Assembly: GCA_965227515.1 (NCBI GenBank)
Contig: CBDDFZ010000001.1
Coordinates: 1,920,001-1,984,000 of the forward strand
Length of the DNA stretch: 64,000 nucleotides
Direction of reading: 5' to 3'
Source: Alphaproteobacteria bacterium
GTDB lineage: Bacteria; Pseudomonadota; Alphaproteobacteria; CALKHQ01
Below the pieces are notes generated by a model. The model worked only from the letters and a program-made list of their open reading frames with translations, had not been told where the DNA came from and did not search any database. The stretch's first letter is position 1, and each line of letters starts with the position of its first letter. The position numbers and the translations under genes were made by a program. Of this stretch, positions 1 to 64,000 are shown in pieces.

Positions 1-102
1 CACCCGGCCGTGACACATGGTTGGAGCTTGATGTAACGCCTGGGCGGCGGCGATCAACCGTGCCGGCGCGTAAGGTCGCCATGCGTGGGGCGCATGGGGT
101 GG

Positions 103-696
103 CTATTGCTGCCGCTCGTAGACGATTTCCATCATCATGTAGGGCTCGTCCATGCCGGGCACATCGACGTAGAAGCGCGCGACGTCGCGGTCCGGCGATT
201 CCATGACGACCTCATAGGTCATCGGAACCGACTGGCCGGTCAGCGGGTCCAGGCTTTCGCCGACCAGGCGGATGACGCCGTCGTCATCCAAAGTGCCGTG
301 CATCACCGTCAGGCTGGTGCTCATGCTGTCGGTCCAGGTCGCCCACAGCTCGCCGGTGACGTTGTCGAAACCGTTGCGCGCGATGCCTTCGTACGGCATG
401 CCGAACATGCTCGACACCACCCGCTCTTCCATCACGCGGCCACCCAAGACCATGGTGCGTTCCGCGGTGCCGTGCTCGGTCTGCGATTCGCCGCCGGGGC
501 CCATCGTCCATGTCGCCGACATGTCCCACATGCCTGTGCGGTCGGCCAGCATCTGGTGTACCGGGCCGACCTCCATGGCCGCCTGCCAGGCCGCCATCAT
601 CTCTTCTTCCGACGGCATCTCCTGCGCTTGCGCGCCAAAACCCGTCGCCGCCACCAATACGACGCCCAGCGCCGTGGCCTTCACGCTCTTATGCAT
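103..696 (-). CDS. DUF1579-like secreted protein
   Basis: Signal peptide MHKSVKATALGVVLVAATGFGAQA; family-like segments GPVHQML, GFDNVTG, TWTDSMST; GGAGGA RBS upstream of the ATG at 696. Confidence 0.75.
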   Translation of the reverse strand: MHKSVKATALGVVLVAATGFGAQAQEMPSEEEMMAAWQAAMEVGPVHQMLADRTGMWDMSATWTMGPGGESQTEHGTAERTMVLGGRVMEERVVSSMFGMPYEGIARNGFDNVTGELWATWTDSMSTSLTVMHGTLDDDGVIRLVGESLDPLTGQSVPMTYEVVMESPDRDVARFYVDVPGMDEPYMMMEIVYERQQ

Positions 697-731
697 TCTC
701 AAAATCCTCCCCGGACCAAAGTCGGCAATTA

Positions 732-3275
732 TCAGAAACGGCGCAGCAAGCGCTCGATGTAGTCCAGTTCCTCCAGCGGACGGAACGCCTCGCCGGCGCG
801 GCGGCGCAGCTCTTCCAGAATCTCGCGGGCGCGCTTGATCTCGGCCTCGTCCGGCAGGTCGACGTCGCCGGTGTCGAGCCCGCGATCCTCGGGTGCGGCG
901 CGGCCCAGCGGATCACGCTGCGCCGGGCGCGGGCCCTGGCCCGGCTGCATCGGCATCATGTTCTGGCCGAACCGCATCATGCCCTGCTGCGCCATCATCT
1001 CGGCCATCTGCTGCATGCCTTCCTGCAGCTGGTCCAGCGCTTCTTGCTGGTAGCCCATGGCCTCGCCCGGCATGTCGAGGTCGAGCTCGATCTCGGCATC
1101 GCGCATCGCGCGCTCGGCCATGCCCAGATTGTCCGGAATCTCGCCGAAGGTGTCGCCGAACTCGCGCATCAACTCGCCCAGATCGCGACGCAGGTCGCCC
1201 TGGTCCTCGCCCAGCTCGCCGGGCTCGCGCGGCGGGGCCATACCCTCCGGATCTTCCGGGTCCAGGGGCATCGGGCGCACGCCGGGCAGGTGCTGGCTGG
1301 AACGATAGGTCTCGTCGAGCAGTTGCTGCTGCTCCTGAACCAGATCGTTCAGACTGTTCATCATCTCCATCTGTTCGGAGAACTGCTCGGGCATGGAGAA
1401 CGGCGCCGGCTGCATGTTCTCCATCATCTCCTGGAGCTGCGACAGCAGGTCCTGCGCCTGTTCGGTGGCGCCGCTTTCGCTCAATTCGCGAAGCTGCTCC
1501 AGCATTTCCATCAGTTCCTGGCTGGAGAACACGTCGTCCGGATTCTCCGGCATCATCAACTGAAGCTGCTCGTACTGCTCCGGCGTCATCAGCGGCATGT
1601 TCTCCGCCAATTCCTGCAGGTATTCCTGCATCGCCTCGCGCAGTTCCTCGATCAGCTCCTGGATCTCCTCTTCCGAGGCGCCGTTCTGCAGCGCTTCGGA
1701 GAGTTGCTGCTGCAGGTCGCGCAGCTCCTGCTCGGCCAGCGCCAGCCCGCCGTCCTCCAGGAACCGCGCGGTGTCCCACAACAGCTTCTGGGTGCTCTCG
1801 ATCACCGAGCCATCGGGATCGAACTCGGCCAGGTCCATCGGCCCGCCCGGCTCCATCCGGTCCCACGATAGGCGGGACCGCGCCATCTTCAGCGCCATGT
1901 AGACGGTGTAGTCGCCGGCGTACTCGTCGGTCTGCTCGGCGATGGCGTCCAGGTTCTCGGCCACCAGCATGCGCTCTTCCGGTGCGATCACCAGGATCTT
2001 GCGCTGCTCGATGATCGCGCGGGCCACCGGATGGGTGAATTCGCGCTCCGGCAGCACCATGGAGACGATCTCTGAATAGCCGGTGTTGCCCAGCGCATCG
2101 GTGGCATAGAGGCGCAACTGAACCGGCACGCCGGCCCAGACGTGGGAGGTCAGGTCGTGATAGCGGGTGGTCTCGATTTCGTCGGGCGCGCGCGAGGGCA
2201 GCGGGATCGGCAGGTCGATGCGCTCGGCCATCTCGGCCGGCAGGTCGAGGTTCTCGGCGTCGAGCGCGATCTGCAACCCGAACGCGACCAGGCCGTAGTC
2301 GTCGGTGGCCTGGGCCATGACCTTGAGCGCGTGGCGCTCGGTCTCGTCCGGCGCCTCGGCGAAGGTGACGGTGGGCGCCTGGTCGACCAGTGCCTCGATA
2401 TCCCATGTCGCCAGGGTCTCGGCGCCGTTGGACACCGTCAGGGTGCCTGATTCGGTCAGGGTGAATTCGGCCTTGTAGCTCGACTCGCCGATACGCTCGA
2501 ACGCGGCGCCGCCATCGCCGAACGATGCGGTCGGCGGAATGGTCACGCCATGCACCTGGGCCAGCACCTGGCTGTCCATCGGCGCGGAAATCGCGTCGGC
2601 ATCGGCGCTGTCGAAGTAGATCGGCGCCAGACGCGTGTACTGCGGCGGCGAGATCCAGATGTCGACCCGCAGCGGGACGGTGTTGACCTCCTCCACCACG
2701 GTGGGGGTCACGGCACGGGCGAACCGGTCGTTGGCGGTGGTGCCGCCGACCAGCACGGCGACGGCCAGCAGCAGCACGACGACGGCGCGCACGGCATACG
2801 GATCGCGGCGCGGGATGTCGGGCTTGGGCAGCGGCGTGCGCAGCTTGCCGAGGGCGGCCGCCGCACGGCGCCAGTGGTGCATCCACAAGGTGCGGCTGGC
2901 GACGCTGTCGCCGCCCAGTGCCGGCACGTCCTGCAAGGTGGTCAACGGGCGGTGCAGCGCCCCGCTCGCGGTCTCGAGCCGCCGCTTCGCCTCGTCGCGG
3001 CTTGGCCAGCGGAAGCGGCGCACGGCAAAGACAAGGCTCGCGGCCAGCGCGATGCCGAACACGATCAGGATCGCCACATGCAGCCAGTAGGGCAGCGAGG
3101 GCAGCACGTCCGCCAGCGCCAAAGCGGCGAACAAGCCGACCACCAGGGCGGCCGGCAGTATGGCGGGCCACAGCCGCTCCCACACCATCGACCATCTGGT
3201 CAGCGCGATGCGTGCGCGGACCCGCCATGGCGGGCGCTGGGTGTTGGCCAGTGCGATGACCGTGTGATCCTTCAT
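732..3275 (-). CDS. TIGR02302/DUF4175 family membrane-anchored coiled-coil protein
   Basis: 847 aa; WERLWP and TM helices, HRPLTTLQD, PPQYT, DDYGL, Q/E/M-rich coil, RDPLGR, ELDYIERLL end; downstream of lysA as is usual in alphaproteobacteria. Confidence 0.9.
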   Translation of the reverse strand: MKDHTVIALANTQRPPWRVRARIALTRWSMVWERLWPAILPAALVVGLFAALALADVLPSLPYWLHVAILIVFGIALAASLVFAVRRFRWPSRDEAKRRLETASGALHRPLTTLQDVPALGGDSVASRTLWMHHWRRAAAALGKLRTPLPKPDIPRRDPYAVRAVVVLLLAVAVLVGGTTANDRFARAVTPTVVEEVNTVPLRVDIWISPPQYTRLAPIYFDSADADAISAPMDSQVLAQVHGVTIPPTASFGDGGAAFERIGESSYKAEFTLTESGTLTVSNGAETLATWDIEALVDQAPTVTFAEAPDETERHALKVMAQATDDYGLVAFGLQIALDAENLDLPAEMAERIDLPIPLPSRAPDEIETTRYHDLTSHVWAGVPVQLRLYATDALGNTGYSEIVSMVLPEREFTHPVARAIIEQRKILVIAPEERMLVAENLDAIAEQTDEYAGDYTVYMALKMARSRLSWDRMEPGGPMDLAEFDPDGSVIESTQKLLWDTARFLEDGGLALAEQELRDLQQQLSEALQNGASEEEIQELIEELREAMQEYLQELAENMPLMTPEQYEQLQLMMPENPDDVFSSQELMEMLEQLRELSESGATEQAQDLLSQLQEMMENMQPAPFSMPEQFSEQMEMMNSLNDLVQEQQQLLDETYRSSQHLPGVRPMPLDPEDPEGMAPPREPGELGEDQGDLRRDLGELMREFGDTFGEIPDNLGMAERAMRDAEIELDLDMPGEAMGYQQEALDQLQEGMQQMAEMMAQQGMMRFGQNMMPMQPGQGPRPAQRDPLGRAAPEDRGLDTGDVDLPDEAEIKRAREILEELRRRAGEAFRPLEELDYIERLLRRF

Positions 3276-4609
3276 CCGGTCGCTCCGTGGCGATTTGGTT
3301 GATCCATCAGATTGGGCGCATCATGAGCGGAATCCAGCCATGACGGTACACACTCTTGCGCGATCAGGTCCTCGATCGTCTGGCGCGGCCGCACGACCGC
3401 GAAGTCGTCGCCGCTGACCAGCGCTTCGGCGGCCAGCGGGCGCGCGTTGTAGGTCGAGCTCATCACCGCGCCATAGGCACCGGCATCGCGGAACGCCACC
3501 AGGTCGCCGGCATCGAGCGGCGGCAGCGGCCTGTTCCGGGCGAAGGTGTCGCCGGACTCGCAGACCGGGCCGACCACGTCGACCGGCGCCAATGTCTCGT
3601 CGTTGGCGGCGGCGCGCACCGGCATGATCTCGTGGTGGGCATCGTAGAGCGACGGGCGCAGCAGGTCGTTCATCGCCGCGTCGAGCACGATGAACCGCCG
3701 CGCGGTGCCGGCCTTGTTGTAGATCACCCGGGCCAGCAGCACCCCGGCAGGGCCGACCAGCCAGCGCCCCGGCTCGATGGTGAGCTGGCAGCCGAGGCCG
3801 CCGACCGTATCCGCAATCGCGGCCGCATAGGCGTCGAGGTCCAGGCCCGCAGCGCCTTCGTCCGCCGTGTAGTCGATGCCGAACCCGCCGCCGAGGTCGA
3901 GATGGTCGATGGCATGGCCCTGGTCGCGCAGGGCTGTCGTCAGCGCGGCGACGCGGCGGAATGCCTCGACAAACGGCGCCACCGAGGCGATCTGCGAGCC
4001 GATATGGACCGCGAGCCCGGTCAGCTCGACGCCCGCGAGCGTGCGGGCATGCGCGAACAGGCCCGGCACTGCATCCACGTCGATGCCGAACTTGTTCTCC
4101 GCCTTGCCGGTGGTGATCTTGGCGTGGGTCTTGGCATCGACGTCGGGATTGACCCGCAGGGCGGCGGTCACCGTGGCGCCCTTGGCGGACGCGACCGCGT
4201 TCAGCACGTCCAGCTCAGGCACCGATTCCACGTTGAACTGGGCGATGCCGGCGTCGATGGCCTGTGCCATCTCGTCGGCGGTCTTGCCGACGCCGGAGAA
4301 CACGATCCGATCGGGCGATACGCCGGCCGCCAGCGCGCGCACGATCTCGCCCGCCGACACCACGTCGGCGCCGGCGCCGGCCCGGGCCAGCGTCGCGATC
4401 ACCGCCTGGTTGCCGTTGGCCTTGGTCGCATAACAGATCGACAGCGGCAGGGCGGCGCACGCCGTGGCCAGCCGCCGGTAGCGGGCCACCATGGCATCGC
4501 CATTGTAGACGTAGGTCGGCGTGCCGACGGCCTGGGCGATACGGTCCAGCGGCACCTGCCCGGCGCACAATACCCCGTTGCGATACGCGAATGCGGTCGT
4601 GTCGCTCAT
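3272..4609 (-). CDS. lysA: diaminopimelate decarboxylase
   Basis: YATKAN (PLP lysine), HIGSQI, DLGGG, EPGR, GPVCESGD, AGAYG motifs. Confidence 0.97.
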   Translation of the reverse strand: MSDTTAFAYRNGVLCAGQVPLDRIAQAVGTPTYVYNGDAMVARYRRLATACAALPLSICYATKANGNQAVIATLARAGAGADVVSAGEIVRALAAGVSPDRIVFSGVGKTADEMAQAIDAGIAQFNVESVPELDVLNAVASAKGATVTAALRVNPDVDAKTHAKITTGKAENKFGIDVDAVPGLFAHARTLAGVELTGLAVHIGSQIASVAPFVEAFRRVAALTTALRDQGHAIDHLDLGGGFGIDYTADEGAAGLDLDAYAAAIADTVGGLGCQLTIEPGRWLVGPAGVLLARVIYNKAGTARRFIVLDAAMNDLLRPSLYDAHHEIMPVRAAANDETLAPVDVVGPVCESGDTFARNRPLPPLDAGDLVAFRDAGAYGAVMSSTYNARPLAAEALVSGDDFAVVRPRQTIEDLIAQECVPSWLDSAHDAPNLMDQPNRHGATG

Positions 4610-4616
4610 GCCCCGG

Positions 4617-4754
4617 TCAGGCTCCGGTCGGGTATGTGCGGGGATAGGTCAGGTCTTCGTCCTCCGGCGGAATAGGATCGCCTCGCTTGCCGCAAGCGGC
4701 CAAGTTTGCCGCCACAACAACCAGCAGCAATACGGCGAAAATGCGCATGTCCAT
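4617..4754 (-). CDS. small lipoprotein, LptM/YifL-like (45 aa; not in ORF track)
   Basis: Manual translation MDMRIFAVLLLVVVAANLAACGKRGDPIPPEDEDLTYPRTYPTGA; lipobox LAAC then GKRG.P; directly upstream of lysA, same strand. Confidence 0.85.
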   Translation of the reverse strand: MDMRIFAVLLLVVVAANLAACGKRGDPIPPEDEDLTYPRTYPTGA

Positions 4755-4872
4755 GCTCCGGGCAAATTTCATCTGGCCGGATGCATGGCTTGTGCCTACG
4801 CCGGCGCCCGGCAGTATAGCATCATCCGCCGCGCCGTGCGTCGGGCGCGGCGACTGAGAAGTTCACGGATCC

Positions 4873-5394
4873 ATGACCCTGCAAATCGATGAATTGCCTA
4901 TTGCTGAAATGACGGCCGCTCACCTGGGGCCGGTGCTCGACCTGAACAACCGCCACCGGGTGGAGACCTCTCTGCTCGACCTGGCATCGCTGGAGGTCTT
5001 GGCGGCGGAGGCGTTCGTTGCCGCGGTGGCACCGGACAAGGCGGGCGGTATTGCTGCGTTCCTGATCGCGTTCGACCGGGCGGCGGACTACGACAGCGCC
5101 AACTTCCTCTGGTTCAAGGGCCGCTACGACCGGTTCTGCTATGTCGACCGGATCGTTGTCGATCCCGCCGCGCGAGGGCGGGGCCTGGCACGGGCGCTCT
5201 ACGACCGCCTGTTTGAGCGGGCGCGCGGTGCCGGCCATGCCGTTGTGGGCTGCGAGGTGAACACGCGGCCGGCCAACCCGGGGTCACAGGCGTTCCATAC
5301 CCGCATGGGCTTCCGCCCCGTCGGCACGGCCGAGCTGCCGGAGCGCGGCAAGGCGGTTGAGTATCTGGTGAAGGACTTGGTGTCGCCCGCGTGA
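4873..5394 (+). CDS. GNAT family N-acetyltransferase
   Basis: YVDRIVV, ARGRGLARALY acetyl-CoA motif, N...S..FH..MGF. Confidence 0.9.
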   Translation: MTLQIDELPIAEMTAAHLGPVLDLNNRHRVETSLLDLASLEVLAAEAFVAAVAPDKAGGIAAFLIAFDRAADYDSANFLWFKGRYDRFCYVDRIVVDPAARGRGLARALYDRLFERARGAGHAVVGCEVNTRPANPGSQAFHTRMGFRPVGTAELPERGKAVEYLVKDLVSPA

Positions 5395-5397
5395 CGC

Positions 5398-5823
5398 CTA
5401 CTCGGCATCGGGAAAGCGCTGGCGCATGTCGGCCACGGATTGGACCAGGATGTCCTCCAGGATCGCGGTGTCGATGTCGGCCAGTCGCTTGACGTAGATG
5501 CAGCCGCGCCCGTGGGTGCACTTGCCGAGCCGGTCGCGCAACGCCTCGAACCCATCGAACCAGGGCGACAGGTGGATCGAGATCGCCTGCTTGCGGTTGG
5601 CGAGGCCGACCAGGAACCAGTCGCCCTCCGAGCCGCCGCCGGTGCGGTAGTGATAGCGGCCGAAGCCGATGGTGCCGTTGCTCCACAGCTTGGGCGCGGC
5701 GCCGGTGACCCGCTGCATCAGGTCGGCCAGTGCCCGGCAATCGGCGCGCCGGGTGTCGTCGTCTATCGCGGCGATGTGCGCGGCGACATCGTCGTCGGTC
5801 TCGGCGGTCTTGATGGTGGCCAT
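5398..5823 (-). CDS. DUF1801 domain protein
   Basis: IGFGRYHY, RLGK...G.GCIYVKRLADID pattern. Confidence 0.85.
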   Translation of the reverse strand: MATIKTAETDDDVAAHIAAIDDDTRRADCRALADLMQRVTGAAPKLWSNGTIGFGRYHYRTGGGSEGDWFLVGLANRKQAISIHLSPWFDGFEALRDRLGKCTHGRGCIYVKRLADIDTAILEDILVQSVADMRQRFPDAE

Positions 5824-5833
5824 GCCACCGATG

Positions 5834-6745
5834 CTACTGCACCGGTGCCGCTGGTGTCAGCGAATAGAAGCGCATCGGCGGGGTCTCGATCGGCACGCCG
5901 GCCGGCGAGACGGCGCCCTGCCGGCCCACTGGCGCCGGCATGTTGGCGGCAGGCTGGCCGTAGGGTCGAACCGGCGCGCTGCCCTGGAGCGCGGTCAGCC
6001 CGCCGAACAGCGGCGAGGGGGCGATCTGCGGGCGCGGCTCGACCGGGGCCACCGGTGCGGCCATCGCCATCGACGCTGTCCCGTCGGCGCCCCCGCCATA
6101 ATTGCCGTTCCAGGCCTCCATCACCTTGGTGCGGTAGTAGGCCTGCCGGTGCGGCGTCGACGAATGATAAAATCCGACCGCGACGTTCCAGGTGCCGTGG
6201 GTCGCGGCCAGCTCGGCCAGGTAGCGCGCGGCATAGTCGGCATTGGTCTCGGGGTCGAAACCCTCGGCCAGCGACGCGAACGCATTCGGGTGCCATTTCA
6301 GGTTGATCTGCATGCAGCCGATATCGATGCTTTCCATGCCCGAGGCCTGGAACGACTGCACCTGGGCGATCGCCTCGGCGGCGTTGTTGAAATGCATGCC
6401 GGTGCCCTCGGCATTGATGGCATAGGGCCAGGCAACAATTGCCGACCCGTCCGCGTTGCCGCGGCCGGTCTCCACCTTCGAGATCGCGGCCAGCAATCCG
6501 GTGGGAATGCCGTGGCGAATCTCCGCCCGCGCGGCGGCTGCCTCGCACACGCCTTCGATCGGCCCGGACCCGTCGAAACCCAGGTCTTCCGCGGGCGCCA
6601 GTGACACCGCGACATATCCAGCGATGCCGCCGGCGGCGGCGCTGGCCGGGGGAGACGTGGTATCCGCCGCTGCCGTCGCAACGCTGGCGGCAAGGGCGGT
6701 CAGTACCGACAGGCACCGGATGGGGGACGTGATCATGCCCGGCAT
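5834..6745 (-). CDS. lytic transglycosylase (SLT domain) protein
   Basis: LLAAISKVETGR (catalytic Glu), SIDIGCMQIN, AVGFYHS; start uncertain (6745 or 6736). Confidence 0.85.
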   Translation of the reverse strand: MPGMITSPIRCLSVLTALAASVATAAADTTSPPASAAAGGIAGYVAVSLAPAEDLGFDGSGPIEGVCEAAAARAEIRHGIPTGLLAAISKVETGRGNADGSAIVAWPYAINAEGTGMHFNNAAEAIAQVQSFQASGMESIDIGCMQINLKWHPNAFASLAEGFDPETNADYAARYLAELAATHGTWNVAVGFYHSSTPHRQAYYRTKVMEAWNGNYGGGADGTASMAMAAPVAPVEPRPQIAPSPLFGGLTALQGSAPVRPYGQPAANMPAPVGRQGAVSPAGVPIETPPMRFYSLTPAAPVQ

Positions 6746-7021
6746 GGTGCAAGGGCTGGGCCAGATCGCAGGCGCGCGCCAATCGCATTGTCCCAGGCCA
6801 AAGGCGTTGTCCCGGAACGGCACGATGCGTGCATGGACTCCGGCATCGTTCCATGGCGAAACACCGCCCGATGACTGCGCCGTGCCGGCCCGGCTTGTGG
6901 TATTAATGCCACAAGCGGTCCGATCACGATTGTGCGACGCAATATGTTTCTGGCGCGGATCACATTGGAATGCGAAAAAACCCTGCAATTTCAATAGATT
7001 GAAAATTTTACAATTTTCGCC

Positions 7022-7055
7022 TTGCACCATGGCGCATCTGAAATCATATTGTGCA
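7022..7055 (+). promoter_or_regulatory. sigma70-type promoter of the MmgR sRNA with overlapping TTGTGCA heptamer
   Basis: TTGCAC (7022-7027), 17 bp spacer, CATATT (7045-7050); TTGTGCA at 7049-7055; AT-rich tract upstream. Confidence 0.65.
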
Positions 7056-7056
7056 T

Positions 7057-7156
7057 TGCGGCATGGCCGGCGCTGCCGGATGCCCAACCTGCCGCGATCT
7101 TCCTTTTGGGCGTTTCCTCCCTAAACTCGGGCCGCTTCATGCGGCCCCTTTTTTTT
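7057..7156 (+). ncRNA. mmgR: MmgR / alpha-r8 (suhB motif) small RNA
   Basis: TCCTTTTGGGCGTTTCCTCCCTAAACT with core TTTCCTCCCT (7113-7122), then intrinsic terminator; convergent with an N-formylglutamate amidohydrolase gene, the known synteny; 5' end inferred from the promoter. Confidence 0.85.
7129..7156 (+). terminator. intrinsic terminator of the sRNA
   Basis: GGGCCGC-TTCAT-GCGGCCC stem-loop followed by C and T8. Confidence 0.9.
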
Positions 7157-7259
7157 GTGCATTTCTCGGCTGCCGAATAGGCATCGCCAGCGCTCCGGAC
7201 GGCGCCTTCACATTAAACGTTGGTCATGCAGCGGGGCGCCGGTAGACGCCTTGGTTCGC

Positions 7260-7369
7260 GATCAGCTTAGGCTGAATTTGCACCGGCCCTCGCCCCCACC
7301 CGGCCACCCCGCAGGACACTATCGTGGGTGGCCGGGTGGGGGTGAGGGCCGGTGCCGACTGAATCGATC
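7260..7369. repeat. intergenic palindromic repeat family A, copy 1
   Basis: About 30-bp stem GCACCGGCCCTCGCCCCCACCCGGCCACCC and its complement; related copies at 25789-25900 and 45634-45740. Confidence 0.85.
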
Positions 7370-7374
7370 AAGCC

Positions 7375-8283
7375 CTAGTTTCGCGCTAGCAGATCGCGGC
7401 GGCTGCGCAGCAGGGTCTCGCCCAGGCGCTCCATGAAACGGGTCATGGCACGGTGGTGAGTCTTCAGGCTGCGGTTCGGCTGGATGCGCGCCTCGTCCAT
7501 ATAGATCGCACGATTCAGTTCCAGTTGCAGGGTATGCACGCCGCTGCCCGGATTGCCGTAGTGGCGCGTGGTGTAGCCGCCGGCATAGGGCACGTTGCGC
7601 ACCACCCGATAGCCGAGCTGGGTGAACGCGGTCTCGGCCTCGTTGACCACCACGCTGGCACACGAGGTGCCGTGCAGGTCGCCGAGCACGATGTCCACTG
7701 CTCCATTGCCACGACCGATGCGCCGCGCCGGCGCCATGCTGTTGGACGGCATGGAGTGGCAGTCCAGCAGTACGCAGAAGCCGAAGCGGTCGACGGTCTG
7801 GTCGACCAGCCGGCGGAGTGCCGCGTGATACGGGCGATAGAAGGTCTCGATCCGGCTCACCGCCTCGGTGAACTGGAGGCGCCCGCGATAGATCTGTTGT
7901 CCGTTGGCCACGGTCCGCGCGATGGTGCCGAGCCCGGCCGCGACCCTGGGCGAACGTGCGTTGACGTACACCGGCAGCTCGTCCTCGAACATCTCCGGGT
8001 CGAGTTCGAACGGCTCGCGATTGGCATCGACATAGGCGCGGGCGAACAGCGCATGCACCAGCGGTGCGCCCAGGCTGGGTGCCGCCGCGAAAAGCTCGTC
8101 GACGAAACTGTCCTCCGACCGGCGCAGGTTCAGCGAGTCCAGGCGCGACGACGCCAGGAAATCCGCCGGATACCACTGTCCGCTGTGCGGCGACGCCAGC
8201 ACCATCGGCAGGGTCTGTCGCGCGGGTGACAACACCTCGAACGGGGCCGGGGGAGCAGACAGGTCGGATCGCGCAATATTCAT
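7375..8283 (-). CDS. N-formylglutamate amidohydrolase
   Basis: SPHSG, RAYVDANRE, YRPYH, LDCHSMPS, RNVPYAGG, LQLELNRAIYMDE. Confidence 0.93.
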   Translation of the reverse strand: MNIARSDLSAPPAPFEVLSPARQTLPMVLASPHSGQWYPADFLASSRLDSLNLRRSEDSFVDELFAAAPSLGAPLVHALFARAYVDANREPFELDPEMFEDELPVYVNARSPRVAAGLGTIARTVANGQQIYRGRLQFTEAVSRIETFYRPYHAALRRLVDQTVDRFGFCVLLDCHSMPSNSMAPARRIGRGNGAVDIVLGDLHGTSCASVVVNEAETAFTQLGYRVVRNVPYAGGYTTRHYGNPGSGVHTLQLELNRAIYMDEARIQPNRSLKTHHRAMTRFMERLGETLLRSRRDLLARN

Positions 8284-8490
8284 CGCTCACTGTTGTAGAT
8301 TTGCCGCGCGGCAAACTCAACCGATCCGGTGCGCACCACGCAGGTTTGATGGGTATTGGCGACCAAGGTGAGGAATCATTGCAGTCGACCCGTGGAATCG
8401 GCGATGTAGGGGGCGGGGAAGGCGGCCGGCCGATCAGCGGAATGTTAACCAAGTGCCGGCAAAGTGGCCCGCCTCAGTGGGGTGAACTGC

Positions 8491-8850
8491 ATGTCTCATA
8501 TTCTTCTGGCCGAGGACGACGACGGACTCCGGCGTTTCCTGGCCAAGGCGCTCAGCAAGGCCGGTCACTACGTGGCGACGGCCGAGAACGGCATGGTCGC
8601 GCGCGAAATGCTGAAGCGCGAGGTCTTCGACCTTCTGATCACCGATATCGTGATGCCCGAGATGGACGGCATTCAGCTCGCCAGGCTGGCGACGCGGGAG
8701 CGTCCGGCCCTGCGCGTGCTGTTCATCACCGGCTTCGCGGCGGTCGCGTTGCAGGACCGCCCGCCGGAACTCTCCGACGCGTCCGCGCTGTCGAAGCCGT
8801 TCCACCTGCGCGACCTGGTGCGCCAGGTCGACCTGATCATGGCGGCCTGA
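8491..8850 (+). CDS. cpdR: single-domain response regulator CpdR (ClpXP adaptor)
   Basis: ILLAEDD, LITDIVMPEMDG, FITGFAAVAL, LSKPFHLRDLV..V..IMAA closely follow CpdR; TTAACC half-site at 8445-8450. Confidence 0.88.
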   Translation: MSHILLAEDDDGLRRFLAKALSKAGHYVATAENGMVAREMLKREVFDLLITDIVMPEMDGIQLARLATRERPALRVLFITGFAAVALQDRPPELSDASALSKPFHLRDLVRQVDLIMAA

Positions 8851-8912
8851 CCGACAACGGGGTCGCGCGCCGCCCCGTCGCCGTCGCCGTCGCCGTCCGG
8901 CAAGCCACTGGC

Positions 8913-8941
8913 TTGTCAGCGCCGCGCCAAGGCGTTATATG
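8913..8941 (+). promoter_or_regulatory. putative sigma70 promoter of tRNA-Val
   Basis: TTGTCA (8913-8918), 16-17 bp spacer, TTATATG (8935-8941), about 25 nt before the tRNA. Confidence 0.55.
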
Positions 8942-8965
8942 CCTCCTCTTCCCGAAGCCTGGAAC

Positions 8966-9040
8966 GGGCGGTTAGCTCAGCGGGAGAGCGCCGCGTTGAC
9001 ATCGCGGAGGCCACTGGTTCAATCCCAGTACCGCCCACCA
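8966..9040 (+). tRNA. tRNA-Val (GAC)
   Basis: Acceptor GGGCGG/CCGCCC-ACCA, D-arm GCTC/GAGC, anticodon stem CCGCG/CGCGG with loop TTGACAT, T-loop TTCAATC, encoded CCA. Confidence 0.97.
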
Positions 9041-9044
9041 CGCT

Positions 9045-9256
9045 TCGCCCTTACGGGCTACGCGTGGCGCAGCCACGCTGAGACCGTTAGAGCGAAGCAG
9101 TGCCCGGCGAAGCCCAACAGGCGAAGACGGGCCGCCGTTACTTCTTGCAAGCTCTTGGTAATATGGTCGCCCTTACTGGCTACGCGTGGCGCAGCCACGC
9201 TGAGACCGTTAGAGCGAAGCAGTGCCCGGCGAAGCCCAACGGGCGAAGACGGGCCG
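9045..9256 (+). repeat. 90-bp direct repeat x2 with 32-bp spacer downstream of the tRNA
   Basis: 9045-9134 and 9167-9256 differ at 2 positions. Confidence 0.92.
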
Positions 9257-9391
9257 TCTTCCGGCGCCGCCATGGGCGCGCCCGGTATCGGTTCGCGTGC
9301 AATTAACGATGAATTATCGCGCAAACAGTAAGTTTGCGGATCGGCCGCCCGCAGGAGCGGGCCATGAAACGCACGCGATAGGTAAGCGCTG

Positions 9392-10402
9392 TTGGTTGCC
9401 GCAACATCGAAAATCGACGAGTCCGAAGGGGCTGACCCGGTCAAGCCCGGCTTCAAGCTGCGCTTCAAGGCGTGGTGGGAAGGCGTCGACGTCGCCGACC
9501 TGATCGCGGCCGCACCGTCTCAGGACAACGACGCCGCCACCGATGCACCGGCAACGGGTAAGGCGGGCAGTGCGGGCAAGGCGTCGAAGTCGTCTGACGG
9601 CGATGAGACCGCGCCGCCCGAGCCAGCCTGGGATGCCGACAGGGTCAAGGCTGTCGAGGCCATCTGCGGCGATGGCCACATCTGGCCCGGCGAGTCCGAG
9701 CTTGGGCTGCAGTTCGCCCGCCCGATGGCGCTGTCGCCGGCGATCAGCCTGGTCGACCTGCGCGCCGGCCTGGGCGGTTTCCCCCGCACCCTGGTCGATT
9801 CCTTTGGTCTCTGGGTGGATGGCTTCGAGCAGGACAAGGTCCTCGCCGACGCCGGGCAGCGCCGCTCCGAGTTCGCCGGCATGGGCAAGAAGGCGCCTGT
9901 CCGCCACTTCAACCCCGAGACCGACGAAATGCGCGCCGACTATTACGATGCTGCCGTGGCGCGGGAGTTCTTTTGCCGGGTGGAGGACAAGAAGGGCGTC
10001 TTCGGCAAGGTCTACACCGCGCTGAAAACGCCGGCCCAGTTGCTGCTGACCGACCTGGTGATGGCCGACAGCCGCGAGCCGGGCGCGGCGGCCAAGGCGT
10101 GGCTGGCGTCCGAGCGCGATATCGTTCGGTTGGGCACCATCGACGACTACCGCGCGATGTGCGACGAGCAGAATTTGGACATGCACATCTGCGAGGACTA
10201 TTCGGACGACTACCGCAAGGCGGTTCTGCGCGGCTGGGCAGAGGCCGTGCAACAGTTCCGCCCAGGCGCACACGAGCGTGACGTGCAGTTGGGCATGCTG
10301 AAGGAGGCGGAGCGCTGGTTGCTGCGGCTGGCCGCCATCGAGTCCGGCGACGTCCGCCTGCTGCGCATCCACGCCTACAAGAAGAAGCCCCCGTTGAGCT
10401 GA
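9392..10402 (+). CDS. class I SAM-dependent methyltransferase-like protein
   Basis: LVDLRAGLGG motif I variant, DGFE, D.AVARE, LKTPAQLLLTD; TTG start. Confidence 0.65.
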   Translation: MVAATSKIDESEGADPVKPGFKLRFKAWWEGVDVADLIAAAPSQDNDAATDAPATGKAGSAGKASKSSDGDETAPPEPAWDADRVKAVEAICGDGHIWPGESELGLQFARPMALSPAISLVDLRAGLGGFPRTLVDSFGLWVDGFEQDKVLADAGQRRSEFAGMGKKAPVRHFNPETDEMRADYYDAAVAREFFCRVEDKKGVFGKVYTALKTPAQLLLTDLVMADSREPGAAAKAWLASERDIVRLGTIDDYRAMCDEQNLDMHICEDYSDDYRKAVLRGWAEAVQQFRPGAHERDVQLGMLKEAERWLLRLAAIESGDVRLLRIHAYKKKPPLS

Positions 10403-10412
10403 TGCCCCATGC

Positions 10413-11090
10413 TCATTGACGCTGGCGGACAAGCTGCGCCAGCGACAGGACGTGCGCCATCATGGCATAGGGCACCAGGAACAATGGTATCAGCACGAAT
10501 GGCCACGACATCACCCTGTTGGGATTGTCGAAGGCGAACAACTGCATGGCATTGGCCGACGTGACGATGCCGAAGAAAAACGCCTGAACGAACGCCACAA
10601 TGCCGACTGCCGCGACCAAGACGACGGCGCGCGGTGGCACGTCGCGGCCGCGATAGCGCACGACCACCGATAGCGCCACGAGGCCCGTAATCAGATCGCC
10701 GATGCCGGCCGGCCAAGCGAACCACGCGGGCAGGGTGCCGCGAGCGTTCTCAAAGACATAGATGAGGCCCACTGGCCGGCAGACTTGCAGGCCGATCAGG
10801 ATGTGTTGCGAGACGCCGCGGCCCAGCAACTGGCGCCTCAGCAGCAGGGCAAGAACCACGGCAAGCGCAATGTAGGCTGCCGGTTCCGCGCCGCTTTCGC
10901 CGAACAAGGCGTTGTCCGCGTCATAGCGCGCCGCGGCATAGGCATAGGCCGTCCAGGCCAGGATGGCGGTGCCGACGATCGCACGCCGAGCGAGCGAGGC
11001 GGTTGCCGCCTGTTGCACAAGAAACATGTGCCAGAACGGCAGCGCCATGGCGAACAGCACGACAAACTCGCTGGCCGGGGAAAATTCCAT
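10413..11090 (-). CDS. hypothetical multi-pass membrane protein
   Basis: About 7 hydrophobic segments; LP..FA.PAG.GD and P.VLIP.FLVP motifs. Confidence 0.7.
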   Translation of the reverse strand: MEFSPASEFVVLFAMALPFWHMFLVQQAATASLARRAIVGTAILAWTAYAYAAARYDADNALFGESGAEPAAYIALAVVLALLLRRQLLGRGVSQHILIGLQVCRPVGLIYVFENARGTLPAWFAWPAGIGDLITGLVALSVVVRYRGRDVPPRAVVLVAAVGIVAFVQAFFFGIVTSANAMQLFAFDNPNRVMSWPFVLIPLFLVPYAMMAHVLSLAQLVRQRQ

Positions 11091-11214
11091 GCCTCGCCTG
11101 TCACCTCCCCTTCGGTCACACTCATGCCATCGACGGAAAGTCGCTCGCCGCTTATTCTGCGCCACACCACAGTGCAACGCGGGTTAGACCGCAACATATG
11201 GCATGGAGTGGCCG

Positions 11215-12111
11215 ATGAGCCGACTATTGCCGGATTTCAGCGACCGCCGGGTCAGTGTCGAGACCGTGACCGGCCCGGTGGCGATCAATGCCACCGTCGC
11301 CGGCACAGGCCCGCCATTGCTGTTGCTGCACGGCTTTCCGCAGACCCATGCCATGTGGCACCTGACCGCGCCGACGCTTGCCGCGCATTTCTCGGTCGTG
11401 TGCGCCGACCTGCGCGGCTATGGCGACAGCGACACGCCGGACAGCCAGAACGGCGACAACTACACCAAGCGCATCATGGCGGAAGACATGATCGCGCTGA
11501 TGCGCGCGCTGGGGCACGAGCGGTTCTTTATTGCTGGCCATGACCGGGGCGGCCGCGTCGCCTATCGCATGGCGCTCGACCATCCGGACGTGGTGGAGCG
11601 GATCGCGGTGCTGGATATCAACCCGACGTCCGACTACTACGCCAACGCCGACAAGGACTTCGGCCTGAAGGCGTTCCACTGGTTCTTCCTGCCGCAGGCG
11701 TTCGACCTGCCGGAACGCCTGATCGGCGCCGACCCCGCGTTCTTCCTGCGCTGGATGATCGGGCGCTACATGGGCGACGGGGAGGGCCTGGCGCCGGAGG
11801 CGATGGACGAGTACATCCGCTGCAACGCGCGGCCGGCCAACATCCATGCGATGTGCGAGGACTATCGCGCCGGCGCCTATCACGACGACCGCAACGACAC
11901 GTTGGACCTGGAGGCGGGCCGCAAGATCGCGGCGCCGCTGCTGACCATCTGGGGCGGCCACGGGCTGGCGCAGCAATCGTCGGCGCCGATCGCGACCTGG
12001 CAGCGCTGGGCCAACGACGTCAGCGGGTTCGGCGCGCCCAGCGGCCACTTCGTGCCCGAAGAGGCGCCTGACGACGTCATCAAAGGCTTCCTCGAATTCT
12101 TTGTGAAATAG
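11215..12111 (+). CDS. alpha/beta hydrolase, haloacetate (fluoroacetate) dehalogenase type
   Basis: LLLHGFPQ, GHDRGGRV (Asp nucleophile plus two Arg), HWFF, CEDYRA, GHFVPEE. Confidence 0.88.
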   Translation: MSRLLPDFSDRRVSVETVTGPVAINATVAGTGPPLLLLHGFPQTHAMWHLTAPTLAAHFSVVCADLRGYGDSDTPDSQNGDNYTKRIMAEDMIALMRALGHERFFIAGHDRGGRVAYRMALDHPDVVERIAVLDINPTSDYYANADKDFGLKAFHWFFLPQAFDLPERLIGADPAFFLRWMIGRYMGDGEGLAPEAMDEYIRCNARPANIHAMCEDYRAGAYHDDRNDTLDLEAGRKIAAPLLTIWGGHGLAQQSSAPIATWQRWANDVSGFGAPSGHFVPEEAPDDVIKGFLEFFVK

Positions 12112-12130
12112 CGACAGGCAACCGGCTCAC

Positions 12131-12514
12131 ATGACTGCAAGCGCACCCACCGGCTTCAGCCGGGCAACACCCGTGCTGCGGACCGGCGACTACGCACGGG
12201 CCCGCGCCTTCTATGCCGACAAGCTGGGCTTCGTCCTCGACGAGGAAGGCGGCGACCCGGCACGGTTCGGCATCTTTCGACGCGGCACCGCGGTCGTGTT
12301 CGTCGACGGCTGGCACGGCCCGCCGACGAACGGCGCGGCCGGCTGGAACGTCTACATCCATGTCGACGATGTCGATGGCTTGTGCGCGGAATTGGCGGCC
12401 GCCGGCGTCGAGGTGCTGCGCGGGCCCGCCGAGACGGTTTACGGCATGTACGAGATCGACATCCGGGACCCGGACGGCAACCTCATCTGCTTCGGGCAGG
12501 ACGCCGACCGGTAG
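12131..12514 (+). CDS. VOC/glyoxalase/bleomycin-resistance family protein
   Basis: AFYADKLGF, YIHVDDVD, YGMYE..IRDPDGN.I.FGQ. Confidence 0.88.
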   Translation: MTASAPTGFSRATPVLRTGDYARARAFYADKLGFVLDEEGGDPARFGIFRRGTAVVFVDGWHGPPTNGAAGWNVYIHVDDVDGLCAELAAAGVEVLRGPAETVYGMYEIDIRDPDGNLICFGQDADR

Positions 12515-12614
12515 CGGTGCTCGCTACTCAAGCGTCGAGCGCCGTCCGCCGCCCAGTGTTGGGCCCACCAAGAGTTGGGTCTACCAAGAGTTGGGCTGTG
12601 CCAACCCCTATATC

Positions 12615-12744
12615 GTCATGCCCGGGCCGGGCCACTTGTGATCAGCCCACGTCTGGTCGCAAGTGGGCCGAGTCCCGGGTATCCACGTCTTTGATAAGGC
12701 CGTCGATGTAAGGCGTGGATGCCCGCAACAAGTGCGGGCATGAC
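12615..12744. repeat. palindromic intergenic repeat family E (GTCATGCCCG...CGGGCATGAC)
   Basis: 10-bp terminal inverted repeat and internal ATCCACG/CGTGGAT pair, between convergent genes. Confidence 0.75.
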
Positions 12745-12761
12745 AATGCGATATTGGTCGG

Positions 12762-14660
12762 CTACTCGACGGACGGCTCGACGGCGATATTGACCGAGGG
12801 CACGGGCGAATCGTCCGGTGCGGCCGGTGTCGTACCGCCGAGGGCCTGGATATACCCCTGCATGTCCTGATAGGCCTCGGTGGACGGGTCCAGGGTCGCC
12901 AGCAGTTGCTGCCACAGGTCGCGGGCGCGGTCGAAGTCGCGCGACTGCGCCGCCGACAGGCCCAGGAACCACAGAGCGTCTGGGTGCCCCGGGTCTTGCG
13001 CCAGAATGCGCTCCAGCGGGGCAATGGCATCATCCGGCACGGTGGCTTCCACCGTGCGCCCGTCCAGCAGGAAGCGCACCAGCGCCAGTTGCACGTCGAC
13101 CCGGCCGGGTGCGCGCGTGGCCGCCTGGTCCAACGCGTTGCGCGCGGCTTCCAGGCTGCCAAGAACGTCGTACGACCGCGCCAGGATCAGCCAGCCATCG
13201 ACATCGTCGGGGTTGGCCTCGATGCGCGCGCGCAGGCCTTCGACCATGCCGATGATCCGCTCGTTCTGCTCTTCCGGCGTCATCTGCGACATCATCTCGA
13301 CAATGGCGGGATCCAGCGGCGGCGGTGCGCGCAATGGCGCGGTGGCCGGCGCGTCCGGGCGCGCGTTCTCCGCCTCGCCGCGGATGCCGTCGCGCATCTC
13401 CCGCACCAGGGCCGCGATCTCCGCGCCGGTGGTGATCGCCTCGATGTCGCCAGCGTTGTCGGCATCGGCGCTTTCGGGAAGCGGGGCCGGATCGGCCGCG
13501 GCCTCGTCCAGCAGCAGGCCCTCGGCCAGCCCACCCTGTACCGACCGTCCCTGCACCGGCGCATCGGCCGGGGGTGCCGGCTCGGCCAGTGCGTCAGCGC
13601 CAGGAGCATTGGCGGCCGGCGCGGTCGGGGCGGCGGGCAACGCCGCCGGTGCTTCGGCTTCGGTCAGCGCCAGTTGCTGGGCCGGCTGCGCGGCTTCGGC
13701 TTCCTCGGCGATCGCGTCGTCCTGTTCGGCCATCGCGATCACCGTGCCAGTGTCCGTAGCGACGTCCGAGGGCACGCCCAAGGCGGCAGATGCCTCGGCA
13801 ATACGGTCCTGCACCGCCGGCATCCACGGTGCCTCCGGCGGCGAGAGATCGGCCAGGCGCACCCAGCCCTGCAGCGCGGCGGCGATGTCGCCGGCCTGAT
13901 AGCGCTCCAGCGCCAGGTAGTAGTTGGCCCGCGGCTCGGCAGGCACCCGCGCGACCGCGGCCTGGAAGGCGCCGCGCGCTTCGGCGGTGACCATGCCATC
14001 GGCGGCACGGACCAGCGCCTCGCCGTAGGCGGCGTTGAGGTCGGCCTCGCCGGGCGCCAGTTCAAGCGCGGCACTGTAGGCCATGACCGCCTGGTCGTAC
14101 TGTCCCAGGTCCGAAAGCGAACGCGCCAACAGCACCCACGAGCGCAGGTCGCGCGGGTTGCGGGTCAGCTCGTCCTCAAGCAGCTCGATGCTCTCGCGCA
14201 CAGATGCCACGGCCTGCGCGTTCTCCGCCACGTCCTTGCGCCCGGAGAGCGGCTGATCGATCTCGCCCGGGGCGCCCACGACCATGTAGAGCCCGATGGC
14301 GGCGACCGGAAGCACGGTGGCGACGCCGGCAGCCCACCAGCGCGAACGCCCGGCGGGCGCCGCGACGGCAGCCTTCGCGGGCGATGCCGGGGCGGGCGCC
14401 TGATCGGTCTTGCCGTCGGAGGCGGTGGCCAACAGGCGGCGGCCGATCATCGCGCGCATTGTCTCGGCCTCGTCGGCAGAGAGCCGGCCAGCCGCCAGTT
14501 CGGTGTCGATCTCCGCCAGTTGCGCACGATAGATCTGCTGCGTCACCGAGTTGCGGTCGCCACGCCGGCGCGGGCGGCTCAACAGTGGCGGCAGCAACGC
14601 CATCACGACAAAGCCCATGACGATCGCGGCAACCGCCCAAAAGATGGCGTTATCGGTCAT
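12762..14660 (-). CDS. ccmI: c-type cytochrome biogenesis protein CcmI/CycH, extended
   Basis: N-terminal TM, IYRAQLAEI, LY..VG.P, TPR blocks; last gene of the ccm operon. Confidence 0.9.
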   Translation of the reverse strand: MTDNAIFWAVAAIVMGFVVMALLPPLLSRPRRRGDRNSVTQQIYRAQLAEIDTELAAGRLSADEAETMRAMIGRRLLATASDGKTDQAPAPASPAKAAVAAPAGRSRWWAAGVATVLPVAAIGLYMVVGAPGEIDQPLSGRKDVAENAQAVASVRESIELLEDELTRNPRDLRSWVLLARSLSDLGQYDQAVMAYSAALELAPGEADLNAAYGEALVRAADGMVTAEARGAFQAAVARVPAEPRANYYLALERYQAGDIAAALQGWVRLADLSPPEAPWMPAVQDRIAEASAALGVPSDVATDTGTVIAMAEQDDAIAEEAEAAQPAQQLALTEAEAPAALPAAPTAPAANAPGADALAEPAPPADAPVQGRSVQGGLAEGLLLDEAAADPAPLPESADADNAGDIEAITTGAEIAALVREMRDGIRGEAENARPDAPATAPLRAPPPLDPAIVEMMSQMTPEEQNERIIGMVEGLRARIEANPDDVDGWLILARSYDVLGSLEAARNALDQAATRAPGRVDVQLALVRFLLDGRTVEATVPDDAIAPLERILAQDPGHPDALWFLGLSAAQSRDFDRARDLWQQLLATLDPSTEAYQDMQGYIQALGGTTPAAPDDSPVPSVNIAVEPSVE

Positions 14661-15184
14661 CTCTGCACCATCTTGCGATCGTCAGACATCAATGCGGCCA
14701 AAGATTGCTCCTCGTTGTCACTCAACGGCTGGTCGTCTTCAATGCTCTCGCCCTTGCGGCGCGCGCGTCCATACCATATCGCAAACCCAACGATTCCGCC
14801 GCCGAACAACACCGCCGGCGCAAGCCACAGAATCAGGGTGTCGCTTTCGAACGCCGGCGACAACAGCACATAACGGCCATAACGTGACACCAGATAGTCC
14901 AGAATCTCCTGGTCGCTGGCGCCTGATTCCAGCCGTGCGCGAATGACCGCGCGCATGTCGGCGGCGATATCGGCGTTGGAATCCGCGATCGACTGGTTCT
15001 GGCACTGCACGCACCGCACCTGGGCATAGAGCGCGCGGGCGCGCGCGTCGAGCGCCGGATCGTCCATCGCCTCGCCGGGCAACAGCGCGTGCGCGCTGCC
15101 GCCGCCGGCCGTCATGGCCGCGACCAGCAGCAGCGCCGCGACCAGGCCCTGCGAGATCGTACGACGTGAAATCGTGTGACCCAC
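14657..15184 (-). CDS. ccmH: cytochrome c biogenesis protein CcmH/CycL
   Basis: RCVQCQNQSIADS, YLVSRYG.YVLL.P. Confidence 0.95.
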   Translation of the reverse strand: MGHTISRRTISQGLVAALLLVAAMTAGGGSAHALLPGEAMDDPALDARARALYAQVRCVQCQNQSIADSNADIAADMRAVIRARLESGASDQEILDYLVSRYGRYVLLSPAFESDTLILWLAPAVLFGGGIVGFAIWYGRARRKGESIEDDQPLSDNEEQSLAALMSDDRKMVQR

Positions 15185-15756
15185 TACCTGAGGTCCTCCA
15201 CCAGCGAGATCATCTCATCCATTTGCTGCGGCAGCACCGGGCCGATATGGTGATAGGCAATGGTGCCGTCGCCATCGATCACGAACGTCTCCGGCAGGCC
15301 GCGCACACCCCAGTCGATGCCGACATTGCCGACAAGGTCGTAGCCGACGCCGGTATAGGGGTTGCCGAGCTCGGCCAGGAACGCCTCGCCCCTGCCGTCA
15401 GGATCCTTGTAGTTGACGCCCAGAATCTCGACCCCGTGCTCTTCGGCCATCGTCATCAGCACCGGGTGCTCTATGCGGCAAGGCGCGCACCATGATGCAA
15501 AGAAATTGATTAAAACCGGTTCACCGGTCGCCAACAAGTGATCATCCAATCCCGGTATGTCGGCGACCAGCGGCGGGCTGGAGATCGGGGGGGCGATCCG
15601 GCCCACCATCGGCGAGGCCAGTGCGGTCGGGTCGCGTTCCTCGTCGACCAGCACGTAGCCAATGACCCCTGCCAGCGCGCCGAACAGCATCAGCGGCAAG
15701 GCCATCAGGACCGTGCGCAGGGTCGACCGCTCGGGCTGGCTGACGTCGTCGGTCAT
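15184..15756 (-). CDS. ccmG: thiol:disulfide interchange protein CcmG/DsbE
   Basis: NFFASWCAPCRIEHP, GVNYKD, GV.GLPETF. Confidence 0.95.
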   Translation of the reverse strand: MTDDVSQPERSTLRTVLMALPLMLFGALAGVIGYVLVDEERDPTALASPMVGRIAPPISSPPLVADIPGLDDHLLATGEPVLINFFASWCAPCRIEHPVLMTMAEEHGVEILGVNYKDPDGRGEAFLAELGNPYTGVGYDLVGNVGIDWGVRGLPETFVIDGDGTIAYHHIGPVLPQQMDEMISLVEDLR

Positions 15757-15773
15757 CGCTCAGGCCCCATCGC

Positions 15774-17759
15774 TCACGCCCCGCTCGGCACGGCCGCACC
15801 CGCCGCCACCGTGCGGCGGCGGTCGACCCGTTGCCGCCTGTCGGTCAGCGCCAGCGCACCGCCGGCAGCCATCAGCACCGCGCCGAACCAGATCCAGCCG
15901 ACCAGCGGCTCGTAATAGATGCGCGTCACCCAGGTGCCGTTCGCATCCGCCTCCCCGATCACGGCGTAGAGGTCGCCGGCGATTTCGGAGCGGATCGCCG
16001 CCTCGGTCGTCATCTGCTGCTCGACCGGGAAGAAGCGTCGTTCCGGCGTCATCTCGGCAATCACCACTCCGTCTTCCAGCACGCTCATGCTCGCCCGCTC
16101 GGCCAGGTAGTTCGGCCCTTCGCTGCGCTTCACCGCATCCAGCCGCACCTGATAGCCCCCGGCCTCAACGATGTCGCCCGGGCCCATCATCTGGATCCGC
16201 TCCTGCTTCCAGGCGGTGGCCGCCACCGCGCCGGCAACCAGGATGCCGGCGCCGAAATGGGCCAGGCACATGCCGTGGGCGGCGCGCGGCAGGCCGATGG
16301 CACGGCGCAGCGCCGTTACCGGCCCGCGGCGGAACAGCCCGATCCGCGCGAACCATTCCGACAGCGCCGCCACCACCAGCCAGGCGGCCAGCGCGATGCC
16401 GACCAGCGCCAGCACCGGGCCTTCGCCGGCGGCGACATACCAGGCCACAGCGGCCATCACCAATGCGATAACGAATGCAACGGACAACTGGCGAAGGGCG
16501 GCCAGTAAATCGCCCTGTTTCCACGCCAGCATTGGCCCAACTCCCATGGCCACCAGCATGGGTGCCATCAATGGCACAAATGTGGCAGCGAAGTAGGGCG
16601 GGCCGACCGAGATGCGCTCGCCGCCCACCGCCTCGACCAGCAACGGATACAAGGTTCCCAGCAGCACGGTCACCGCCGCGATCGACATGAAGAAGTTGTT
16701 GAGCAGCAGCGCGCCCTCGCGGCTGACCGGGGCGAAGTGGCCGACCTGGCGCAGGCGCGCGGCGCGCACGGCATAGAGCGTCAGCCCGCCGCCGATGGCC
16801 GCCACCAGCAGGGCCAGGATGAACAGGCCCCGGTCGGGGTCGACCGCGAACGCATGTACGGACGTGAGGATGCCGGAGCGGACCAGGAAGGTGCCGAGCA
16901 GGCTGAACCCGAAGGTGACGATGGCCAGCAGCACGGTCCACGCCTTCAGGGCCTCGCGCCGTTCGACCACGATCACCGAGTGCAACAGCGCGGTGCCGAC
17001 CAGCCACGGCATCAGGCTGGCGTTCTCCACCGGGTCCCAGAACCACCAGCCGCCCCAGCCGAGCTCGTAGTACGCCCACCAGCTTCCCAGCGCGATGCCC
17101 AGGGTCAGCGTGCTCCAGGCCGCCAGCGTCCACGGCCGCACCCAGCGCGCCCAGGCGCTGTCGACCTTGCCCTCGAGCAAGGCGGCGATGGCGAAGGAGA
17201 AGGCGATCGAGAATCCGACATAGCCGAGATAGAGCATCGGCGGGTGCGCGGCGAGCGCCGGGTCCTGCAACAGGGGGTTCAGCCCGTTGCCGTCCAACGG
17301 CGCCGGAAACACCCGCTCGAACGGGTTCGAGGTGAAGATGATGAAGGCGATGAAGCCCACACCCACCAGGCCCTGGATGCCGAGCACCCGGGCATATAGG
17401 CTGGTCGGCAACCCGCCACCGAACCACGCCACCGCCCCGCCATAGAGCGCCAGGAACAGCACCCATAGCAGCATCGAGCCTTCGTGGTTCGCCCATACGC
17501 CGGTGATCTTGTAGATCATCGGCTTGGCGGAATGGGAATGCTGTCGCACCAACTCAACCGAGAAGTCGGAGGTGACGAACGCGTTCATCAGCGCCAGGAA
17601 GGCCGCGATCAGCAGGACCGCCTGGATCGAGGCGCAAGGGCCGGCAAACGCCATCAGCCGCTTATTGCCGAAGTGTGCGCCGAACAGCGGCACGGCGGCC
17701 TGGAGCAGGGCCACAACCAGCGCGGTGACCAGCGCGAAATGCCCGATCTCGGTGATCAT
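15774..17759 (-). CDS. ccmF: heme lyase CcmF
   Basis: HEGSMLLW, HPPMLYLGYVG, WAYYELGWGGWWFWDPVEN, SVHAFA. Confidence 0.98.
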   Translation of the reverse strand: MITEIGHFALVTALVVALLQAAVPLFGAHFGNKRLMAFAGPCASIQAVLLIAAFLALMNAFVTSDFSVELVRQHSHSAKPMIYKITGVWANHEGSMLLWVLFLALYGGAVAWFGGGLPTSLYARVLGIQGLVGVGFIAFIIFTSNPFERVFPAPLDGNGLNPLLQDPALAAHPPMLYLGYVGFSIAFSFAIAALLEGKVDSAWARWVRPWTLAAWSTLTLGIALGSWWAYYELGWGGWWFWDPVENASLMPWLVGTALLHSVIVVERREALKAWTVLLAIVTFGFSLLGTFLVRSGILTSVHAFAVDPDRGLFILALLVAAIGGGLTLYAVRAARLRQVGHFAPVSREGALLLNNFFMSIAAVTVLLGTLYPLLVEAVGGERISVGPPYFAATFVPLMAPMLVAMGVGPMLAWKQGDLLAALRQLSVAFVIALVMAAVAWYVAAGEGPVLALVGIALAAWLVVAALSEWFARIGLFRRGPVTALRRAIGLPRAAHGMCLAHFGAGILVAGAVAATAWKQERIQMMGPGDIVEAGGYQVRLDAVKRSEGPNYLAERASMSVLEDGVVIAEMTPERRFFPVEQQMTTEAAIRSEIAGDLYAVIGEADANGTWVTRIYYEPLVGWIWFGAVLMAAGGALALTDRRQRVDRRRTVAAGAAVPSGA

Positions 17760-17777
17760 GGTATGGGGTCCCAGTAT

Positions 17778-18236
17778 CTAGCTTGCAAAAGCGGCACAGT
17801 CGCCCTCCAGCGGCACGGACTCCGCCACCTCAGGCGGCATGTAGGTCTCGTCGTGCTTGGCCAGCACTTCGTCGGCGATGAAGGTGCCGTCGGGGCCCAT
17901 GCTGCCTTCCACCACCACCCCCTGCTCTTCGCGGAACAAGTCAGGCAGGATGCCGTCGAACGACACCGGCATCGTCGCCACGCAATCGGTGATGGCGAAG
18001 GTCACCGTGCCATCCTCCAGGGTGATGACGGAGTCCTCGGCCACCATGCCGCCGAGCCGCAACCGGTCGCCGTCGGCCGGGGCATCCACCACGGCGGCTG
18101 CAGGGCCGATCAGTTCCGACGGCGTGCGGTAGTACACGACGGTGTCGCGCAGGGCAGCCAGGGCCAATCCGGCTGCCGCGCCCAGCAGGCCCAGGCCGAC
18201 GACCACGATGACAAGACGTTGATGTTTCGGTTTCAC
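17778..18236 (-). CDS. ccmE: heme chaperone CcmE
   Basis: RLGGMV, LPDLFREEQGVV, LAKHDETYMP (HxxxY). Confidence 0.97.
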   Translation of the reverse strand: MKPKHQRLVIVVVGLGLLGAAAGLALAALRDTVVYYRTPSELIGPAAAVVDAPADGDRLRLGGMVAEDSVITLEDGTVTFAITDCVATMPVSFDGILPDLFREEQGVVVEGSMGPDGTFIADEVLAKHDETYMPPEVAESVPLEGDCAAFAS

Positions 18237-18245
18237 TGGTTTCGG

Positions 18246-18407
18246 TCACACATCCTCTGCCGGCGCGCGGGTGCGCGCGGCCTGACGCTCTTTCTCGCGC
18301 ATGGTGCGGAACGACCACACCGTCGCGCCGACCAGCGCGATTGCGGCAATGCCATAGGCACTCCATACGTAGGCGGCGTACCCGCCCATATCCAGGAATT
18401 CCGCCAT
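18246..18407 (-). CDS. ccmD: heme exporter protein CcmD
   Basis: MAEFLDMGGYAAYVWSAYG followed by TM helix and basic tail; lies between ccmC and ccmE. Confidence 0.92.
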   Translation of the reverse strand: MAEFLDMGGYAAYVWSAYGIAAIALVGATVWSFRTMREKERQAARTRAPAEDV

Positions 18408-18409
18408 CC

Positions 18410-19189
18410 TCAGCCGGCCATTTCGTCGCTGGCGCGGGCACCGCTCTCGCGGTGGGCACGCAGCCGCGCCTCCGCCCGCAGCGTGCGCATCCGCCAGATC
18501 CAGACAAGGGCGAACAGCGAGGTATAGGCCGCCGCCATCATCAGCAAGGGCACCAGCATCGACACATGGATCGTCGGCCCGTCGAGCCGCGCCACCGACG
18601 CCGGCTGGTGCAGCGTGTTGAACCAGTCGACCGAGAACTTGACGATCGGCAGGTTCACCAGACCGACGATGCAAAGGATCGCCGCGGATTTCTGTCCGCG
18701 CTCCGGGTCGTCAAACGCGTCCAGCAGCGCGATATAGCCGAGGTAGAAGAACAGCAGCACCAGCACCGAAGTCAGGCGCGCGTCCCACACCCACCATGTC
18801 CCCCACATCGGCGCGCCCCACAGCGAGCCGGTGGCGAGGCAGACGACGGTGAACACCGCACCCAGGGGTGCCGCGGCGCGCGCGCCCATGTTCGCCAGCG
18901 GATGGCGCCAGACCAGGGCCGCAATGCTGGCCAACCCCATCAGCAGATAGACGAACAGCGCCATCCAGGCGGCCGGCACGTGGACGTACATCATGCGCAC
19001 GGTCTCGCCGTGCTGCACGTCGGGCGGCGACAGCACCAGCGACCACAGCAGGCCGGCGCCGAACAGCAGGATGGTGATGCCGATCAGCCACGGCTGCACC
19101 CGCGCGGCCGCGCGGAAGAAGCGCGCCGGACTGGCCCAGGCATGCCAGTTCCGTGCGCGCGGTGCGGCGCGTCGGATCTCATAGGCCAT
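18410..19189 (-). CDS. ccmC: heme exporter CcmC
   Basis: MYVHVPAAW, WG.PMWGTWWVWDARLTS, SVDWFNTLHQ. Confidence 0.97.
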   Translation of the reverse strand: MAYEIRRAAPRARNWHAWASPARFFRAAARVQPWLIGITILLFGAGLLWSLVLSPPDVQHGETVRMMYVHVPAAWMALFVYLLMGLASIAALVWRHPLANMGARAAAPLGAVFTVVCLATGSLWGAPMWGTWWVWDARLTSVLVLLFFYLGYIALLDAFDDPERGQKSAAILCIVGLVNLPIVKFSVDWFNTLHQPASVARLDGPTIHVSMLVPLLMMAAAYTSLFALVWIWRMRTLRAEARLRAHRESGARASDEMAG

Positions 19190-19339
19190 GGCGGCGATCC
19201 TGCTTCACCAAATGCTCCCGAATGGGTGCCCCATACTGGCGGCCCCGAAAGTACAACGCGCGGATCGGCAAGGGCAAACCCGCTCCGCGCACGGGCCATC
19301 AACGTTTTCGTTAGCAGCCCTTGGGTTTATGGCCGTGCC

Positions 19340-20008
19340 TCAGGTGCTGGCCGCGCGCAACGCAGCGGCGCCGGCCAGCGGGCAGACCACCATCGACACC
19401 AGCGACACCGCGCCCAGCAGCATCAGGCTCGGCCATGGGTCGAGGCCCAGCGCCGATGCGTCGGCGGCCCCGGCGCCGAAGATCACGACAGGCACATAGA
19501 GTGGCAGCACCAGGAGGACAATGAGCAAACCGCCGCGGCGGGCACCCAGGGTTAGCGCGGCCGCGAGCGCGCCGATCAGCACCAGGGCCGGCGTGCCAAC
19601 CGCCATCGACAGCACCAGCATCGGCAGTGCTGCGCCCTCCATGCCCAGCATCGCGCCCAGCACGGGGGCCAGCGCCACCAGCGGGGCGCTCGCCGACAGC
19701 CAGTGCGCGGCGGCCTTCGCCGCGAATAGCAGCGGCAGCGGCGCGGGCGAGATCAGCAGCAGGTCCAGGCTGCCGTCGCGCCAGTCGTCCATGAACACCC
19801 GGTCCAGCGCGATGGTCGCGGCCAGCACCGCCGACGCCCAGACGATGCCGGGCGCGATGCGCGCAAGCAGCGCCGGCTCCGGCCCCAGCGCGAACGGGAA
19901 CATCAACGTGATCAGCACGAACACCGCAATCGCGGTCATCGCCTCCGAACGGTGGCGCCAGGCCAGGCGCAGGTCGCGCGTCAGCAGCGTGCGGGCCGGC
20001 CCGCTCAT
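19340..20008 (-). CDS. ccmB: heme exporter permease CcmB
   Basis: RDLRLAWR, D.RDGSLDLL, KAAAHW, LVLPLYVPVVIFG. Confidence 0.95.
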   Translation of the reverse strand: MSGPARTLLTRDLRLAWRHRSEAMTAIAVFVLITLMFPFALGPEPALLARIAPGIVWASAVLAATIALDRVFMDDWRDGSLDLLLISPAPLPLLFAAKAAAHWLSASAPLVALAPVLGAMLGMEGAALPMLVLSMAVGTPALVLIGALAAALTLGARRGGLLIVLLVLPLYVPVVIFGAGAADASALGLDPWPSLMLLGAVSLVSMVVCPLAGAAALRAAST

Positions 20009-20021
20009 GCGGATGGCTCGC

Positions 20022-20678
20022 TCATTTGGATGTCCGGCTGAGGTCGATGCTGCGCGCATCGTCCATGGCGACGGCGTCATGGGTGGCGACGACGACGATG
20101 CCGCCGCCGGCCCTGTGCACCGCGATCTCCGCCTCCAGCCGGCCGCGATTGGCCGCGTCCAGCGTTGTCATCGGCTCGTCCAGCAGCCAGAGCCAGGCGC
20201 CGCTGGCGACCAGTTGCGCCAGCGCTGTGCGCCGGGTCTGGCCGGCGGAGAGGTGACGGCCCGGACTGTTGGCGAGGCCGGTCAGATCGAAGGCGGCCAG
20301 CGCCCGGTCGATGGCGGCTGCGTCGCTCGCGCCGGCCAGGCCCGCCGCCACCCTGGCGTTCTCGGCCACCGTCAGGTGCGGTTTCACCGGGTTGCGGTCG
20401 CCGACGAAGCCCAGCGGCACCGCGCGATCCGGCGGCGGGGCCACCAGGATCTCCCCGGCATGGGGCGGCAGCAGCCCGGTCAGGCAGCGCAGCAGCGTCG
20501 TCTTGCCGCAACCGTTGGCGCCGGTCACGATCAGCCCATCGCCCGCTTTGAGCTGCACCTCGAACCCGGTGAACACCGTGCGCCCGCCGCGCCGGCAGGC
20601 GAGGCCCGTCACGCTGAGGCGGGGGTGTCCGGGGTCGGGGGCCGTCGTTGGCGGGGCAGGGGCGTCGGCAACACTCAT
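20022..20678 (-). CDS. ccmA: heme ABC exporter ATPase CcmA
   Basis: Walker A GANGCGKTT, LSAGQ.RR, WLLDEP; real start judged to be ATG 20678. Confidence 0.93.
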   Translation of the reverse strand: MSVADAPAPPTTAPDPGHPRLSVTGLACRRGGRTVFTGFEVQLKAGDGLIVTGANGCGKTTLLRCLTGLLPPHAGEILVAPPPDRAVPLGFVGDRNPVKPHLTVAENARVAAGLAGASDAAAIDRALAAFDLTGLANSPGRHLSAGQTRRTALAQLVASGAWLWLLDEPMTTLDAANRGRLEAEIAVHRAGGGIVVVATHDAVAMDDARSIDLSRTSK

Positions 20679-20958
20679 GGCGGCGGAGCATACCGTGTGG
20701 CCCGGCGCGCGCCACGGCCAAAAAAGACCCGCCAGCGCGCGGCCGGCGGGCGACAGGGTTGTGTGATAAGGAGGCTTGACCGAAGGGGTTTCGGTCCTGG
20801 AGTACCGAGGCGTCCTGCCGCGGCGCTCCAATGCCAGGCCAAAGCCCGACGCTTGCAACCTCGTTGGCGCGCGCGGCGGGATTTGGACGAGTATTTGGCA
20901 ATTTCGTGGCAGCCCAACACCGCTGCGTGAAGGTGCTGAGAAAAGGCTCAATATCTGC

Positions 20959-21137
20959 CGTCGCCCTCGCCCTTGTGGCGAGGGCCCATTTGAGTCCCAT
21001 GCGTTGCTGCTCGGCATGTCGATCACGGTCGTTATTGGCCGTCGGCCAACATCCATGTTGCACGGGGACCGAGCAAAGCAGGGCGCTGATCGCGATCGAC
21101 CCATCCATGGGTCCTCGCCACAAGGGCGAGGACGACG
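20959..21137. repeat. inverted-repeat element family B, copy 1
   Basis: About 30-bp arms GTCGCCCTCGCCCTTGTGGCGAGGGCCCAT in inverted orientation; second copy at 49745-49919. Confidence 0.88.
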
Positions 21138-21192
21138 AAGTGCTTGTTGGTGGTGAGAGATCCGCTTGTCGTCAGCCGGAGGCTGGAAAGCC

Positions 21193-22077
21193 CTAAGCCT
21201 CGTCAAAGTGCGCGAAGGTGGCAGCCATGCGCTCTGGGTCCGGGACCAGCCCGGTGAACAGGTGGAACGCGCGCGCGGCCTGGTGGATCGCCATGCCGGC
21301 GCCGGAGAGCACCCGGCAGCCGCGCGTCCGCGCCGCCGCCAGCAACTCGGTCTCCAGCGGCACGTAGACGACATCGGCCACCCAGAGGTCCGGGCGCAGC
21401 AGCGCCGGGTCGACCGGCATGCCCGGCGCCTGGGTCATGCCGACCGGGGTCGCGTTGACCAGGCCGTCGACACCCGATGCCAGCGCGGACGCGATATCGT
21501 CTGAGGCCTCCACCCGGGCCGCCGGCCGGTTCGCCACGACCTTGGCCGCCAGCGCCTCGGCCCTGGCGCCATCCATGTCGTGGATCAGAAGCCGGGCGAC
21601 GCCGCAGTCGACCAGCGCGTGGGCGACCGCCGCGCCCGCGCCGCCGGCGCCGACCAGCAGCACGCTATCGGTCGCCGCGTCCGCCATGTTGCGGCGGAAA
21701 TTCTCGGCGAAGCCCCACAGGTCGGTGTTGTGGCCGATGCGCTGGCTATCGCGGAACACGATGGTGTTCACCGCGCCCAGCGCGGCGGCATCCGCCGACA
21801 TGTCGTCGAGCAGTGCCACCGCCTCGATCTTGAACGGAAAGGTGACGTTCAGCCCAGCAAAGCCGCCGTCCTCGGCAGACCGCACGATCTCGGCGAGCGG
21901 CTGGCCGGCCCACGCCGGCGTGGCCACGTCGAACAGGTCATAGGTGTAGGCGAGGCCGTGGGCGGCGCCCTCCGCCATGTGCATCGCCGGCGAGCGCGAG
22001 CGCAAGATGCCACGGCCGACGAGGCCGACCCGCAAGCCGGCACCCCGGCTGGTTTCGCTGCTTTGTTGCGGTGTCAT
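21193..22077 (-). CDS. aroE: shikimate (quinate) dehydrogenase
   Basis: SRSPAMH, GLNVTFPFK, GAVNTI, NTD, GAGGAG, NATPVGM, DVVY.PLET. Confidence 0.9.
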   Translation of the reverse strand: MTPQQSSETSRGAGLRVGLVGRGILRSRSPAMHMAEGAAHGLAYTYDLFDVATPAWAGQPLAEIVRSAEDGGFAGLNVTFPFKIEAVALLDDMSADAAALGAVNTIVFRDSQRIGHNTDLWGFAENFRRNMADAATDSVLLVGAGGAGAAVAHALVDCGVARLLIHDMDGARAEALAAKVVANRPAARVEASDDIASALASGVDGLVNATPVGMTQAPGMPVDPALLRPDLWVADVVYVPLETELLAAARTRGCRVLSGAGMAIHQAARAFHLFTGLVPDPERMAATFAHFDEA

Positions 22078-22365
22078 GTGGTGGGTCGTCGTCTCGGGCG
22101 CGCCGCACAGTGCGACTCGCGACACCATTACCTGCTGATTACCGGCGGCGGATAGGGTATATCGCCGACATCGCTGCCCTATCTAACACTTCGTGGCCGC
22201 AAGGCCATGGAGATCCTAGCGGATGGCGCGCCGTCGGCGACGTCCCCCGGCACCGAGGATCGGCGCCTGGACGATACGATTGCCCGGCAGTGCGCCGTCC
22301 AGCCGCGCCGCGAACCCCATCGCGCGCACATCCATACGACTACTGACCATTGCGGGAGACTACCA

Positions 22366-25113
<2,748 letters not shown>

Positions 25114-25148
25114 ATGACGGCCGGCGTCCGCCGGCCACGCCGACCATT

Positions 25149-25424
25149 TTGATATTCGAGACGCGGGCGGCGGCGCAGCGCGCCGTCGTCGCCATCGACG
25201 ACATGGGCCGGCGCCTGCTGGCCGACATGGGCTACAGCTTCGCCGATGTTGAGGCGGCACACCGCCAGCCATGGGACGTGCCGACCCAGGCGCCGACCGG
25301 GGTGTGGTACATCGCGTCGCCGCGCGACCGGTTCTCGGTCTATGCCGACGATCTGCTGGAGGGCGTGGACGGCCGCGAGATCGAGATGCCGCCGGAATGG
25401 CGGGGCAGCCAGTCCCTGCAATAG
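25149..25424 (+). CDS. hypothetical protein
   Basis: Open frame with host-like GC3 usage filling the gap after acnA; start uncertain. Confidence 0.55.
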   Translation: MIFETRAAAQRAVVAIDDMGRRLLADMGYSFADVEAAHRQPWDVPTQAPTGVWYIASPRDRFSVYADDLLEGVDGREIEMPPEWRGSQSLQ

Positions 25425-25425
25425 G

Positions 25426-25698
25426 TCAGTCCGCGTCGTCCCCGGGCTTGCGGGTGCGCGTGAACAGATAGCCCGCATGGGCCAGGCAGAGCCCTGCCAG
25501 TACACCGCCAAGAATGACGTAGAAGCTATCCGCGCGGATGGTCATGCCGAGATTGCCGGCGACTTGCTGCGCGATGGCGCCCACGAACATGCCGACGGTC
25601 CCGCCCGCCACCAGCCATTTGTGGTGCGGGCCGACATATTTCACGCGTTCAAACCTGCCGATTCTTCGCTTCGGCACCTTTAGAGCACGCTTTTGCAT
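25426..25698 (-). CDS. hypothetical small membrane protein (2 TM)
   Basis: GGAGGA RBS upstream; basic N-terminus and two hydrophobic helices. Confidence 0.65.
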   Translation of the reverse strand: MQKRALKVPKRRIGRFERVKYVGPHHKWLVAGGTVGMFVGAIAQQVAGNLGMTIRADSFYVILGGVLAGLCLAHAGYLFTRTRKPGDDAD

Positions 25699-25788
25699 CT
25701 CGGTTTCCTCCGACGTTTCTTGCCGAAGGTGTCGCGCGCGCCGGTGAAAATGTTCATGCCGGCGCGACGCAACAGGTAGTTAGATCGG

Positions 25789-25900
25789 GATCAGCTTACG
25801 CTGAAGCCTGCGCCAGCCCTCTCCCCCACCCGGCCGCCCAATGACAGTATCCTAATGGGCGGCCGGGTGGGGGAGAGGGCCGGAGCAGGCTTGAATGATC
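25789..25900. repeat. intergenic palindromic repeat family A, copy 2
   Basis: GATCAGCTTA.GCTGAA leader shared with copy 1, then long GC-rich stem. Confidence 0.85.
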
Positions 25901-25905
25901 ATGCG

Positions 25906-26568
25906 CTAGTACTGCACCGTGTGGTCGTCCAGCACGGCGATGCCGACGAACCGGCCGTCGTCGTTGAAGGTCATGCGGATCAGCCGGTAGTTGGTTTCCG
26001 GCAGCATGCCGGCCTCTTCCTGGTACCAAAACGTGGCGACGACATCGCCGTTCGGCTGCACCTCGGCGGTGGGCGGCACGAACGCAGGCGCGCCGTCGAC
26101 CTCGAAGTCCTCGCCGCCGCTGGACCTGACGGTAACGAACCCATACGGGCCGAAGTCGATCCACTCCAGCACCAGGGCTGCGCGGGTGGCGGCATCGGCA
26201 TCGTCCCACCCGCGGCTAGCCAGAACCGGTGCGGCGGCCGCCTCGTCCGACAGCCAGTCGCCGTCGACGTAGACCAGGTCCAGCATGCAGCCGCGGTCGT
26301 GGGCGAACAGCCCGACGATGGCCACGCCCGGGAAGTCGTCGTCGGTGTTGATGCAGACGTCGCGTGCATCGAGATCGTCGTAGCGGCTGGCCGCCTCGTA
26401 GGAGCCCAGCACCGCCTCGTCGTCGTTGACGTCGAGCGCGCTTGCCCCGCCGACCACGGTGACGCAGGCCACCAGCACGGCGCCGGCGGACAGGCCGACG
26501 ATCACCGGCAGGCGCTCGCGCGCACTGGGGCGGACCCGCTTGCCGTCCAGGTTCTGTCGTTCGTTCAT
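25906..26568 (-). CDS. hypothetical exported acidic protein
   Basis: AAGGAAG RBS, hydrophobic leader ending ASA, acidic mature part with two Cys. Confidence 0.65.
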   Translation of the reverse strand: MNERQNLDGKRVRPSARERLPVIVGLSAGAVLVACVTVVGGASALDVNDDEAVLGSYEAASRYDDLDARDVCINTDDDFPGVAIVGLFAHDRGCMLDLVYVDGDWLSDEAAAAPVLASRGWDDADAATRAALVLEWIDFGPYGFVTVRSSGGEDFEVDGAPAFVPPTAEVQPNGDVVATFWYQEEAGMLPETNYRLIRMTFNDDGRFVGIAVLDDHTVQY

Positions 26569-26714
26569 GGCGTTATCTTCCTTGTCATCAGCGGCGCCGG
26601 GGCCATTATGGTCCGCGCGATGCAGCAAAACCACACGCAACGTCGCACCGGCTCTGGCCAAGTTGCGTCCGACAACTGGCAACGCAGCATGGCAAATCTG
26701 CGGCAGCGGGTGTG

Positions 26715-27470
26715 ATGACCGACATACTGGACTATCTGCTCAGCGCCACGCCGGCGGTGATCGTGCTGGCGTTGGTGGCCTGGCTGGCGGCGCCGCGCAA
26801 GCGGGGCGGCACCGGGCGGCTGACCCGGTTCTGCCTGTTGTTGATCTGGCTGCCGTTGCTGGTGCTGAGCCTGCCGCCGGTGGCGGACTTGCTGACGGCG
26901 CCGTTGGCCGGTGGCGCCCCCGCGCCCGACGCCGCGAACCCGCCCGACCTGATCATCGTGCCCACCGCCGGGGTCTATCGGGTGGACGGCGACCGCTGGT
27001 ATCCGAGTACGACCTCGATTGCCCGCACCGCCACCGCATTGGAACAGCAGGCGGCGTGGCCGGTGCCCATCGTCATCTCCGGCGGCAACCCCGACGACGG
27101 CCCGCCGGAAAGCCGCACCATCGCGGAGGGCATGCAACTGGTGATCGACGATGCGCTGATGATCGAGACCGAATCGCGGAACACGGCGGATACCGGCGCC
27201 AACGTCGCGGCGATCGCGGAGGCGTTCGCGGTACGGCACGTGCTGCTGGTGACCAGCGACAGCCACATGATGCGCGCGGCCGCGTCGCTGCGGCACTTCG
27301 GGCTTGAGGTCTCGGGCGTGGTTGCGGTGGCGCCGCAAGGGCCGGAGGGGCTGCTAGACGGTATCCTGCCGTCGCGCGATGCGCTGGAGGCGTCGATGGT
27401 CGCCATCCGCGAATACATCGGCATCGTCTTCTATCTGGTTGATGGGCGCATCGACATGGACGATCTTTGA
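26715..27470 (+). CDS. YdcF/DUF218 (ElyC-like) family protein
   Basis: IVISGG, E..SRNT, LLVTS..HM.RA, REYIG; N-terminal TMs. Confidence 0.88.
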   Translation: MTDILDYLLSATPAVIVLALVAWLAAPRKRGGTGRLTRFCLLLIWLPLLVLSLPPVADLLTAPLAGGAPAPDAANPPDLIIVPTAGVYRVDGDRWYPSTTSIARTATALEQQAAWPVPIVISGGNPDDGPPESRTIAEGMQLVIDDALMIETESRNTADTGANVAAIAEAFAVRHVLLVTSDSHMMRAAASLRHFGLEVSGVVAVAPQGPEGLLDGILPSRDALEASMVAIREYIGIVFYLVDGRIDMDDL

Positions 27471-27583
27471 TCGCCCGCCCGCATGCCGATTTGCGCAACG
27501 ACCGTTCCAACTCTGTCGCAGGGTTAATTTGCCCGGCCGGAATCGGCCTGCCATTCATTGGGGGTGCCGTGAATCGCAACGGC

Positions 27584-27599
27584 TTAAGCCGCCCTTAAC
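27584..27599. promoter_or_regulatory. CtrA binding site (TTAA-N7-TTAAC)
   Basis: TTAA GCCGCCC TTAAC is an exact consensus match; GANTC sites at 27540 and 27571. Confidence 0.7.
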
Positions 27600-27661
27600 C
27601 ATGTTCGGCCAGCAATGGCCCGGAGCATCAAAAGGCCCAAGCACCCGACGGAGCATCCTTC

Positions 27662-28042
27662 ATGCGACTTGCCTGCCTGCGCACCTTGGCTGGATTTTCG
27701 ACCGCCCTTCGCCTCGTTTTCGTGGCAGGGGCAATACTGGCGGTCAGCGCATGCGCATCGCAGAACGGACCGGAGGCGGGCGGACTGTCGGCCACCGACC
27801 AGATGATCGCGGGGGCTGCGATCCAGGTCGCTCTGTCGTCGACCGATGTCGGCGAGGTCTATGTCTGGAACAACCCGGCCAACGGCACCAACGGCATCGT
27901 GTCGCCGACCCGCAAGTTCACCGGGTCCGACGGCCATGACTGCGCCGAGTTCCGCGCAACGATGACGGCCGGCGCCGGCACGCAGTCCATGGACCACACG
28001 GCGTGCCAGAATGCCGAGGGCGCCTGGGTCCCGGCCTCCTAA
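27662..28042 (+). CDS. 17-kDa surface antigen-like (RT0821/Lpp0805 family) lipoprotein
   Basis: Lipobox VSAC, W.NP..G..G.V.P, C.EF, TAC....G.W. Confidence 0.8.
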   Translation: MRLACLRTLAGFSTALRLVFVAGAILAVSACASQNGPEAGGLSATDQMIAGAAIQVALSSTDVGEVYVWNNPANGTNGIVSPTRKFTGSDGHDCAEFRATMTAGAGTQSMDHTACQNAEGAWVPAS

Positions 28043-28999
28043 TCATCTCATCTTGGGGCCGGCTTTCTCGCCAGCCGGTCGTTCATCGGTATCCAAAGCA
28101 TCGGCCAGGCGGGTGCGGGCAGAGCCCGGGCGCAGCGGTTGCTGCTGGCTCGGTGCCGGCGCCCAGCCATGCAGGAACATGACCTCGAAGGTCGCCGGGA
28201 TCGTGCCGTCCGGCTGCGCGAACTCCTGCGCATAGAGCTCGGCCGCGCGCTGTACCGTGGCGCGGGTCAGAGGCGTCCTGGGACGCGCCGCCATCGCGTT
28301 GGTCTGGCCCATGCCGCGCAAGTCGCGCATCAGGGCGATGGGATCGGCGTAGGTGACGGTGATTTCCTCGGAATCGACCACCGGCAGCGCGAACCCCGCC
28401 CGTTGCATCAGGCCGCCCAGATCGCGCAGGTCCGCGAACGGCGACACCCGCATGCGCGCACCGCCGCGGGTTTCCGCCTCCGCCGCCACCAGGCAGGCGC
28501 GCAGCTCATGCAAGGTCGCGCCGCCGGCCAGCGCAGCCAGCAGCAGACCGTCCGGCCGCAACATGCGGCGGAGCTGGATCAGCGCGCCCGGCAGGTCGTT
28601 GACCCAGTGCAGCGCCATGTTGCTGACGATCAGGTCGAACGCGCCATCGGCGAATGGCGGCATCGCCTCGTCCGCCACCACGCGCAGGCCGCCCGCGTGA
28701 AGTCTGTTCAGCATGGCCGCGCTGGCATCGGTGCGCACGATGCTGGCATCCGCCAGTGCCGGCGCCGTGCCATCGAACAGGCTGAGCCCGTGACAGCCGA
28801 GATCGAGCGCGCAGGTGAATGTGCGCGAGATATCGGCCAGCCGGTCGACAAGCCGGTCCCCCACCTCGCGCACCAGGAAGTCGTGGCGCGCGAAATTGGT
28901 GGCGGCACGGCTGCGGCGCAGGCGCAGAAGGTGCGGGTCGAACACCTCTAACTGGTCGATTTGGGGCCGGTCGCTGGCGGGTATTTCTGGGTTGGGCAT
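28043..28999 (-). CDS. SAM-dependent methyltransferase, NDUFAF5/BioC-like
   Basis: ALDLGC, LHWVNDLPG, RVSPF, LMQRAGFALPVVD, DLRGMG, ATFE; divergent from the ComF gene. Confidence 0.9.
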   Translation of the reverse strand: MPNPEIPASDRPQIDQLEVFDPHLLRLRRSRAATNFARHDFLVREVGDRLVDRLADISRTFTCALDLGCHGLSLFDGTAPALADASIVRTDASAAMLNRLHAGGLRVVADEAMPPFADGAFDLIVSNMALHWVNDLPGALIQLRRMLRPDGLLLAALAGGATLHELRACLVAAEAETRGGARMRVSPFADLRDLGGLMQRAGFALPVVDSEEITVTYADPIALMRDLRGMGQTNAMAARPRTPLTRATVQRAAELYAQEFAQPDGTIPATFEVMFLHGWAPAPSQQQPLRPGSARTRLADALDTDERPAGEKAGPKMR

Positions 29000-29055
29000 G
29001 GGCGGATGGTACACTGTCGGGCGACAATGCGCCCTCGCCAACCACAGGGGTTCGC

Positions 29056-29826
29056 GTGAACACCCATCCGCTGCGTCGCCTGGCCGATACCGCGCTCGAT
29101 CTGGTGCTGCCGAACCGCTGTGTCGGCTGTGGCGACGTGATCGGCGCCGACGGGGCGCTTTGCGCCGGCTGCTTTCGCGCGCTGGAGTTCGTGGCCGAGC
29201 CCTGTTGCGCCACCTGCGGCATCACGTTCGCCTACGAGATGGCGGGTCCGGCCACGGGCGGTCTTGCTGACGACGACGCGGCGGTCTGCGGGGCGTGCGC
29301 CGCCCGGCCGCCGGCCTTCCACGCGGCGCGCGCGGCCCTGGTCTACAACGATCTGGCGCGCAAGCTGGTGGTGGGCTTCAAGCACGCCGACCAGACCCAT
29401 CTGGTCGCGGCCCTGGCCGGCTGGGTCGAGCAGGCGGCGTCAACGCTGATCGGCCGCGCGGACGTGCTGGTGCCGGTGCCGCTGCACCGCCGCCGGCTGT
29501 TCGCGCGCCGCTTCAACCAGTCCGCACTGCTGGCCGCGCGCCTGTCGCGCAGCACGGCGGTGCCATGGCTTCCTGACGTGCTGGTGCGGGTGCGCGCAAC
29601 CCCGTCACAGGGCCACCTGAACGCGGTCCAGCGCCGCCGTAACGTGCGCCGTGCCTTTCAGGTGCGCGCGGCGCGGCGCGAAGCGATTGCCGGCGCGCAC
29701 GTGCTTTTGATCGACGACGTGCTGACCACAGGTGCCACCCTGGATGCCTGCGCGGAGACGCTGTTGGCGGCCGGCGCTGCGCGGGTGGAGGCCGCGACGG
29801 TGGCCCGCGTGATCCTGGCGGATTGA
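29056..29826 (+). CDS. ComF family protein (Zn ribbon + phosphoribosyltransferase)
   Basis: Four CxxC pairs, VPVPLH, RRFNQS, LIDDVLTTGAT. Confidence 0.93.
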   Translation: MNTHPLRRLADTALDLVLPNRCVGCGDVIGADGALCAGCFRALEFVAEPCCATCGITFAYEMAGPATGGLADDDAAVCGACAARPPAFHAARAALVYNDLARKLVVGFKHADQTHLVAALAGWVEQAASTLIGRADVLVPVPLHRRRLFARRFNQSALLAARLSRSTAVPWLPDVLVRVRATPSQGHLNAVQRRRNVRRAFQVRAARREAIAGAHVLLIDDVLTTGATLDACAETLLAAGAARVEAATVARVILAD

Positions 29827-29911
29827 GCGGTGCTTGCGATCCGGTCTTGCACGCCGCCGTTATGGCAGCATATTTGACCCAACCGTTCCGTTTTCCTTTC
29901 CGGAGGCCGCA

Positions 29912-30169
29912 TTGGCGAAGGTCGAGATCTACACCACAATGTTCTGCCCGTACTGCCACCGGGCCAAGCGCTTGCTGAATGACAAGGGCGTCGACTTCGT
30001 GGAGTACGACGTCACGTCGGACCGCCAGACCCGCATCGCCATGACGGAACGGGCGGATGGCCGGCGCACGGTGCCGCAGATCTTCATCGACGATGTCGGT
30101 ATTGGCGGCAGCGACGAGTTGGCCGCGCTGGAGCGCGCCGGACGGCTGGATGCCTTGCTGGGCGCGTGA
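29912..30169 (+). CDS. grxC: glutaredoxin 3
   Basis: CPYC, TVPQIFI, GG.D; TTG start after GGAGG. Confidence 0.95.
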   Translation: MAKVEIYTTMFCPYCHRAKRLLNDKGVDFVEYDVTSDRQTRIAMTERADGRRTVPQIFIDDVGIGGSDELAALERAGRLDALLGA

Positions 30170-30987
30170 GCGGGCTTTCGAACAGCGCCGCGGCGCATGG
30201 GGTGGGTGCGGCCGATCTGGATCGCGCGCTCGATGACATCGTCGATATCGCGCTTGCCGCCGGCCGCGCCATCATGACGATCTACGAGGCCGGGCCCACC
30301 GCTGCCGAGGACAAGGCCGACGGCTCGCCGGTGACCGCCGCCGACCGCGCCGCCGATGCGGTGATCCGCGACCGGCTGATCGCAGCATGGCCCGATGTGG
30401 CGCTGATCACGGAGGAAAGCGTCGACGAGGCCGGCCCGGCGCTGGCGGCGATGGCGCGCGGCGAAGACTTCTGGCTGGTCGACCCGTTGGACGGCACCAA
30501 GGAGTACATCGCCCGCAATGGCGAGTTCACCGTCAACATCGCGCTGGTGCAGGCGGGCACGCCGAAGCTGGGCGTTGTGCACGCACCCGCTCTGAAGCGT
30601 ACCTACGCCGGCATCGTCGGTGTCGGCGCCTGGACGGTGGCGGCGGACGGCACCCGCAGGCCCATCGCGGCGCGCACGCCACCGGATGACGGCCTCGTCG
30701 TCGTCGGCAGCCGGCGTCATGGCGACCCGGCCCTGATGGACGCGGCCCTGGCCGGCCGCAAGGTCGCCGAGCAGCGCTCCATCGGCAGCTCGCTGAAGTT
30801 CACCCTGCTCGCCGAGGGCACGGCCGACGTCTATCCGCGCTTCGGCCCGACCATGGAGTGGGACACCGCCGCCGGCCATGCGGTGCTGCTGGCGGCCGGC
30901 GGCCGGGTGCTGAACAACGACGGCACCCCGCTCGCCTATGCCAAGCCGGACCTGCGCAACCCGCACTTCATCGCCTGGGGCGAGTGA
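30166..30987 (+). CDS. cysQ: 3'(2'),5'-bisphosphate nucleotidase
   Basis: SPVTAAD, WLVDPLDGTKEY, GEFTVNIAL, GSSLKF, YPRFGPTMEWDTAAG. Confidence 0.95.
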   Translation: MSGLSNSAAAHGVGAADLDRALDDIVDIALAAGRAIMTIYEAGPTAAEDKADGSPVTAADRAADAVIRDRLIAAWPDVALITEESVDEAGPALAAMARGEDFWLVDPLDGTKEYIARNGEFTVNIALVQAGTPKLGVVHAPALKRTYAGIVGVGAWTVAADGTRRPIAARTPPDDGLVVVGSRRHGDPALMDAALAGRKVAEQRSIGSSLKFTLLAEGTADVYPRFGPTMEWDTAAGHAVLLAAGGRVLNNDGTPLAYAKPDLRNPHFIAWGE

Positions 30988-31002
30988 TCGCGCACTGGGT
31001 CC

Positions 31003-31371
31003 CTATGCATCGCTCAACGCCGAGCGGCAGGCGTCCTCAAGCACTGAAAGGTGCTGGGAGACTACGGTCCAAATCTTGTCTACCGAGATGTTGTCGTAGT
31101 CGTGCCGGAGTATGTTGCCGATTCCCTTGATTGCGCTCCAGTCGACATGCTCGGCAATGGAGGACAGTTCAAAGTCCGGTGTAAGTCTCCGCTCGAACTT
31201 CTCCAGCTTGCGCACAGCTTCGCTAATATTGAGCAAAGCACGCTCCACTTCATATTGTGCCTTGATATCTGAACGGTAGGTCTCAAGCGTCTGATCAGTG
31301 ATGAATGAGCCTATGCGTTCAATTTCACCGATAATTGCGGCGAGGTAATAATTCCTAGAAGATTCGGACAT
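31003..31371 (-). CDS. HepT-like HEPN (DUF86) toxin
   Basis: VERAL.NISEA, W..IKGIGNILRHDY, IW; overlaps the upstream nucleotidyltransferase gene; visibly lower GC. Confidence 0.88.
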   Translation of the reverse strand: MSESSRNYYLAAIIGEIERIGSFITDQTLETYRSDIKAQYEVERALLNISEAVRKLEKFERRLTPDFELSSIAEHVDWSAIKGIGNILRHDYDNISVDKIWTVVSQHLSVLEDACRSALSDA

Positions 31372-31654
31372 GCTCGCGCGTAAAGTTTTGGCTGACATGG
31401 GGTGCCAGCCGGCTTTCGTCTGCCAGATCGAAATTGTCCGTGCCAAGACAACGCTCGATGGCGGCTGCGACGCCGCCGAGATCCATCAGGTCCTTGACGA
31501 TTTCATCATCGTACAATGCCGCAAGGTCAATATCGGAGCCTGGCTCGCTGTCGCCGCGCACTGAGGACCCAAAAACTGCCAAACTGCGCACGCCCAATCG
31601 CTGCAGTTCGACGCGGCCATTCCTCAATTTGGTGATGATCTGATCGCGATCCAT
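31355..31654 (-). CDS. minimal nucleotidyltransferase (MntA-like) antitoxin
   Basis: LAVFGSSVRGDSEPGSDIDL = GSx10DxD. Confidence 0.9.
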   Translation of the reverse strand: MDRDQIITKLRNGRVELQRLGVRSLAVFGSSVRGDSEPGSDIDLAALYDDEIVKDLMDLGGVAAAIERCLGTDNFDLADESRLAPHVSQNFTREHVRIF

Positions 31655-31736
31655 GGCGAAAATAGTGCCACAGATGCCGCGATTGCGCCAACAGTGCACT
31701 ATCGAGCGGTCTGATAGTGAGAGGGAGGGTAGCGCA

Positions 31737-32819
31737 ATGGACGAAGTCAGGGTCGGGTTTGTCGGCGCGGGCCGCATTTCCAGCCTGCACGCGGCGGAGT
31801 ATCTGGCCAATCCGCGCGGGCGCATCGTCGCCGTCTGCGACGCAAACCTTGAGATCGCGCGGCACCAGGCGGCGGCCTGGGGCGTGCCGGACAACCGCGT
31901 GTTCGACAACTGGGACGCGCTGCTGGCGGTCGACGAGGTCGACCTGGTCGAGGTGCTGCTGCCCCACCACCTGCACAAGCCGGCGACGCTGGCCGCCATT
32001 GCCGCCGGCAAGAACGTCTCGGTGCAAAAGCCGATGGCGCATTCGGTCGCCGATGCCGACGACATGTGCCGGGCGGCGGCGGATGCCGGCGTCGTGTTCA
32101 AGGTGTTCGAGAATTTCGTTTTCTACCCGCCGGTGATGAAGGCGAAGGCGCTGATCGACGATGGCGCCATCGGCAAGCCCCTGTCGATCCGCATCAAGTC
32201 CAACCCGGGCGTCAGCCGTGGCGCCTGGCCGATCCCGGCCTCCGCCGAGGCCTGGCGCTTCAATCCCGACACGTGCGGCGGCGGGCCGTTGGTGTTCGAC
32301 GACGGCCACCACAAGTTCGCGCTCGGCTGGCACTTCATGGGCCAGGCCGAGGAAGTGCACGCCTGGATCGGCGAGACCAAGGTGCCGGCGGGCGTGCTGG
32401 ACGCGCCGGCGATGATCTCGTGGCGGTTTTCGGAGGGGCGGTTCGGCAACATGGAGTGTGTCCACTCGCCCGGCCTGGAGGTCGACACTGCGACGTACCC
32501 GCAAGACGACAAGGTGGAGATTACCGGCGAGGAAGGTGTCATCTGGATCACCCGCGGCCACGGCAAGATCGGCGATCAGCCGCCGGTGATCCTCTACCGG
32601 AATGGCGAGACCACGGGCTTCTCCGACCTGGAGAGCCACTGGGAGTCGAGCTTCGTGCACTCCACCCGGCATTTCATCGACGTGCTGTGCGATGGCGGTG
32701 TGCCCTCGCTGACCGGCGTTGAGGGCCGCGAGGTGCTGCGCTTCGCGCTCGCCGCCCTGAAGTCCGCGGAGTTGGGGCGCGCGGTGACCTTGGACGAAAC
32801 CGCGCCTGCGCCGGGATAA
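31737..32819 (+). CDS. Gfo/Idh/MocA family oxidoreductase
   Basis: VGFVGAGRI, PHHLH, GKNVSVQKP, GGG...D.GHH. Confidence 0.9.
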   Translation: MDEVRVGFVGAGRISSLHAAEYLANPRGRIVAVCDANLEIARHQAAAWGVPDNRVFDNWDALLAVDEVDLVEVLLPHHLHKPATLAAIAAGKNVSVQKPMAHSVADADDMCRAAADAGVVFKVFENFVFYPPVMKAKALIDDGAIGKPLSIRIKSNPGVSRGAWPIPASAEAWRFNPDTCGGGPLVFDDGHHKFALGWHFMGQAEEVHAWIGETKVPAGVLDAPAMISWRFSEGRFGNMECVHSPGLEVDTATYPQDDKVEITGEEGVIWITRGHGKIGDQPPVILYRNGETTGFSDLESHWESSFVHSTRHFIDVLCDGGVPSLTGVEGREVLRFALAALKSAELGRAVTLDETAPAPG

Positions 32820-32825
32820 GCACCG

Positions 32826-32916
32826 ATGCCCGTAGCCTGGGTGGAGCGCAGCGGAACCCGGGTTCGTCGCCACCTGCATTGTCAGTCCCCGGGTTTCACT
32901 TCGTTTCACCCGGGCT
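32826..32916. repeat. GTAG-type REP doublet (family D) interrupted by the IS110 element
   Basis: Left arm ATGCCCGTAGCCTGGGTGG; right arm CACCCGGG-CT is completed by ACGGGCAT at 34337-34344; intact relative at 59276-59359. Confidence 0.88.
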
Positions 32917-32949
32917 TCTGTAACGGGCCATTGTTGGTCAATCCCTTTT

Positions 32950-33115
32950 TCGTCGTCCCGGCGCCTGGGTCATGCTTCTGTACGGGGTCGGCGCAGGGCC
33001 GCCGCCAAGATGGATATGCGAGGATCGGTCGGTCCAATCTACGGAAGCGTGCTCTCATGCGAGGCGACATCCCGGATGGCGGCCTGACCTGATCCATCGT
33101 CCCGGCGCGGGACGG
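32950..33115 (-). ncRNA. predicted bridge/seekRNA of the IS110 element
   Basis: Two internal loops with segments matching target (33069-33075, 33039-33044) and donor junction (33007-33013, 32975-32982); ends approximate. Confidence 0.78.
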
Positions 33116-33180
33116 CGCTCGACGGGCCGGTGTCGGTGCCCGTCGAAGCTCGTGTGTCGGTTCTCCTTATGCCGCGGCCA

Positions 33181-34224
33181 TCATGCTGTCGCCATCGCCG
33201 GGCGCACCGGTCCGGCATGGTTGAACGGTGTGCCGTCAACCCACATCCGGTGCATGATCACGGCGAGCCGGCGCGCCAGCGCGACCTTCGCCTTCCTCAT
33301 GCCCGCACGCCTGGCCAGCTTCATCGCCCAGCTCTTCAGCCAGCCGCCCTCGATCGGCCGGGTCAGAACCACGTGTGCCGCCTCATAGAGGGCCGAGCGC
33401 ACATCGGCGTCCCCTACCTTCGATATCCGCCCCATCACCTCGCTCTCGCCCGACTGGCGCTTGGTCGGCGTCAGGCCGAAGTGCGCACCCACCAGGCGCG
33501 ACGAGGCAAACCGCCCGGGGTCGTCCACTCCCGACAAGTAGGTCAGTCCGACAATGCTCCCCACGCCCGGCACCGTCATCAGCAGGCGAGCGCGATCGTC
33601 GGCCTGCGCCGCCGCCCGGACCTGCCGGTCCAGCGCCGTGAACGATAGCAACAGGCCATCGCGTGCCGACAGCAGCGCCCCCGCCACCGCCTCCAGTACC
33701 GGATGCCCCGCCACAAGCTCCGAAATACGTGTCGAAAAGCTGCGCCTGGTGGTGTGCCCTACCTTCAGCCCGAAGTTCCGCAGCTGACCACGAAGGTGCA
33801 TCTCAAGATCGTGCAGCTTCGCGCGGAGCTGGTCGCGACCCTTCAAAAGGGCCCGCATCTCCTGGGCCGCCAAAGACTTGCAGTGAACCGGACGAAACCA
33901 GCCCACACGCATCAGCTGAGCAATCCCGCGTGCGTCCGAGCGGTCCGACTTCACCGGCATCGTCGAAAGCGCTCGCGCAACATGACGCGTCTCCAGCAAC
34001 TCAACCGAAAGACCGCCCTCGCTACATCCCCGCACAAGCCATTGCGACAACGGCCCCGCCTCAAGACCAATCCGCTCAACCGAAATCCCCAAAGACCCAA
34101 ACCACAACAACAAACCCGCCGGCGTGCTCGCAATACGAGCCTCGCAGACAATCCCGCCCGCGCCGTCAACAACGCACACCGATGACCATTCCAAAGAAAC
34201 GTCAATCCCGGCATAGTAGTTCAT
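33181..34224 (-). CDS. IS110 family recombinase/transposase
   Basis: DEDD RuvC-like residues (GIDVS, LEAG, KSDRSDA), TVPGVG, GLTP...QSG catalytic Ser, GRISK.GD, VALARRLA; GAGGAG RBS. Confidence 0.96.
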   Translation of the reverse strand: MNYYAGIDVSLEWSSVCVVDGAGGIVCEARIASTPAGLLLWFGSLGISVERIGLEAGPLSQWLVRGCSEGGLSVELLETRHVARALSTMPVKSDRSDARGIAQLMRVGWFRPVHCKSLAAQEMRALLKGRDQLRAKLHDLEMHLRGQLRNFGLKVGHTTRRSFSTRISELVAGHPVLEAVAGALLSARDGLLLSFTALDRQVRAAAQADDRARLLMTVPGVGSIVGLTYLSGVDDPGRFASSRLVGAHFGLTPTKRQSGESEVMGRISKVGDADVRSALYEAAHVVLTRPIEGGWLKSWAMKLARRAGMRKAKVALARRLAVIMHRMWVDGTPFNHAGPVRPAMATA

Positions 34225-34858
34225 GGTCGTCTCTCCTCGATGTCTTGGAGCGGCAAACCCGACTCCGTGTATGACACCGACATCTTGAGGGACGACCACT
34301 CATGCACGCCACCAAACAAGGGCCGTTAGCCCATCTACGGGCATGAAGGTCCGCCATCTCGGCCAACTTGGCGACAGTGTTGAGGTTGCGGCCGGTGCCC
34401 GTGGCGGCGGCGGGAATGACGAGTTTCGATGGGCCCTGGCCGTCCGGGTAATGGACGTAGATTTCGCGTTCCCCAAGCGCGATCTCCTCGTTCTTGAAGC
34501 CCCTGGCGGTTTCCGCGGCGTCGTCGGGCGGCGGTTGGTCAAGAAACAGCACGATGACCCGGTTCGGCGCGGCGTCCCGGAACGGGTTGCCGGCGAGCAC
34601 CCGCGCCATTTCGGCGGACGTGCGCAGCACCACGCCCACCGGCTTGCCTGTGTGGGCTTCCAGCCGCGATTCCAGCGCTACTTTCACTTGGGCACGCGAC
34701 ACGTCGGCCGTGAACACGACGTTGCCGATGGCGATGTAGGTGCGGGCGCCGGTGAAGCCCGCATCCGCGCATATCTGGCGCAGGTCGACCATCGCGAGCT
34801 TGCCGGTGCCGCCGACGTTCACCGCGCGGAGGAGGGCGATGTAGGTTTGGGCGGTCAT
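34202..34858 (-). CDS. DUF1697 domain protein with IS-derived C-terminal extension
   Basis: YIALLRAVNVGG, TYIA.GNVVF, GT.RN.NT..KL; codons after 174 lie inside the IS. Confidence 0.85.
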   Translation of the reverse strand: MTAQTYIALLRAVNVGGTGKLAMVDLRQICADAGFTGARTYIAIGNVVFTADVSRAQVKVALESRLEAHTGKPVGVVLRTSAEMARVLAGNPFRDAAPNRVIVLFLDQPPPDDAAETARGFKNEEIALGEREIYVHYPDGQGPSKLVIPAAATGTGRNLNTVAKLAEMADLHARRWANGPCLVACMSGRPSRCRCHTRSRVCRSKTSRRDDHELLCRD

Positions 34859-34869
34859 CTCTTCACCGT

Positions 34870-34979
34870 CGTCATTGCGAGGAGCGCCAACTGGCGCGAC
34901 GCGGCAATCCAGAGCAACGCATCCGCATTCACGGCAATCGCCTGGATCGCCGCGCCGCTTTCAGCGGCTCGCGATGACG
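34870..34979. repeat. palindromic repeat family C (CGTCATTGCGAG...CTCGCRATGACG), copy 1
   Basis: 12-bp terminal IR with internal GCAATCCA/TGGAT pair; second copy at 58197-58309. Confidence 0.85.
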
Positions 34980-34990
34980 CCAATGTGAGA

Positions 34991-36940
34991 CTACCCCGCG
35001 GTCAGGTACCCGCGCTCTTCAAGGTAGGCGACGATGCGTTCGGCCAATGCCTCGGCGTCGTCCTCGGCGGTGTTGACCGTGATCTCCGGGTTCTCCGGCG
35101 CTTCGTAGGGCGCGGAGATGCCGGTGAAGTTCTTGATCTCGCCGCGCTCGGCCTTGGCGTAGAGCCCCTTCACGTCGCGCGCCTTGCAGACCTCAAGCGG
35201 GGTGTCGACGAAGATCTCGATGAACTCGCCGTCCTCCACCAGCTCGCGCGCCATCCGGCGCTCGGCCCGGTAGGGCGAGATGAACGACACCAGCACGATG
35301 GTGCCTGAGTCCACGAACAGCTTCGCCACCTCGCCGATGCGGCGGATGTTCTCCACCCGGTCGGCTTCCGAGAACGACAGGTCCCGGTTCAGCCCGTGCC
35401 GCACGTTGTCGCCGTCCAGCAACTGGGTGTGGCGGCCACGCGCGTGCAGCGCCTTTTCGACCAGGTTGGCGACCGTCGATTTGCCGGACCCCGACAACCC
35501 GGTGAACCACAGCACCACCGGACGCTGGCCCTTCAGCCGGGCGCGCGCCCCCTTGTCGACGTCGAGCGCCTGCAGGTGGATGTTGGCCGCGCGCCTCAGC
35601 GCGAAGCGCACCATGCCGGCGCCGACGGTGGCGTTGGTGTAGCGGTCGATCAGGATGAACGACCCGGTGTCGCGCACCCGCTCATAGGCGTCGAACGCCA
35701 CCGGCTCGGCCAGCGCCAGGTCGCAGAGCGCGATCTCGTTCAGCTCCAGCGTCTTGCCGGCCAGCCGGTCGAACGAGTTGACGTCGGTCTTGTATTTGAT
35801 GTCGGTGATGTGGGCGGCGACCGTGCGGGTGCCGATGCGCATCATGTAGGAGCGCCCGGGGATCATCGGCTCGTCGTTCATCCACACGATCTCGGCCGCC
35901 ATCAGGTCGGCGACATCCGGCCGGTCGGTGTCGGCCGCCAGCATGTCGCCGCGTGCGATGTCCAGCTCGCGGTCCAGCGTCAGGGTCACCGCGTCGCCGG
36001 CGAACGCCTCGTCCAGGTCGCCGTCCATGGTGACGATGCGGTCAACTGCCGCCGGCTTGCCGTTGTCGGCCACCACGATGCCATCACCCGGCGCCACCCG
36101 GCCGCTGGCGATGGTGCCGCTGTAGCCGCGGAAATCCTGGTTCGGGCGGTTCACCCACTGCACCGGCATGCGGAACGGCAGATCGTCGGCGGTCTGGCCG
36201 ATCGGCACCGTCTCCAGGAAGCCCAGCAGGTGCGGGCCGTGATACCAGGGCATGCGCTCGCTGGAGCGGACCACGTTGTCGCCATAGCGCGCCGACATCG
36301 GGATCGCGACCACGGTCTGGAACGCCATGTTGCTGGCGAACGCGCCGAAGTCGGCAACGATGCGGTCGAACACCTGGCGGTCGAAGTCGACCAGGTCGAT
36401 CTTGTTCACTGCCAGCACCACGTTGCGGATGCCGAGCAGGTTGGCGATGTAGGCGTGGCGCCGGGTCTGGGTCAGCACGCCCTTGCGCGCGTCGACCAGG
36501 ATAACCGCCACCTCGGCGGTCGACGCCCCAGTCGCCATGTTGCGGGTGTACTGCTCGTGGCCCGGCGTGTCGGCGACGATGAACTTGCGCCGGTCGGTGG
36601 CGAAGAAGCGATAGGCGACGTCGATGGTGATGCCCTGCTGGCGCTCCGCCTCCAGGCCGTCGACCAGCAGCGCCAGGTCGATGTCGTCGCCGGTGGTGCC
36701 ATGCTTGCGGCTGTCGTTTTCCAGGGCCGCCAGATGGTCCTCGAACAGCACCCGGCTGTCATAGAGCAGGCGGCCGATCAGGGTCGACTTGCCGTCGTCG
36801 ACGCTGCCGCAGGTCAGGAACCGCAGCAGCTCCTTGTCTTCCTGCGCAGCCAAGTATTTGGCGACCGCCTCGGCGCTGTCCTTCTGCGCGTCGGGCGACA
36901 CGACGGTCAATGTGGGCGTGAGCTTGGGTGAGGTGCTCAA
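34991..36940 (-). CDS. cysNC: bifunctional sulfate adenylyltransferase subunit 1 / APS kinase (CysNC, NodQ-like)
   Basis: [28 protein letters not shown]; then [26 protein letters not shown]. Confidence 0.96.
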
Positions 36941-37845
36941 AAGTAGCCCTCCCGCTTCTTCTTTTCCATGGAGGCACTGTCGTCGTGGTCGATCAGCCGA
37001 CCCGACCGCTCGGAGGTCTGGGCGGTCAGCATCTCGCGCACGATGCCGTGCAGGTCGTCGGCGTCGGACTGGATCGCGCCGGTCAGCGGATAGCAGCCCA
37101 GGGTGCGGAACCGCACCTGCCGCATCTCCGGCGTCTCGCCATCGGCCATCGGCAGGCGGTCGTCGTCGGCCATGATCAGCATGCCGTCTCGTTCCACCAC
37201 CGGGCGTTTCTTGGCGTAGTAGAGCGGCACGATGGGGATGTCCTCGGCCAGGATGTACTGCCAGATGTCGAGCTCGGTCCAGTTCGACAGCGGGAACACC
37301 CGGATCGACTCACCCGGCTTCACCCGCGTGTTGTAGAGCCGCCAGAGCTCCGGGCGCTGGTTCTTCGGGTCCCAGGTGTGGGTGGCGGTGCGGAACGAGA
37401 ACACGCGCTCCTTGGCGCGGCTCTTCTCCTCGTCGCGGCGGGCGCCGCCGAACGCGGCGTCGAACTTGTAGTGGTCCAGCGCCTGCTTCAGCGCGTCGGT
37501 CTTCATCACCTGGGTGTAGAGCGCCGAGCCGTGGTCGAACGGGTTGATGCCGCGCGCCTTGCCGTCCTGGTTGGTGTGGACGATCAAGTCCATGCCGGCA
37601 TCCTTCGCCGCCTTGTCGCGGAACTCGATCATCTCGCGGAACTTCCACGTCGTGTCGACATGGAGCAGCGGGAACGGCGGGCGGGAGGGGTGGAACGCCT
37701 TCCGCGCCAGGTGAAGCATCACCGAGGAATCCTTGCCGATGGAGTAGAGCATCACCGGGTTGCGGAACGACGCCGCCACCTCTCGGATGATGTCGATGCT
37801 CTCGGATTCCAGGCGTTGCAAATGGGAGCGGCGCTGCATGGCCAT
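36937..37845 (-). CDS. cysD: sulfate adenylyltransferase subunit 2
   Basis: [43 protein letters not shown]. Confidence 0.97.
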
Positions 37846-38002
37846 CGTGTCTTTCGGTCTTTTGTGCAGGTGCGAAGGGAGGGCTTGCCCCAATGCGCCG
37901 GTACAGTCAAGCACAGCCGTAGGATTGATGACATAGGTCACGACGTAGGAACGGCAATCGCCCAGCTTCTTTTGCGCCCGTCGCCGTGCCATAGTCCGGC
38001 CC

Positions 38003-39439
38003 ATGCTGACAGACGCCCACGATACCGGGCTGGCCGCGGGCCAGCCGGCGCCCCGCCTGCGTGCCGGGTGGGTGGGCGAGGTGCGCCCGCTGCTGACGCT
38101 GGCCGCACCCATGATCCTGCTGCAACTGGCGCAGATGGCGATCGGCGCCACCGACGTGCTGATGATGGGCTGGCTGGGGCAGGACGCGCTGGCCGCCGGC
38201 GCGCTCGGCGCCCATGCCCATCACGCGCTCTACCTCTTCGGGCTGGGCGTGTGCGTGTCGGTCTCCGCGCTGGCGTCGCAGGCCCTGGGGGCGCATCGGC
38301 GGCGCGAGGTGCGGCGCATCGTGCGCCATGGGCTTTACGTGGCCGCCATCATCACCGCGCCCTTGGCGCTGATCCTGGCCTTCTTCGGGCCGATCGCGCG
38401 GCTGCTCGGCCAGCCCGACGACATGGTCGCCACCGCCGCGCCCTATGTCTGGATCATGGCGGCCGGCCTGCTGCCCAGCCTGGGCTTCGTGGTACTGCGC
38501 AGCTTCTGCGGCGCGCTCGACCGGCCGACGGTGCCGATGACGGTGATGATCCTGGCCATCGGCGCCAATGCGCTGCTGAACTATGTGCTGATGTTCGGCC
38601 ATTTCGGCCTGCCGCGGCTGGAACTGATCGGCGCGGGCATCGCCAGCGTGGTGGTGGAATGGGCCATGTTCCTTGGCCTGCTGGTGTTCGTGGTCCGCGA
38701 CCGCCGGTTCCGGCGCTACACGATCCTGGTCCGCTTCTGGCGGGTGGAATGGCACCGCATCCGCCAGATCCTGCAGGTCGGCCTGCCCATCGGGGCTGCG
38801 ATCCTGATGGAGGCCGCCATGTTCACCGCCGCCATCTTCCTGATGGGCGTGATCGGCAAGGCCTCGGTGGCGGCGCACCAGATCGCCATCCTGTGCGGCG
38901 CCATCACCTTCAACATTCCGCTGGGCCTGGCGCAAGCCACCACCATCCGGGTCGGTCATGCCGCCGGCCGGCGCAATCGGCCGAGGATCAGGTCCATCGG
39001 GATCGCCGGCCACGTGCTCAGCGGCGCCTTCATGACCGCGATGGCAGTGATGTTCATCGCGATACCGGAGACGCTGGCCGGCCTGTTCCTGGATGCGTCG
39101 GTGGAGGAGAACCGGCCGGTGATCGACCTCGCGGTGACGTTCCTGTTCGTGGCCGCGCTGTTCCAGGTGGTCGACGGCGCGCAGGTGATCAGCCAGAACT
39201 GCTTGCGCGGCCTGAAGGACACGCGCACGCCGATGCTCATCGCCATTGCCGGCTATTGGGGCATCGGCTTTCCGGTCTGCGCCCTGCTGGGCCTGGCCAC
39301 CGACCTGGATGGCATCGGCGTGTGGATCGGGCTGGCGCTCGGGCTTGCCGTGGCGGCGGTGGCGTTGACCGTCCGGTTCGTGCGGGAAACCTCGCCGGAG
39401 CGGATCGGCCACTGGTTCGCGCTGGTCGACAGGTCATGA
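38003..39439 (+). CDS. MATE family efflux transporter (NorM-like)
   Basis: 12 TM; LA.P, D..MMG.LG, AAHQIA, FQVVDG.Q, LRG.KDTR.PM. Confidence 0.93.
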
Positions 39440-40170
39440 CCCGCGCCGATGTCGCCCTGGTCGAGCGTGGCCTCGCGGTGTCGCGGGCCAAGGCACAGGC
39501 GCTGATCCGCCAGGGCTGCGTGGTGCTGGACGGCGCGCCGGTGGCGCGGCCGAACCAGCCGGTGGCGATGGGTGCTGCGCTGGCCGTGGTGGACGATCCC
39601 TGCCCATGGGTGTCGCGCGGCGCGTTGAAGCTGGTCCATGCGCTCGACCGTTTCGGGCTTGAGGCCAGTGGGCGGGTGGCGGCGGACATTGGCGCCTCCA
39701 CCGGCGGCTTTACCGAGGTGCTGCTGAGCCGGGGCGCCAGCCGCGTCTACGCCATCGATGCCGGGCACGGCCAGTTGGCGGCGTCGCTGGCTGGCGACCC
39801 AAGGGTGGTGTCGATGGATAGGACCAACGCGCGCCACCTGGCGCCCGGTGCGATCCCGGAGCCGCTTGGCGCCGTCGTCTGCGATGTCAGTTTCATCAGC
39901 GCCACCAAGGTGCTGGGCCCGGTGGTGGCGCAGGCCGCACCGGACGCCTGGGCGGTGGTGCTGATCAAGCCGCAGTTCGAACTGGCGCCGGAGCACATCG
40001 GCAAGGGCGGCATCGTGCGCGACCCGGCGTTGCGGCAGCAGGCATGCGACGCCGTCGAGCTCTGGTGGGGCGAGCAGCCGGGCTGGCGCGTGCTGGGCGT
40101 GATCGACAGCCCGATTGCCGGCGGTGACGGCAACGCGGAGTTCCTGCTCGCCGCGATCTCAAATGCCTAG
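39436..40170 (+). CDS. tlyA: TlyA family RNA methyltransferase
   Basis: S4 domain, VSRGALKL, DIGASTGGFT, DVSFIS, LIKPQFE, SPI.GGDGN.EFL. Confidence 0.93.
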   Translation: MTRADVALVERGLAVSRAKAQALIRQGCVVLDGAPVARPNQPVAMGAALAVVDDPCPWVSRGALKLVHALDRFGLEASGRVAADIGASTGGFTEVLLSRGASRVYAIDAGHGQLAASLAGDPRVVSMDRTNARHLAPGAIPEPLGAVVCDVSFISATKVLGPVVAQAAPDAWAVVLIKPQFELAPEHIGKGGIVRDPALRQQACDAVELWWGEQPGWRVLGVIDSPIAGGDGNAEFLLAAISNA

Positions 40171-41479
40171 AGGGAGACGGGGACCGCCCCGGCGCAAGAA
40201 GCTGGCCGACGCCGGCAAGGTCGTGGAGCTGACCGTCGAGCGGCTGGGCGCCCAGGCCGACGGTATCGCGCGCCACGATGGCAAGACGATCTACGTCGCG
40301 GGCGCACTGCCGGGCGAGGCGGTGACGGCCAGGATCGTGGACCGGCGGGGCGACGGGCTGGTGGCGACGCTTGAGGCGGTGGCGGAGCCGTCGCCCCAGC
40401 GGATCGCGCCGGTCTGCCCGCATTTCGGCACCTGCGGCGGCTGCGCGCTGCAGCATCTCGCGCCGGATGCGGTGGCCGACTGGCGGCGCGACCAGGTGGC
40501 CCAGGCGTTGGCGCGGCGAGGGTTCGACGTGCCGCTGGAAGTACACACGCCCGGTGCGGCGACGCGCCGGCGGCGGGCGCGGTTTGCCTTGGCAGTCGGG
40601 CGGGACGGCCGCGTGCGGGTGGGCTTCCACGGCCGGCGCCAGCGCCAAGTGGTTGCCGTCGATACCTGCCCGCAGGTCGACGGGCGGCTGCTGGCGGCGG
40701 CTCAGACGCTTGCTGCGGCATTGTCCGGGCATGTTGGTCCGCGCGGTCCGGTGGACGTCGCTGCGACGTTGCCCGACACCGGCATCGACCTGCTGCTGGT
40801 CGGTCCGGCGGACCTGTCCGCGCCGGCCCGGCTGGCGCTCGCAGGCTGTTCCGGCGACGGCGATATCGCGCGCCTGTCATGGCAGCCCGACGACAACGCG
40901 GCGTCGGAGCCGCTGGCCGTCCATCGCGCGCCCATGGTGACGTTCGATGGCGTGGCGGTCGACGTCCCGCCGGGCGGCTTCCTGCAACCGACGGCAGCGG
41001 GCGAGGCGTGCCTCGCCGGGATTGTCACCGAGGCCGTGGCCGGCGCCCAGCGCGTGGTCGACCTGTTCGCCGGTCTCGGCACCTTCAGCCTGCCGCTATC
41101 GAGAGGCGCGAACATCGTGGCGTTCGAGGGCGATGCGACGCTGGTGGCCGCGCTGAAACAGGCGGCGGGCCGGGCCGGCCGCGGCGGGCGGCTGAGCGCT
41201 CATGTCCGCGACCTGGAACGCCAGCCCTTGCCGGCGAAGGACTTCGCCAAGGCCGATGCCGTGGTGCTGGACCCGCCCCGCACCGGTGCGCCGGCGCAGT
41301 GCCATGCGCTGGCTGGAGCCGGCGTGCCGCTGATCGTGATGGTGTCGTGTCACCCGGCGACATTCGCACGCGACGCCCGCACGCTGGCCGATGGCGGCTA
41401 CACGCTGGAGCGGGTCAGCGTCGTCGACCAGTTCGGCTGGTCGCACCACACCGAACTGGTCGGCGTCTTCAAGCGGTAG
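40163..41479 (+). CDS. rlmD: 23S rRNA m5U methyltransferase (RlmD/TrmA family)
   Basis: TRAM domain, CPHFGTCGGC, FLQ, DLFAGLGTF, LDPPRTG, VSC.P.TFARD, DQF..S.H.E. Confidence 0.88.
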   Translation: MPRGRRGPPRRKKLADAGKVVELTVERLGAQADGIARHDGKTIYVAGALPGEAVTARIVDRRGDGLVATLEAVAEPSPQRIAPVCPHFGTCGGCALQHLAPDAVADWRRDQVAQALARRGFDVPLEVHTPGAATRRRRARFALAVGRDGRVRVGFHGRRQRQVVAVDTCPQVDGRLLAAAQTLAAALSGHVGPRGPVDVAATLPDTGIDLLLVGPADLSAPARLALAGCSGDGDIARLSWQPDDNAASEPLAVHRAPMVTFDGVAVDVPPGGFLQPTAAGEACLAGIVTEAVAGAQRVVDLFAGLGTFSLPLSRGANIVAFEGDATLVAALKQAAGRAGRGGRLSAHVRDLERQPLPAKDFAKADAVVLDPPRTGAPAQCHALAGAGVPLIVMVSCHPATFARDARTLADGGYTLERVSVVDQFGWSHHTELVGVFKR

Positions 41480-41499
41480 TTGAATGGCTGCCTGTCGCC

Positions 41500-41533
41500 A
41501 AAAAGGGCGCCTGCTTGCGCAAGCGCCCCTTTC
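41500..41533. terminator. bidirectional intrinsic terminator
   Basis: AAAAAGGGCGC-N12-GCGCCCCTTT between convergent genes. Confidence 0.7.
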
Positions 41534-41567
41534 TGAACATCCTGTCAATCGAGAGGTAGCGGTATCG

Positions 41568-41660
41568 CTACTTCTTCGGGCCGCCCTGCTGCTGGCCAGG
41601 CTTGGCGGGCGCGCCGCCCTTCTGGCCCTTGTTTGCTGCACCAGGTTTGCTGTTCGGCAT
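41568..41660 (-). CDS. candidate 30-aa K/G/P/Q-rich peptide
   Basis: MPNSKPGAANKGQKGGAPAKPGQQQGGPKK; GGAG RBS, AT-rich upstream tract, terminator downstream. Confidence 0.55.
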   Translation of the reverse strand: MPNSKPGAANKGQKGGAPAKPGQQQGGPKK

Positions 41661-41815
41661 TTGCGTTTGCTCCAATGGTCGGCGACCAATTCGCCAACCA
41701 ATTTTCACATGGTCTGCTTGAGGCGGAACGCAATCACCGCCAGAAAATATTTTTTTGTTTTGCGCATCCAAGTAGATCGCGGCCAACAACTTGGCCCGCC
41801 CGATCCGGCGCCAGG

Positions 41816-43078
41816 TTAGGTGGTGAGCCGTTCGGAGGGCTGCCACTGGAAGCCGGCGGTGTCCGGCAGCCCCTTCAGAGGCTCCAGATCGAGGGCGCGC
41901 CAATACCCGGGGCCGGGCGTTGCCATATCTCGCACCGACTGGTCGGCCAGGATGGTGCCGGCTTCCGCCCGCGCGGCCAGGCGCGAGGCGCGATTGACCG
42001 TGGTGCCGAAGATGTCGCCATCGCGGGACAGCACCGGTCCCGCCGCCAAACCGACGTGAACCGGCAGCAGTCCGGCCTGTGGCGCCGCCGCAACGATGGC
42101 GATTGCCGCGCCCAATGCCGCGGTGGGCGTCGGGAAATGGATCAGCAGGCCATCGCCGAGCGACTTGACGATTCGGCCATGCGTGCCGCTGAGGCACCCG
42201 AGCACGAGTTCTTCGAATGCGGTGGACAGCTCCATCGCCGCAGCATCCCCGGCGCGCCGCACATAGTCGGTGTATCCGGACATATCCGCAAAGGCTATCG
42301 CCTGGACATGCGCGTGCTGCGCCGGGACGAAGTCCAACGCCGACAGCCCCGCATGCAGCCGGATCGCCACATTCTCGAACACCAATTCCTCCAGCATGCG
42401 GCGAAACAGCAGGTTCGAGACCTCGAAACCGGCGGCCTGCAGCGACTTGCGACGGGCCGCCGTCTCCATCAGCAGGGCCTGCAGCGGCAGGTTCTTCTCC
42501 GACAGCGGCAACTCGACCTCGTAGCGAAACAGATCGCGCTGGGCTTCGACGATGCGGCGCAGGGAGCTTCCATAGACGCGCATGATGCGGCGCTGCGCGC
42601 GCCGCGACAGGCCACCTGCATCCACCGCCTTCACGATCTCCAGCAGGCGCTCGTCCTCCTGCCGTGCCGTGCGCGCCAGGTCCAGGTACGGCAGACCGGC
42701 GGCGCTGAACATCGCGGTGGCGTGTTCGGTATCCAGATCGAGTTCGGCCAGGACTTCGGCATAGGTGCGTGTCGACATGGCCGCCGGCGCGGCCATCATG
42801 TTCAACGCAAACGAGAACGAGAAGATGCCGGCGGCCACGGCCTTTGCCATCTGGTCGGCGGACAGGCCGCCGTACTCGAGGCTCTCGATCAGCCTGATGA
42901 CGGTCACCCCGCCGTCATTCAACCACGCAGGCTCGATCAGCTTGAGGTCGAGATAGCGCCTGACCTGCTCTGGTTTGCAGCCGGCCAACGCCGCCATCGC
43001 GACAACCGCGCTCGCTGTCACGCCGTCCTGCGGGCGTGCCGGCACAGGATCGTCTTCGTTGGCGGCGACGGTGGACAT
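41816..43078 (-). CDS. class III adenylate cyclase with N-terminal regulatory region
   Basis: FADMSGYT, VKSLGDG, GDIFG.TVN.ASR: both metal Asp, adenine-specifying K/D, and N/R present. Confidence 0.88.
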   Translation of the reverse strand: MSTVAANEDDPVPARPQDGVTASAVVAMAALAGCKPEQVRRYLDLKLIEPAWLNDGGVTVIRLIESLEYGGLSADQMAKAVAAGIFSFSFALNMMAAPAAMSTRTYAEVLAELDLDTEHATAMFSAAGLPYLDLARTARQEDERLLEIVKAVDAGGLSRRAQRRIMRVYGSSLRRIVEAQRDLFRYEVELPLSEKNLPLQALLMETAARRKSLQAAGFEVSNLLFRRMLEELVFENVAIRLHAGLSALDFVPAQHAHVQAIAFADMSGYTDYVRRAGDAAAMELSTAFEELVLGCLSGTHGRIVKSLGDGLLIHFPTPTAALGAAIAIVAAAPQAGLLPVHVGLAAGPVLSRDGDIFGTTVNRASRLAARAEAGTILADQSVRDMATPGPGYWRALDLEPLKGLPDTAGFQWQPSERLTT

Positions 43079-43176
43079 GCACCACTCTCGGGCCGGCGTT
43101 CGGCCGTGACGATTCGGTCAACGTTCCGGCAATTGGTGTGCCGAATGCCGGGGGGCAAGTCGGCACGAACTATGCG

Positions 43177-44595
43177 TCAGGCGCGCCGCAACGGCACCGC
43201 GCCATTGGCCTCGACCTCGGAAACGTCGGGCCCGATGCCGAGCAGGATCGACTTGATGTCCCGGGTCATCATGGTCTGGGCGCTGAGGTTGGCGTGGTGG
43301 ATGGTGTTCTCCATCTCGCCGGGCCAGAGCCCGCGCACGTGCGCGTCCTTCGGGTCGACCGAGATCTTCATGTCGTGCAGCAGGTCGCGCAGGGTCGCCT
43401 CGCTCAGGTCGCGGCACAGCACCCACTTGTCGCGGCCCGCCTTGGTCACGTAGCCCGCGTTCCGCAGCCGCTGCAGCACCGGCTCCACCTCGCCGGGCGC
43501 CAGCATCGCGCGCCGCTCCAGCCGAAAGCGCTTCATCGGCTTGCCGACCTTGGCCGCGCGCAACAGGACCGACAGCACCGCCGTCGCCGAGCGCAGGATG
43601 CGGGTCGGGTTGGTCTCCAGCATGGTCGAATCGCCGATGGCCACCCGCCAGTTGCCCAGCGACGAGGCGATGCAGGCGCCGATCAGGATCACCACCCAGG
43701 CGAAGTACGTCCACATCAGCAGCAGCGGCAGGATGAAGATCGTCGAGTAGATCGTCTCGTAGAGCTCGGGCTTGATCAGGTAGGCCGTGAAGGTCTCGCG
43801 CAGCAGCGCGAACGCCACGGCGGTGAAGACGCCGCCAATGAAGGCGTGCAGCCACGGCACGGTACAGTTCGGCAGGATCTTGTTGAGCAGCGTGAAGCCC
43901 GCGACCGACAGCACCGCCGGCATGATGTAGATGAGGGTCTCCACGAACCAGCCGCGGTCGACGTCCGGAATGACGATGGGCTCCATCGACTTCGCGCCGT
44001 CGGTCAGCATGGTGAAGGCATCGCTGGACAGCGACAGGCTGGCGCCCAGCAGCAGCGGGCCCAGGGTGATGACGGTCCAGCCGGTGAGGATGCGGATCGC
44101 CAGCGAGCGGGATTCGCCGACCCGCCACACCCGGTTGAAGGCGCTTTCGATGTTGATGACCAGCAGCACCGAGGTCACGGCCAGCGCAACCACGCCGACT
44201 GCGGGCAGGCCGCCGGTATTGCCGATGTAGTCGGCCACGTATTCTGAGACCTGGTTGCCGAATTCCGGCACGAAGTTCGCGAGCACGAACTCCTGCAGCT
44301 GCGCCTGCGCATCCTCGAACACCGCGAAACCGGTCAGGATGGTCACGGCGATCGCGATCAGCGGCACCAGGGCCAGCAGGAACGAGAACGCCAGCGAAGC
44401 CGCCGACGTGGTGCCGCCATCGTCGATGAAGCGGTTGGTCACGTAGACGACGAACATGCCCAGATTGCGCAGGCCACGCAGGGTGGCGGCCGCGAAGTTG
44501 CGCGGCTTCACGCCGTCCGCGTCGTCGACCGCGCCATCCGGGTCCAGGTCGTCCTGATCCAGTTCACCCGGGCCTTTGCCGGTAATGTCGCTCAT
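43177..44595 (-). CDS. YihY/BrkB family inner membrane protein with C-terminal winged-helix-like region
   Basis: AASLAF..LLALVP, IE.AFN.VW, LGPLL.GAS, W.Y..W...LIGA. Confidence 0.88.
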   Translation of the reverse strand: MSDITGKGPGELDQDDLDPDGAVDDADGVKPRNFAAATLRGLRNLGMFVVYVTNRFIDDGGTTSAASLAFSFLLALVPLIAIAVTILTGFAVFEDAQAQLQEFVLANFVPEFGNQVSEYVADYIGNTGGLPAVGVVALAVTSVLLVINIESAFNRVWRVGESRSLAIRILTGWTVITLGPLLLGASLSLSSDAFTMLTDGAKSMEPIVIPDVDRGWFVETLIYIMPAVLSVAGFTLLNKILPNCTVPWLHAFIGGVFTAVAFALLRETFTAYLIKPELYETIYSTIFILPLLLMWTYFAWVVILIGACIASSLGNWRVAIGDSTMLETNPTRILRSATAVLSVLLRAAKVGKPMKRFRLERRAMLAPGEVEPVLQRLRNAGYVTKAGRDKWVLCRDLSEATLRDLLHDMKISVDPKDAHVRGLWPGEMENTIHHANLSAQTMMTRDIKSILLGIGPDVSEVEANGAVPLRRA

Positions 44596-44785
44596 ATCGT
44601 GCTCTCGGTTTCGCGCTCCTGCACCCCGCGTCGCCAAGTATAGCGCAAAAGTGGATTATTTGCGGCAACCTCCGTTACGGGTGCCGCTGGGCTGTTGCTG
44701 CGGTGCTGCATTTGTGTAGATTCCGGCCACTTCGAGGCGCCCCGACATTGCGGACTCGGCGCCGGGCTTCAAAAAGGACGTGGCA

Positions 44786-45625
44786 ATGAGCGAAAGCACG
44801 GCGTTGATGGCTGGCAAGCGCGGCTTGATCATGGGGGTCGCGAACGACCGATCCATCGCCTGGGGCATCGCCAAGGCCGTCGCCGCCCATGGCGCGGAAC
44901 TCGCCTTCACCTACCAGGGCGAGGCGTTGGAGCGCCGGGTGCGCCCGCTGGCCGAGAGCCTGGGCGCGCCGGTGCTGCTGCCGTGCGACGTGACCGACGA
45001 GGCCAGCATGGACGCCCTGTTCGACAACCTGGCCGAGCGCTGGGGGCAGATCGACTTCGTCGTCCACGCCATCGCGTTCGCCGACAAGGAAGAGCTGAAG
45101 GGCGGCTATGTCGACACGTCGCTGAAGAACTTCCTGAATTCGATGCACATCTCCTGCTACTCGTTCACCGATGTCAGCCGCCGCGCCGCCAAGCTGATGC
45201 CCGAGGGCGGCAGCCTGCTGACCATGACCTACTACGGTGCCGAGCAGGTGATGCCGCACTACAACGTCATGGGCGTCGCCAAGGCGGCGCTGGAGGCCAG
45301 CGTGCGCTATCTCGCCGCCGACCTGGGGCCGAAGGCGATCCGCGTCAACGCGGTCTCGGCCGGGCCGATCAAGACGCTGGCGGCCTCCGGCATCGGCGAT
45401 TTCCGCACCATCCTGCGCTGGAACGAGCTGAACGCGCCGCTGCGCCGCAACGTCACCGTCGACGATGTCGGCGGGGCCGGGCTCTACCTGCTGTCCGACC
45501 TGGGGTCGGCGGTCACCGGCGAGGTCCATCACGTCGACTGCGGCTACCACACCGTCGGCATGATCGCGGTCGAGCAGGCCGAGGCCATCGCCGAACTGCT
45601 GAAGGCGCACGGCAAGGCGAGTTAA
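44786..45625 (+). CDS. fabI: enoyl-ACP reductase
   Basis: GVANDRSIAWGIA, YNVMGVAKAALE, SAGPIKTLAA. Confidence 0.97.
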   Translation: MSESTALMAGKRGLIMGVANDRSIAWGIAKAVAAHGAELAFTYQGEALERRVRPLAESLGAPVLLPCDVTDEASMDALFDNLAERWGQIDFVVHAIAFADKEELKGGYVDTSLKNFLNSMHISCYSFTDVSRRAAKLMPEGGSLLTMTYYGAEQVMPHYNVMGVAKAALEASVRYLAADLGPKAIRVNAVSAGPIKTLAASGIGDFRTILRWNELNAPLRRNVTVDDVGGAGLYLLSDLGSAVTGEVHHVDCGYHTVGMIAVEQAEAIAELLKAHGKAS

Positions 45626-45633
45626 GCTTTAAC

Positions 45634-45740
45634 ATTTCAGTCGGCACCGGCCCTCACCCCCACCCGGCCGCCCACTCAGGATACTACCGTTGGGTGGCCG
45701 GGTAGGGGTGAGGGCTGGCGCAGACTTCGGCGCGAGCATC
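45634..45740. repeat. intergenic palindromic repeat family A, copy 3 (inverted)
   Basis: Same stem as copies 1 and 2; between fabI and aroC. Confidence 0.85.
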
Positions 45741-45757
45741 GCACGAGGAATTTCGGC

Positions 45758-46861
45758 TTGTCAGCAAACGGCTTCGGCCACCTGTTTCGGTTCACCACCT
45801 GGGGCGAGAGCCACGGCCCTGCCATCGGCTGCGTGGTCGACGGCACCCCGCCCGGCGTGCCGCTGAGCGAGGCCGACATCCAGCACTGGCTGGACCGCCG
45901 CAAGCCGGGGCAGAGCCGGTTCACCACCCAGCGCCGCGAGGCTGACGAGGTGGCGATCCAGTCCGGCGTGTTCGAGGGGGTAACCACCGGCACGCCAATC
46001 GGGCTGGTGATCCACAACACCGACCAGCGCAGCCGCGACTATTCGGAGATCAAGGACCAGTTCCGGCCCGGCCACGCCGACTACACCTATCAGGCCAAAT
46101 ATGGCGTGCGGGACTATCGCGGCGGCGGCCGCTCGTCGGCGCGCGAGACCGCCATGCGGGTCGCGGCCGGCGGCATCGCCCGCAAGGCGCTGTCCCATCT
46201 GCTGGGCAAGGCGTTTTCGGTGCGCGGCGCGCTGGTGCAGGTCGGCCCGCACCGCATCGACCCGGCGCGCTGGGACTGGGCGGAAGTGGAGAACAACCCG
46301 TTCTGGTGCCCGGATGCCGAGATGGCGGCGCAATGGACCGATTTCCTGGATGACGTGCGCAAGGCGGGCTCGTCGGTGGGTGCGGTGATCGAGGTTCATG
46401 CCAGCGGCGTGCCGGTCGGGCTCGGCGCGCCGGTCTACGACAAGCTCGACGCCGACCTGGCCAAGGCGCTGATGAGCATCAACGCCGTGAAGGGCGTGGA
46501 AATCGGCGACGGATTTGCCACCGCCGCGCTGCGTGGCGAGGAGAACGCCGACGAGATGCTGCCGGGCAATGACGGCCATCCGGTGTTCCTGTCGAACCAC
46601 GCCGGCGGCATCCTGGGCGGCATCTCCACTGGCCAGAACATCGTTGCCCGCTTCGCGGTGAAGCCGACCAGCTCGATCCTGACGCCCCGCCGCTCGGTCG
46701 ACGTGTCGGGGGACGCGGTGGAGGTGCGGACGAAGGGGCGCCACGATCCCTGTGTCGGCATCCGTGGCGTGCCGGTGGGCGAGGCTATGGTCGCCTGCGT
46801 GGTGCTGGATCATCTGCTGCGCCATCGCGGCCAGTGCGGCATTCGTCACGACGATGACTAG
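45758..46861 (+). CDS. aroC: chorismate synthase
   Basis: [37 protein letters not shown]. Confidence 0.97.
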
Positions 46862-46866
46862 AGAAG

Positions 46867-48681
46867 ATGACTAGACAGGCCGCGCCGCACTACGTCCCGT
46901 CCGGCCAACGCCGTGGTTTCTGGCGGCGCCTGGGCCGGATCGTGGTGGTGGCGCTGGCGGTGTTCGGCGGCCTCTCGATCGTCGGCAATGGCATCGGCAT
47001 CTTCCTGCTGACGCGGATTTCGTCCACCGACGACCTACCCGACGGTGATCTGATCCTCACGGTCGACCTTGGCGCCGGGGTGGAGGAACTGCCGACCGCC
47101 GGTCCGTTCGGCCTGGGTGGGCCGACCGGCCTGTCGCTGCCGACCCTGGTGGCCACCCTGAACGACGCCGCGACCGACCCGCGCGTGGTCGCGGTGGCGG
47201 TCGACCTGGGCGGTGCGGCGCTGGGCCTGGGCACGGCCGAGGAACTGCGTCTGGCGCTTGGCGAGGTGCGGCTGGCCGGCAAGCCGGTCTACGCCTATGC
47301 CACCACGTTCGGCGCCATCGGCAACGGCACCGTGCCTTACTACCTCGCCAGCATCGCCGACGAGGTGTGGATGGCGCCCGCCGGCTCGGTCGGCCTGATC
47401 GGGCTGATGCTGGAGCAGCCATTCTTCGGCAATGCGGTGGACTGGCTGGGCCTGGAGGCCCGCGTCGTGCAGCGCGAGGCCTACAAGTCGGCGGCCGAGC
47501 CGATGACCCGGGACGGTTTCAGCCCGGCTGCGCGCGAGAGCCTGCAACGGCTGGTCGACAGCTTCATGGAGACCATCGTCGGCGCCATCGCGCACGACCG
47601 TGGCCTCGACCTGGATGTCGTGGCCAGCCTGGTCGACGACCCGCCGCAGGAGCCGGGACAGGCGATCTTCACCCGGCTGGTCGACGCACTGGGCTTCCGC
47701 GACCAGATGGACGCCGAGATCGCGGCGCAATTCCCCGCCGCCAGCACGGTCACATACGACGACTATCGCGCCAATCGGCCCGAGCACGAGACGGTTGCCA
47801 AGGTGGCGCTGGTGATGGCGGTCGGCCTCGTCGTCGACGACGGCGTCGGCGTGCCGCTGGACGAGCCGATGGTCACGCCGTCCACCGTCGGCCAGGCGCT
47901 GGTCGACGCGCTGGAGGACAACAGCATCCAGGCCGTCGTGCTGCGCATCGACAGCCCCGGCGGATCCTATCTCGCCTCCGACGCCATTTGGCGCCAGGTG
48001 GTGCGTCTGACCGAGGCCGGCAAGCCGGTGATCGCCAGCATGGGCGACGTGGCGGCGTCGGGCGGCTACTACATCGCGATGCCGGCCGACGAGATCGTGG
48101 CCCAGGCCGGCACCCTGACCGGCTCCATCGGCGTCATCGCCGGCAAGCCGGTGATCGACGAGATGACGGCGCGCATCGGCATCACCTGGGACCGGGTGAC
48201 GGTGGGCGAGAACGCGGCGATGTTCTCCTACGCGTCCGATTTCACCGAGGCGCAGTGGGACGCCTACAACGCCACCCTCGACCGCATCTACCAGGACTTC
48301 GTCGACAAGGCGGCGGCCGGCCGCGGCATGGAGCCCGACGAGATGCAGCAATATGCGCAGGGCCGGGTGTGGAGCGGGGCCGACGCGCTGGAGCGCGGCC
48401 TGGTCGACCGGATCGGCGGCTATGGCACCGCCTTCGATGCCGTGCGCGATCATCTCGGCCTGCCGCAGGACGCAGCACTGGAGGTGGTGACGTTGCCGGA
48501 GCAGCCCTCGGCCCTGGACATGCTGCTGGGCCTGTTGCAGGCACCGGCGCCCGGCGTCGTCACGGTGATGCCGTCGCCAAGCGTGGCGATCACGCTGCCT
48601 GCGCCGGCTGGCGCGCTGGTCGAAGCGCTGACGCCGCCGGTCGGCGTGCTGCAGCTGCCCTATTTCAGGATCGGCGGTTAG
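46867..48681 (+). CDS. sppA: signal peptide peptidase SppA (protease IV, two-domain)
   Basis: YYLAS.AD, YKSAAEP, RIDSPGG, AASGGYY, TLTGSIGV, GRVWSG. Confidence 0.92.
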   Translation: MTRQAAPHYVPSGQRRGFWRRLGRIVVVALAVFGGLSIVGNGIGIFLLTRISSTDDLPDGDLILTVDLGAGVEELPTAGPFGLGGPTGLSLPTLVATLNDAATDPRVVAVAVDLGGAALGLGTAEELRLALGEVRLAGKPVYAYATTFGAIGNGTVPYYLASIADEVWMAPAGSVGLIGLMLEQPFFGNAVDWLGLEARVVQREAYKSAAEPMTRDGFSPAARESLQRLVDSFMETIVGAIAHDRGLDLDVVASLVDDPPQEPGQAIFTRLVDALGFRDQMDAEIAAQFPAASTVTYDDYRANRPEHETVAKVALVMAVGLVVDDGVGVPLDEPMVTPSTVGQALVDALEDNSIQAVVLRIDSPGGSYLASDAIWRQVVRLTEAGKPVIASMGDVAASGGYYIAMPADEIVAQAGTLTGSIGVIAGKPVIDEMTARIGITWDRVTVGENAAMFSYASDFTEAQWDAYNATLDRIYQDFVDKAAAGRGMEPDEMQQYAQGRVWSGADALERGLVDRIGGYGTAFDAVRDHLGLPQDAALEVVTLPEQPSALDMLLGLLQAPAPGVVTVMPSPSVAITLPAPAGALVEALTPPVGVLQLPYFRIGG

Positions 48682-48793
48682 CGGCAGGTAGCGGCCAAGC
48701 GGCGGATTGTGCACAATCGCCGGTAGCGATATGCGGCCATGCGTGCCGCGATAACTCAATGAGAACGACAGCCCGTTGGGGAGGGAAACCACG

Positions 48794-49708
48794 ATGTTGA
48801 AGCAGATATTGATTGCTGCCGCCATGGCAGGCGTTGCGGCGCCGGCGATGGCGCAGGAGCGGGTGGCCATCGGCACCGGCGGCACCGGCGGCGTGTTCTA
48901 CGCGGTCGGCGCCGGCATGGCCGAGATCATCAACGAGCATCTGGACGGCGTGACCGCCAATGCCGAGGTGACCGGCGCGTCCATCGAGAACATCCGCCGC
49001 GTTTCCATGGGCGAGATGACCATCGGGTTTTCCAGCGCCTCGACGCTCTATGCCGGCGCGCAAGGCGAGGAGCCGTTCGACGAGGTGCAGAACGTCGCCG
49101 CCATCGCCTATCTCTATCCGGCGGTGCTGCAGATCGCGGCGTCCGACGGTGCCGGCGTGCTGTCGATCGAGGACCTGGCCAACGTCGCGGTCGGCATCGG
49201 CCCGCCCGGGTCGAACTCCTCGGTGATCTCCGAGCGGCTGCTCACCGCCTATGACGCGTTCAACATCGACAACGTGCAGTTCCTCTCCTACGGCGAGGCG
49301 ACGGCGGCGATCAAGGACGGCAATCTGGACGCGACCATGGTGCTGGCCGGCGTGCCGGCAGCGGCCCTGATCGAGCTGATGACGACCACCGAGTCCAGCC
49401 TGGTGGCGGTGGACCCCGACCGGGTGGCAGGCCTGCTGGAGGAATACTCGTTCTACCGCCTGGTCGACATTCCGGGGGGTATCTACGAGGGCGAGGACGA
49501 CGCTGTCGCGGCGTTGGGCGACCCGGCGATCCTGTTCGCGTCGTCGGAAGCCGACGAGGAGCTGATCTACAACATCACCAAGACGCTATTCGACAATCTG
49601 GAGGCCCTGGGTGCCGTGCACCCGGCGGCGGCGAAGATCACGGCGGAAGGCGCCCCCGACACGCCCATCGACCTGCACCCCGGCGCCGCGCGGTATTTCA
49701 ACGAGTAG
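48794..49708 (+). CDS. TAXI family TRAP transporter solute-binding protein
   Basis: Signal peptide, IGTGGTGGVFY, T.ASIEN, G.PGS, LHPGAARYF. Confidence 0.93.
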   Translation: MLKQILIAAAMAGVAAPAMAQERVAIGTGGTGGVFYAVGAGMAEIINEHLDGVTANAEVTGASIENIRRVSMGEMTIGFSSASTLYAGAQGEEPFDEVQNVAAIAYLYPAVLQIAASDGAGVLSIEDLANVAVGIGPPGSNSSVISERLLTAYDAFNIDNVQFLSYGEATAAIKDGNLDATMVLAGVPAAALIELMTTTESSLVAVDPDRVAGLLEEYSFYRLVDIPGGIYEGEDDAVAALGDPAILFASSEADEELIYNITKTLFDNLEALGAVHPAAAKITAEGAPDTPIDLHPGAARYFNE

Positions 49709-49744
49709 TCGCTTCGGCGCACGGCCAACAAGGTAGTCTCAATC

Positions 49745-49919
49745 GTCGCCCTCGCCCTTGTGGCGAGGGCCCATCCTTGGCCAACCTGCTGGCGCAGAAG
49801 CAAGCAGTTGAGGTGTCGATGGCCGGATGACCAGCCGACGCGCATCGCGCTGCGCAGCCTCGCCTGGCAACACAATGCGTGGCACAGCGATGGGCCCTCG
49901 CCACAAGGGCGAGGGCGAC
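49745..49919. repeat. inverted-repeat element family B, copy 2
   Basis: Perfect 30-bp inverted arms between the SBP and permease genes. Confidence 0.88.
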
Positions 49920-49947
49920 AAGGATTGTTGGGTTGCGGCAAGGCGCA

Positions 49948-51903
49948 ATGACACCCGATAGCAACAACACCGTGCCGCAAACCCACCTCCACGCCTTCGC
50001 CGCCAAGGCGCTGCCGGGCGCCACGGGCGGGCGGCGCGAGCGGGTGGCGGCGGCGCTGGCGGTTGCCGTGCTGTCGGTCGCGGTGTGTGTGCTGATCCTG
50101 TGGACCGCCTATTTCGGCGGCTTGACCGCCCTCCTGCTGCGCTCGCTGTTCTTCTCGCTGATGGCCGCCGCCGGGCTGGTGGTGATCGCCAGCCGGCAAC
50201 CGCAGGCGTGGCTGCGCGCCGCACTCTACCTGCTGGCGGCGGCAGCGCTGCTGCCCGGCCCCTACCTCTATTTCAACTACGTCGACATCATCCGCGGCGG
50301 CGCCATCGCCAACGGCATCGACCGCGCGCTGTTCGTGCTCTGCATCGTCGTCATCGTCGTGCTGTCGCGGGCCACCATCGGCTGGGTGATGGTCGGGCTG
50401 TCGGTGGTGGCGCTGGCCTACGCCTATTTCGGCGACCTCATCCCCGGTGCCTACGGCCATGGCGGCTACACCACAGGACGGCTGACCTCCAACCTGTTCC
50501 TGCGCACCGAGGGCATCTTCGGGCTGCCGATGGGGGTGGCGGCGCAATACATCTTGCTGTTCTCGCTGCTCGGCGGCATCCTGATCAAGTCGGGGCTGGG
50601 CCAGGTGTTCGTCGATCTGGCACACGCGCTGACCGGCCGCGTACAGGGCGGGCCGGGGCTGACCGCCGTGGTCTCGTCGACCATGTTCTCGTCGATCAAC
50701 GGGTCGGCGGTGGCCGGCGTCGTCACCACCGGCACCTTCACCATCCCGCTGATGAAGCGCACCGGCTACCGGCCGAAGGTGGCGGGCGCCATCGAGGCCG
50801 CGGCATCGTCGGCCGGCCAGATCATGCCGCCCGTAATGGGGGCCGCCGCCTTCCTGATGGCGGAGATGACCGGGATCGAATACGCCGAGGTGGCCGCCGC
50901 CGCCCTGATCCCGGCGTTCATGTACGTGTTCGCGGTGCTGGTGGCGGTGCGGCTGGAGGCGGGCAAGTTCAACCTGGCCCGCAGCGACCCCGCCGACGTG
51001 CCCTCGGTCTGGTCGGTGCTGCGCCAGCGCGGCTACATGCTGCTGCCGCTGGTCGCCCTGGTCGGCTTCCTGGTCTACGGCTACACGCCGGCCAAGTCGG
51101 CGGTGATCTGCGTGGTCGCCGCGCTCCTGATCTCGCCCTGGTCGAGGGCGACCCGCATCGGCCCGCGTGCGCTGGTCGAGGTGGCGGTCGACACCGTGCG
51201 CAACATCCTGCCGGTGCTGGCCGCCGTCGCCACCGCCGGCGTGCTGATCGGTGTGCTGACGCTGACCGGGCTGGCACTCCAGATCTCGTCGCTGATTCTG
51301 GCGGCGGGCGGCGACAGCCTGTTCCTGGTGCTGGTCTTCACCATGGTGGCGTCGTTCGTCTTGGGCCTCGGCATGCCGACATCGGCGGCCTACCTGCTGC
51401 TGGCGATCCTGGTCGCCCCGGCGCTGGAAGGCTTCGGCCTGCCGGTGATCGCCGCCCATATGTTCATCTTTTACTACGGGCTGCTGTCGGCGATCACGCC
51501 GCCGGTGGCTCTGGCCGCCTATGCCGGTGCGTCGATCGCCGGGTCGCGCCCGAACGAGACCGCGCTGGAGGCGATACGCCTCGGCTTCGTGAAGGTGATC
51601 GCGCCGTTCCTGTTCGTCTACGCGCCCGAACTGCTGTTGATCGGCTCGCCGCTGGAGATCGCGATTGCCGCCGCCGCCGCGTTCGCCGCGGTGTTCGCGC
51701 TGGGGGCTGCGATGACCGGGTGGATCGGCCGCCTGCTCTGTGTCGCGGAACGCGTGGCGCTGGTGGGGGCAGCGGTGCTATTGATTGCCCCACTGGCCGA
51801 CGCGCAAACCGAAGCGCTGTCGCTGGTTCTGAAGGCAGCGGGCGGCGCGATCCTTGCAGCCGTGCTCTGGCTCAGCATCAAAGGACGCACGCGTATTGTC
51901 TGA
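49948..51903 (+). CDS. TRAP transporter fused 4TM/12TM permease
   Basis: GIFG.P, GSAVA.V.TTG.FTIP.MK, GQIMPPVMGAAAF, LG.GMPT, ITPPVALAAY. Confidence 0.93.
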   Translation: MTPDSNNTVPQTHLHAFAAKALPGATGGRRERVAAALAVAVLSVAVCVLILWTAYFGGLTALLLRSLFFSLMAAAGLVVIASRQPQAWLRAALYLLAAAALLPGPYLYFNYVDIIRGGAIANGIDRALFVLCIVVIVVLSRATIGWVMVGLSVVALAYAYFGDLIPGAYGHGGYTTGRLTSNLFLRTEGIFGLPMGVAAQYILLFSLLGGILIKSGLGQVFVDLAHALTGRVQGGPGLTAVVSSTMFSSINGSAVAGVVTTGTFTIPLMKRTGYRPKVAGAIEAAASSAGQIMPPVMGAAAFLMAEMTGIEYAEVAAAALIPAFMYVFAVLVAVRLEAGKFNLARSDPADVPSVWSVLRQRGYMLLPLVALVGFLVYGYTPAKSAVICVVAALLISPWSRATRIGPRALVEVAVDTVRNILPVLAAVATAGVLIGVLTLTGLALQISSLILAAGGDSLFLVLVFTMVASFVLGLGMPTSAAYLLLAILVAPALEGFGLPVIAAHMFIFYYGLLSAITPPVALAAYAGASIAGSRPNETALEAIRLGFVKVIAPFLFVYAPELLLIGSPLEIAIAAAAAFAAVFALGAAMTGWIGRLLCVAERVALVGAAVLLIAPLADAQTEALSLVLKAAGGAILAAVLWLSIKGRTRIV

Positions 51904-52801
51904 CACATGCTTGCCTGGCGCACCGTCGCGCAACGTGACGGTGCACGCGGTCGCGTGGCTGGCGCTTGGCGTCAGCCATTCGGCGCTGATCGACGGCATC
52001 GCCAAGGAACTGAGCGACAGCATGGGCGTGATCCAGATTACCTGGGCGCGCTTCGCCTTCTTCCTGCTGCCGCTGCTGCTGATCACCCCGGTGAGCCAGT
52101 GGAGCGGCGCACTGCGCGGCCCCCAACTGGGGCTCAACCTGTTTCGCGCGTCGCTGCCGTGCGTGGCCGGGGCGTGCGCGGCGCTGGCGGTGGCGACCGA
52201 GCCGCTGGACCTGGTGACCGCGATCATCTTCGCCGCCCCGCTGATGGTGACCGCGCTCGCCGGGCCGTTCCTGGGCGAGAAGCCCGGCCTCAGCCGCTGG
52301 GCCGCCGTCATCGTCGGCTTCGGCGGCGTGCTGGTGATCGCCCGGCCGTGGAACGAGAGCTTCGGCGTCGGCATCCTGTTCGCGCTCGCGCTCGCCTTCC
52401 TGTTCGCGATCTACCAGTTGCTGACCCGCAAGCTGACGGCACGGGGCAACCCGCGCGCGATGCTGCTGCAGGTGGCCGGCGTCGGCTTCGTCATGACCAC
52501 CATATTGCTGCCGTTCGACTGGGTCTGGCCCGACTGGCAGGGCTGGGCCTGGATGGTCGCCTCCGGCCTGACCCACCTGGTCATCCATTTCTGCATGCTG
52601 CGCGCGTTCAGCATGGCGCCGGCCTCCACCCTGGCGCCAGTGATCTATTTCCAGATCGTGGTCGCCATCGCGTTCGGCTACGTGATGTTCGGCGACGTGC
52701 CGGACCTCTCCACCCTGATCGGTGCTGCGATCGTGATGGCCTGCGGCCTGTTCGTGGTGAAGTCGGCGGGTCGGCCGGACAAGGGCCCATCGTCCGTATG
52801 A
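51896..52801 (+). CDS. DMT (EamA) family transporter, paralog 1
   Basis: 10 TM; QI.WAR, APL.VTAL..PFLGE, RW.AV.VGF.GVL.I.RP, APAS.LAP; start uncertain. Confidence 0.88.
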   Translation: MSDTCLPGAPSRNVTVHAVAWLALGVSHSALIDGIAKELSDSMGVIQITWARFAFFLLPLLLITPVSQWSGALRGPQLGLNLFRASLPCVAGACAALAVATEPLDLVTAIIFAAPLMVTALAGPFLGEKPGLSRWAAVIVGFGGVLVIARPWNESFGVGILFALALAFLFAIYQLLTRKLTARGNPRAMLLQVAGVGFVMTTILLPFDWVWPDWQGWAWMVASGLTHLVIHFCMLRAFSMAPASTLAPVIYFQIVVAIAFGYVMFGDVPDLSTLIGAAIVMACGLFVVKSAGRPDKGPSSV

Positions 52802-53682
52802 GCGGGCAGCCGGCTGACATGACGGACCCTCGCGCCGTGCTGGTCGGTGCCGCATGGCTGGCGCTCGGCGTCACCTGCTTCGCGGTCATCGACGCCATTG
52901 CGAAGTATCTGAGCGACGACTACGGCACCGTGCAGATCACCTGGGCGCGCTACGCGTTCTTCGTTCTGCCGTTGGCGATGTTCACGCCGTTGCGCATCTG
53001 GCGAGAGACCGCGCAGGGCCCACGCCTGGGGCTCAAGCTGTTGCGCGCCTCCATGCCGACCTTCGCCACCATCTTCGCGGTGATCAGCCTGTCGACGGTG
53101 CCGCTCGACCTGTTCACCGCCATCAGCTTCGCCGCACCCTTGATCGTGACCGCACTTTCGGGGCCGTTCCTTGGCGAGCATCCGGGATGGCGGCGCTGGA
53201 GTGCCGTCATCGTCGGCTTCTGCGGTGTGCTGGTGATCGCCCGGCCGTGGGACGAAAGCTTCGGAATCGGCGTGGTGTTCGCGGTCGGGCTGACGATGTT
53301 CTTCGCCTTCTACCAGCTTCTCAACCGCAAGCTGGCCGGCGACGGCACGCCGCGGGCGATGCTGCTGCAGGTGGCGCTGATCGGCTTCGTTGTGACCATG
53401 ATCGCGTTGCCGTTCGACTGGACCACGCCGGATGCGGAGGGATGGGCGCTGATGGTCTGCTCCGGCCTGGTCCACACCGCGAGCCACTTCAGCATTATTC
53501 GGGCATTCAACTACGCGCCTGCCTCCACCCTGGCGCCGTTCATCTATGTGCAGATCGTCAGCGCTGTGGCGCTGGGCTACTTCATGTTCGGCGACCTGCC
53601 GGACTGGACCACCATCGGCGGTGTCGCGGTGGTCATCGGCTGCGGCATCTATATCGTGCAGCTCGAGCGGCGGCGCCGATAG
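52798..53682 (+). CDS. DMT (EamA) family transporter, paralog 2
   Basis: Same motifs; ATGA overlap with paralog 1. Confidence 0.9.
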   Translation: MSGQPADMTDPRAVLVGAAWLALGVTCFAVIDAIAKYLSDDYGTVQITWARYAFFVLPLAMFTPLRIWRETAQGPRLGLKLLRASMPTFATIFAVISLSTVPLDLFTAISFAAPLIVTALSGPFLGEHPGWRRWSAVIVGFCGVLVIARPWDESFGIGVVFAVGLTMFFAFYQLLNRKLAGDGTPRAMLLQVALIGFVVTMIALPFDWTTPDAEGWALMVCSGLVHTASHFSIIRAFNYAPASTLAPFIYVQIVSAVALGYFMFGDLPDWTTIGGVAVVIGCGIYIVQLERRRR

Positions 53683-53705
53683 CCTGAAACGCGGGAGAGG
53701 GCAGG

Positions 53706-54512
53706 ATGAGCGGGATCGAGCCGTACGAGGTCTATGCGATCAAGTACTCGCAATGCACCATGCGGGTGTCGGAGACAATTTTGGACGGTCCGCGCGACGA
53801 CCGCGTCATCGATTTCGACTTCTATGTCTGGGCGGTGATCGGCCCGGGCGGCAGCTTCGTCATCGACACCGGCTTCGACAAGGACGTCGGCCGCAAACGC
53901 GACTTGCCGGTGGTTCAGGACACTGGGACGGGACTGGAATCGGTGGGCCTGCCGCCGGGCGACGTGCGCGACGTCATCATCACCCACATGCACTACGATC
54001 ATTCGGGCAATGGCGACCTGTTCCCGCATGCCACCTTTCACATCCAGGATTTGGAGATGGCGTACGCGACCGGCCGGCACATGTGCCACGAGGTCAGCGG
54101 CGGCGCCTATGAGGGCCGCTACGTTGCCGACATGGTGCGTCGGCTCTATCGTGGCGAGGTCAGGTTCCATGACGGGGTGGACGAGGTGGCGCCGGGTGTG
54201 ACGGTGCATCATGTCGGCGGCCACACCCTCGGCATGCAGGTGGTGCGGGTGTGGACCCGGCGCGGCTGGGTGGTGCTGGCCTCGGACGCGACCCACCTTT
54301 ACCGCAATATCGAGCAATGGCGGCCTTTCCCCTCGGTGTTCAATGTCGGTGACGTTGTCGAGGGCTTTCGCACGCTCCACAAGCTGGCGAGTTCGCCGAA
54401 CCACATCATTCCGGGCCACGACCCGCTGGTGCTGAAGCGCTATCCGCCGCCGCGGCCGGAGTTGGCCGGCCTTGTCGCGCGGCTGGATGCGGATCCAGTG
54501 GACGCGGCCTGA
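53706..54512 (+). CDS. metallo-beta-lactamase-fold hydrolase, AHL-lactonase-like family
   Basis: IDTG, THMHYDH, GGHT.G.Q, LASDA, PGHDP. Confidence 0.9.
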   Translation: MSGIEPYEVYAIKYSQCTMRVSETILDGPRDDRVIDFDFYVWAVIGPGGSFVIDTGFDKDVGRKRDLPVVQDTGTGLESVGLPPGDVRDVIITHMHYDHSGNGDLFPHATFHIQDLEMAYATGRHMCHEVSGGAYEGRYVADMVRRLYRGEVRFHDGVDEVAPGVTVHHVGGHTLGMQVVRVWTRRGWVVLASDATHLYRNIEQWRPFPSVFNVGDVVEGFRTLHKLASSPNHIIPGHDPLVLKRYPPPRPELAGLVARLDADPVDAA

Positions 54513-54722
54513 AAGGCCTGCCCCACCGCCGGCGCAATCGCGCCAAAGCGTGGCGGTTCCTGGGCGATTCCGTGATTTCGACCATTCTCTCCGCAGGGAC
54601 CGGTGCCGCGTGCCGTAACAGGCCCGTCAACCGTGCAATCCCGCACACACACAACACCGCAAGACGAGCCCCGATCTCCGGTTTCTCCGGCACGGGGCCG
54701 CGCGGCCTGAGGAGCAATTACA

Positions 54723-56084
54723 ATGGCAAACTTTTTCGGCACCATCGGCACCGACACCTTCATCGGCACGGACAACGTGCAGGACGTCTTCTACTTCAGC
54801 GACACGACACTGGACGGCAGCGACATCGTCGAGGCGGGCCACGGGTTCGAGACCGACGTCATGTATCTCACGGCCGGCACTTACGATGCCGCCATGTTCG
54901 CCGGCGTCGACGGCATCGATGCCATTCGCCTGAACAACAACGCCGGAACGACGCTGACGATTGACGATGCGCTTTCGAGCCAGGGCGGCGTGGCCGCAGA
55001 CGATGGCCGCCTGCTCATCCTGACCAGCAGCGGCAACGATACTGTCGATGCCTCCGGTGTCACCACCGACGGCGTCCACTTCGATCATGGCGGCGGGGCG
55101 GACGTCATCTATGGCAGCCAGGCGGATGACGTGATCGACGCGGCCGTCGGCGGCAGCACGTTGAGCTTCCTCTCGTTCTTCGGCAATGACGGCAACGACG
55201 TGGTCAACACCGGCGTCGGCCAAAGTGCCGCCGGCATCCAGTATCTCGACGGTGGCGACGGGGTCGACGAGCTGCACTTTGTCAGCGGCAACGATGTCCG
55301 GCTCGACCTGAATGCGGCCGGCACGCAGTTCGATATCGACGGCGCGCTGCTGGGCGTCGTGACCAACTTCGAGAGCTATCACGCCGATGGCGTCAGCGCG
55401 GTCATGCTGGGCGACAGCGGTGACAACGAGTTCCATGGTTCCGCGTTCAGCGACACGTTGCACGGCCGGGCAGGCGACGACATTCTGCGCGGCGGCGACG
55501 GCGACGATATCCTGGGTGGCGGCGCCGGCGATGACACGCTGGATGGCGGCATCGGCAACGACATCATCTTCGGTGGCTTCGGCAACGACACCCTGGACTA
55601 TTCCGAGGCGACCAACGACATGGATATCGACCTGGCCGCCCACACCGCGACCGACGGTGTCGAGCGGTTCCATGCCTTCCTGGGCATCGAGGGCGCCATC
55701 GGCGGCAGCGGCGACGACACGCTGTCGGGCGACAACCGCGACAACATGCTGGCCGGCAGCGGCGGCGACGACACCCTGTTCGGCCAGGATGGCGACGACA
55801 TCCTGCTCGGCATGAGCGGGTCGAACGAGGTCCACGGCGGGGCGGGCGCCGACGACTTCTTTTTCATCGACATCGGCAATGGCTACGGCAACGACACCAT
55901 CGCCGACTTCGAGGATGGCAGCGACGTGCTGCACTTCGTCGGCGTGGACTCCGTCCAGGTGGCCGATGTCGGCGCCGATGCGGTGGTCACCATGCTCGAC
56001 CAGTATGGCGTGTCGATCGGCTCGGTGACCGCAACGGGTGCGGCCGGCCTGGTCGACAGCGCGGACTACGTGCTGTGGTCGTAA
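54723..56084 (+). CDS. RTX/hemolysin-type Ca-binding repeat protein, paralog 1
   Basis: Many GG.G.D.L nonapeptides, no Sec signal, C-terminal D.I.DF..G.D.L motif. Confidence 0.88.
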   Translation: MANFFGTIGTDTFIGTDNVQDVFYFSDTTLDGSDIVEAGHGFETDVMYLTAGTYDAAMFAGVDGIDAIRLNNNAGTTLTIDDALSSQGGVAADDGRLLILTSSGNDTVDASGVTTDGVHFDHGGGADVIYGSQADDVIDAAVGGSTLSFLSFFGNDGNDVVNTGVGQSAAGIQYLDGGDGVDELHFVSGNDVRLDLNAAGTQFDIDGALLGVVTNFESYHADGVSAVMLGDSGDNEFHGSAFSDTLHGRAGDDILRGGDGDDILGGGAGDDTLDGGIGNDIIFGGFGNDTLDYSEATNDMDIDLAAHTATDGVERFHAFLGIEGAIGGSGDDTLSGDNRDNMLAGSGGDDTLFGQDGDDILLGMSGSNEVHGGAGADDFFFIDIGNGYGNDTIADFEDGSDVLHFVGVDSVQVADVGADAVVTMLDQYGVSIGSVTATGAAGLVDSADYVLWS

Positions 56085-56446
56085 TCGCCTAGGCGGCTGA
56101 CGGGCCATGACGCGGCGGGCGGGTCTGGTACCTGCCCGCCGCAGTTGCGTCGGATCCGCAATAAGGCGCGCTGCCCCGCTTTGCACCCGCCCGCGCCACA
56201 CCGTGTCGGTGCCAGGGCTTTTTCGCGAAATCCGAAGCATGGTGCAACGGAATGCCTACCGCTGTGCGTATCAGTGGTCGAGTTCCAATCGCAAAAAGAC
56301 CAGACGCCCGGGATCTGAGGATAATCGACGGAGCTCTTTGACCAGGAACGCGGCCGCGCCCGGCACAGACCGGTGGCTGCCGCCAGTCCCCTGCCTGCCG
56401 AAACTATGTCGCTCGGCGGGCCCAGCGGCAAAGGGAGCTACAAGAC

Positions 56447-58186
56447 ATGACATTTTTCACCGGGACCACCGGCACCGACACCTTCGTCGGGGCCGATTTC
56501 GTGCAGGACCATTTCTTCTTCGATGCAACGACCCTGAGCTCCGGAGATACGATCAAGGCCGGCGGCAACACCGGCTCGATGGCCGATATCCTGCATCTCG
56601 ACGGCGGGACCTACCTGCCCCGGATGTTCGATGGCGTGCACGGCATCGACGCGATCTGGCTCAGCGACGCCTCGACCTTGATCATCGACGATCACCTGGC
56701 GGCCCAGGGCGGCGTTGTGTCGGCGGAAGGCCGCCTGCAGGTGCGCACCAGCATCTTCGACGACGTGGTCGACGCCTCCGGCGTCACCAGCAACGGCATC
56801 ACCTTCCAGTACTACGGCGGCACCGATGTCATCGTCGGCACCGAGCTGTCCGACGAGTACTACCAAATGGCGTTCACCGGCGGCGACGTGACGTTCAACG
56901 CGGCCGGCGGCGACGATTTCGTGCTCATCGGCACCATCTTCGCCACCAGCGGGGTGCAGGCGTTCGACGGCGGCACCGGCGTCGACGAGCTGACCTTGTT
57001 CAGTGAGACCGGCCTGCTGCTGGACCTGCAGTCCCCGTCCCAGCAGTTCGACATCGGCGACGGCCTGATCACCGGCACGCTGGCCAATTTCGAGCGCTAT
57101 TTCGCTCATGCCGAGACCGCGACCATGAACGGCAGCGCCGGTGATGACGAGTTCCATGGCTCTGACGGTGACGACACGCTGTTCGGCCGCGCCGGCGCCG
57201 ACACGCTCAGCGGCAATGACGGCGACGACATCATGCGCGGCGGCAATGGCGACGACACGCTGGACGGCGGCGCTGGCAGCGACACCGCCTACTACGGCAA
57301 CACCGGCGACGGCATGGATGTCGACCTGGAGCGCGCGGTCGACCAGGCGGTCGGCAGCGGCAGTGTCGGCACCGACCAGCTGATCTCGATCGAGAACGTG
57401 GTCGGTGGGCTGAACGACGACATCCTGGCCGGCGACGACCTGGCCAACATCCTCAAGGGACGGTCCGGCGACGACACGCTGCTCGGCCGCGACGGGGCCG
57501 ACACGCTGGTCGGCAACACCGGCGAGGACACGCTGGACGGCGGCAACGATGCCGATGAGCTGCGCGGCGGCTACGGCAACGATCTGCTGCTGGGCGGCGA
57601 CGGCAACGACACGTTGCTGGGCGAGGGCGACGACGACTGGCTCGACCCCGGTATCGGCACCGACACCGTCTCCGGCGGCGCCGGGTTCGACATTGTCGAC
57701 TATTCGGACGCGGCGGTCGCGCTCGACGTCAACCTGTTCACCGGCGTCGCGACCGACGGTGGCGCGCGGTCCCACACCATCGATACCGTCGAGGGCGTGA
57801 TCGGTGGCGCGGCCGGCGATGACCTGACCGGCAACCAGGCGGACAATCTGCTGGAGGGCCGCGACGGCGGCGACACCCTCAACGGGCTTGCCGGCAGCGA
57901 CACGCTGATCGGTGGGTCTGGCCTGGACGTGCTGATAGGCGGGACCGAGGCCGATGTGTTCGTGTTCTCCGACACCGGCGCGGGCTATGGCGACGACGTG
58001 GTGCAGGACTTCGAGGACGGCATCGACGTGCTGCACTTCCAGGGAGTCGATTCCGTGCAGGTGAACGATGTCGGCGCTAACGCGCAGGTCACCATGTACG
58101 ACGCCGGCGGCAACATCCTGGATACGGTGGTGCTGCTCAACGTCGCCGGGCTGGTCGACGCCAGCGACTACGTGCTTTGGGCTTAA
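56447..58186 (+). CDS. RTX/hemolysin-type Ca-binding repeat protein, paralog 2
   Basis: Same architecture with an extra repeat block; ends DYVLWA. Confidence 0.88.
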   Translation: MTFFTGTTGTDTFVGADFVQDHFFFDATTLSSGDTIKAGGNTGSMADILHLDGGTYLPRMFDGVHGIDAIWLSDASTLIIDDHLAAQGGVVSAEGRLQVRTSIFDDVVDASGVTSNGITFQYYGGTDVIVGTELSDEYYQMAFTGGDVTFNAAGGDDFVLIGTIFATSGVQAFDGGTGVDELTLFSETGLLLDLQSPSQQFDIGDGLITGTLANFERYFAHAETATMNGSAGDDEFHGSDGDDTLFGRAGADTLSGNDGDDIMRGGNGDDTLDGGAGSDTAYYGNTGDGMDVDLERAVDQAVGSGSVGTDQLISIENVVGGLNDDILAGDDLANILKGRSGDDTLLGRDGADTLVGNTGEDTLDGGNDADELRGGYGNDLLLGGDGNDTLLGEGDDDWLDPGIGTDTVSGGAGFDIVDYSDAAVALDVNLFTGVATDGGARSHTIDTVEGVIGGAAGDDLTGNQADNLLEGRDGGDTLNGLAGSDTLIGGSGLDVLIGGTEADVFVFSDTGAGYGDDVVQDFEDGIDVLHFQGVDSVQVNDVGANAQVTMYDAGGNILDTVVLLNVAGLVDASDYVLWA

Positions 58187-58196
58187 GCCTAACCAT

Positions 58197-58309
58197 CGTC
58201 ATTGCGAGGAGCGTCGACCAGACGCGACGCGGCAATCCATAGTTTTCTGGGTCGATCGAGGAGTGATCGCTTGGATTGCCACGCCCGCTCTCGCGGGCTC
58301 GCAATGACG
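58197..58309. repeat. palindromic repeat family C, copy 2
   Basis: CGTCATTGCGAG...CTCGCAATGACG. Confidence 0.85.
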
Positions 58310-58344
58310 GCAGTTGTTGAGTACGTGCGGCGCGGCGCGGCGGG

Positions 58345-59247
58345 TCAGGCCCCGTTGCGCCGCCGGTCGCGCAGCCACTGGATGATGCCTGAGAAGTCGC
58401 GGCCCAGATCGTCGTCGTCGCAGAACGCCTGGTAGAGCGCGGTCGCCTCCGCCGCCAGCGGGGTGGAGACGCCGACCGATGCCGCGGCGTCCTGGCCCAG
58501 CTTCAGGTCCTTCAGCATCATGGTGGCGGCGAAGCCGGGCTTGTAGTCCTTGTTGGCCGGGCTCTCGGCCACCGGGCCGGGCTTCGGGCAGTACTTGTTC
58601 AGGGACCAGCACTGGCCGGTCGCGTTGCTGGAGATGTCGTAGAGGGTCTGGGCGTCCAGCCCCAGCTTCTCGGCCAGGTTGAACGCCTCGCAGACCGAGA
58701 TCATCTGGATGCCGAGCATCAGATTGTTGCAGATCTTGGCCGCCTGGCCCGCCCCGGCGTCGCCGGCATGGATCACCGCCTTGCCCATGGGGTCCAGGAT
58801 CGGCTGCGCCCGCGCGAACGCCTCCGCCGTGCCGCCGACCATGAAGGTCAGCGTGCCGGCCGCGGCCCCGGCCACGCCACCGGAAACGGGCGCGTCGACC
58901 ATCGCCACGCCCTTGTCGGCAGCGGCGGCGATGACGTCACGCGCAGTCGCGACATCGATGGTGGAACAGTCGATGGCTAGTGCGCCATCGGACGCTGCCG
59001 ACAGCACGCCGCCGTCGTCGCAGTAGGCCGCGCGGACGTGGCTGCCGGCGGGCAGCATGGTGATGATCACGTCGGCGCCGGACGCCGCCTCGGCGATGTT
59101 GGGCGCTGCGGTCATGCCGGCCTCGACCGCCGCCCTGAGCTGGACGTCGGAGATGTCATGGCCATGCACCTCGTGGCCGGCGAGCACCAGATTGCCGGCC
59201 ATCGGCAAGCCCATGTTGCCGAGGCCGATGAAGCCGATCCGCGCCAT
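58345..59247 (-). CDS. mmsB: 3-hydroxyisobutyrate dehydrogenase
   Basis: FIGLGNMGLPMA, DAPVSGG, AKICNN, CWSL..YCP.PG, LMLKDL-type motif, DFS. Confidence 0.95.
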   Translation of the reverse strand: MARIGFIGLGNMGLPMAGNLVLAGHEVHGHDISDVQLRAAVEAGMTAAPNIAEAASGADVIITMLPAGSHVRAAYCDDGGVLSAASDGALAIDCSTIDVATARDVIAAAADKGVAMVDAPVSGGVAGAAAGTLTFMVGGTAEAFARAQPILDPMGKAVIHAGDAGAGQAAKICNNLMLGIQMISVCEAFNLAEKLGLDAQTLYDISSNATGQCWSLNKYCPKPGPVAESPANKDYKPGFAATMMLKDLKLGQDAAASVGVSTPLAAEATALYQAFCDDDDLGRDFSGIIQWLRDRRRNGA

Positions 59248-59275
59248 GGTTTCCGTCCCCCTCGTTTATCGTCTT

Positions 59276-59359
59276 GTAGCCCGGGTGGAGCGCAGCGAAA
59301 CCCGGGAAAATCGGCGCGTCTTGTAGTCCCTGGGTTGCGCTTCGCTTCACCCAGGCTAC
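59276..59359. repeat. intact GTAG-type REP doublet (family D)
   Basis: GTAGCCCGGGTGGAGCGCAGCGAAACCCGGG...CACCCAGGCTAC. Confidence 0.88.
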
Positions 59360-59364
59360 GGCAC

Positions 59365-60429
59365 CTAGTTCTCGGGCGAGAATACCAAATCCGGGCCGTC
59401 GATCGGCGCGAAATAGCTCTCGACCATGTCGAGGGTGACGTCGGCCAGGCTTGGCGGCTGCCATTGCGGGTCACGGTCCTTGTCGATCAGCATCGCGCGG
59501 ATGCCCTCGTAGAACTCGTGACCGGCCATGAAGTGCTGGCTCATGCGAAACTCGATGGTCATGCATTCCTCGAACGACAGCCCGCGCGTGCGCAGCAACT
59601 GCGCCAGCGTCACCCGGCAACTGGTCGGCGACATGCGGTCCAGGCTGGCCAGCAGCTTGCCGGCGAAGGGGTCGGTCTCGTGGCGCAGCGCGGCGGCGAA
59701 CTCGTCCACCGTGTCGTAGTTGAAGCAACGCTCGATCAGCGCCTCGTGCTGCATGATCGGCGCGTCGGGCGGTGTCTCGTTCATGCGGTCGAGCACGGCG
59801 GCGACATTGCCCGGCATCCCGGCGAGCGCAAGCTGCAACGCCTCCAGCCGGTCGGAATCCAGATAGTGGGTGGCGATGCCCAGCGCCACGCAATCGGCGC
59901 CGTTCAGCCGCCAGCCGGTCAGCGCCAGGAACGCCGCCATCGCCGGCGACAGCATGTTCAGCGCGTGGCTGGCGCCGACATCGGGGAAGAAGCCGATGGC
60001 TGTCTCCGGCATCGCCAGCATGGTGCGCTCGGTCGCCACCCGGTAGCGGCCGTGCACCGACAGGCCGACGCCGCCGCCCATGGTGATGCCGTCGATCACC
60101 GCGACATAGGGCTTGGTGCAGCGGTAGATGGCGTGGTTCAGGGTGTATTCGCGGCGGAAGAAGTCCCAGGTCAGGCGTCGCATGTCCGGGTCGTCGGACC
60201 GGCCGGCCAGGGCCACCGCGCGCACGTCGCCGCCGGCGCAGAATGCCTTGTCACCGACGGCGTTGATTATGATCGCCTCGATCGCCGGGTCCGCCTCCCA
60301 CGCCGCCAGTTGCGGCGCGATGGCGTCGATCATGTCCAGGGTCAGCGCGTTCAGCGCCTTCGGGTTGTCGAGCGTGATGATCGCGAGCCCGTCATCGGCC
60401 CGCAGCTTCACGCGATCGCTGTCAGTCAC
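59365..60429 (-). CDS. 3-hydroxyisobutyryl-CoA hydrolase-type enoyl-CoA hydratase/isomerase
   Basis: KALNAL, FCAGGD, GITMGGG.G, AMPET.IG.FPDVG, EGIRA.LIDKD; adjacent to mmsB. Confidence 0.92.
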   Translation of the reverse strand: MTDSDRVKLRADDGLAIITLDNPKALNALTLDMIDAIAPQLAAWEADPAIEAIIINAVGDKAFCAGGDVRAVALAGRSDDPDMRRLTWDFFRREYTLNHAIYRCTKPYVAVIDGITMGGGVGLSVHGRYRVATERTMLAMPETAIGFFPDVGASHALNMLSPAMAAFLALTGWRLNGADCVALGIATHYLDSDRLEALQLALAGMPGNVAAVLDRMNETPPDAPIMQHEALIERCFNYDTVDEFAAALRHETDPFAGKLLASLDRMSPTSCRVTLAQLLRTRGLSFEECMTIEFRMSQHFMAGHEFYEGIRAMLIDKDRDPQWQPPSLADVTLDMVESYFAPIDGPDLVFSPEN

Positions 60430-60468
60430 GCTCGTTAATCCGATCCGGTTGCAGGCGGGAGTGGCTGG

Positions 60469-60840
60469 TTATTCCGGCGCGACCCATTCCACGTCGGCGC
60501 CCGAGCCGGCATCGGCATCGGCCGTCGCGTCCGGCTGGTCGAGCGGCTGCAGCACCAGCACCTCGACCGAGGTATTGGTCTGTGAATCCGCCGCGGCAGG
60601 CGCCTCGCAGCGCGGCTGCAGCACGCTGCAATCCCAACGGTAGCCTTCCGGCTGGCCGGAGGCGGTGCCGCCGGATTCGTACACGCATTCGCACGAGACG
60701 CCGCCCTGGCACGAGCGCTGCCCGGCCGTCGCCTGGGTGCATTGCGGTGCCTGGGCGAATGCCGCCGAAACCGTGGTGAGCATCAGTCCCGCGGCGCCGA
60801 ACGCGATACCTGCGCGTGATGTCCATCTGGATACGATCAT
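60469..60840 (-). CDS. hypothetical secreted Cys-rich protein
   Basis: Signal peptide ending AFA, six Cys within about 45 aa, acidic tail; GGGAG RBS. Confidence 0.7.
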   Translation of the reverse strand: MIVSRWTSRAGIAFGAAGLMLTTVSAAFAQAPQCTQATAGQRSCQGGVSCECVYESGGTASGQPEGYRWDCSVLQPRCEAPAAADSQTNTSVEVLVLQPLDQPDATADADAGSGADVEWVAPE

Positions 60841-61099
60841 CGGATACTCCCGATCATATGAGTATGTCCCAGCCCGCACTTCTCAGTGCCCCAATAACCT
60901 TTGGGCGAGGTGGAACACCACAATTGCGGCGCTCAGGTGGCAGGCGCGCCATATTGCGGCCTTTTCACGCTGCGGGCGCACCATGCCCGAAGCGGCGCGA
61001 CTTGTTAAGGGTCGTCGACTTGCCGGCGGAGCGGGCGTGGTGCATCGGCCTCACGCAGTTTCGCCTTGCATAACGCGTCAGGGGAACAATCTTTGCGCC

Positions 61100-62152
61100 A
61101 TGTCGTCATCTTCGCCCCCCCAAGCACCGCCCCATGCGCCCGCCGGCCACCCGCCGATTCCGGAGCGCAAGGTCGGTGTGCTGATCATCAATCTCGGCAC
61201 GCCGGACGCCACCGACTACAAGTCGATGCGCCGCTATCTGTCGGAGTTCCTCAGCGACCGGCGCGTCGTGGAGGTGAACCCGGTGCTGTGGCAGCTCATC
61301 CTGCAGGGCCCGATCCTGACCTTCCGGCCGAAGAAGAGCGCCGAGGCCTACCGCAAGGTCTGGAACGCCGAGCGCGACGAGTCGCCCCTGCGCACCATCA
61401 CCCGCGCCCAGTCGGAGAAGCTGGCGGCCGCCCTGGCCGACCGGCCCGCCGTGATGGTCGACTGGGCGATGCGCTATGGCACGCCGTCGATTGCCGACAA
61501 GCTGGGCGCGATGCAACAGGCCGGCTGCGACCGCATCGCGCTGATCGCGCTCTACCCGCAGTACAGCGCCGCCACCACCGCCACTGCCTACGACAAGGCG
61601 TTCGAGGCACTGAAGTCCATGCGCTGGCAGCCAGCGGTGCGCACCGCGCCGCCCTATCACGACGACCCGGCATACATCGCCGCCCTCGCCAATAGCCTGA
61701 CCGCGCACCTGGCCACGTTGGACTGGCAGCCCGACGTGGTGCTCGCCTCCTATCACGGGCTGCCGAAGGACTATTTCGACAAGGGCGACCCCTATCACTG
61801 CCACTGCGCCAAGACCACGCGGCTGCTCAACGAGCATCTCGGCTGGCCCGAGGGGCGGCTGCGCATGACGTTCCAGTCGCGCTTCGGCCCGCGCGAATGG
61901 CTGCAGCCCTACACCGACAAGACGCTGGAGGCGCTGCCGGGCGAGGGCGCGAAAAAGGTCGCGGTGATCATGCCGGGCTTCGCCGCCGACTGCGTCGAGA
62001 CCCTGGAGGAGATCGCCATCGAGGCGGCGGAGACGTTCAAGGCCGCAGGCGGCACCCATTTCAGCGCCGTGCCGTGCCTGAACGACAGCGACGGCGGTGT
62101 TGCGCTTTTGAAGCACCTGGCGCTCCGGGACCTCGCTGGCTGGGTGGGGTGA
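61100..62152 (+). CDS. hemH: ferrochelatase
   Basis: NLGTPD, EFLSD.RV, AMRYG.PS, LYPQYS, SYHGLP, FQSRFG..EWLQP, DCVETLEE. Confidence 0.97.
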   Translation: MSSSSPPQAPPHAPAGHPPIPERKVGVLIINLGTPDATDYKSMRRYLSEFLSDRRVVEVNPVLWQLILQGPILTFRPKKSAEAYRKVWNAERDESPLRTITRAQSEKLAAALADRPAVMVDWAMRYGTPSIADKLGAMQQAGCDRIALIALYPQYSAATTATAYDKAFEALKSMRWQPAVRTAPPYHDDPAYIAALANSLTAHLATLDWQPDVVLASYHGLPKDYFDKGDPYHCHCAKTTRLLNEHLGWPEGRLRMTFQSRFGPREWLQPYTDKTLEALPGEGAKKVAVIMPGFAADCVETLEEIAIEAAETFKAAGGTHFSAVPCLNDSDGGVALLKHLALRDLAGWVG

Positions 62153-62217
62153 ACCCGCCGACGGTTGCCGATGCGCGCCGTAGTTGATACCTCCGGGCAT
62201 CATTGCGATGGTGTGAC

Positions 62218-62925
62218 ATGGCCGAGTCGCCGTCACCGAACCTGCGTATCGCCCCGTCCATCCTGTCCGCCGATTTCGCGCGGCTGGGCGAGGACGTGCG
62301 CGCGGTCGAGGAGGCCGGCGCCGACTGGATCCACGTCGACGTGATGGACGGGCATTTCGTGCCCAATCTCACCATCGGCCCGGCTGTCCTGCGGGCCCTG
62401 AAGCCGCACACCACCAAGCCGATGGACGTCCACCTGATGATCAGCCCGGCCGACCCGTACTTGGAGGCGTTCGCCGATGCCGGTGCCGACGGGCTGACCG
62501 TGCATCCCGAGGCGGGTCCCCATGTCCACCGCTCGGTACAGGCGATCCGCCGGCTCGGCAAGCGGGCGGGCATCGCGCTCAACCCGGCGACGCCGGTGTC
62601 GGCGCTCGACCACCTGCTCGACGACATCGACCTCGTGCTGGTGATGACGGTCAATCCGGGCTTCGGCGGCCAGCGTTTCATCTCCGGCATGCTGGCCAAG
62701 ATCGCCGCCGTGCGCGAGCGGATCGACGCCACCGGGCGGGCCATCGACTTGCAGGTCGATGGCGGCATCAATGCCGAGACCGCGCCGCTGGTGATCGCCG
62801 CCGGGGCCGACGTGCTGGTCGCCGGCTCGGCGATCTTCAGCGCCGGCGAGGACCAGTACCGGGCCAAGATCGAGGCGCTGCGCGCGGGCGTGCGCGCGAC
62901 CGGCCAGATCGCGGCGGCGGTCTAG
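62218..62925 (+). CDS. rpe: ribulose-phosphate 3-epimerase
   Basis: [45 protein letters not shown]. Confidence 0.97.
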
Positions 62926-62938
62926 GCGGCCGGCTGAC

Positions 62939-64000
62939 ATGAGCCAGATCGACATCTTCGCCGGCGATTTCGGCTGGCCGCGCCTGCGCCGCGAGCGGTC
63001 CGGCGCCGCCGTGCTGCGGCCCGCCGGCATGCGCCTGTTGGGCGCGCGGCTGATGCTGCTGCCGCCCTTACAGGCGATCCGGCCTGGCGCCGAACTGCAC
63101 AATCCCTGGGTCGGCGGTGCCGATCTGTGGCCGGGCGATGCCGCCAAGGGCGCCGGCTGGCTGGCCGCGTTCTCCAGCCAGGGCACGCCCGGTGCCGAGC
63201 TGATCACACAATTGGTCGCCGATCCAGCGCCGCAGGTGCACGAGTTCGGCTGGGTGCGCGACGTGCGCGCGCTCGGCGGCCCGGCTGCCCAGGCGCTGGC
63301 GCAAGCAATCCTGAGCGCTTGGCTGCCGCGCCACCGCCGCTGGTCGTCGGCGGTCTGGCGCAGCGACGTGATGGCGCGCCGGCTGGCGGCATGGTTCGCG
63401 CACTGGCGCTTCCTGGTCGACGGCCCGGCGGAGTCTTCCAGCGGCGGGCTGCAAGATGCGCTGGCCGCCGCCGCGCGCACCCAACTGGCATTTCTGCACC
63501 GGGTGCGCGGCGATGACGTGACCGGGGCACCGCGGCTGGCCGCGCTTGCCAGTACGGCTGTTGCGACACTGGCCGCGGCGGCGCCGAAGCCGGCCGATGC
63601 CGCCGGCACGCCGGCGCTGCGCCGCACGCTCCAGCATCTGGAGCGCGAGGTGGAGCGGCAGGTGAACGCAGACGGCGGCCACATTGCCCGTGCGCCGGAT
63701 GCGCAGTACACGGTGGTGCGCGCCCTGGTCGACCTGCGTGCGGCCCTGTCGGCTGCCCGCGCGGAGACGCCGCCATGGCTGCAGCACGCCATCGACCGCG
63801 CGACACCGATGCTGCGCTTCTACCGCCATGGCGACGGCGGCTTCGCGCTGTTCAACGGCGTCGCCGCCAAGCCGCCCGCCGGCATCGAGCGCGTTCTGGG
63901 CAAGGCCGGCGCGCGCGGCCGCAGCCCGGTCAGCGCGCCGCACACCGGCTTCCACCGCATCACCGCCGACAAGACGCTCGTCATCGTCGATTGCGGGGCG
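62939..64000 (+). CDS. heparinase II/III family protein (partial, runs off the window; not in ORF track)
   Basis: Manual translation from ATG 62939: H.F.W.RD.RA, ARRL.AW, DGGH..R.P, LRFYRHGDG.FALFNG, IVDCG; follows rpe. Confidence 0.8.
   Translation, partial: MSQIDIFAGDFGWPRLRRERSGAAVLRPAGMRLLGARLMLLPPLQAIRPGAELHNPWVGGADLWPGDAAKGAGWLAAFSSQGTPGAELITQLVADPAPQVHEFGWVRDVRALGGPAAQALAQAILSAWLPRHRRWSSAVWRSDVMARRLAAWFAHWRFLVDGPAESSSGGLQDALAAAARTQLAFLHRVRGDDVTGAPRLAALASTAVATLAAAAPKPADAAGTPALRRTLQHLEREVERQVNADGGHIARAPDAQYTVVRALVDLRAALSAARAETPPWLQHAIDRATPMLRFYRHGDGGFALFNGVAAKPPAGIERVLGKAGARGRSPVSAPHTGFHRITADKTLVIVDCGA

Follow-up and report, generated by a model that had tools for sequence, protein, structure and literature searches.

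IS621 of Escherichia coli encodes a DEDD recombinase together with a bispecific RNA whose four guides overlap a 2-nt core; REPs are the target, and after insertion the core stands on both sides of the element (as described in PMC11208160). ISPa11 of Pseudomonas aeruginosa, an element of IS1111 type, occupies a fixed position in REPs (PMC11187229; Tobes & Pareja), and its seekRNA is described as coming from non-coding DNA 3′ of tnp, the complement of the top strand standing 5′ of that of the bottom strand (PMC11187229). For the IS1111 group as a whole, the same source gives a longer non-coding region downstream of tnp, a transposase of 330–350 aa with a GL-P----S(T)G motif, and subterminal inverted repeats, usually of 11–13 bp, with asymmetric terminal extensions (PMC11187229). 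In Pseudomonas putida, ISPpu10 and ISPpu9 are reported to occur in multiple copies in REPs, which often form convergent pairs, with CT duplicated at the junctions (10.64898/2026.03.19.712850; PMC12288879).

Here we describe a comparable element from the Alphaproteobacteria, located in a 64,000-nt stretch of contig CBDDFZ010000001.1 that was analysed as a whole (hereafter the window). Positions 32917–34336 very probably represent an insertion sequence (IS) of IS1111 type, one of 21 copies in the genome, that was integrated site-specifically into the GTAG tail of a REP under the guidance of an RNA.

Insertion point and genomic copies

The insertion and the REPs around it comprise the following features:

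32917–34336, − strand: insertion sequence, 1420 bp, with ends that recur in the copies (alternative 32915–34334, shared CT)
32915–32916, unstranded: core dinucleotide CT, target-side copy (AG in IS orientation; in 21/21 copies)
34335–34336, unstranded: second copy of the core dinucleotide CT at the other junction, from junction sequence and copy comparison
32886–32916, − strand: body of the interrupted REP, AG plus hairpin CCCGGGT...ACCCGGG, with the 31-nt architecture of 111 intact REPs
34337–34338, − strand: GT tail of the interrupted REP (AC on the + strand; AC after the element in 21/21 copies)
32832–32862, + strand: intact partner REP of the doublet, from mapped REP coordinates
59276–59359, unstranded: intact REP doublet used for comparison (REPs 59276–59306, +, and 59329–59359, −)

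Read on the + strand, one junction lies where CACCCGGGCT ends at 32916 and TCTGTAACGG... begins, and the other where ...GCCCATCT ends at 34336 and is followed by ACGGGCAT at 34337–34344, so that deletion of 32917–34336 joins CACCCGGGCT to ACGGGCAT. As the earlier note on this DNA had proposed, in silico removal of these 1420 bp rebuilds a near-perfect inverted REP doublet: the reverse complement of the rebuilt 18-mer matches 32826–32843 at 17/18 positions (the outer arms of the doublet), compared with 4 of 9115 sampled 18-mers of the window that have an inverted partner of ≥17/18 within 120 nt, and the resemblance to the doublet at 59276–59359 extends to an alignment over the whole length. The note's further observation that CT alone occurs at both junctions was confirmed at 32915–32916 and 34335–34336, with no other bases common to the two. 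This shared core is formally equivalent to a 2-bp duplication, and nothing beyond it is duplicated, in agreement with the claimed lack of a classical target-site duplication. Since only CT is common to the junctions, the boundaries are exact to the base except for a 2-nt ambiguity; the claim that they are fixed to the base thus gains from the recurrence of the ends in 21/21 copies and needs qualifying by those two nucleotides. The insertion point itself splits the conserved GTAG tail into GT and AG and is 2 nt away from the stem of the REP hairpin, on its outer side. A REP is indeed interrupted, as had been stated, at the tail of a single hairpin; the 'arm' of the earlier description is the outer arm of a doublet of two inverted REPs.

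The genome holds 20 full copies of the IS and one internally deleted copy, and all 21 interrupt a REP hairpin at one and the same position of its tail, GT^AG-CCYGGRTG, with the flanks CAYCCRGGCT-IS-AC; the common ends and REP flanks expected of other copies were therefore found in 21/21. The ends (TCTGTAACGG... to ...GCCCATCT) are constant with two slight exceptions, the deleted copy and a copy of 89% identity, which carry 1–2 base differences near the left end. The window copy is 100% identical to two others and 99.9% identical to three more, and the transposase ORF is intact (345–347 aa) in all 20 full copies. REPs adjoining the copies belong to four classes (CCCGGATG, CCCGGGTG, CCTGGGTG and CCTGGATG), while the ends of the IS stay the same.

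Unoccupied sites of the target type, that is, uninterrupted GTAGCCYGGRTG without an IS, number 114 in the genome against ~5.8 expected by chance, and 111 of them lie within a REP hairpin of 31–32 nt with a GTAG tail. A regular expression recovered 151 REP bodies genome-wide. These are short imperfect palindromes in many copies and in inverted pairs, as is usual for REPs, with intergenic location checked for the window copies; the doublets of inverted REPs in the window are 32832–32916 and 59276–59359. Elsewhere in the genome, two inverted REPs of this family flank a match to PF01797 (Y1 transposase) at C1:1603908–1604246, which at 23.9 bits is barely above the cut-off.

The site lies between an oxidoreductase gene and a DUF1697 gene. 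No syntenic empty allele of it was found among 31 genomes, the closest of which belong to another genus of the same family; the only matches, to the oxidoreductase gene (83% identity) and to cysN-like DNA, are on different contigs and so do not form a syntenic empty site. Among contigs from four of 24 runs (X2, X6, X8 and X9) there was none that spans the site, no joint of 32916 to 34337 and no circle joint: those of X2, X8 and X9 end at 34339, and those of X6 have flanks ~90–93% alike with no join across the site.

Family assignment and predicted guide RNA

Outside the RNA region described below, the element carries:

33181–34224, − strand: transposase/recombinase gene, 347 aa, DEDD type (PF01548, E 9.5e-13; PF02371, E 2.3e-20)
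32921–32929, unstranded: right-end subterminal inverted repeat of the IS, reading TAACGGGCC on the + strand
34320–34328, unstranded: left-end subterminal inverted repeat of the IS, reading GGGCCGTTA on the + strand, 8/9 match with its partner
32936–32941, − strand: outward-facing TTGACC (−35-like), with TTG invariant and the next A and C nearly invariant in 15 relatives
34223–34299, − strand: 5′-UTR hairpin that pairs the GAGGAG ribosome-binding site (−49.1 kcal/mol, z −2.83)

Membership of the IS110 family, asserted in the earlier note, is upheld by matches above gathering scores to PF01548 (N-terminal, DEDD/RuvC-like) and PF02371 (C-terminal), by the equivalog NF033542 'IS110 family RNA-guided transposase' (237.4 bits, cut-off 140), and by site-specific insertion without duplication beyond a short core in 21/21 copies. 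For the type we applied the criteria of PMC11187229 feature by feature. The non-coding end downstream of the transposase gene measures 264 nt against 112 nt upstream, and the IS1111 motif GL-P----SG is present as GLTPTKRQSG (read by eye in the translation). Subterminal repeats of the form TAACGG(G/C)CC, TAACGGGCC and TAACGGCCC, agree at 8/9 positions and lie 4 nt and 8 nt from the ends; at 9 bp with one mismatch they are below the 11–13 bp usual for the group, and the terminal extensions of 8 and 4 nt (one core included) compare with 7 and 3 nt as given in PMC11187229. Because the long non-coding end is 3′, the repeats are subterminal, the motif is present and the guides stand in top-strand-complement-first order (see below), the element is classed, on its sequence features, as IS110 family of IS1111 type and not of IS621/IS110 type. 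The likeness to IS621 drawn previously thus holds for the family and the REP target and gives way where the type is concerned.

ISCro4 (E 1e-11) and IS621 (7e-11) were the only solved structures to match the transposase, distantly and through the C-terminal domain alone. Outside this genome, the closest database protein reaches at most 72% identity, so that by usual naming practice, and judged by database proteins, the element would count as a new IS. A plasmid search returned no named close relative, the best match being 68% identical and annotated 'IS110 family transposase'. The TTGACC box would lie 17 nt from GAAGAT in a circle junction, and it lies 17 nt from GAAGCC in the integrated state.

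The predicted RNA occupies the 3′ non-coding end and, listed in its own 5′ to 3′ direction, contains:

32955–33113, − strand: predicted bridge/seek RNA core, closed by helix P1 (33101–33113 with 32955–32968), from RNAalifold of 15 elements
33071–33078, − strand: right-target guide CAUCCGGG, complementary to the 5′ stem arm of the REP (top strand of CCCGGATG)
33039–33044, − strand: left-target guide CCGUAG, matching left flank plus core and followed by AU, which matches the start of the IS at its left end
33008–33014, − strand: right-donor guide UCCAUCU, complement of AGATGG(G) at the left end of the IS
32984–33005, − strand: hairpin P3, which separates the two donor guides; of its 7 pairs, 4 have changes on both sides
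32975–32982, − strand: left-donor guide UACAGAAG, matching IS right end plus core, with the next base C matching the first target base

Across the 15 related elements, RNAalifold gave 24 pairs, of which 14 had changed on both sides in a compensatory manner, and covariation supports three helices of the predicted RNA. In the helix alignment of the same elements 94.1% of cells are paired, compared with 39–48% when partners are slid, and none of 500 shuffles reached the observed covariation score; the G-U pairs of the helices are compatible with the strand of the transposase gene only. The right-target guide CAUCCGGG (33078–33071) stands 5′ of CCGUAG (33044–39), placing the complement of the top strand first. 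In the window copy the right-target guide is followed by AU, not CU, which leaves the core G unpaired by the guide. For the C at position −3 of the left guide there was no detectable selection, C preceding GTAG in 81/114 free and 16/21 occupied sites.

Both strands of 32500–34700, scanned against Rfam with a threshold of E ≤1, gave no bridge-RNA family, the sole match being a chance miRNA (22 bits, gathering score 99). Folded as a single sequence, the 264-nt end is not unusual (z −1.52) and the guides are paired in the structure, for which reasons that fold was left unused; the inner hairpin of the target arm had no resolved fold in the window element. As a candidate second target guide, ACCCAGGC (32960–32967) was rejected when the alignment placed it in the 3′ strand of closing helix P1.

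Guide–target matching and alternative explanations

Among 11 non-redundant elements, in which right-target-guide columns were compared with cognate and non-cognate targets, the longest exact guide–target match had a median of 9 nt for cognate and 3 nt for non-cognate pairs. Exact cognate matches of ≥8 nt occur in 8/11 elements, and the only four non-cognate matches of that length are between elements with a common target; the window copy matches over 8 nt with one wobble, and the fit to the flanks is poor in two relatives (L026, 4 nt; L034, 6/8). The other three guides also track the flanks or ends of their own elements: the right-donor guide covaries, with GGCAU in L045 against CCCAU in other relatives, and the left-donor guide reads AGAGAAG or AGCGAAG, fitting the respective ends. 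At least seven different targets are represented among the relatives, and where the target differs the guide columns differ with it. What has been observed here comprises the element with its ends, an insertion point that does not vary, RNA helices conserved in relatives, and guides that match targets and ends and covary with them.

From them we infer RNA production, circle formation and a reaction chemistry of the following kind. The IS would excise as a circle, with a single AG core at the junction between ...TACAGA of the right end and ATGGGC... of the left end. On the transposase-gene strand, the 3′ non-coding end would yield an RNA of ~160 nt that folds into a closing helix and two arms and whose donor part offers UCCAUCU and UACAGAAG for pairing with the IS's own ends. 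The DEDD recombinase would then swap strands at the AG core, which would leave the core on both sides of the IS.

Were the element of IS110/IS621 type, as the IS621 example in the earlier note would imply, its bridge RNA would lie in the 5′ (left) end; such an element would share the Pfam and NCBIfam families, the REP target and the CT/AG core seen here. The IS621 core reads CT in the gene direction. We regard this reading as highly improbable, given that the 5′ end is just 112 nt long and folds into a hairpin over the ribosome-binding site, that the 3′ end contains the three covarying helices and every one of the four guide matches, that subterminal repeats are present, and that ISCro4 and IS621 are matched in the C-terminal domain alone. 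Likewise very unlikely is ordinary cut-and-paste transposition, in which the transposase protein itself would read the REP hairpin and duplicate 2 bp (CT), the 3′-end matches being incidental. In its favour, the flanking CT is formally a duplication of this kind, REP hairpins are structured and protein-readable, and a contribution of the target stem-loop is reported for ISPpu10 (preprint 10.64898/2026.03.19.712850); against this, guide columns follow the target through at least seven targets in the relatives, a single G/A guide difference goes with the C/T state of the target within this genome, a mosaic copy follows its RNA allele rather than its protein (both detailed below), and the protein family is annotated as RNA-guided. 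That the REP belongs to the mobile unit, the IS carrying or spreading it and the 'target' being an element end, would explain why REP sequence adjoins every copy and why contigs of other runs hold 7–32 nt of REP at that end. With 114 uninterrupted GTAGCCYGGRTG sites that lack an IS, adjoining REPs that vary in class while the IS ends do not, a GT tail on the opposite side of the element, and a more usual candidate for REP spreading in the Y1-transposase ORF between two inverted REPs, its probability is close to negligible.

RNA-guided integration, the preferred reading, finds a possible refinement in the guide alleles of this genome. Allele A (CAUCCAGG, 7 copies) is found at 0 CCCGG and 7 CCTGG sites, and allele G (CAUCCGGG, 13 copies) at 11 CCCGG and 2 CCTGG sites (Fisher p=0.00046), a test that counts insertion events of alleles that are themselves non-independent, since copies with the same allele share ancestry and gene conversion is evident. 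Nine of the 13 G-allele copies occupy the perfectly matched CCCGGATG class, which makes up 27/135 sites (binomial p=0.00017), and the non-perfect sites taken by this allele require U-G or G-T wobbles only. In copy C1:926328 an A-type non-coding end is combined with a transposase near that of the G-allele copies, and the target follows the RNA allele. Tentatively, and with slightly less than even confidence, we suggest that the two alleles split the REPs between them, CAUCCGGG preferring a perfect match and using wobbles, and CAUCCAGG being confined to CCTGG. Alternatively, and in our view unlikely, RNA guiding holds and the association of allele with target reflects history (regional spread and gene conversion) and not wobble-tolerant pairing rules. 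The copies are mosaics, 33 CCTGGGTG and 60 CCCGGGTG sites are still free, and there are just two guide alleles, hence effectively one evolutionary change, all of which fit such a history. Yet the outer flanks differ at every insertion, making each a separate event, the bias runs in the direction that pairing predicts (guide A cannot pair with C, guide G pairs with C or T), and perfectly matched sites are over-used (9/13 against 20% availability). Since guide and REP 3′ stem arm have the same sequence, the guide may act by taking the place of that arm when the hairpin is extruded or breathes. If the REPs are indeed split between the two alleles, the genome would offer a natural read-out of the mismatch rules that IS1111-type bridge RNAs obey, and the guides would exemplify drift that tracks REP subfamilies.

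Relation to known elements and significance

As it is described, ISPa11 resembles the element in its IS1111 type, fixed REP position, RNA region 3′ of tnp and order of guides; the host class, REP family and target sequence are different, and the likeness is one of description, the RNA here being predicted. With IS621, as portrayed in its report, the element has in common a DEDD recombinase, four guides (left and right, target and donor), a 2-nt core and a REP target. In IS621, however, the RNA is in the left end with the bottom-strand guide first in each loop, whereas here it is in the right end with the order reversed and one closing helix encloses both parts of the predicted RNA; the protein match is confined to the C-terminal domain (E 7e-11). 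ISPpu10 and ISPpu9, as reported, are alike in their many copies in REPs, CT at the junctions and paired REP targets. For ISPpu10 a stem-loop on the left-target side is given as a second determinant (10.64898/2026.03.19.712850), whereas the REP hairpin here is on the right-target side and its 5′ arm is what the guide pairs with. Solo RNA modules such as ssr9 were not found by BLAST of the whole element against the genome, which matched just the 21 places.

Relatives in the Alphaproteobacteria (L023–L046; Methylocystis plasmid NZ_CP107559.1) have the same architecture, AG core, RNA helices and invariant TTG, similar ends (AGATGGGG...TTACAGA or TTAGAGA) and transposases 43–69% identical to that of the window element. 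Their targets differ (e.g. CGGACATG, AAGGTTTG and GGCGGATT), with guides matching each.

As an instance of a known mechanism the element is clear yet unremarkable, and knowledge of that mechanism is unchanged. For annotation, the boundaries, target and predicted guide RNA are now fixed for an IS that is abundant in this genome, and its REP-borne copies explain assembly breaks at these places in related strains. The bridge-recombinase field gains a well-resolved, predicted RNA architecture of IS1111 type from the Alphaproteobacteria, and the clade, with at least seven natural target specificities and guide polymorphism within a single genome, could guide work on mismatch tolerance.

Insertion site and copies in the genome

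Deleting the 1420-bp insertion sequence (IS) at 32917–34336 (minus strand) restores a doublet of inverted REPs, short palindromic hairpins with a GTAG tail, as the earlier note had proposed: the 18-mer thus formed pairs with 32826–32843 at 17 of 18 positions, a near-perfect inverted partner of a quality found within 120 nt for only 4 of 9115 sampled 18-mers of the window, and the 99-nt rebuilt site aligns over its whole length to 59276–59359, itself a pair of complete, oppositely oriented REPs. At the left junction ...CACCCGGGCT runs to 32916 and TCTGTAACGG follows; at the right, ...GCCCATCT runs to 34336 and ACGGGCAT follows. The two junctions have only CT in common.

The genome (two contigs, C1 and C2, of 4.07 and 1.45 Mb; 66.6% G+C) holds 20 full copies at 89–100% identity. 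One further copy, C1:998355–999179, has lost element positions 121–701, a deletion that takes out the target guides along with the 3' portion of the transposase gene, and still lies at the canonical REP position. Comparison of the copies bore out the proposed boundaries: all 21 agree in their ends and in their flanks, CAYCCRGGCT / IS / AC. They are separate insertions, because their outer flanks all differ. An ORF of 345–347 aa is kept in 20 of 20 full copies, and two other copies match the one in the window at 100% identity and three more at 99.9%, which suggests recent activity. The copies, C1:926328–927756 among them, are mosaics: one subfamily's 3' end occurs with a transposase gene that resembles the other's, and variants are shared in blocks around element positions 1104–1112. 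This pattern suggests that copies have exchanged sequence by recombination or gene conversion.

In the orientation of the transposase gene the target reads (c)GT^AG-CCYGGRTGGAGCG..., a sequence made up of the GTAG tail of a 31-nt REP hairpin and the hairpin's 5' stem arm. Uninterrupted GTAGCCYGGRTG occurs 114 times, compared with ~5.8 expected from base composition, with a full REP hairpin around 111 of these. Site occupancy is therefore ~16% (21/135), and the 114 free sites, each with a single CT, serve as paralogous 'empty sites'. A syntenic empty allele was not found among 31 genomes, the nearest belonging to another genus and carrying the flanking genes on different contigs. Contigs were also compared from four (X2, X6, X8 and X9) of 24 coded sequencing runs. 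X2, X8 and X9, labelled as other organisms and an algae metagenome, contain the IS at 99–100% identity (0–1 differences over 660–1000 nt) without the window's flanking genes, and it is thus present in other genomic contexts. Their contigs begin at 32885–32910, within the REP, and end at 34339, 3 nt beyond the IS and taking in the conserved ACG; these limits agree with the IS boundaries, with no empty site among them. Contigs of X6 have diverged flanks and no join across the insertion site.

Assignment to the IS1111 type

Features of the IS and its neighbour (window coordinates):
34224–33181, minus strand: transposase ORF, 347 aa
34223–34299, minus strand: long 5'-UTR hairpin (-49.1 kcal/mol, z -2.83) in which the GAGGAG ribosome-binding site is paired
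34202–34858, minus strand: DUF1697 gene (PF08002, E 2.4e-36)

Membership of the IS110 family is supported by both Pfam domains of its transposases in the 347-aa ORF, and by a score of 237 bits (cut-off 140) against NCBIfam NF033542, 'IS110 family RNA-guided transposase'. The earlier reading of an IS110-family element in a REP thus stands, with the refinement that the element is of IS1111 type rather than IS110/IS621 type. In Siddiquee et al. (PMC11187229), IS1111-type elements are set apart from the IS110/IS621 type by a downstream non-coding region, subterminal repeats, a transposase of 330–350 aa and the motif GL-P----S(T)G. The IS has the tested membership features of this group: 264 nt of non-coding sequence downstream of the gene and 112 nt upstream, nine-base subterminal inverted repeats (8/9 matching) lying 8 and 4 nt from its ends, and GLTPTKRQSG in the translated transposase. 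Its repeat is, however, shorter than the 'usually 11–13 bp' of that source, and its terminal extensions of 8 and 4 nt, one core included, compare with 7 and 3 there.

The hairpin arrangement at the ribosome-binding site is also visible in the upstream sequences of relatives. Near the right end lies a TTGACC box in which TTG is invariant and the next A and C nearly so across 15 aligned relatives; it would stand 17 nt from GAAGAT in a circle and stands 17 nt from GAAGCC when integrated, an arrangement that would fit the junction promoters reported for the family (PMC12288879 and, on ISEc11, PMC11187229).

In the DUF1697 gene, the 174 native codons reach precisely to the IS boundary (34337), after which the reading frame stays open for 44 codons of the IS. 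In the rebuilt site it would end after 6 codons of REP sequence; the insertion has thus swapped the last 6 residues for a 44-residue IS-encoded tail. The genome also carries a second IS110-family element of ~1.2 kb in four copies (C1:85250–86155, C1:2520711–2521616, C1:3321434–3322339 and C2:1183213–1184118), whose flanks are not REPs and resemble a different conserved target, and two more single IS110-family ORFs (C1:1350459 and C1:1792779). At C1:1603786–1604429, a Y1-transposase ORF (PF01797; 23.9 bits) has one REP of the same family on either side, in inverted arrangement, as a REP-associated tyrosine transposase would be expected to have. No REP lies within 900 nt of a second Y1_Tnp match, at C1:2017088.

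A predicted guide RNA

The 3' ends of 15 elements were aligned, comprising three variants from the genome and 12 relatives with 43–69% transposase identity. Of 29 loci, those with a complete right end were used and partial loci were left out. L028 and L037 duplicate L027 and L035 and were dropped, as were L023, whose right end could not be located, and L042–L044, which yielded no anchor or end. RNAalifold predicted the helices below, and four unpaired segments of the RNA, listed after them, match DNA.

33101–33113 with 32955–32968: helix P1, closing the whole predicted RNA
33091–33095 with 33022–33026: helix P2, base of the target arm
32984–33005: hairpin P3
33078–33071: right-target guide, complementary to the 5' stem arm of the REP
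33044–33039: CCGUAG, equal to left flank plus core; followed by two bases identical to the first two of the IS
33014–33008: UCCAUCU, complementary to the IS left end
32982–32975: UACAGAAG, equal to IS right end plus core; followed by one base identical to the first of the target

Compensatory changes occur in 14 of 24 pairs, 94.1% of alignment cells pair compared with 39–48% when partners are slid by 1–3 columns, and none of 500 shuffles reached the observed covariation score. The structure was derived from and scored on one alignment, which somewhat favours it; despite that, the slid controls and two-sided changes provide strong support for the predicted helices. Its G–U helix pairs would be A–C on the other strand, so the RNA should have the same orientation as the transposase gene. 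A direct repeat, GCGCCGGGACGA, lies at either end of this RNA (33102–33113 and 32955–32966, minus strand), overlapping both P1 strands; it is peculiar to this element, the second copy being absent from relatives.

Guides and targets vary together. Among 11 non-redundant elements, the median length of the longest exact match between right-target-guide columns and target was 9 nt for the cognate target and 3 nt for those of other elements; for the left guide it was 5 nt versus 2 nt. Only four non-cognate matches of at least 8 nt occurred, all among L033, L034 and L035, relatives with a common target. Donor guides track the element ends (ACAGAAG, AGAGAAG or AGCGAAG for one end, CCCAU or GGCAU for the other). 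Flank matches were poor in L026 (4 nt) and L034 (6/8), which may be old or off-target insertions. The four-guide logic is that of IS621 (PMC11208160), and the top-strand complement comes first, as in the IS1111-type seekRNAs described in PMC11187229.

Guide alleles and REP classes

Two alleles of the right-target guide, differing by one base (G or A), occur among the full copies, the deleted copy being excluded as it lacks the guide.

Distribution of guide alleles over target sites
CAUCCGGG (G allele, 13 copies): 9 in CCCGGATG (perfect match), 2 in CCCGGGTG (one U–G wobble), 2 in CCTGGGTG (two wobbles)
CAUCCAGG (A allele, 7 copies): 6 in CCTGGGTG (one wobble), 1 in CCTGGATG (perfect match)

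CCCGG sites, where an A–C mismatch would be needed, hold no A-allele copy (0/7), and allele and site are associated (Fisher's exact p = 0.00046). T stands at that position in 46 of 135 sites, so that its presence at 7/7 A-allele copies has p = 0.0005; likewise, 9 of 13 G-allele copies fall in a class making up 20% of sites (p = 0.00017). The copy at C1:926328, with an A-allele 3' end and a transposase close to G-allele copies, lies in a CCTGG site, so that the site goes with the RNA end and not with the protein. With only two alleles and mosaic copies, history is not fully separable from pairing rules.

That IS110/IS1111 elements target REPs has been on record since 2006 (Tobes & Pareja), and that they are guided by RNA since 2024 (PMC11187229, PMC11208160); natural reprogramming of seekRNAs is already mentioned (PMC11187229). 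The predicted working of the IS is like that of ISPa11, an IS1111-type element with a REP target. As the best protein outside the genome is 72% identical to the transposase and the best plasmid match 68%, the IS is a new element of this known, REP-targeting sort. Only one point goes beyond routine annotation: the genome carries two guide alleles, and their spread over targets is compatible with wobble pairing.

Follow-up and report, generated by a model that had tools for sequence, protein, structure and literature searches.

An Alphaproteobacteria bacterium (GCA_965227515.1) very probably carries, in the long non-coding end of an insertion sequence, a functional gene for a bispecific bridge RNA, or seekRNA, that belongs to an element of the IS1111 group. 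We analyzed positions 1,920,001 to 1,984,000 of contig CBDDFZ010000001.1, and all of the coordinates below refer to this 64,000-nt window. Judged from the DNA, the element is real, present in multiple copies, and probably active. We observed the sequence matches of the guides, their covariation with the targets and with the element termini, the covariation within the RNA stems, 20 site-specific insertions, and intact genes. The mechanism class is already known, and the element is a further member of the family, in which the guide changes with the target.

The RNA-guided IS110/IS1111 recombinases are under development as programmable genome-rearrangement tools, and most of the mechanistic work concerns two members of the IS110 branch, IS621 and ISCro4. 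The IS1111 branch gains an ortholog in which the REP target is defined, all four guides and the handshake positions are annotated, and covariation supports the secondary structure. Moreover, a single genome provides a natural experiment of 20 independent insertions by two subfamilies with guides one base apart, and these insertions show position-specific matching, wobble tolerance, and a preference for the perfect 9-nt match. For genome annotation, a 20-copy repeat is explained and tied to a REP family. The known mechanism itself is left unchanged by the element.

The element and its insertion sites

The element is an intact insertion sequence of the IS1111 group in the IS110 family, an assignment that we made because it combines the Pfam domains of its recombinase with subterminal inverted repeats and a long non-coding end downstream of the gene. 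The recombinase matches PF01548 (DEDD_Tnp_IS110, 9.5e-13) and PF02371 (Transposase_20, 2.3e-20), both above the cut-offs. The motifs GIDVS, GLEAG, and KSDRSDA lie at residues 6, 53, and 92, and the serine motif GL-P----SG, as defined in Siddiquee 2024 (PMC11187229), occupies residues 250-259 (GLTPTKRQSG at 250). The IS1111-group criteria are those of Siddiquee 2024 and Durrant 2024 (PMC11208160). The C-terminal domain resembles those of ISCro4 (9t56, 1e-11) and IS621 (8wt6, 7e-11) only distantly. The nearest protein outside the genome is 72% identical in a search of 5.8 billion proteins, and the nearest plasmid DNA is ~68% identical in a plasmid collection; the matches in both searches bear generic names only (“IS110 family transposase”, “transposase”).

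The non-coding end downstream of the gene measures 264 nt (33180-32917), as compared to 110 nt upstream (34334-34225). The 2-nt core reads CT on the plus strand and AG in the transposase direction, with copies at 32915-32916 and 34335-34336, and the inverted repeat arms sit 4 and 6 nt inside the core copies. The boundaries of the 1,420-bp element are common to the 20 genome copies, which have unrelated outer flanks. On the plus strand, the junctions read CCGGG-CT/TCTGTA (32910-32922) and CCAT-CT/ACGG (34331-34340). Therefore, the empty target CCGGG-CT-ACGG and the circle junction CCAT-CT-TCTGTA, which the preliminary description had derived, are correct.

The genome (5.5 Mb, 2 contigs) contains 20 full copies of the element and one internally deleted copy. 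All 20 recombinase genes are intact, 18 of them encoding 347 aa and 2 encoding 345 aa; the latter belong to copies L007 and L018, whose elements are 6 bp shorter, which fits in-frame deletions. The dead copy (G000:C1:998352-999196; L021, L022, L072) lacks query positions 138-718, so that its RNA has lost the target half and its gene the C-terminal part; the remaining RNA scores 56.4 bits. We distinguish subfamily A, whose 13 copies share at least 99% identity with the window copy, from subfamily B, whose 7 copies are 89.6-97.4% identical to it.

In the transposase direction, all 20 copies share the context flank-GT-AG/element/AG-CCYGGRTG, in one orientation, and every copy (20/20) occupies the same position of a REP that starts with GTAG. 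The right flank is always the REP hairpin, while the outer left flanks are unrelated. The AG dinucleotide alone is common to both junctions, and the 20 copies have no target duplication beyond this core. A REP census found 114 unoccupied GTAGCCYGGRTG sites in the genome. The claim of an intact RNA-guided recombinase aimed at a GTAG REP is thus supported by the domains, by the 20 REP sites, and by the guide covariation described below.

The REP that holds the element forms the right arm of a pair of inverted REPs (32826-32916 and 34337-34346). Its left arm, consisting of GTAG (32832-32835) and CCTGGGTG (32836-32843), is unoccupied, and is of the site type used by subfamily B. Rfam assigned only weak miRNA-like matches (E 0.13 and 4.6) to the REP hairpin (32832-32918), and these were rejected as chance.

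Table 1. Features of the element and of its predicted RNA, in window coordinates.
Feature	Positions	Strand	Details and basis
Whole insertion sequence	32917..34336	-	1,420 bp including one 2-nt core copy; junctions read directly
Transposase/recombinase gene	33181..34224	-	347 aa; DEDD RuvC-like N-terminal domain and C-terminal Tnp domain
Left subterminal inverted repeat arm (left in transposase direction)	34311..34328	.	18 nt, 78% complementary pair
Right subterminal inverted repeat arm	32921..32938	.	partner of 34311..34328 in repeat search
REP repeat split by the insertion, left part (plus strand)	32888..32916	+	rest at 34337-34344; hairpin 32832-32918; REP census
Bridge/seekRNA body, long form (predicted)	32943..33116	-	covariance model R1, 121.7 bits, E 4.5e-30
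5′ stem-loop, just upstream of the RNA body	33118..33148	-	-20.6 kcal/mol, z -2.4
P0 long-range closing helix (probable), 5′ strand	33101..33114	-	constrained folds, compensatory changes, duplex energies
P0 long-range closing helix (probable), 3′ strand	32955..32969	-	constrained folds, compensatory changes, duplex energies
Target-loop base stem, 5′ strand	33086..33095	-	GGAUC-A-GGUC; RNAalifold
Target-loop base stem, 3′ strand	33022..33030	-	GACCGAUCC; RNAalifold
Long target guide (LTG; “T” match of the seekRNA papers)	33069..33079	-	CCAUCCGGG and two core positions AU
Distal hairpin of target-binding loop	33047..33068	-	constrained fold; compensatory changes at 3/5 and 6/6 pairs of helices 4 and 5
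Short target guide (RTG; “B” match)	33039..33044	-	CCGUAG; 6/6 match in window copy
Handshake dinucleotide, target-binding loop	33037..33038	-	AU; same as first two bases of the element's left end
Left donor guide	33007..33013	-	CCAUCUU; same as plus-strand circle junction CCAT-CT-T
Distal hairpin of donor-binding loop	32986..33006	-	RNAalifold; compensatory changes at 6/8 pairs; 92.5% of cells paired
Right donor guide	32975..32982	-	UACAGAAG; terminal 7-mer repeated at the element's right tip
Candidate handshake dinucleotide, donor-binding loop	32973..32974	-	CA; 1/2 flank bases match; analogy with IS621
Conserved -35-like hexamer	32936..32941	-	TTGACC; after circularisation 17 nt from -10-like GAAGAT

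Four guide segments in the non-coding end

Read on the minus strand, the non-coding end contains CCGGGAU (33075-33069), CCGUAG (33044-33039), CCAUCUU (33013-33007), and UACAGAAG (32982-32975). These are the four segments of the preliminary description, and a search derived from the coordinates returned exactly their four start positions. For a chance test, the non-coding end was simulated 40,000 times with a first-order Markov chain. Taken one at a time, the probes turned up in 18104, 1337, 275, and 35 of the simulated ends, the most frequent being the first match, a 7-mer with one mismatch allowed. Three or more probes coincided once, and the full set of four never did. The segments start (33075, 33044, 33013, and 32982) exactly 31 nt apart, which may be a coincidence or reflect the same internal geometry in both modules.

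For the comparison with relatives, a scan of genome contigs yielded 29 homologous loci with 43-69% amino-acid identity, and their element ends were located by motif-anchored end finding. Downstream of the gene, most of the homologs share a conserved scaffold that is interrupted by variable segments where the guides lie.

Target guides and REP sites

The position and the guide role of CCGGGAU stood up to this analysis, but its target-pairing part is 9 nt long (CCAUCCGGG, 33079-33071) rather than 5. These 9 nt are the exact complement of the REP variant CCCGGATGG. One core base of the long guide forms an A.G mismatch in every copy, while the core bases of IS621 are described as always paired (Hiraizumi 2026, PMC13626964, Discussion). 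The core-pairing positions (33070-33069) are AU here, and CA, CA, CC, and AA in the nearest clade, L023-L026. In the L028-L048 clade, they are CU, and the guide is one nucleotide closer to the distal hairpin.

The two subfamilies differ in guide and target alike. The subfamily A guide ends in CCGGG, and 11 of its 13 copies have AGCCCGG targets. The subfamily B guide carries a single G-to-A change (CCAUCCAGG) and ends in CCAGG, with AGCCTGG targets in 7/7 copies; the probability of this partition is 4.6e-4 by Fisher's test. The subfamily A copies occupy CCCGGATG nine times, CCCGGGTG twice (the window copy among them), and CCTGGGTG twice. The perfect variant CCCGGATG thereby accounts for 9/13 subfamily A copies vs 27/134 of the sites (binomial p = 1.8e-4), and CCTGG sites account for 7/7 subfamily B copies vs 45/134 of the sites (p = 4.8e-4). 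Subfamily A occupies a third of the perfect 9-nt sites, as compared to 3-5% of the sites with one or two wobbles. In the two A copies at CCTGGGTG, every deviation from the guide is a G.T or a U.G wobble. Since the imperfect sites differ by such wobbles, the pattern fits RNA-DNA pairing, and is not the prediction of a protein reader.

The same relation extends to the homologs. The long guide matches its own right flank at 8.95 of 11 positions, as compared to 5.16 (sd 0.99) for the non-cognate flanks, and none of 100,000 permutations (12 representatives) reached the observed sum. The fit is poor in L025 (5/11), L032 (6/11), and L048 (7/11). At the loci added by the RNA model, the flank fit by eye is 8/9 in L074, 9/10 in L079, and 7/9 in both L080 and L083. 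The short guide covaries more weakly with the left flank, with 5.5 cognate vs 4.44 non-cognate matches of 8, and 176 of 100,000 permutations (9 representatives) reached the observed sum. The homologs include kin that are not independent, and therefore the permutation figures given here and below overstate the significance. The covariation of guides and targets across homologs, which had been named beforehand as a check, is thus present, and it includes the two subfamilies within one genome.

The short guide CCGUAG matches the window copy at 6/6 positions, as described earlier, but GUAG alone is constant over the 20 copies, and therefore the effective short guide in general is (C)GUAG. The C is inseparable from the REP's own consensus: flank position -1 is C in 15/20 occupied vs 81/114 empty sites, and position -2 is C in 4/20 vs 42/114.

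Donor guides and handshake dinucleotides

Both donor guides match the circle junction, as originally proposed, and the right one tracks the element tip, but the left one covaries weakly. The right donor 7-mer recurs at the right tip in 27 of the 33 homolog rows, with five covarying types (ACAGAAG, AGAGAAG, AGCGAAG, ACGGAAG, and ACCGAAG). Among the six misses, L023 is without a tip, the tip of L039 is farther away, that of L046 was not located, and L075, L076, and L077 showed none. As seen by eye, L039 and L046 keep CCCCAU at the left donor guide, although their left ends start with CT.

In IS621, each right-hand guide is followed by two bases that, once exchange has taken place, pair with the incoming strand (Hiraizumi 2026, PMC13626964). 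By analogy, handshake dinucleotides follow both of the right-hand guides here as well, the donor-loop one as a candidate, which extends the earlier description. The target-loop handshake agrees with the element's own left end in 16/17 rows (by eye; two types only, among kin that are not independent), and in L039 and L046 it is CU (AG-CU), with left ends that start with CT. In the window copy, the Watson-Crick pairs at the handshake positions would increase from 0 before the exchange to 3 after it, while the corresponding numbers for IS621 are 1 and 3 (Hiraizumi 2026, PMC13626964).

The region of the left donor guide (33000-33015) is also complementary, over 16 nt and at 81%, to the nearly invariant GACGAUGGAU (33092-33107) toward the 5′ end of the RNA. 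This complementarity could serve guide masking or represent donor-end mimicry.

Secondary structure of the RNA

The unconstrained fold of the whole non-coding end (262 nt) is not unusually stable (z = -1.4; 19/200 shuffles fold as well), and its minimum free energy structure was discarded as uninformative, with the guides paired with each other. No family in Rfam 15 matches the non-coding end at E up to 10, and an IS1111-type bridge RNA model may be absent there. The folding suggested in the preliminary description succeeded with constrained folds and covariation, which give the stems listed in Table 1.

RNAalifold, applied to a MAFFT alignment of 22 RNAs, returned the target-loop base stem and the donor hairpin, both with compensatory changes. 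We counted pairs and built the model on the reference structure of one member, L030. In the MAFFT alignment, 78.8% of the cells are paired, as compared to 39-48% when slid, and 27/47 pairs show compensatory changes. In the model-fitted alignment of 34 distinct RNAs, which leans towards the model, the corresponding values are 83.3%, 38-46%, and 38/47. In this latter alignment, the base stem has compensatory changes at 11/12 pairs, with 89.6% of its cells paired. The stems keep their pairing through G-U intermediates on the transposase strand only; one pair, for example, is UG in 19 RNAs, CG in 6, and UA in 5. The base stem and the donor hairpin are well supported.

A long-range helix, P0, which had escaped the preliminary description, probably closes the whole RNA. 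When the guide segments are held unpaired, P0 forms around both modules in 21/22 RNAs, and it has compensatory changes at 12/14 pairs in the model-fitted alignment. The cognate P0 strands form duplexes of -21.4 kcal/mol, as compared to -14.2 (sd 5.3) kcal/mol for the non-cognate strands, and 0 of 20,000 permutations reached the observed value. On the model-fitted alignment, RNAalifold returned the base stem and the donor hairpin only, and neither P0 nor the distal target hairpin; therefore, P0 rests on the constrained folds, the compensatory changes, and the duplex energies. We also looked by eye for a base stem belonging to the donor loop alone; a short one is predicted in a few homologs only (L028, L044, and L048), and we left it out of the structure for this reason. 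At the position of the 5′ stem-loop, many homologs have a hairpin of differing sequence (by eye).

Among the helices initially drawn, covariation supports two, the GGUC/GACC closing stem and the CGGCG/CGCCG hairpin, and the CUC/GAG hairpin fits the constrained fold. The CCA/UGG closure is absent from the supported structure, and we dropped it because CCA belongs to the longer target guide.

Covariance model R1 found 21 matches in the genome, corresponding to the 20 full copies and the deleted one, and no solo RNA modules there. Elsewhere in the class, the model detected the RNA in 5 of 150 genomes, and the 3 genomes searched from the same family gave no match. Two unusual arrangements were seen among the homologs. 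The 1,657-bp element L039 has two target-loop modules in tandem (L039:2266-2539); the second (L039:2467-2539, 25.9 bits) fits its own right flank at 10/11 positions by eye, and the first has a guide similar to the one in L046. L084 (G059:C2:469136-469255) is a 120-nt partial match to the RNA model, with a donor half and no target loop.

Transcription

A promoter search of the linear element gave no sigma-70-like match. The -10-like GAAGAT exists only across the computed circle junction, and TTGAC[N]-17 nt-GAAGAT is the best sigma-70-like match in 12 of the 15 distinct junctions. This geometry appears to agree with the literature, in which a junction promoter is taken to drive co-transcription of the recombinase mRNA with the long RNA (Siddiquee 2024, PMC11187229, Discussion).

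The upstream neighbor gene (34202-34858, minus strand) reads toward the element, with a frame that enters the REP and the element's left end, and read-through from this gene could transcribe the window copy. A Shine-Dalgarno-like AGGAG (33163-33167) lies just past the transposase stop and ahead of the 5′ hairpin. It occupies the same place in many homologs, and no start codon follows it in the window copy.

Alternative explanations

Does the RNA guide both recombination partners, or only the target? The first module (roughly 33095-33022) might guide alone, with the ends read via the subterminal inverted repeats, and with the donor-like matches representing scaffold or by-products. A precedent exists in ISEc11, where an 82-nt short seekRNA with target matches only sufficed for movement and the role of the long form is left unsettled (Siddiquee 2024, PMC11187229). 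The clear subterminal repeats of the element point in the same direction, as does the weak covariation of the left donor guide, with CCCCAU kept in L039 and L046 despite their CT left ends. However, the right donor 7-mer changes with the right tip (five types, 27/33 rows), the target-loop handshake follows the left end in 16/17 rows, and the donor hairpin and P0 are kept by compensatory changes. This combination implies selection on the whole long RNA, and we regard guidance by the target module alone as improbable.

It is very unlikely that the matches act in the DNA, as internal pseudo-ends or double-stranded recombinase sites such as those of ISPpu9-like modular circles, rather than as RNA guides. 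Stem pairing that survives through G-U intermediates on the transposase strand only, the wobble-tolerant targets of L002 and L004, and the lack of solo modules among the 21 matches of model R1 in the genome (20 full and 1 deleted) all argue against such sites, even though, by eye, ~12 nt of the right donor guide region look like the true right tip once a one-base gap is allowed. The partial L084 copy, with its donor half only, and the duplicated target module of L039 would suit modular DNA signals, as would the several circle types of ISPpu9 and its RNA module, which is reported as dispensable for transposition (PMC12288879). A chance resemblance, or a decayed relic without function, is scarcely credible. 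The matches are indeed only 6-8 nt each, and the first one arose in 18104/40,000 simulations, but the four together arose in 0/40,000. The covariation of guides, stems, and tips already refutes chance as far as the sequence evidence goes, and the 13 near-identical copies and 20/20 intact genes speak against a relic. A bispecific RNA that guides both partners is the reading that we prefer.

Proposed mechanism of the bispecific RNA

The following steps are proposed; what they say about promoter activity, transcription, protein binding, and the order in which strands are exchanged draws on IS621, ISEc11, and related work.

RNA formation: An RNA of ~160-175 nt would be transcribed in the transposase direction, probably together with the transposase, from the promoter rebuilt at the circle junction. 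A long-range helix of 12-16 bp would then close the RNA.

DNA pairing: The 9-nt guide CCAUCCGGG would pair with one REP strand on one side of the 2-nt core, and the short guide (C)GUAG with the other REP strand on the other side of the core. In the second module, CCAUCUU and UACAGAAG, which flank the hairpin, would pair with the two element ends that abut in the excised circle.

Strand exchange: The DEDD/serine recombinase, together with the RNA, would recombine the circle and the REP at the core. The dinucleotides AU and CA are predicted to pair better after the top-strand exchange than before it, and insertion would thereby be favored.

It is conceivable, although we consider it rather doubtful, that this clade represents an architectural variant of the IS1111-type bridge RNA, with a closing helix, a register-shifted long guide, and single-base reprogramming within one genome. 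In such a variant, both modules would be enclosed by one long-range helix, so that the donor guides would lie in a three-way junction and not on a stem of their own. The long target guide may be one nucleotide out of register relative to the sister clades, with the core no longer fully paired, and the two co-resident subfamilies may partition two REP alleles while tolerating G.T and U.G wobbles. Should imperfect core pairing and the closing helix tune insertion versus excision, the IS1111 branch, which is less studied, would gain design rules from them. Three points appear to go beyond the textbook case: the helix that closes the RNA, the long guide of this clade, which is shifted in register by one base and pairs imperfectly with the core, and the partition of guides and REP alleles within the genome. 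The closing helix or the donor guides may already stand in published IS1111 figures or supplements.

Comparison with known systems

Bridge RNAs have been predicted in the right end of 93.0% of the IS1111 elements, three of which were inspected (Durrant 2024, PMC11208160), and seekRNAs have been shown for four IS1111 members, ISEc11, ISPa11, ISKpn4, and ISPst6 (Siddiquee 2024, PMC11187229). The layout and the guide order found here agree with both descriptions. The shared features are a transposase of 330-350 aa with GL-P----SG, subterminal inverted repeats, a long non-coding end downstream of the gene, a long RNA of about 145-172 nt, and a target that is not duplicated outside the shared core; ISPa11, too, is directed at REPs. 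In contrast, the target here is GT-AG/CCYGGRTG, and no outside protein in the search exceeds 72% identity to the transposase. Furthermore, the donor guides are not assigned in the accessible text of Siddiquee 2024 (PMC11187229), whereas the donor half here covaries with the element tips.

ISPpu9 of Pseudomonas putida is likewise an IS110-family element that inserts into REPs, with a small-RNA gene, Ssr9, downstream of the transposase (Pares-Guillen 2025, PMC12288879). Ssr9 is reported there as not required and as moving as a separate module, with solo copies, and ISPpu9 forms several circle types. In contrast, model R1 found no solo RNA copies in the present genome, and the guides here covary with the target and the ends.

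The bridge RNA of IS621 and ISCro4 (Durrant 2024, PMC11208160; Hiraizumi 2024, PMC11208158; Hiraizumi 2026, PMC13626964) represents the IS110 group. Unlike these elements, the RNA gene here lies downstream of the recombinase gene and is oriented toward the element tip, so the guides and the coding content are inverted relative to the ends. The subterminal repeats are long, the protein resembles theirs in the C-terminal domain alone (E about 1e-11), a junction probably closed by the long-range helix, rather than a stem of their own, holds the donor guides, and the long guide mismatches one core base, unlike that of IS621. Nevertheless, the RNA is bispecific in both groups, with the target loop first and the donor loop second, preceded by a 5′ stem-loop and directed at a REP target. 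In both, a long left guide (7+2) and a short right guide (4+2) overlap at the CT core, and handshake dinucleotides follow the right-hand guides; the one in the target loop, AU against AT in the donor, corresponds to that of wild-type IS621.
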